A stretch of DNA of 14,643 bases from Promethearchaeota archaeon (GTDB lineage: Archaea; Asgardarchaeota; Thorarchaeia; Thorarchaeales; Thorarchaeaceae): positions 1 through 14,643 of the forward strand of contig WJMJ01000061.1 in the NCBI GenBank assembly GCA_014728035.1, read 5' to 3'. Within the stretch, counting starts at the first letter, position 1, and the number at the start of each line of letters is the position of its first letter. The notes under the pieces were generated by a model that searched no databases, was not told the DNA's origin, and saw nothing but the letters and a program-made list of their open reading frames with translations. Below are positions 1 to 14,643 of this stretch, piece after piece. Both the position numbers and the translations under genes were made by a program.

Positions 1-155
1 GGATGCTCTTTGATGTATTCTATTGGATCACCGAATATATCCTCCTCATCCTCGAATTCTGGAATTTCATCCTGTTCGAGGAAAATCCTATCTCCTACTT
101 CTAGGAGATATTCTTGATCATCTAGGATTACTTTGGATTCCCTAGTTACGATCAT
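1..155 (-). CDS. Hypothetical protein (runs off the window edge) with the shared 27-aa module at its N-terminus; putative head-internal protein
   Basis: Not in the ORF track. Manual translation from ATG at 155: MIVTRESKVILDDQEYLLEVGDRIFLEQDEIPEFEDEEDIFGDPIEYIKEH..., open to position 1. A GAGAGGA Shine-Dalgarno lies just upstream. Residues 2-28 match the module in the three upstream genes. Confidence 0.85.
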   Translation of the reverse strand, partial: MIVTRESKVILDDQEYLLEVGDRIFLEQDEIPEFEDEEDIFGDPIEYIKEH

Positions 156-190
156 AGGAATTTCCTCTCATGTAATAGTTTATGAACAAA

Positions 191-568
191 TCAACCATTT
201 TGCTCGACACATATTTTGTCGCCCTTCTCAAGCATAAATCTCTTGCCATCGAGTTCGACCTCTACATCTTCTGATACCTGCAATAATTGCATGACTTCTT
301 TGCTACCCTCGTCATCAAATTCTGCTTCTTGAGGATCTAATATAGATAACAATGTACTAAATTCCGATGCATGGACTTTTTCTTCATCTGCAATATCCTG
401 CATAACCTTCTTTACACGATCATCTGTAGAAGCATCGGCAATTGCCTCATATAAATGAATCGCTTCATGTTCTGCGGCAATAGATTGCCGTATCGCCCGA
501 TATATTTCTCGTTGATTAAGGGGATGGTCAAATGATGTTATAACGGTGGGGTCAATGAATTGTGCCAT
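191..568 (-). CDS. Short ferritin-like protein (encapsulin-associated Flp/EncFtn, rubrerythrin-like half bundle) with C-terminal 27-aa module
   Basis: RAIRQSIAAEHEAIHLYEAIA...VMQDIADEEKVHASEF...LDPQE...EGSKEV carries the ExxAxxxY and EExxH di-iron ligand pattern of short ferritin-like proteins. The likely start is ATG 568, which overlaps the upstream TAA (TAATG), rather than the track's 589. Confidence 0.85.
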   Translation of the reverse strand: MAQFIDPTVITSFDHPLNQREIYRAIRQSIAAEHEAIHLYEAIADASTDDRVKKVMQDIADEEKVHASEFSTLLSILDPQEAEFDDEGSKEVMQLLQVSEDVEVELDGKRFMLEKGDKICVEQNG

Positions 569-1311
569 TACACACCCTTTACTTCCCACAGTGATTTGAC
601 TCTATTCACTAGATAAGTGCGTATAGCATCGTAAGCCACTGAATATTCCTCATCATTGACATCAATTTCTGGATATAGAGTCTCGACGGCCATCATGCCT
701 TCCATCATGTCTTCCACTGCAGGCATCTCTTCAACTATATCATCAGCCATCTCATTGAGTTCTTTTATTTGATTTTCATCAAACTTGACTTCACCCAATT
801 TGAGGTTATAAGCTTCAGTCTGGACTGGGCATTTTTCACCAGCAGCTTTTCGCCTACCTATATTGGATTTGCTGCGACGATAGCTTCCCTTATATGGTCC
901 AGTACCATCGCGTTTCTTTCTCTGCCCATGTCCTTCTATAACAACCTTATCACCCTTCTCAAGCAGATACTTTTTGCCATCCAATTCAATTTCTGTATCT
1001 TCTGACACCTGATATTGAGATGTCAGTTTGCCGAATCCTAATTTACCAACATCCAACTTTTTCTTACCAACTCCATATTTGATCTTCTTTTTCATCTTAC
1101 CCTCGCTTATCCTCGGAAGTCGACCATAAGATTCTTCCATGTCGCCAAGAAATTCTGAGCCACGCTTTATAATATTCTTAAGATCATATTTAACATTTTT
1201 TAATGCTATTTCATCGCCCTTTTCTAATTCAATCAATATGTCTTGTGCTCTACGAGCCATAATATCTATTGTTGCTCGTGCCAATGCAAGATCTTTAACT
1301 TCTTTGTGCAT
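568..1311 (-). CDS. Hypothetical protein with internal 27-aa module flanked by Lys/Arg-rich segments; putative head core/internal protein
   Basis: ORF track 568..1323. ATG at 1311, just after the upstream TGA with a GGTGG SD, is the more likely start. Module at 931-1011, basic tracts on both sides, acidic C-terminus. Confidence 0.75.
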   Translation of the reverse strand: MHKEVKDLALARATIDIMARRAQDILIELEKGDEIALKNVKYDLKNIIKRGSEFLGDMEESYGRLPRISEGKMKKKIKYGVGKKKLDVGKLGFGKLTSQYQVSEDTEIELDGKKYLLEKGDKVVIEGHGQRKKRDGTGPYKGSYRRSKSNIGRRKAAGEKCPVQTEAYNLKLGEVKFDENQIKELNEMADDIVEEMPAVEDMMEGMMAVETLYPEIDVNDEEYSVAYDAIRTYLVNRVKSLWEVKGV

Positions 1312-1312
1312 T

Positions 1313-2128
1313 TCAAACACCACCTTTAGCAGCCATTGCTGCAGCTGCGCCCATCGTCATCAATTCCTGCGTCTTGTCAGGATCATTCTCATACACAATG
1401 ACATATTTATAAAGGGGTTTTCCAGATGCTGCTCCAAATTCCGCTCTAACTGGGACCATGTCTGGTGGTGCTACCCTATTTGACGTCAATGCTCTTCTGA
1501 TGATACTAATCAATTTATTTGCTGCTGATTGTGTCTTCAACAAGAACGGCGATTTAGCATATGTCACCAATGCATCATCTTTTATCTCATCAAAATCATG
1601 TGACACTTCATGTCCATCATCGTCCTGGGGCTTATCACCTTTATCCTTCTGGATCTTATCACCACGTTGTATTTCCCATATCCATTGCTTAAGCATTTCT
1701 CTCTGGTGCTGGGGGTCACTAACATCCTGGATATCATTTATCTTATCTTGAATCTCATCCTCAGACCACCCACCATACTTCTTTGCGAAACTTGCGATCG
1801 TTTTAAACGGAATCTGGCCTGATTGTCCGACAGCTGGCTGTTCCATTAATATTCTATCGCCAGATTCCAGCATTAGTTTATAATTATCAGCATAGATGGT
1901 TGTATCTTCTAAGATATCTACACCCATACCATCCACAAATATTTCTATAACGTCACAGCCTTCTCTTATCAATATCTCATTGGGACGATGTGTGTGGACC
2001 TCACACGTCTGAATAAGATCACAAAATGCATCAAATATGGTGGGGCATATCAATGACAATTTATCACCATTCTCATATAGATATGCTCCGCCACCAGTCT
2101 TAATGGTCACATCACGAGAGATTATCAT
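1313..2128 (-). CDS. Hypothetical protein with two copies of the 27-aa module; putative head-associated protein
   Basis: 271-aa ORF starting immediately after the protease stop. Module copies at residues 2-28 (IISRDVTIKTGGGAYLYENGDKLSLIC) and 71-97 (DILEDTTIYADNYKLMLESGDRILMEQ). Confidence 0.75.
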   Translation of the reverse strand: MIISRDVTIKTGGGAYLYENGDKLSLICPTIFDAFCDLIQTCEVHTHRPNEILIREGCDVIEIFVDGMGVDILEDTTIYADNYKLMLESGDRILMEQPAVGQSGQIPFKTIASFAKKYGGWSEDEIQDKINDIQDVSDPQHQREMLKQWIWEIQRGDKIQKDKGDKPQDDDGHEVSHDFDEIKDDALVTYAKSPFLLKTQSAANKLISIIRRALTSNRVAPPDMVPVRAEFGAASGKPLYKYVIVYENDPDKTQELMTMGAAAAMAAKGGV

Positions 2129-2129
2129 T

Positions 2130-2813
2130 TTATGCCCTCAATGAACGATGAATTTCCTGGATAAGTTGAGCTTCAGCCTTACTCTTTGCCTCTGAACACA
2201 ATTTGATTTGCTTCGATTCCATCACGCTCAATTGAGCTTCAGTGACTGATGGCTCTGCAACAACGTCCCATGTAACAAAACGAAAACCAGGCTGAACATC
2301 ATATCCTTCATCCATGGTATCTTCTATTGTGACTGGGATCATATCACCCACACCTCTGGATGAGATGCCAATTCGCACATCGGCTTCTACCAATGCTTCA
2401 AGCATCTTTCCGCATGGCATTTCGGTAAGAACTTCCAATTCACCATATACTTTCTTTGACTCCATCCAAAGTTTGGTGACGATATGGCTCACTCTATCCA
2501 AATGTATCTTGGCATCTGAGCTATGGTCAAGTTCGCCTAATACCCTACGATGGTTTACAGATTCGGAAATAGCACCGAGGGCGTCATTAATAATGTCCAT
2601 ACTGTAACGACGTTTATTCTCATTAAAACAGTCAGCCTTCTGGAATACACCAGTAAGACGTAATCTTTTTACTTCCTGTCCCACCTTGTTTTCGACAACC
2701 ACATGTTTGGAATCAAGGATGTCGAATACTTGCTCCTCTTTGAGAAGATGCATACCATTAGGAATTTCACCAGTCTTGGATACTTCACCCCAATTAACAG
2801 CTGTCGTGACCAT
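2130..2813 (-). CDS. Prohead core protein protease, T4 gp21-like (herpes assemblin-fold His-Ser-Asp protease)
   Basis: Family motifs LTGVFQKAD..NENKRRYS, LGELDH, SHI, GISSRGVG, TWDVVAEPS. Strong GGAGG SD upstream. Confidence 0.95.
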   Translation of the reverse strand: MVTTAVNWGEVSKTGEIPNGMHLLKEEQVFDILDSKHVVVENKVGQEVKRLRLTGVFQKADCFNENKRRYSMDIINDALGAISESVNHRRVLGELDHSSDAKIHLDRVSHIVTKLWMESKKVYGELEVLTEMPCGKMLEALVEADVRIGISSRGVGDMIPVTIEDTMDEGYDVQPGFRFVTWDVVAEPSVTEAQLSVMESKQIKLCSEAKSKAEAQLIQEIHRSLRA

Positions 2814-2842
2814 AATAGTCCTCCACTTATTCTATTCTTACT

Positions 2843-2850
2843 TATATTTG
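2843..2850 (-). promoter_or_regulatory. Candidate phage late-promoter motif CAAATATA upstream of the prohead protease
   Basis: Intergenic, about 30 nt upstream of ATG 2813; the same octamer recurs in other intergenic gaps. Confidence 0.5.
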
Positions 2851-2864
2851 TTTGAGGTAGTTAC

Positions 2865-3164
2865 TTATTGGTGGGTATAATGCTGAGATTGCAAATAATT
2901 AATAATTTCATCCACGTCATCTGTTTTATGACCACCATGGGTCAACAAACATGGAATGAATTTATCATTCAATCCAAATTTATCCAATACAATACGTGAT
3001 CCTTCGTTAGAATACGCATTAATCACGGCCAAAACAGATCCATCTAGTGCCACAATTTCCCCATATGTGGCGTCTTCTTTAAGCATTATTTTAATTAGCG
3101 CACAATCATCACAATTTTCTGAGATAAACAAATAATCTATCTTCGACGCTTGAAATCCTTGCAT
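2865..3164 (-). CDS. Thioredoxin/glutaredoxin-fold protein
   Basis: YLFISENCDDC (beta strand then CxxC), later FGL...IPCLL (cis-Pro position) and a C-terminal helix DEIINYL; 99 aa. Confidence 0.6.
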   Translation of the reverse strand: MQGFQASKIDYLFISENCDDCALIKIMLKEDATYGEIVALDGSVLAVINAYSNEGSRIVLDKFGLNDKFIPCLLTHGGHKTDDVDEIINYLQSQHYTHQ

Positions 3165-3616
3165 TTATTGCATTTCCTAGCAGTAGTGATATGGTGTATG
3201 GCACAAGAAAAAGCATCTGTCTCTTCTATTTTGCCACCACAACATGTCTCTTTTACCTTGCCCATCATTGATTTAGAATGAATACAATCCTTAGGTCTTT
3301 TCATATTAGGGAAGATGAAATCACGTATTATATCAACATATGTCAAGGCATCGCCTGGTACAATCAATTCAAGTTCATCAAGCGCATTGCTGACATCCTG
3401 ACGTTTCTGCGCCATATCCTCACGTAATTTCTTACTATGAATCACAGACGTGCGCACTTCGTCTGGCATATCTGCTATTGACGTGCCCATTTTAATACCA
3501 AGTGGACATTCAAACGACCCATATTTCTTGTTCATTGTCTTAATGAATTTGTCATCATTACGACATAACTCACAATTCGCTCGTGATTTGCATATGTCTG
3601 TGTCGACAAAATTCAT
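3137..3616 (-). CDS. Cys-rich hypothetical protein (possible Zn/Fe-S or disulfide-bonded)
   Basis: 10 Cys in 159 aa, including Cx5CxxC...CP, CCGG and a C-terminal CxxC. Start abuts the upstream stop and is preceded by a GAGGTG SD. Confidence 0.7.
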   Translation of the reverse strand: MNFVDTDICKSRANCELCRNDDKFIKTMNKKYGSFECPLGIKMGTSIADMPDEVRTSVIHSKKLREDMAQKRQDVSNALDELELIVPGDALTYVDIIRDFIFPNMKRPKDCIHSKSMMGKVKETCCGGKIEETDAFSCAIHHITTARKCNKCKDFKRRR

Positions 3617-4129
3617 TTACTTCACCTCTCTCATAACAACATCCGGGTTGCGTACAGCATAACGATTCATTCGTGTATTGCCAGAAACCTTTATATTGCT
3701 TATGTTGCCATCATTTACGTCATCAATTTTGGCATTACCACAGTCACCCCACAACTCCATAATAAGATGGCCATCAGTAGTATAGCGTTTAATATGCGGC
3801 TTTACCATATACACCATACCAGAATCAACTGATGGATAACGCATAGAATCTGCCATAACCTCGGCAATGCATTCACCTCTACGAAATATTGGCATCCTAA
3901 CCTTTTCCATGATGCTATCTGGAACATCATTAGATGGTACCCATTCTTTGTGATTATTATCAGAATCTTTTAACTTCTTAATATCATCTATGATATCATC
4001 CATCTCATCATATTTGCGATCCCATTCATCTTGTTGTTTTGTATGCCACCAAAATCCAGTTACACATCCGGCCAGTGCACAACACAACAAGAATATTGAT
4101 TTATACGTTATAATCTCTTTAAATTTCAT
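3617..4129 (-). CDS. Membrane-anchored or lipoprotein exported protein, LptC/OstA-like beta-jellyroll (tentative)
   Basis: N-terminal hydrophobic segment containing a LAGC lipobox (Cys22), a charged linker, then a beta-rich domain with the LptC-like pattern KPHIKRYTTDG..IMELWGDCG...IKVSGNTRM. The ORF is solid; the product is tentative. Confidence 0.45.
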   Translation of the reverse strand: MKFKEIITYKSIFLLCCALAGCVTGFWWHTKQQDEWDRKYDEMDDIIDDIKKLKDSDNNHKEWVPSNDVPDSIMEKVRMPIFRRGECIAEVMADSMRYPSVDSGMVYMVKPHIKRYTTDGHLIMELWGDCGNAKIDDVNDGNISNIKVSGNTRMNRYAVRNPDVVMREVK

Positions 4130-5042
4130 CGTTCTCCAATCTAATCATCCATTCAGGAAGTTCTTTACATTGAAATCCGGCAGCACCCGCATGACCACCG
4201 CCACCCATATCTGATGCCAATTGACCAAGATGTACATCTAAATCATCACGAGCTTTATACAAGCTCACAGTGTATTGATTACCATCAAAATAAAATGTTA
4301 CCCAAACATCATATCCCTTATTCTCGCAGCTTTTGAATGCAAATGAATTAATCAAACCACAATTCAACGCCTTACCACGCAAAACGACACTAGATCTAGA
4401 TGTGGGCACATTAACATCAAAACCATGGTGTGATAATTTACTTTCCATTTGCTTTTGATCAAATGACCTAGCTGCACGACCCTGAATCATAAGCTGCCCC
4501 ATTGCCTCTCTACTTCTATCGTCATTGGAAAGCAGCCTCATCCAATATTCACTGGTTGGGTTATATTCTATCCCCGTAGACTTTGCTGCCCATACGAAGT
4601 CTAATACTGTAGTGTCATTATTATGTGTCCATGTATCCCATTTGTCAACCAATGTAACTGCTAATGATGGTTTTCCATCAAAAAGAAAATCATGAGCCAA
4701 CATAGATGCACTTGGCAAATCGTCAGATAAAGATCCCTTTGGCAATTCACCATCAAACAAATCAACCACCTTGTCTATATTAGTTTGATGGTGATCAATC
4801 CATATAATATTATCCTTATCCGTCACGCATAATAACGATTCAAAGTCATCACGCGATGGGGTAAAATCTACTAGATATATAATATCATCTTCATCCACAT
4901 CATCAACTTGAATACCATCCTTATAGTCTACTGGCATACAGTCTACCTCTAAATCAGTATCTAATTCTCTCAACAATTTCAGAACAATCGCTGCACTACA
5001 TGATCCATCCAAATCACAATGATAAAATATATGATTTTTCAT
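4119..5042 (-). CDS. DHH/DHHA1 family phosphoesterase (NrnB-like oligoribonuclease)
   Basis: Motifs FYHCDLDG, LVDF, WIDHH, SAS, and DHHA1 motifs YTVSLY and GGGGHAGAAGF. Confidence 0.93.
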   Translation of the reverse strand: MKNHIFYHCDLDGSCSAAIVLKLLRELDTDLEVDCMPVDYKDGIQVDDVDEDDIIYLVDFTPSRDDFESLLCVTDKDNIIWIDHHQTNIDKVVDLFDGELPKGSLSDDLPSASMLAHDFLFDGKPSLAVTLVDKWDTWTHNNDTTVLDFVWAAKSTGIEYNPTSEYWMRLLSNDDRSREAMGQLMIQGRAARSFDQKQMESKLSHHGFDVNVPTSRSSVVLRGKALNCGLINSFAFKSCENKGYDVWVTFYFDGNQYTVSLYKARDDLDVHLGQLASDMGGGGHAGAAGFQCKELPEWMIRLENDEI

Positions 5043-5590
5043 TTTAATTCTCCCATTGGAATAATTTCGGTAACCCCAAGATCGGGTATAAAAGAGTATG
5101 CAACAGCAACCACTTTCCCATTAGATACATTGATAACGGGTGAGCCACTCATACCTGGCTCTATTAATGCACTTGTGGCAATTCTAGTTAATATCTTACC
5201 ACGTTTAATTTGATATCTTGCAACACCATTGTCTACCGCATATCCAATTATTACAATATCCATGCCCCTACGAATATAATTATCAACTGGTATTCGTGAC
5301 AATTCAAACGGAATGTGGTCTACACATATAGATGCTGCATCATATCCAAATTTATTATAATTTCTGATATGTATAGCATAATTATTTATAAATAAATTGT
5401 TTAATGTATCACTAGGTAAAACATGTCGTGCAGTAATGATGGTATTATTGTTGGTTGCAAATGCAGTGCCAATAATGTGGTCATTATGTCTTAATATTCC
5501 CACGGATTGCGGATTTATACAAACAGGTTGTTTATGCTGACCACATCCACACATAAACAACATAATTATACATACATATTTATTGAACAT
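5039..5590 (-). CDS. Trypsin-like (S1) serine protease with signal/lipoprotein-like N-terminus
   Basis: GTAFA..IITARHV (His), DAASI (Asp), PGMSGSPV (Ser). N-terminus MFNKYVCIIMLFMCGC. ATG 5590 is preferred over the track's TTG at 5599. Confidence 0.85.
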   Translation of the reverse strand: MFNKYVCIIMLFMCGCGQHKQPVCINPQSVGILRHNDHIIGTAFATNNNTIITARHVLPSDTLNNLFINNYAIHIRNYNKFGYDAASICVDHIPFELSRIPVDNYIRRGMDIVIIGYAVDNGVARYQIKRGKILTRIATSALIEPGMSGSPVINVSNGKVVAVAYSFIPDLGVTEIIPMGELK

Positions 5591-5739
5591 TATCAGCAAA
5601 TTCCATCAGAACCACTATGATGAAATACTTGCCGCTCCATTTATATTGTGTATCACAGCTTCCACCACCCTGTCATGATTCATAACCATCAGCACCATCA
5701 CTATGCATAAATATTGCCGCTTTCACTATTAATGTATGT

Positions 5740-7776
5740 CTAGAACCATGAAATGCTCACCGTTCCGGTTATGGGACCACAACCGCCAGTCCCAGACCAG
5801 TTGTCCGCACCGCTACCATCATATGTGCCTGTGTCACCACAACCAAGGCTCGCATCATTAGGATCCATATAAATGGTTGGCCCCGATCGCCCATCACCAT
5901 AAATAATGGCAACCTGATCGCTGCCTGTATTGAGCTGTATGTATACATATACATCGCCAGTCAACTTTGTATAGACACATACCCCACCCCCTTCGCTATC
6001 AAACGAAAGCGTATGCGTGCCGTTGATAGCGTCCTTCACCCCACACCCATTGTCATCGGATATATTAAACGTCACAGTAACAAAATCATAAGCACAAGTT
6101 GAACAACCACCACCGGGGCCAGATGAACTAGAAGAGGAAATACCTGAAGATGCACTGCTTGTTGGTGCACCTGATGATACACTTGACACACTTGATACAC
6201 TCGAAGTGCTTGATAATGATGATATGGATGAGGATGAGATAGCAGACTGACTACTTGAACTGATCGAACTAGGTGGTATACTAGACGATGTGCTAGATGG
6301 CGTTCCAGATGTACTAGAAGGCACGCCAGATGACGGTCCTGGTGGTGTGCTTGAAGACTGACTACTATTACTGCTAGAACTAGATGAACTGCTCGAACTG
6401 GACGAACTAGATGATGAACTACTCGAACTAGATGATGAGCTACTCGAACTGGATTGGCTACTAGATGATGAACTCACTGCTGACGAGCTAGATGGCGGAG
6501 GTGGCGGAGGTGGGGGTGCAGGCGGCAAATTAGCTGGTAATGGTGCATCAACAGACACATCAGGAGGGCATGCATCGCCAAGGTTGGGACATAAAAAGAA
6601 ATCTTCCTGGCAGCACTGACCATCAGGTCTGGGTTCAATCAATATATCATATGTTGGTGTGGTCGTAGACCAAGACTGTTCATCATGGCTTGATTGCCAT
6701 TCAAATTTCGACTGGTCATATCTGGCGTTGCTAGTACATTGTGAATTAGGTATCCATTGCGCCAATTCCAAATCTGGTGATTCTATTTCTTCATGCTCAT
6801 ATTCATAATTATATAGATCTTTGCATTCTTGCGAAGACACTTTGGTAGATAATATGCGAGAATTGTTAATATCAAAACGCCATGATGACCCACTACGCAA
6901 TCCAGCAACACAATTGTTGGTAGAAATGGGAACTGATAACGTTATGATATCATCATTCAATTTCCTTAGGCTATACAAAGCAGAAGTGCTTTGTTGCAAA
7001 TCATCAATTGATTCTTCCCTAATTTCTAGGAATTGAGATCCATCAATGCCAGCATCACCACCTGGACCTATTTGTCTAGTTTTATAAGTCCAGTTTCCAC
7101 TGAGATCGCCTTCTATCTCAACATATCCATATAATTCACTATCAATAAACGATAATTGATATCCACTAACACCATACCCATCAGCTACCGATACCACATC
7201 AACAATTGATCCATCAACTGAAATATGAAGTTCTATTATTTTATTATCATCTTTAAATATTCTGAGAGATATATCAGTATCTATGGGTGTGTGTACAATT
7301 GAATCGATTTCTATTTCATTGTCAATTATAATAGCCGAATATGTGGATTCATTACTTGCCGGTATTCCATGGATACCATCATCACCAGATAGTCCTTTTA
7401 ATCCGACAGGGCCTTGACATGCTACTCTTAAAAATTTTCTAATAACCGCTTGTCTATCTAATTCTATTCTCAAATTCTTATTGTTATTATTGTGCTCAAT
7501 GCGGAATGAGATAGAATGGTCGTCAGAATAAAAATAATTAAAATATGCATTGCTGTTCGATATTTTTATGCTATTTAAATCATTAGTGTTTAAAGATTGT
7601 ATAAAATCATATAATGCCGACGGCACCAAGCCATCATTGCTTTCATCAACATCCTGGTAAATATCAAGATATCCCAATTCTATCCACGCATCGTTCTCAG
7701 CATCATATCTATGGATAATACCATTATTATCCACAATATCTTGGCCATCAATTGGATTCTTGGGAAACATATTCAT
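5740..7776 (-). CDS. Putative virion fibre/appendage protein with collagen-like triplets, a poly-Pro/poly-Ser linker and a Cys/Gly-rich C-terminal domain
   Basis: N-terminal FPxNPxDGQ..G...RYD...W motif common in phage fibre proteins; GPVGLKGLSGDDGIHGIP and GPGGDAGIDG triplets; about 130-aa Ser-rich linker; small beta-rich tip domain. Confidence 0.6.
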   Translation of the reverse strand: MNMFPKNPIDGQDIVDNNGIIHRYDAENDAWIELGYLDIYQDVDESNDGLVPSALYDFIQSLNTNDLNSIKISNSNAYFNYFYSDDHSISFRIEHNNNNKNLRIELDRQAVIRKFLRVACQGPVGLKGLSGDDGIHGIPASNESTYSAIIIDNEIEIDSIVHTPIDTDISLRIFKDDNKIIELHISVDGSIVDVVSVADGYGVSGYQLSFIDSELYGYVEIEGDLSGNWTYKTRQIGPGGDAGIDGSQFLEIREESIDDLQQSTSALYSLRKLNDDIITLSVPISTNNCVAGLRSGSSWRFDINNSRILSTKVSSQECKDLYNYEYEHEEIESPDLELAQWIPNSQCTSNARYDQSKFEWQSSHDEQSWSTTTPTYDILIEPRPDGQCCQEDFFLCPNLGDACPPDVSVDAPLPANLPPAPPPPPPPPSSSSAVSSSSSSQSSSSSSSSSSSSSSSSSSSSSSSSSSSSNSSQSSSTPPGPSSGVPSSTSGTPSSTSSSIPPSSISSSSQSAISSSSISSLSSTSSVSSVSSVSSGAPTSSASSGISSSSSSGPGGGCSTCAYDFVTVTFNISDDNGCGVKDAINGTHTLSFDSEGGGVCVYTKLTGDVYVYIQLNTGSDQVAIIYGDGRSGPTIYMDPNDASLGCGDTGTYDGSGADNWSGTGGCGPITGTVSISWF
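6115..6545 (-). repeat. Low-complexity poly-Pro/poly-Ser coding tract
   Basis: PPAPPPPPPPPSSSS...SSSSSSGPGG, encoded by mixed AGT/TCA/TCT/TCG/AGC codons (degenerate gaactagatgat units on the + strand). Confidence 0.9.
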
Positions 7777-7807
7777 ATTTTAATATCTTCTTCAATACAT
7801 TTGATAC

Positions 7808-7840
7808 AGATGAGGGCACCAATAATTGGTGCCCTCATCT
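7808..7840. terminator. Perfect intergenic inverted repeat; probable terminator or RNA-stabilising hairpin after the 899-aa gene
   Basis: AGATGAGGGCACCAAT-A-ATTGGTGCCCTCATCT (16-bp arms), 27 nt past the stop at 7868. No clear U-tract on the minus strand. Confidence 0.6.
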
Positions 7841-7867
7841 TATGCTTTTGATGTGCCAATCAATTTT

Positions 7868-10567
7868 CTACTTCATCTTGCGGAAGGGACCCTTGCCAAA
7901 CTTAGGCTTGGTTGATTTTGCAGGTGCTTTAACTGTAGTTGAGGACGGGTTTGACATTTTCTTCACAGACGGTTTCTGATTCTTAGAAGAGCCATCCGCC
8001 CATTTACGAGGTGCATCATCATTTTTATATGAAGACTTGGCAGGATCCATTACGTCATTGTCTTCTATAACTGCTTCCTCATCAGACGTTTTCGATTCTT
8101 CAACTTCTTCCTCGTCCTCTTCCATCTCGACTTCACCAACATCCATTTCTACTTCACCAATATCCATCCCTTCATCAGGTGATTCAATTGGTGGCATGGG
8201 CGGGACATGCTCTTCATCGTCCATGTTGGCAAATACTGCATCAATTGCAGACGAAAGATTATCCTCATCTGACACCACCACTGCGACTTCCTCATTCTTG
8301 GTGGACTTATCCTTGATTAAATCATATACACTAGCCCAGAATTCATTGTCGTCCTTATTGCTATTCACCGCAAACATTACCATGCCACGACCTTCTTCAT
8401 TGGTATTATCAAAGAATTTTGCAACATCGTGCGGTGTAGTTTGATCTTCAAGAGACTTTTGAGTACTAAGATCCATACGCTCTCTAAGATCACCCTTTTC
8501 AACTTTATCAGGCCAATCACCCTCTTCCTTCATAAGTGACTTCTTGGTTGTTGTGGGCCTCGTTCTTTTGCGTGCATTAGTTGGTGATTTGCGCTGGGCT
8601 TCTGATACCGCATTGCCATCGCTTTCTTTATCCTCACAGTGCTCTCCATCTTCACATTCTTCTTCGCCATCTTCGCCATCTTCTGCATCGTCTGAATCAG
8701 ATTCTGAATCATCACCTTCGTTCACCAATGCACCATATTGCTCAGCAATCTCAGCAATATTATCATCATATGAATATGGATCATCAGCACTCTCTTCAAT
8801 ACTGGGCATTAGAGTTCTAAACTGCTCCGCAAGAACGTCTTCATTGAGTGCCTCGCAGCGTGCGATATATCGATCAATGTCTTCTGCCACCTTACCAATA
8901 CCATGCGTGGCAATGTAAACATTAATTGATTCACACCACGTTGAGAATTCTTCCTTCAAAGCATCCTTATCCATACTCTCAACTGGTGTCATTGGTTTGG
9001 ATATATCTTCTGCAGCTGCTAATTCTTCCTCTTCCTCCTCTTCCTCTTCACCACCAAATTCCAAATCTAGATCACTATCTATCTCTTCCTCTTCACCTTC
9101 AGCGCCCTCAATTCCCTCATCACCAAGATCTTCACCACCGGTTTCCAGTTCCCCCAAATCAGGTTCGAGATCTAATCCCGGCTCGCCCAAATCGGGTATG
9201 CCGCCGCCACCGCCACCAAGATCTGGCTCCTCAATATCGCCAACTTCACCCATGCCTTCCTCGCCAGCACCGATTGCATCAAAATCAATTTCTGGTGTGG
9301 CCCCTGCTTGATCAAAACTTCCAAGATCAATGATGGAGCTATCTAGTGAGGCAAGTAACTCAGCTGCTTCAGACATGGCAGAATCATCGGCAGTGTCCTC
9401 ATTGGCCAAACGAGCCATAAGCTCATCAACCTGTAACACTGATTCATCATCACCACCAACTTCGTTCTCCAAAGTATTGCGAATTACGGACAACGAATTT
9501 AGAAATGCCTTTCTCTGAACATCCCTATCTTCAGTCATCACGTCCTGTAGGAATTTCATATAATCATCTTCGAAGTTATTTGCGGTGCGAAGTTTGTCCA
9601 CGCCCTCCAGGATAGGAGCACTACCGGCCATCTTGGCCGTCTTACCCCACGCTTCCAAGATATCATTCTTGTTGACACGCAAGTTACTACGGAATAATGT
9701 CAGAGCGGTGTGCTCACATAATACTGGATTATAATTGTTCTGTGTTGCCAAAGCATTGGAAACCAAATCTCTCATCTCATTTAGATTCAGCATGCAAAAT
9801 TCCTGATATTCACCAAGAAATTTTGCAGATTCGGTCACAGCTTCCTTGAGCTTGTCTTGGGAGACCAGCCCAGCCACATTCTTGCAGAATTTCTGGAAAG
9901 AAGTTGATTGGTATGCAGATTCAGCGACCAACCGCATCTTCTTGGCGATGAGCCGTCTACGATCCATTTCAGTGATGGGCAGTTTAATTTCAGTGCCATC
10001 ATGTAGGCTGGCGGATACAATATTACCATCCTTAACCTCGACCTTATCAGACAGGGCTTCAAGTATGGTGTTGATTATTTTGGCTTTATTATCTTCCGAT
10101 ACAACATCCTCAGCAATATTGATGCGACGTCGCATATTGTCCCTTGTTACCACATAGCCCTCATTAGTGGCTACTGTGGGACGGAAACGGCACATTTCCA
10201 GCTTCTTAAATGCAGATTCCGCTGACTTATCATTCTCTTCAGCTATTGCATCAATCAGATCACAGCATGCATTAGAGAAGACATGGCCCTTCTTCGACTC
10301 CTTGATCTGCACTTTGGAAATATCTGTGAGATGCACTTTGCCATTCTTTTTGGTGCGATCATGCTTGGCCATATAATATGACCCATTATCGACATCCTCA
10401 AATAACAAACTGTTGTTGTGCAAGGAGACTAGCCGATAATTCCGCCCAGCCCGTTCGCCCATCTTGCCAACCAGACCCTCAAACATAGTAATATTACTCT
10501 GGGCACCTTCATTGATGAACTTGATCACTTTACGTGCGTCTAATGTGACGGTTTTACTCATAGCCAT
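7868..10567 (-). CDS. Large acidic protein, putative prohead core/scaffold-like protein
   Basis: 899 aa: helical N-terminal half, very acidic low-complexity D/E/G-rich C-terminal half, basic tail. Many [ILV]-x-E tripeptides of the type cut by gp21-like proteases. AGGAG spacing favours the second ATG (10561). Function is inferred. Confidence 0.55.
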   Translation of the reverse strand: MAMSKTVTLDARKVIKFINEGAQSNITMFEGLVGKMGERAGRNYRLVSLHNNSLLFEDVDNGSYYMAKHDRTKKNGKVHLTDISKVQIKESKKGHVFSNACCDLIDAIAEENDKSAESAFKKLEMCRFRPTVATNEGYVVTRDNMRRRINIAEDVVSEDNKAKIINTILEALSDKVEVKDGNIVSASLHDGTEIKLPITEMDRRRLIAKKMRLVAESAYQSTSFQKFCKNVAGLVSQDKLKEAVTESAKFLGEYQEFCMLNLNEMRDLVSNALATQNNYNPVLCEHTALTLFRSNLRVNKNDILEAWGKTAKMAGSAPILEGVDKLRTANNFEDDYMKFLQDVMTEDRDVQRKAFLNSLSVIRNTLENEVGGDDESVLQVDELMARLANEDTADDSAMSEAAELLASLDSSIIDLGSFDQAGATPEIDFDAIGAGEEGMGEVGDIEEPDLGGGGGGIPDLGEPGLDLEPDLGELETGGEDLGDEGIEGAEGEEEEIDSDLDLEFGGEEEEEEEEELAAAEDISKPMTPVESMDKDALKEEFSTWCESINVYIATHGIGKVAEDIDRYIARCEALNEDVLAEQFRTLMPSIEESADDPYSYDDNIAEIAEQYGALVNEGDDSESDSDDAEDGEDGEEECEDGEHCEDKESDGNAVSEAQRKSPTNARKRTRPTTTKKSLMKEEGDWPDKVEKGDLRERMDLSTQKSLEDQTTPHDVAKFFDNTNEEGRGMVMFAVNSNKDDNEFWASVYDLIKDKSTKNEEVAVVVSDEDNLSSAIDAVFANMDDEEHVPPMPPIESPDEGMDIGEVEMDVGEVEMEEDEEEVEESKTSDEEAVIEDNDVMDPAKSSYKNDDAPRKWADGSSKNQKPSVKKMSNPSSTTVKAPAKSTKPKFGKGPFRKMK

Positions 10568-10596
10568 CTCCTATATTGTCCACCGATAATTCAAAT

Positions 10597-10604
10597 TATA
10601 TTTG
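10597..10604 (-). promoter_or_regulatory. Candidate late-promoter motif CAAATATA upstream of the 899-aa gene
   Basis: Intergenic, about 30 nt upstream of ATG 10567, the same spacing as at the protease gene. Confidence 0.5.
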
Positions 10605-10656
10605 ATTCGAACACAGGATAAAAGGACGATACTATTACTAATATTCATTCGGCATG

Positions 10657-10664
10657 CAAATATA
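10657..10664 (+). promoter_or_regulatory. Candidate late-promoter motif CAAATATA upstream of the plus-strand ORF
   Basis: Oriented with the + strand ORF at 10669 and divergent from the copy at 10597-10604. Confidence 0.4.
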
Positions 10665-10668
10665 AATT

Positions 10669-11031
10669 ATGATAATACCAACAATCGGAATAACCAACCA
10701 TGTAGAAATCATCATTTTGAATTCAATAAGATCAGGATCTGGGAACAGAGTAGAGATGATACCATTTAATTTATTTTCATCGGTGAAATACTTATTGGGA
10801 TATTGTGGACTTAAAACTAGCGACTATGACATATATCAAATAATTGGGTGGGATATTGATAATATCACTGTGCAACCGGCAACCAGAGATACCACAGTAT
10901 TAAGAAAGAACAGATTTGCTTTTATAAACAAGTCGCTCAATCTAGAAGAATCAAACATCGCCACACACATCAAAGAGTTATCACTACCCATGCCTAGTAG
11001 ACAACTGTTTAAAGACAGTTATCTACAGTGA
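10669..11031 (+). CDS. Hypothetical protein (only credible plus-strand gene)
   Basis: 120-aa ORF filling the gap between two minus-strand genes, overlapping the convergent gene by only 9 nt. CAAATATA motif ends 4 nt upstream of the ATG. Confidence 0.6.
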   Translation: MIIPTIGITNHVEIIILNSIRSGSGNRVEMIPFNLFSSVKYLLGYCGLKTSDYDIYQIIGWDIDNITVQPATRDTTVLRKNRFAFINKSLNLEESNIATHIKELSLPMPSRQLFKDSYLQ

Positions 11032-11679
11032 ACATATAATATTTCTTACATTATTAATATGTGCCCTATATGCCAATCCTTCCACGATTGATATTGACAT
11101 ATCCTTGAATGATTCTATGGACACACCAGGCATGAGTGACTGCAATGCACCGCCCATAATTACAGTGTACATGCGCTCAATGTCATGCAGATCATCTAGA
11201 TTGGCACCACGCTTCGAGATAGCTACCAGATGATCTTTTATGGATTTTAGATAACTTCGTATCTCTCTGCCAGCCGACCTATCTAGAGAATCTATCATTT
11301 CAAGTACAGTATGATCAGCATTGCGGGGTTTGGCATATAACATATTAAATGACTGCCATAGCGATCTTAATTGTTTATGTAGCACTGGTACTTTCTCTCT
11401 GGGATTTTCTTGTGATTTCTTTACATTATTATATATTACTGCAATGGATTGTGCATATTCATTTTTGACCCTATTGATTACATATTTCACCGTTTGTATG
11501 TATTTCTGCTCTTGTTTTTTAATATCAACATCAGTTATTTCCTGATGCGGAATATCTGCTGTCTCTGCCCCTGCCAGTTCCCTGTTTTTAAGTTTTTCAC
11601 GTATTCTGTTTATAAGGTTATCTGCTTCCATCATAATTTGGAATTTTCGACTATCATCATTCAGCATTGACAATTTCAT
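11023..11679 (-). CDS. Hypothetical helical protein
   Basis: 218-aa ORF coupled to the upstream gene by an ATGA overlap, with a GGAGG SD. No recognised motif. Confidence 0.75.
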   Translation of the reverse strand: MKLSMLNDDSRKFQIMMEADNLINRIREKLKNRELAGAETADIPHQEITDVDIKKQEQKYIQTVKYVINRVKNEYAQSIAVIYNNVKKSQENPREKVPVLHKQLRSLWQSFNMLYAKPRNADHTVLEMIDSLDRSAGREIRSYLKSIKDHLVAISKRGANLDDLHDIERMYTVIMGGALQSLMPGVSIESFKDMSISIVEGLAYRAHINNVRNIICSL

Positions 11680-12176
11680 GATAAACCTCCGGCAATTTCA
11701 GATAACTCATTGGCATCCATAGTAGTCATTTTATTCATAACTAACGCCAATGCTTTTCTTTTCATATCTGGATCAGAAATGAGTTCATTTACAAATTCAT
11801 CGTGTGGTGTAATTTTGGCGATGGTATCTGCAACCTTCTTGACATCATTTTCTTTGGCCAGTTTAGCAATCATGGCCTCACGTGCAGCTTCAGCTGGATC
11901 TTGTTCGGCAATCTTTTCTATGTCCTCCACATCTTTATCTTCTATATCACCTGTTTCCTGCTGTTCGGCAATAGCAGATGCAACCATGAATCTGTTATCA
12001 CCAATTTGCAATAAATGCAATCCATGGTCTTCCAATATACCGATAGATTCACTTACATTGTCATTAAATGATACTGTTGCATCATCATTAGTTACCATGA
12101 TGCCTTCTGGCAATACTTCATTCATCAACCCAATTGCATCCATTACCACTTCATTTGCTAGAATGCCGATTCTCAT
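11676..12176 (-). CDS. Hypothetical acidic protein, possibly with a degenerate 27-aa module
   Basis: 166-aa ORF with an AAGGTGA SD. Residues 40-66 align without gaps to the module. Confidence 0.75.
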   Translation of the reverse strand: MRIGILANEVVMDAIGLMNEVLPEGIMVTNDDATVSFNDNVSESIGILEDHGLHLLQIGDNRFMVASAIAEQQETGDIEDKDVEDIEKIAEQDPAEAAREAMIAKLAKENDVKKVADTIAKITPHDEFVNELISDPDMKRKALALVMNKMTTMDANELSEIAGGLS

Positions 12177-12186
12177 AAATCACCTT

Positions 12187-13197
12187 TCATGATATAGTCA
12201 ATGTAAATCTGGGACTTACAATTGTTTGACCTTGAGGCATTACCAAAGTCACCTGATAATTATAAGTTCCAATAATAAATCTTGAAGTATCCAAGAAATA
12301 TTTAATAACAAATGGATTTGATCTATAAGTTCCTTGTCTAAGCCCTATTTCCATAGATTCATTATCTACAATGGTTTCCTTATTTTGCGTTTCAATAGTT
12401 ATAGTTGCTAATACATAGGGCAACATAGGTGCGACGAGATTGTAGTCATATGCATATAATGGTAGTGGCATCATACCAACTTCAAGATATCTCTTTTCTC
12501 CAGCCCTAAATTTCACGTCTAATGGTTCGAAACCAAGACGAGGCACAATAAGCCCATCATCAATGAACCAACCATCTGGATACACCCAGAACTTGTTGCA
12601 CTGGCTCAACCATGTTGATTCATCAGTTATGTCTTGGCCACTACCAAGATCATCGGGAACAAAATACCACACATCAAAATAGGCATCTGGTGCTGCCCAA
12701 TCAGATGGCACATCGAATTGCAATTCATAACAACCTGTACGATTTGGGTTGGCAATTGCAGGTAGAGGATAATCAGTGGACCCAGGATCTAGGAATGGTA
12801 TCTCAGCAACTAAATTGGCTTCTTCAACTGCACGTCTATATATCCTAACCATTCTAATCGCATATGGATCTTGAGGTATGCCATTTCTATAAAAACATGC
12901 TGGTAGACATACTGTGCGACCCAGCCTCGCTGAGATCCTACCATTACATGGTTCTTCTGGTGCTTCCGTTCCCTGAAATGCATCTGTGAGTTCTGACTCT
13001 ATACCCTGATCCGTAATAAATCCAAGCTTATACCATTTATCTGGATCACCTTCTGGATAATCAACATATGTTGAATCATTATTAATAGGAGCACTATATA
13101 CCAGACTAAATGTCCCACATTGATCGTCAGCCTCATATACATTTACTCTAATATAATTACCTTCATCCGGCAACGTAAACGGAAGTCTAACAGCCAT
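12187..13197 (-). CDS. Putative virion structural protein (beta-sandwich/FN3-like N-terminus plus Ig-like domains)
   Basis: 336 aa, beta-rich. N-terminal VYEAD..GTFSLV..TYVD......WYKL...ESELTDA pattern resembles FN3-like modules of phage structural proteins. GGGGA SD upstream. Confidence 0.5.
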   Translation of the reverse strand: MAVRLPFTLPDEGNYIRVNVYEADDQCGTFSLVYSAPINNDSTYVDYPEGDPDKWYKLGFITDQGIESELTDAFQGTEAPEEPCNGRISARLGRTVCLPACFYRNGIPQDPYAIRMVRIYRRAVEEANLVAEIPFLDPGSTDYPLPAIANPNRTGCYELQFDVPSDWAAPDAYFDVWYFVPDDLGSGQDITDESTWLSQCNKFWVYPDGWFIDDGLIVPRLGFEPLDVKFRAGEKRYLEVGMMPLPLYAYDYNLVAPMLPYVLATITIETQNKETIVDNESMEIGLRQGTYRSNPFVIKYFLDTSRFIIGTYNYQVTLVMPQGQTIVSPRFTLTIS

Positions 13198-13381
13198 GTC
13201 GTTCCCCTAATTTGGTGCGCTCAATAATTTTCATATTAGCACGAGATATTGCTTCAAGCATCTCATCAACAATATCTTTGGCCCTCTGGCGTGCATTATT
13301 ACTATGAAGTTCACCATGCTCAATCCAAACCATTTCCAAATGCCAGTATAATCTTTCCTTCATGCGCTTATCAATACACAT
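13187..13381 (-). CDS. Small hypothetical protein
   Basis: 64 aa; GGGG SD inside a hairpin arm; 3' end overlaps the start of the next gene. Confidence 0.65.
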   Translation of the reverse strand: MCIDKRMKERLYWHLEMVWIEHGELHSNNARQRAKDIVDEMLEAISRANMKIIERTKLGERHGC

Positions 13382-13422
13382 AATCTTACCCCATAGTATA
13401 TTTGCACTATGGGGTAAGATTA
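13381..13422. promoter_or_regulatory. 17-bp perfect hairpin with a promoter-like motif in the loop and the SD/start of the 64-aa gene in one arm
   Basis: TAATCTTACCCCATAGT-ATATTTGC-ACTATGGGGTAAGATTA on the + strand, followed by T6 on +. Confidence 0.7.
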
Positions 13423-13599
13423 TTTTTTGCTTGGCATGGTGGCAGGCAACTGGGGCGGGTCATTGGAATTAGATTTGGATTCTTTGTTCTCCCTCTCGCG
13501 TTGCTCATTCAGGAGATTAATCCACATCTGTCTGTCTTCACCGGTCAGAAGGTCTTGTTCGAATAGATTCAGATTACAATGATACTTAAGTTCGAACAT
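13420..13599 (-). CDS. T4-like gp51-type baseplate hub assembly / tail chaperone C-terminal ORF
   Basis: Not in the track (59 aa from ATG 13599). The frame reads ...NSYKYIVKQMFELKYHCNLNLFEQDLLTGEDRQMWINLLNEQRERENK..., matching the Y...F.L..H...S..E...[LM]...[ED]R..[YW]..LL....EN pattern of the small ORF that follows gp26-like genes. The frame is open upstream to 13686. Confidence 0.75.
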   Translation of the reverse strand: MFELKYHCNLNLFEQDLLTGEDRQMWINLLNEQRERENKESKSNSNDPPQLPATMPSKK

Positions 13600-13621
13600 T
13601 TGCTTGACTATATATTTATAG

Positions 13622-14641
13622 CTATTCTCTAACTCCTCCTCCGACCGTTCTACGAAAAAACGATTCTGTAACTGGAAGTGGAACCTTCATTTCTTGATCA
13701 CATTCATCACACGTCACAGATACCGTAGTATCAATACCAGGTGATACTTCATCAAGAAAGTTTCTGATAGTTGAAGTGTCTGTCGAATGCATACGTGACA
13801 CTAGTTGCCTAATTCTGGACTTATCAGTTTCACCCATTGCTTCAACTATAACAAGATTCAAGTTCTTCTCAACCAGGTCATTAATAGATTGAGTTGATTG
13901 AACCTTACGGAATTTCTTCGACAATGAACTCGGTTGCACATTTGTGGGATTAACCAGTTTATTCTGCACTTTTCGACCAGTCATAATATTCTTCATATCG
14001 TAGCGCCTGATCATTCTCACCTTGACTTTGAAATCTTTACCAAAGGTCTGACTCCAATACGGAAGTTTAACTTCGAATGGCTCCTCACCCCTAGAAGTTT
14101 GTGGCTTGGTGATTGTTCCAGCCAATGTGTTCAAATCAAACACACGCGACATTGTGTGTCCACATTCAGGATTACTACACTTCACCACAAATTCATATAG
14201 ATTACCAAAAGTAATACCACGCAAGTAGAATAACAAATAGGTGCTATCGCCAACAAGCAAATTCATCGGATCAAAATCACTGTTGGGGTATCTTACGCAC
14301 TTCTCAAATATTTTGTCTAAAGCCTCGCCCGTGCGTGCCATTCGCATGGTGCTAAGCACCTTTTCAGCAAAAATTCCCATTGGTCTTACCTGCACAACAC
14401 CACCTGGGATTGCACCATCATAATATATGCCTTCACTTGGCAATACCGTAGATTCCCATGGCACAAGCTCATTTTCATCTTTTGATAAAATATAATCAAT
14501 TACTTCCTTATCATCTTTATCGGCTACTTCTTTTGACAAGTCTATCTTGTGTTCGCTAAAATCGTCTAGACTATCTATACTGTCATCGTCTGCAGACTGA
14601 TATTGTTCGACATCTCCATTCATAATTTCTTCATTTTTCAC
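13622..14641 (-). CDS. T4 gp26-like baseplate hub assembly protein (start may lie outside the window)
   Basis: LPSEG.YY, VRPM...EKVL, L..GD..YLL..LRGITFG..Y.F...CSNPECGH...DL, and C-terminal PGIDT..VTCDEC....PLP...SFF are family hallmarks. The track's GTG start lies at the window edge. Confidence 0.85.
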   Translation of the reverse strand: MKNEEIMNGDVEQYQSADDDSIDSLDDFSEHKIDLSKEVADKDDKEVIDYILSKDENELVPWESTVLPSEGIYYDGAIPGGVVQVRPMGIFAEKVLSTMRMARTGEALDKIFEKCVRYPNSDFDPMNLLVGDSTYLLFYLRGITFGNLYEFVVKCSNPECGHTMSRVFDLNTLAGTITKPQTSRGEEPFEVKLPYWSQTFGKDFKVKVRMIRRYDMKNIMTGRKVQNKLVNPTNVQPSSLSKKFRKVQSTQSINDLVEKNLNLVIVEAMGETDKSRIRQLVSRMHSTDTSTIRNFLDEVSPGIDTTVSVTCDECDQEMKVPLPVTESFFRRTVGGGVRE

Positions 14642-14643
14642 GA

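Follow-up and report, generated by a model that had tools for sequence, protein, structure and literature searches.

The window, by which we mean the whole 14,643-nt stretch of contig WJMJ01000061.1 that was analysed, carries close to its first nucleotide a run of minus-strand genes headed by a prohead maturation protease of the T4 gp21 type (Table 1). The protease matches Pfam Peptidase_S77 (4e-19) and phrog_207 (1.6e-40), is the sole S77 gene in the assembly, and has an identity to cultured phages of at best 37% or less. The four genes that follow it encode a 271-aa protein, a ~247-aa protein, a protein resembling encapsulated ferritin (EncFtn) and a member of a paralog family, and together they contain five copies of a 27-aa module. 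All five genes are tightly coupled, being -1 to 33 nt apart, an arrangement that favours a role of the module in loading the virus head and that, together with the S77 match, supports the preliminary description of this DNA, in which a prohead protease had been placed beside the module genes. The 271-aa protein has two modules in its N-terminal 100 residues, after which come a helical stretch, a linker of low complexity and a C-terminal domain that is conserved, and its orthologues P0009, P0022 and P0003 retain both modules and the C-terminal domain. The AF2 model of this protein has a pLDDT of 57 overall and of ~77 in the module regions, and the mutual packing of the two modules cannot be read from it. 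(For the ~247-aa protein, the open reading frame listing places the start at GTG 1323 instead of at the ATG given in Table 1.) The paralog-family gene at the edge of the contig probably continues on contig C131, judging from an exact 134-nt overlap between C27, the contig of the window, and C131; the overlap lies inside a repeat, which makes the join likely but not unique. On C131 there follow a coiled-coil, scaffold-like gene at 854-1606, assigned from its position and composition only, and then at 1650-3203 a Gp23-family capsid gene (Pfam 2.2e-75), and the protease operon probably runs on into these scaffold-like and gp23-like capsid genes.

Table 1 Genes and module copies at the start of the window
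Feature	Coordinates	Strand	Remarks
Prohead maturation protease, T4 gp21 type, 227 aa	2130..2813	-	First gene of the coupled run
271-aa conserved protein, two modules	1313..2128	-	ATG 1 nt past the protease stop
Module copy, residues 2-28 of the 271-aa protein	2045..2125	-	Most diverged; ends S-L-I-C, without Glu
Module copy, residues 71-97 of the 271-aa protein	1838..1918	-	End L-M-E-Q
~247-aa protein, internal module	568..1311	-	Likely ATG 1311, 1 nt past the upstream stop
Module copy, internal, in the ~247-aa protein	931..1011	-	End V-I-E-G
Encapsulated-ferritin-like protein, 125 aa, module as C-terminus	191..568	-	ATG 568 overlaps the upstream stop (TAATG)
Module copy, ferritin C-terminus	200..280	-	Two residues after it
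Paralog-family gene, 5' part	3..155	-	N-terminal module, acidic linker, repeat domain; exits the contig
Module copy, N-terminal, paralog-family type	72..152	-	Six or more genes of the assembly have a near-identical copy

All five copies of the module translate from the minus strand, without gaps, as quoted in the preliminary description, and the invariance of ExGD[KR] that it had claimed holds across them. A recount for the closest pair returned the same values, 18 of 27 residues and 56 of 81 nucleotides, and pairwise identity among the five ranges from 7 to 18 of 27 residues and from 34 to 56 of 81 nucleotides. The profile check that had been proposed was run with the five copies on the complete set of six-frame ORFs from the 4.33-Mb assembly; it recovered the copies, with domain E-values of 1e-11 to 1e-15, and converged on 18 module copies in 17 ORFs of seven viral contigs (C27, C118, C131, C158, C160, C70 and C74), with zero copies in the six-frame ORFs of the remaining 4.1 Mb. 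The copies are not chance matches. Two pairs of ORFs, one spanning C27 and C131 and the other spanning C118 and C160 (which overlap by 141 nt), are probably single genes that were each broken by the assembly within a repeat, so that the 17 ORFs correspond to ~16 module genes.

The consensus of the module is MKKF-TVSEDTEVVLDGKKYLLEKGDKIVIE. Each module has 25–27 conserved positions, conservation falls off sharply after position 25, and the profile matches 184 protein clusters in public metagenomes, across which the same 25 positions are kept. Where a residue is identical in two copies, its codon differs between them in 59% of cases, which indicates that selection acts on the protein and that the conservation is not that of a DNA repeat. 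Among 154 copies the module is N-terminal (starting within the first 12 residues) in 107, internal in 33 and C-terminal in 14, consistent with the portability that had been attributed to it, since all three placements are found on unrelated proteins. The carriers are varied, for the most part small proteins without an assigned function, and have the tag alone in common, which speaks for head loading. The earlier statement that the host proteins share nothing else stands for the four proteins of the window but needs amending for the ORF at 3–155, which is one of six or more paralogous genes whose N-termini are near-identical and which also have a repeat domain.

The β-rich nature proposed for the module is borne out by its AF2 model, a prediction from covariation, in which it forms a four-stranded β mini-domain with a pLDDT of 90. 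Strands 2 and 3 are hydrophobic on both faces (positions 8–10 and 15–17), and the module is therefore probably unable to stand alone. No Pfam or PHROGs family covers the module in any carrier of the virus or in 143 metagenomic carriers, and no match to a known domain of unrelated function, which would have spoken against the original proposal, was found in Pfam, PHROG or the PDB. Neither Foldseek nor VIA-align gave anything significant for the module model, which is very small for such comparisons: the best Foldseek row had an E-value of 2.0 (cupin 3h50, TMq 0.47), and the best VIA-align row had a Z of 2.5 among rows that mix SH3, cupin and vault repeats. An ESM Atlas look-up with P0012 returned no usable match. 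When PDB sequences were searched with the profile, the only rows were the C-terminal hairpin of GroES (E 0.7) and uL23 (E 0.9), both of which we treat as chance. From the sequence pattern and the model, the nearest look-alike of the module appears to be the central hairpin of cupin barrels, minus its metal-binding histidines. The pattern v-x-x-x-x-x-E-v-x-v-D-G-x-x-Y-L-L-E-x-G-D is common to the module and to cupins (Cupin_2/Cupin_3, notably the strands flanking the second motif in HTH-cupin regulators), the best, non-significant Foldseek rows are cupins with TM values of 0.47–0.52 and an rmsd of 2.1–2.8 over 25–28 residues, and one carrier matches Cupin_3 with an E-value of 0.069. Unlike a cupin domain of 70–100 aa, the module consists of four strands in 27–30 aa and is without His/Glu metal ligands (His is absent from the six commonest residues at all 27 positions), and there is no Pfam cupin match above threshold.

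Glu occupies position 26/27 in 68% of the copies versus 16% of control windows, and a strict [ILV]-x-E ends 56% of the copies versus 3.4% of controls, which favours the head-loading reading; the 32% of copies in which the terminal Glu is missing argue against it. In the window, four of the five copies had been described as ending in [ILV]-x-E, a count that survives in strict form for two (V-I-E and L-M-E), the others having Phe or Cys at P3. The capsid propeptide in the clade contains tripeptides of the I-[ST]-E-D and L-L-L-E-A types, as does the module, and this again favours head loading; the module profile reaches ~1 bit and no match against the N-terminus of the capsid protein, the two having the tripeptide motifs alone in common. 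Two further points weigh on the other side: no obvious Glu-type cut site lies upstream of C-terminal copies, and a β domain that folds confidently lends itself poorly to proteolysis unless it is unfolded.

Most module genes of the virus are located in the interval from the gp21-type protease to the scaffold/gp23 capsid genes, or else adjoin neck genes. A second cluster of six module genes adjoins a gp13-like neck gene, and one further module gene adjoins gp15-like and sheath genes, both of which are consistent with head loading. Evidence against it comes from 4 of the ~16 module genes, which are found near ribonucleotide reductase, ThyX/dCMP-deaminase-type or small, function-unassigned genes. 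The expectation that profile matches would fall at head genes was borne out in the protease-to-capsid operon and the neck cluster, but not for these four among metabolic genes. Also against head loading by the module, enzymes encoded on contig C152 of the same assembly have short M-K-[LM]-x-x-[IL]-x-E leaders that appear closer to the T4 tag, and it could be this leader, resembling the capsid targeting sequence (CTS) of T4, that is the real capsid-targeting tag instead. In a late-promoter test, CAAATATA was only 2-fold and TATAAATA 8-fold enriched in viral contigs; neither is consistently upstream of module genes, and they therefore provide no evidence on the timing of these genes.

Metagenomic loci that have genes in common with the virus appear to be its kin, and several short loci have the module alone in common with it. 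Three arrangements, in which close relatives preserve the organisation seen here, argue for head loading: three N-terminal-module genes directly downstream of a 77% identical capsid gene (L091/L101), the two-module orthologue P0009 followed by an internal-module gene (L089/L121), and EncFtn plus module followed by an N-terminal-module gene (L110). Others argue against it, in that some copies adjoin topoisomerase IB or helicase genes, one copy is on a dNMP-kinase-like protein, and the two genes after the protease in L097 are without the module; L097 also has a DUF3008-plus-module gene between its sheath and tube genes. Across 80 IMG/VR loci with 69–79% identical capsid genes, each taken with ±10 kb, the module was found only in L011 and, weakly, in L010, and in relatives whose capsid protein is 69–75% identical the 10 kb on either side of its gene are free of the module, which weakens the case for head loading. 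A protease search of IMG/VR found no related loci. Searches by tblastn of 50,697 phage records gave zero matches, both with a typical tag (P0012:1-45) and with the DUF3008 carrier, and an exact-pattern scan of the GTDB species-representative genomes returned true cupins only, the module being absent. That neither the cultured phages nor these genomes gave a copy speaks for a virus-specific tag.

The ferritin carrier, the sole EncFtn gene of the assembly, matches Pfam Rubrerythrin (1.7e-7) and EncFtn-like (2.6e-6; 27.6 bits against a cut-off of 27). Its best PDB match is Pyrococcus furiosus EncFtn 5n5e (2e-15), the others including the encapsulin fusion 2e0z (2.5e-14) and M. xanthus EncC/EncB (8e-11 for 7s8t). 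On these matches the carrier is evidently a genuine encapsulated ferritin, that is, a member of a known encapsulin cargo family. Those relatives of the carrier in the PDB that have been characterized either serve as cargo for encapsulin shells of the HK97 fold or are fused to such shells. No Linocin_M18 (PF04454) encapsulin gene was found in the 4.33-Mb assembly, which is 97.9% complete by marker genes, in a search whose controls matched; the gp23-type capsid, which has the HK97 fold, is therefore the sole shell available, a finding that favours head loading. No report of a phage EncFtn was found among the papers searched. Compared with encapsulin systems (reference structures 5n5e, P. furiosus EncFtn, 2e0z, the P. 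furiosus EncFtn–encapsulin fusion, and 7s5c and 7s8t, M. xanthus EncB/EncC), the cargo family is the same and the tag occupies the C-terminus, where the loading peptide or shell fusion begins, and the gp23-family shell has the same fold. The differences are that the shell would here be a DNA-filled virus head and that in the relatives P0118 and P0119 a further domain follows the module; presumably, the module is also without sequence likeness to the known short encapsulin loading peptides.

We consider the module a putative head-loading tag that is trimmed by the gp21-type protease; this is the best reading of the data, and we hold it to be about evenly balanced between right and wrong. The module would be a virus-specific, self-folding tag of ~27–30 residues and four short β-strands, acting as a portable address or docking signal that brings unrelated proteins to the core of the prohead while it assembles in an uncultured T4-like giant virus, a role paralleled by the 10-residue CTS of T4 and by the encapsulin cargo-loading peptide. 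It would interact by packing sheet against sheet, either with a second module or with a protein of the core or scaffold, and a candidate for the hub is the conserved protein with two modules, whose gene directly follows that of the protease. Once the prohead has assembled, the protease would cleave behind Glu in [ILV]-x-E-type sites, for which the consensus offers three candidates (V-S-E near the start, L-L-E in mid-module and the end of the last strand), and would thereby free or trim the cargo. The analysis establishes the module with its spread, predicted fold, positions, gene neighbourhoods and Glu enrichment, and the identity of the ferritin; docking, packaging and cleavage of the module proteins are the steps that we infer. 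Arguing for head loading, the N-terminal bias of the module (107/154) may parallel the propeptides of most known gp21-family substrates (PMC10052503).

In T4, the CTS is found on the internal proteins IPI, IPII and IPIII and on Alt, and is removed by the gp21 prohead protease (PMC3012670; also Mullaney and Black 1996, as cited in PMC10052503); according to the T4 head review, the internal proteins are likewise diverse and small and have a tag in common (PMC3012670). The module resembles the CTS in being acidic and in marking small, rapidly evolving proteins that are otherwise unrelated, in a phage that has both a gp21-type protease and a gp23-type capsid. Its predominant placement at the extreme N-terminus and the putative Glu-type cut sites that follow it may be further likenesses. 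Moreover, the consensus opens with M-K-K-F-T-V-S-E, eight residues that conform to the M-K-x-x-x-[ILV]-x-E shape of short T4-like leaders. It differs in being three times longer and a predicted four-stranded sheet, whereas the T4 tag is a linear peptide of ~10 residues, in occurring also internally (33 copies), C-terminally (14 copies) and in tandem, in being without a terminal Glu in a third of copies, and in lying also outside head-gene neighbourhoods. Among giant-phage propeptides we know of no common sequence module; the motif there is A-x-E and the cases are proven by mass spectrometry, whereas cleavage of the module is a prediction. In those phages many head and ejection proteins lose N-terminal propeptides of 20–254 residues to the gp21-family protease (gp245 of SPN3US, gp175 of phiKZ), which cleaves behind x-x-E, often at several sites in each propeptide (PMC10052503).

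A more specific form of the proposal, which we advance tentatively and with considerable doubt, is that the module is a split cupin-like half-barrel that serves as a modular connector in a clade of T4-like giant viruses, with tagged proteins, the ferritin included, pairing with a tagged core protein and becoming part of the prohead. Such a tag would function whether it is terminal, at the N- or the C-terminus, or placed between domains, and would later be dismantled by the head protease, and the DNA-filled capsid would double as an encapsulin-like compartment.

Alternatively, the module might be a general homo- or hetero-oligomerization domain, whose half-barrels form a cupin-like sandwich in the infected cell and that has no part in capsid loading. 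The two-faced hydrophobicity of strands 2 and 3, the confident fold, the cupin-like sequence and weak cupin structural rows, the occurrence at any chain position and in tandem pairs, and the copies that have metabolic or replication genes as neighbours or that sit on a dNMP-kinase-like protein would all fit such a domain. We nevertheless think this rather unlikely as a full account, as it leaves unexplained the concentration of the module in the protease-to-capsid operon and neck cluster, its N-terminal bias, the abrupt end of conservation followed by Glu and the presence of the module on a shell-dependent ferritin; pairing and head loading are, moreover, mutually compatible. It is improbable that the tag has another destination, be it the capsid exterior, the neck or tail, a viral compartment or a host target such as chaperonin, given that the carriers are small and have no recognizable fibre or receptor-binding domain, that relatives of the ferritin work inside shells and that Glu sites at the tag end suit an internal protease. 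The cluster between gp13-like and gp15-like neck genes and the DUF3008 carrier of L097 would fit such a destination, as would the weak echo of the GroES C-terminal hairpin in the module profile, T4 propeptides being said also to recruit chaperonins (PMC10052503), but this likeness to GroES is non-significant and requires a gap. Finally, that the copies are functionless, as decayed cupin remnants, a DNA-level repeat or an assembly artefact, is highly improbable and largely refuted by cluster conservation, codon differences and the fold prediction: true HTH-cupin regulators share D-G-[KE]-K-Y-L-L-E-x-G-D-S and reach 14–25 bits with the module profile, and near-identical paralog-type copies break the assembly, but the module itself reaches 35–59 bits, no copy has remaining cupin or His motifs, 184 clusters retain the same positions, codons differ at most identical residues and the fold is predicted confidently from covariation.

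If the head-loading reading is true, the module would be a second, structurally different answer to the problem that T4 solves with a 10-residue targeting sequence, and, as a compact folded domain that can sit at the N-terminus, internally or at the C-terminus, it would be handy for engineering cargo-carrying phage particles. The ~16 proteins of the virus and some 180 metagenome clusters would become candidate virion-delivered proteins, a class rich in anti-defence and host-takeover functions, and the ferritin carrier would be the first hint known to us of a virus head used as an iron-handling encapsulin. Were the split half-barrel to prove real, a folded pairing domain would replace the linear signal peptide, a structurally new principle of head loading. 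Even if the module is merely a pairing domain, it would still represent an undescribed, virus-restricted family of mini-domains with a clear profile.

All five 27-residue copies of the module lie at exactly the positions, and have exactly the sequences, given in the preliminary description, and pairwise they share 7–18 of 27 residues and 34–56 of 81 bases. A hidden Markov model (HMM) built from these copies, run on all six-frame ORFs of the assembly (4.33 Mb in 173 contigs, of which the window is one complete contig, C27) and iterated to convergence, returned 18 domain matches in 17 ORFs (E 1e-8 to 1e-15). These fell on seven contigs (C27, C118, C131, C158, C160, C70 and C74), and the six-frame ORFs of the remaining ~4.1 Mb gave none. 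Codons differ at 59% of the residues common to two copies (the invariant Gly being encoded as GGA, GGC, GGT and GGG), and selection on the module therefore operates at the protein level.

From position 10567 down to 1, every gene of the window lies on the minus strand. The prohead protease, whose identity to cultured-phage proteins is at most 37% (the top matches being cyanophage and enterobacterial T4-likes), starts a tightly coupled run that continues through the 271-aa, ~247-aa and ferritin-like genes to a gene at the contig end (see table). The source is an uncultured virus, distantly T4-like, whose contigs were binned together with a cellular genome; binning with a Thorarchaeota genome is no evidence of the viral host, and marker-gene contamination stands at 8.5%. 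Because a paralog of the contig-end gene on C131 is followed directly by a coiled-coil gene (250 aa) and then by the major capsid gene, of the Gp23 family (Pfam 2.2e-75), the likely order is protease, two-module protein, internal-module protein, encapsulated ferritin (EncFtn) with module, paralog, scaffold-like protein and capsid protein, the join between C27 and C131 falling in a repeat. A few genes upstream of the prohead protease, window 4119–5599 encodes a DHH phosphoesterase (phrog_4771, 1e-27) and a trypsin-like peptidase (Trypsin_2, 1.7e-10), an unusual pair for a structural region.

Genes of the protease run, the paralog family and the helix-turn-helix genes
Feature	Position	Strand	Remarks
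T4 gp21-type prohead protease	window 2130–2813	-	Pfam Peptidase_S77 4e-19; phrog_207 1.6e-40
271-aa gene (two-module protein)		-	ATG 1 nt past protease stop
~247-aa gene (internal module)		-	start 1 nt beyond stop of 271-aa gene
125-aa ferritin-like gene	window 191–568	-	ATG overlaps stop of ~247-aa gene (TAATG)
Paralog-family gene	window 3–155	-	33 nt after ferritin-like gene; continues past contig end
Paralog family (at least 6 genes)	window 3–155; C118 1429–2049, 4994–5623; C158 38–571; C131 1–756; C160 18–293		near-identical module N-terminus
Large genes of repeated helix-turn-helix units	C118 5611–7485, 8178–9734, 9724–10212; C131 3459–5630; C160 496–2256, 3012–4898; C158 5068–7182		

Members of the paralog family consist of the module, an acidic D-E-I-P-E-F-E-D linker and 4–7 repeats of ~25 aa (W-A-Y-x-Y-A...G-R-W-P-E-A-E), and Pfam finds in the family only weak echoes of DUF982 and DUF4116; their N-termini make up several of the 18 HMM matches. 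Five contig ends (of C27, C118, C131, C158 and C160) break within the paralog repeat, with overlaps of 134 nt between C27 and C131 and of exactly 141 nt between C118 and C160 at both pairs of ends. Joined at these overlaps, C118 and C160 would form a circle of 32 kb in the assembly graph, probably an artefact of the repeat.

Searched exhaustively with the module profile, a set of 1.84 billion representative proteins yielded 184 matches at E 1e-3 or better. Their consensus, MKKF-TVSEDTEVVLDGKKYLLEKGDKIVIE, is 92–100% conserved at positions 16–18 and 20–21 (L-L-E-x-G-D), and conservation stops sharply beyond position 25. The 154 clean copies divide into 107 at the extreme N-terminus, 33 within the protein and 14 at the C-terminus. 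The carriers are chiefly small proteins (50–230 aa) of no known family, the recognisable partners being DUF3008 (six), rubrerythrin/EncFtn, DUF6582, DUF5661 and one dNMP-kinase-like protein. The module core was also searched for as a degenerate DNA pattern in IMG/VR, metagenomes and GTDB species-representative genomes; three loci were marked in the first and 40 in the second, and true copies are present at ~25 loci. Most of those long enough to judge have further genes homologous to this virus; in several short ones the module is the sole element in common with it. Together with these shared genes, the recovery of nothing but genuine cupin proteins from the GTDB genomes and the lack of any tblastn match to one typical tag in 50,697 phage records point to a module confined to a single uncultured clade of viruses. 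Inside that clade, too, it is patchy: among 80 IMG/VR loci with capsid genes 69–79% identical to that of this virus, the module lies near the capsid gene in the closest only (L011 and, weakly, L010), and it does so in L091, a separately found locus with a capsid gene 77% identical.

Among the carriers, the 125-aa protein is a true EncFtn, its best solved relatives being P. furiosus EncFtn (5n5e, 2e-15), P. furiosus encapsulin with a fused EncFtn (2e0z, 2.5e-14) and M. xanthus EncC/EncB. (The closest solved relative is thus from an archaeon, Pyrococcus furiosus, and the contig itself lies in a Thorarchaeota bin.) The EncFtn alignment stops at the start of the module, which is the point where the shell begins in the 2e0z fusion; in encapsulin cargo, the loading peptide sits at that same place. 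The assembly holds neither a Linocin_M18 encapsulin gene nor a second EncFtn gene. In the related proteins P0118 and P0119, EncFtn and module are followed by an additional domain. To our knowledge, the EncFtn family is known only from the interior of HK97-fold shells, and our literature search found no report of a phage EncFtn. Here, a member of this cargo family bears the tag and is encoded in the head operon of a virus whose own capsid has the HK97 fold; no other single finding speaks as strongly for a possible role of the module in head loading.

No Pfam or PHROG model covers the module. For the tag alone (39 aligned sequences), AlphaFold2 predicted four strands (2–5, 10–14, 17–21 and 26–29) and then a disordered tail (pLDDT 90), and both copies in a poorer model of the 271-aa protein are likewise hairpin-plus-strand units. 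Consensus positions 8–10 and 15–17 are all hydrophobic, and the middle strands would have to be covered on both faces; we infer that the module needs either a second copy to pair with or a partner to dock on, which agrees with the docking or oligomerisation originally proposed. Such pairing would also suit a general pairing domain with no relation to the capsid, an alternative on which the gene neighbourhoods bear. In addition to the five copies in the protease-to-capsid run, C118 has six adjoining a gp13-like neck gene (66% identical to the Phage_T4_gp13 gene of the related locus L097), and C158 has one upstream of gp15-like and sheath genes. Close relatives repeat the head-region pattern: in L091/L101 the capsid gene is immediately followed by three N-terminal-module genes, an orthologue of the two-module protein precedes an internal-module gene in L089/L121, and an EncFtn-module gene precedes an N-terminal-module gene in L110. 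Matches in head regions had been expected, and copies do lie at head and neck genes; others lie beside nucleotide-metabolism and replication-type neighbours, four module genes of this virus adjoining ribonucleotide reductase, ThyX/dCMP-deaminase-type or small uncharacterised genes and some copies in relatives adjoining topoisomerase IB or helicase genes, and the two genes after the protease in L097 have no module. Copies outside the head region weaken the head link without breaking it, because T4's own internal-protein genes are scattered too. We consider a capsid-independent pairing domain rather unlikely.

Among the module genes of C118 lies one for a 254-aa DUF7873 protein (3737–4501; Pfam 3.5e-75), and a gene of matching length (254 aa; L091 4368–5132) lies among those that follow the capsid gene in L091/L092. 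The helix-turn-helix genes, inserted between structural genes, look like a mobile, homing-endonuclease-like family; both of those scanned have nuclease-type domains, TnsA-like in the C131 gene (above the Pfam cut-off) and REase_MTES_1575 in the first C118 gene (a weak match, below threshold). In the seven viral contigs, the T4 late-promoter octamer TATAAATA occurs 1.81 times per 10 kb, 8-fold its frequency in the rest of the assembly (0.23 per 10 kb); CAAATATA, singled out in the preliminary description and located ~30 nt upstream of the protease gene and of the scaffold-like gene, is only 2-fold enriched.

In 68% of copies, module position 26 or 27 is Glu, as against 16% of control windows from the same proteins, and the strict [ILV]-x-E occurs in 56% as against 3.4%, an enrichment that the hydrophobic strand itself explains in part. 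The earlier count of four of the five window copies ending in such a cut site falls to two under the strict rule. The consensus holds two more sites, V-S-E (positions 2–4) and L-L-E (16–18), and the N-terminal propeptide of the capsid protein in the clade (C131 1650–1760; capsid genes of L009–L011 and L091) has I-[ST]-E-D and L-L-L-E-A, tripeptides of the same types as V-S-E-D and L-L-E-[KA] in the module, which may define the protease's preferred sites. L-F-E-D of the capsid protein presumably marks the maturation cut, judging by the cleavage site of T4 gp23. The Glu sites and propeptide motifs would fit a gp21-type protease that dismantles the tag after assembly; gp21-family enzymes dismantle propeptides (PMC10052503). 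Against cleavage, a third of copies have no end Glu, the C-terminal copies have no site upstream of the module, and the predicted folded sheet would be no obvious protease substrate.

On C152, aldo/keto-reductase-like, peptidase-like and topoisomerase IB genes (298–7775) open with short leaders, M-[KR]-[LM]-x-x-[IL]-x-E. We infer that this contig belongs to the virus solely from its viral-type topoisomerase IB gene, found also in L096 adjoining a module gene. The leaders are closer to the T4 capsid targeting sequence than the module is, and the consensus start of the module, M-K-K-F-T-V-S-E, has the same shape. Three readings suit this: the module may be a longer version of such a leader; two tag systems may coexist in the virus, the C152 leaders being the second; or the true capsid tag may be the short leader, with another task left to the module. 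We regard a tag for some other destination as distinctly improbable; the solved relatives of the tagged ferritin act inside shells.

Fold searches with the module model gave nothing significant, as expected at 30 residues; cupins recur among the best, non-significant Foldseek rows (25–37% identity), and the false positives of the DNA pattern, all apparently HTH-cupin regulators, share D-G-[KE]-K-Y-L-L-E-x-G-D-S. On these grounds, the module looks like the four central strands of the cupin barrel without its histidine motifs, a likeness that fits descent and convergence alike. Bacterial loci from Anaerolineales, Acidobacteriaceae and others (L103, L106, L113, L114, L124, L127, L142, L160 and L169) encode cupin-type proteins of 190–320 aa with D-G-[KEQ]-K-Y-L-L-E-x-G-D-S, as in the viral module, and then the cupin P-H motif; by motif and size we take them to be HTH-cupin regulators, and they are, in sequence, the nearest cellular look-alikes of the module. 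That the module is an artefact or a decayed cupin would suit this likeness, sits poorly with protein-level selection and seems to us extremely improbable.

The original observation is confirmed and extended, and its interpretation is partly supported: with moderate confidence, we read the module as a head-loading, protease-trimmed docking tag. The principle of one tag on diverse proteins is already known from T4; the new element is a module that is folded, cupin-like and independent of position, is confined to one viral clade and occurs on an encapsulated ferritin.

Follow-up and report, generated by a model that had tools for sequence, protein, structure and literature searches.

Encapsulin shells and the capsids of tailed phages share the HK97 fold. 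Each EncFtn protein is a half-ferritin of two helices. Two such chains pair at a di-iron site, and the known members assemble into decamers. The R. rubrum EncFtn decamer is ~130 kDa, assembly of the decamer is driven by metal binding, and EncFtn that lacks a shell does not store iron by itself (PMC5012862). As encapsulin cargo, EncFtns consist of a structured domain of ~95 aa followed by a C-terminal address element, for which the targeting-peptide consensus L/F-x-V/I-x-x-L/I has been published (PMC11202242). In P. furiosus, the EncFtn is fused to the shell instead. A comparable loading system is found in phage T4, where the CTS, an N-terminal propeptide of ~10 residues, is the only feature common to the internal proteins (PMC3012670, PMC9026906); through it, IPI-III, Alt and foreign proteins enter the scaffolding core, after which it is removed by cleavage (PMC3012670, PMC9026906, PMC9958956). 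The gp21-type proteases cleave after a Glu that is preceded by a short motif, and the propeptides often contain multiple sites (PMC9026906). Ferritin-superfamily proteins are encoded by phages as well: a Dps-like one was detected by proteomics in particles of phage G (PMC12484599), and ferritin-like proteins of the Dps type occur in Gratiaviridae and Lactobacillus phages (PMC8008677). A 2026 paper speculated that procapsids might co-assemble cargo-like enzymes and gave no natural example (PMC13669383). Our literature search found no publication on EncFtn-type proteins in phage head operons, nor on the 27-residue module described below.

The protein studied here (P0001) shares with the encapsulin-cargo EncFtns the two-helix half-ferritin with its short N-terminal helix, the E/Y/E-x-x-H ligands in identical spacing, and the layout of a ~95-aa domain followed by a putative C-terminal address element. 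However, it lacks the L/F-x-V/I-x-x-L/I peptide, and no shell gene was found nearby or in the bin. Its tail is a module common to phage head-operon proteins, its gene is located in a T4-like head operon, and its sequence falls in a separate viral cluster of the ferritin tree. Like the proteins of phage G, Gratiaviridae and Lactobacillus phages, it is a phage-encoded member of the ferritin superfamily; those are four-helix Dps or Mn-catalase types with no described address tag, whereas P0001 is an EncFtn half-ferritin with a modular tag.

The ferritin gene and its place in the head operon

The window, the whole 14,643-nucleotide stretch analysed, is the entire contig C27. The end of its minus strand and the start of the plus strand of contig C131 share 134 nt exactly; no other pair of phage contigs overlaps in this way. 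Read across this junction, the genes run from the protease through p271, p251, the ferritin, a module-repeat protein and a 250-aa coiled-coil scaffold to the Gp23 capsid protein. The features in the window are as follows:

2130-2813, minus strand: T4 gp21-type prohead core serine protease (Pfam Peptidase_S77, 4e-19; phrog_207 head maturation protease, 1.6e-40)
1313-2128, minus strand: p271, a conserved protein with two modules (about nt 2045-2125 and 1838-1918) and a conserved C-terminal domain
568-1323, minus strand: p251, with an internal module (about nt 931-1011) between basic stretches; its counterpart is a 291-aa protein of the related phage L020
191-568, minus strand: EncFtn-module gene (P0001), 125 aa plus stop, identified from the ORF, its translation, 22 homologues and family matches
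284-568, minus strand: EncFtn-type half-ferritin domain, residues 1-95 of P0001, with helices 19-46, 50-77 and 79-95 and ligands E33, Y40, E63 and H66
203-277, minus strand: C-terminal module of ~27 aa, predicted beta, about residues 98-122 of P0001, with a near-invariant LLExGD core (profile match 7e-14, alignments)
3-155, minus strand: 5' portion of a gene whose product has an N-terminal module (nt 72-152) and DUF4116-like repeats; the gene continues on C131 (1-756)

On C131, the 250-aa coiled-coil protein occupies the gp22 position and the capsid protein matched Gp23 at 2.4e-76. The ferritin gene is the fourth in a compact minus-strand run headed by the gp21-type prohead protease, and the third of four module-bearing genes between this protease and the gp22-like scaffold. 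Its stop codon lies at 193-191, and its ATG start codon at 568 overlaps the TAA of the preceding gene by one base (TAATG at 570-566), a shared base that makes translational coupling between the two genes plausible. No family was found for p251 in Pfam, PHROG or NCBIfam.

The initial annotation had described a ferritin-like domain of the Flp/EncFtn type with intact di-iron ligands, which was borne out by profile search, structure comparison and residue conservation. In Pfam, residues 1-95 matched Rubrerythrin (1.4e-7) and the EncFtn-like family PF22277 (27.7 bits, cut-off 27), and the NCBIfam matches were EncB_fam (3e-24) and TIGR04535 (3e-20). For the two NCBIfam models the bit scores fell under the curated cut-offs (85.3 versus 90 for NF058679; 72.2 versus 125 for TIGR04535) because the C-terminal model positions 99-117 are absent from P0001. 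When a profile of the 22 homologues was searched against the PDB, 7s8t (2.5e-20) and the P. furiosus EncFtn 5n5e were retrieved, together with 2e0z, in which the P. furiosus EncFtn is fused to its shell, and EncC and EncB of M. xanthus. The AF2 model of P0001 reached a pLDDT of 84.9, and the top 50 Foldseek matches to it were EncFtn chains without exception (50/50). The four ligands were invariant in two alignments, of 22 and 10 homologues, and their spacing (Glu, Tyr at +7, Glu at +30, His at +33) is also found among the ferroxidase residues E32/Y39/E62/H65 of R. rubrum (PMC5012862). Judged by these comparisons, residues 1-95 are a genuine and apparently functional EncFtn-type half-ferritin.

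The best match in both sequence and structure was the P. furiosus fusion-FLP (5n5e, 2e0z; 5e-22 for 5n5e, TM 0.86 on the target, 38-40% identity). If P0001 docks in the phage head as proposed below, the two would be alike in that an EncFtn is tied to an HK97-fold particle without a targeting peptide. In contrast to the fusion, P0001 is not covalently joined to a shell protein, and the capsid protein here is of the gp23 type, from a DNA-packaging virus.

The family-wide EncFtn alignment stops at the conserved G88..E91 ('EG..EV'), beyond which the tails diverge. In P0001 the module (V98-E122) begins seven residues past E91, in agreement with the original observation that it follows closely on the EG..EV end of the ferritin domain. 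In the alignment, the homologues P0019 and P0020 carry C-terminal peptides of the TVGSL/TVGNL type, which fit the published targeting-peptide consensus (PMC11202242), and the gene of P0020, a cellular homologue 45% identical to P0001, has a Linocin_M18 shell gene 20 nt downstream. A targeting peptide of this consensus is absent from the C-terminus of P0001, where the phage module is found instead. The 117-position EncB_fam model aligned with P0020 over positions 1-117 (114 bits, over the cut-off) and with P0001 over positions 1-98 (85 bits, just under it), indicating that the targeting-peptide segment is the part replaced. The earlier view that the module takes the place of a cargo-loading peptide was thereby upheld by alignment to cellular homologues. 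The reported absence of a shell gene from the window was likewise confirmed and extended: no Linocin_M18/PF04454 encapsulin gene was detected among the window ORFs or in the 97.9%-complete, 173-contig bin, in a search in which the control genomes matched.

A 27-residue module on unrelated phage proteins

Five copies of the module lie in the window, two in p271 and one each inside p251, at the C-terminus of the ferritin and at the N-terminus of the gene at 3-155. A profile built mostly from sequences of other phages matched P0001 at 7e-14. With this profile, 18 significant copies were found in 17 ORFs on contigs C27, C131, C118, C158, C160, C70 and C74, and no significant copy on the remaining 166 of the 173 bin contigs. 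When 1.84 billion representative proteins were searched exhaustively, 163 module clusters from public metagenomes were returned at E<=1e-3; 107 of the modules are at the extreme N-terminus, 17 at the extreme C-terminus and 37 internal. Most bearers are small, and outside the module their sequences are mutually unrelated; a few have DUF3008, DUF5661, Rubrerythrin or zinc-finger domains. No family covering the module itself was found when 148 module proteins were compared with Pfam and PHROGs, no counterpart was found by tblastn when a module was compared with 50,697 GenBank phages, and a search of the ESM Atlas with a consensus-like module brought up nothing beyond generic beta-strand look-alikes. 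The strength of the match in P0001, the confinement of the 18 copies to 7 of 173 contigs and the 163 clusters together indicate that the module is no chance repeat.

L-L-E-x-G-D is nearly invariant in the module alignments. For the module of P0001, AF2 predicted a hairpin (strands 102-106 and 109-113) at a pLDDT of about 72 and a further strand; for p271, modelled from seven sequences, the modules also appeared as hairpins, at a pLDDT of 56 that does not allow their packing to be resolved. A beta fold of the module is predicted with moderate or low confidence. Directly ahead of xGD, 142 of 151 modules have the motif (L/I/V/M/F)-x-E, and 65% have another within nine residues past GD, compared with 16% in the background.

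Motifs of this kind could mean that the module is chiefly a recognition cassette or degron for the protease, which would time the removal or activation of its bearers and not serve as an address. Such a function would suit the very constant L-L-E and the second (L/I/V/M)-x-E that many modules have, as well as the very few cleavage determinants besides Glu of gp21-type enzymes (PMC9026906). However, 27 conserved residues with beta-strand periodicity far exceed the needs of a cleavage site, and the T4 precedent unites targeting and cleavage in one element, so that a protease function and docking can coexist. We regard a purely protease-directed cassette as very improbable.

The module had initially been taken for a terminal tail in the position of a cargo-loading peptide. 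This description holds for P0001 but not for proteins of sister phages with an EncFtn-module-(DUF5661)-C-domain architecture, in which the module is internal, between the EncFtn and further domains. The sister proteins P0002-4, P0171-3 and P0150 combine these parts in a single chain. In the bin, a module and C-domain are encoded by a separate gene (C118:826-1155, minus strand); the 'EncFtn-module' and 'module-C-domain' genes each retain a module copy, as if split at the module.

A family of at least eight paralogues carries the module at the N-terminus, encoded in the window (3-155, minus strand) and at C131:1-756, C118 (four copies), C158:38-568, C160:18-290 and C74:1305-1826. The module is followed by an acidic linker and by 4-7 repeats of ~27 aa with a weak match to DUF4116. 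At their 5' ends these genes hardly differ, and those ends fall at the limits of contigs; the family has probably fragmented the phage assembly.

The head genes of related phages were compared with those of the window. At L020/L022, where the capsid protein is 85% identical, the protease is followed by four module-bearing genes, a homologous scaffold and Gp23. These four genes encode an orthologue of the two-module p271 and proteins of 243 aa, 291 aa (internal module, like p251) and 124 aa; the module sites in L020 comprise one two-module gene, one internal and two N-terminal positions, and unrelated module proteins take the slot of the ferritin. Thus, every gene in the protease-scaffold interval carries the module in two phages, that of the window and that of L020/L022. 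At L019, the protease is again followed by a two-module gene, so that a p271-type two-module gene stands immediately after the protease in 3/3 contexts seen. At L023, where the capsid protein is 75% identical, the protease, scaffold and capsid genes are adjacent, and no module was found in the 21 kb searched around the head genes. Since no cassette was found in that interval despite the similarity of the capsid proteins, its distribution indicates an accessory, self-contained set that is dispensable for a capsid of this type. The module-free L023 further suggests that docking partners are more likely to be module or core proteins, notably p271, than the capsid shell or a specialised surface on it.

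The same comparison bears on whether the ferritin is instead a transient structural part of the core. A D5-symmetric EncFtn ring would then act as a building block or vertex-associated organiser and be degraded by the prohead protease at maturation, with metal needed only for ring assembly and iron chemistry secondary. Occupation of the slot by unrelated module proteins in L020 implies that the ferritin is not a conserved structural part, and the complete ferroxidase ligand set, with the Tyr, is invariant across the viral clade. These observations make a structural role quite unlikely in our view, although the gene sits in the T4 core-protein slot between the gp21 and gp22 genes, in T4 the proteins gp22, gp67 and gp68 of the core are broken down into peptides (PMC9958956), assembly of the EncFtn decamer is metal-driven (PMC5012862) and protease-type motifs are present in the module.

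EncFtn homologues were also found in other settings. P0002, the ferritin-module protein of another phage, is encoded among baseplate, neck and sheath genes. In the cultured Eggerthella phage LE2-3 (112 kb; L018, MW679026.1 51172-54018), an EncFtn-like segment of 43% identity (residues ~216-298) sits in a protein of 948 aa with the annotation 'ferritin-like superfamily protein', whose gene precedes the major capsid gene by three genes; LE2-3 could serve for experiments such as virion proteomics. In another huge-phage lineage (L005:10001-10357), an EncFtn homologue ends in a C-terminal amphipathic helix resembling the N-terminus of a neighbouring 260-aa protein (8575-9357; weak match, E=0.15), and this helix may be a second, helical address tag for the same cargo.

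Phage lineage and ancestry of the ferritin

The capsid protein (C131:1650-3203; homologues include P0178-P0296) has more than 1,100 homologue clusters at 70-85% identity, on contigs of up to 397 kb, and by this measure marks a very large clade of uncultured huge phages. Its nearest GenBank relative, at 39% identity, is encoded by LR756511, a 595-kb uncultured huge phage with neither the module nor an EncFtn. One copy of the capsid gene comes from an NCBI MAG that bears the name Candidatus Ranarchaeia archaeon, and the copy studied here lies in a Thorarchaeota bin; their presence in archaeal MAGs may reflect co-binning or a real archaeal host. A mini CRISPR-like array was observed at C131:9725-9970 (plus strand), with a GC-rich repeat of 29 nt in four identical copies and a fifth, degenerate one, and spacers of 26-36 nt. 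The spacers of this array had no match anywhere else in the bin, and the spacers of the bin had none in the phage contigs, so that no link to a host emerged from CRISPR spacers. The array repeat might point to the CRISPR type of the host.

The bin has an EncFtn-like gene of its own (C82:8911-9204, minus strand; locus L025), which encodes ~102 aa in a chromosomal context. Its synteny is kept in the same genus and family, the gene is present in 42 of 151 genomes of the phylum, and its LGIK/LGLE tail is similar to the targeting peptide of T. maritima.

A tree of the ferritin domain placed all viral-type sequences on one side of a bipartition with 92/86 support. On the opposite side were the Thorarchaeota genes including that of C82, another Asgard gene and the encapsulin-linked EncFtns. 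The suggestion that the phage had captured a host Flp was not supported as a recent event, as the phage EncFtns form their own cluster apart from the sampled cellular ones. The tree and the tails instead characterise the viral EncFtn as an established lineage with different tails in different phages. The Thorarchaeota bin was considered as the source of the phage gene and rejected, its C82 EncFtn being on the cellular side of the tree.

Proposed docking in the prohead core

The module resembles the T4 CTS in being a short conserved element on unrelated, fast-evolving and mostly small proteins, with a gp21-family protease encoded beside its genes and motifs ending in Glu at which it might be removed. 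Its sequence showed no likeness to the T4/IPIII CTS. Unlike the CTS, the module has 27 residues, is predicted to be beta, occurs at the N- or C-terminus or internally, and is also carried by the conserved core-slot proteins p271 and p251. Portability to foreign proteins is established for the CTS (PMC3012670, PMC9026906, PMC9958956). Because it is a portable element on unrelated small proteins, with a gp21-family protease nearby and motifs ending in Glu, we read it by analogy as a prohead-core docking element with the ferritin as one of its cargoes, and give this reading somewhat better than an even chance. As for the original idea that the ferritin was re-addressed to the phage head, the exchange of tags, the distribution of the new tag and the head-operon synteny speak for it, while the binding and packaging side is argued from the T4 CTS.

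Under this proposal, the module would dock its bearer in the prohead core, which within the gp23 shell forms together with the gp22-like scaffold and the gp21-type protease. The docking partners would most likely be other module proteins, and the two-module p271 is a possible hub. After assembly, the protease would cut (L/I/V/M)-x-E motifs within and just past the module and free the cargo, as T4 gp21 does on the CTS. The ferritin would be retained in the head, or at least be present in the prohead, and oxidise Fe(II) there, which would curb Fenton damage to the packaged DNA in a Dps-like manner. Its delivery by injection into the next host, as once suggested, is doubtful, since a folded EncFtn decamer would be too large for ejection through a tail; Dps-like action inside the head is more likely.

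Some findings count against this proposal. The internal module of the EncFtn-module-DUF5661 fusions does not suit a simple terminal address peptide. Module genes also occur distant from the head genes, as on C70 by NrdD and glycosyltransferases, a placement to be expected of a general interaction domain no less than of a head tag. C70, a 121-kb contig, is probably part of the same huge phage. At C70:54575-57394 (L014:2575-5394), an intein-interrupted NrdD adjoins two module-bearing genes, and the region also adjoins a run of glycosyl- and sulfotransferases.

Module genes beside NrdD and away from the head genes also lend themselves to a different explanation, in which the ferritin is a cytoplasmic auxiliary enzyme. 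It would buffer iron or oxidative stress for iron or radical enzymes of the phage, such as the anaerobic ribonucleotide reductase, the module would be a generic oligomerisation or adaptor domain without a link to the capsid, and the head-operon position would reflect late timing only. Phage Dps, Mn-catalase and ferritin genes are usually read as such host-stress auxiliaries (PMC8008677; bioRxiv 10.64898/2026.09.14.751636). Nevertheless, we consider this explanation unlikely, given that the module is on every protease-scaffold gene in two phages, that a two-module gene follows the protease in three contexts, and that the module stands at the exact site of the shell-targeting peptide in cellular cargo. 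The inability of shell-less EncFtn to store iron (PMC5012862) counts against it as well.

Extended to the clade, the docking proposal describes huge T4-like phages with plug-and-play cargo, in which module bearers would be built into the prohead core, possibly by pairing with p271, and the ferroxidase would be one cargo among others, the DNA-filled capsid doubling as an iron-detoxifying nanocompartment. We hold this wider picture tentatively, at a little short of an even chance. What is new here is the explicit exchange of a targeting peptide for the module, together with a large and well-defined tag family. The locus thereby offers a testable natural example of an encapsulin-cargo enzyme in a T4-type head operon with its address peptide swapped for a phage tag. 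The module also bears on a question in T4 biology, and being long, conserved and portable it is a better handle for structural work than the 10-residue CTS; in practical use, it could load enzymes into large phage heads. If the proposal is true, the locus would functionally connect the loading of encapsulin cargo with the assembly of virus heads in a living system, and the presence of a ferroxidase in the virion would point to damage by iron and peroxide as a real selective pressure on phage particles where habitats are anoxic and rich in iron.
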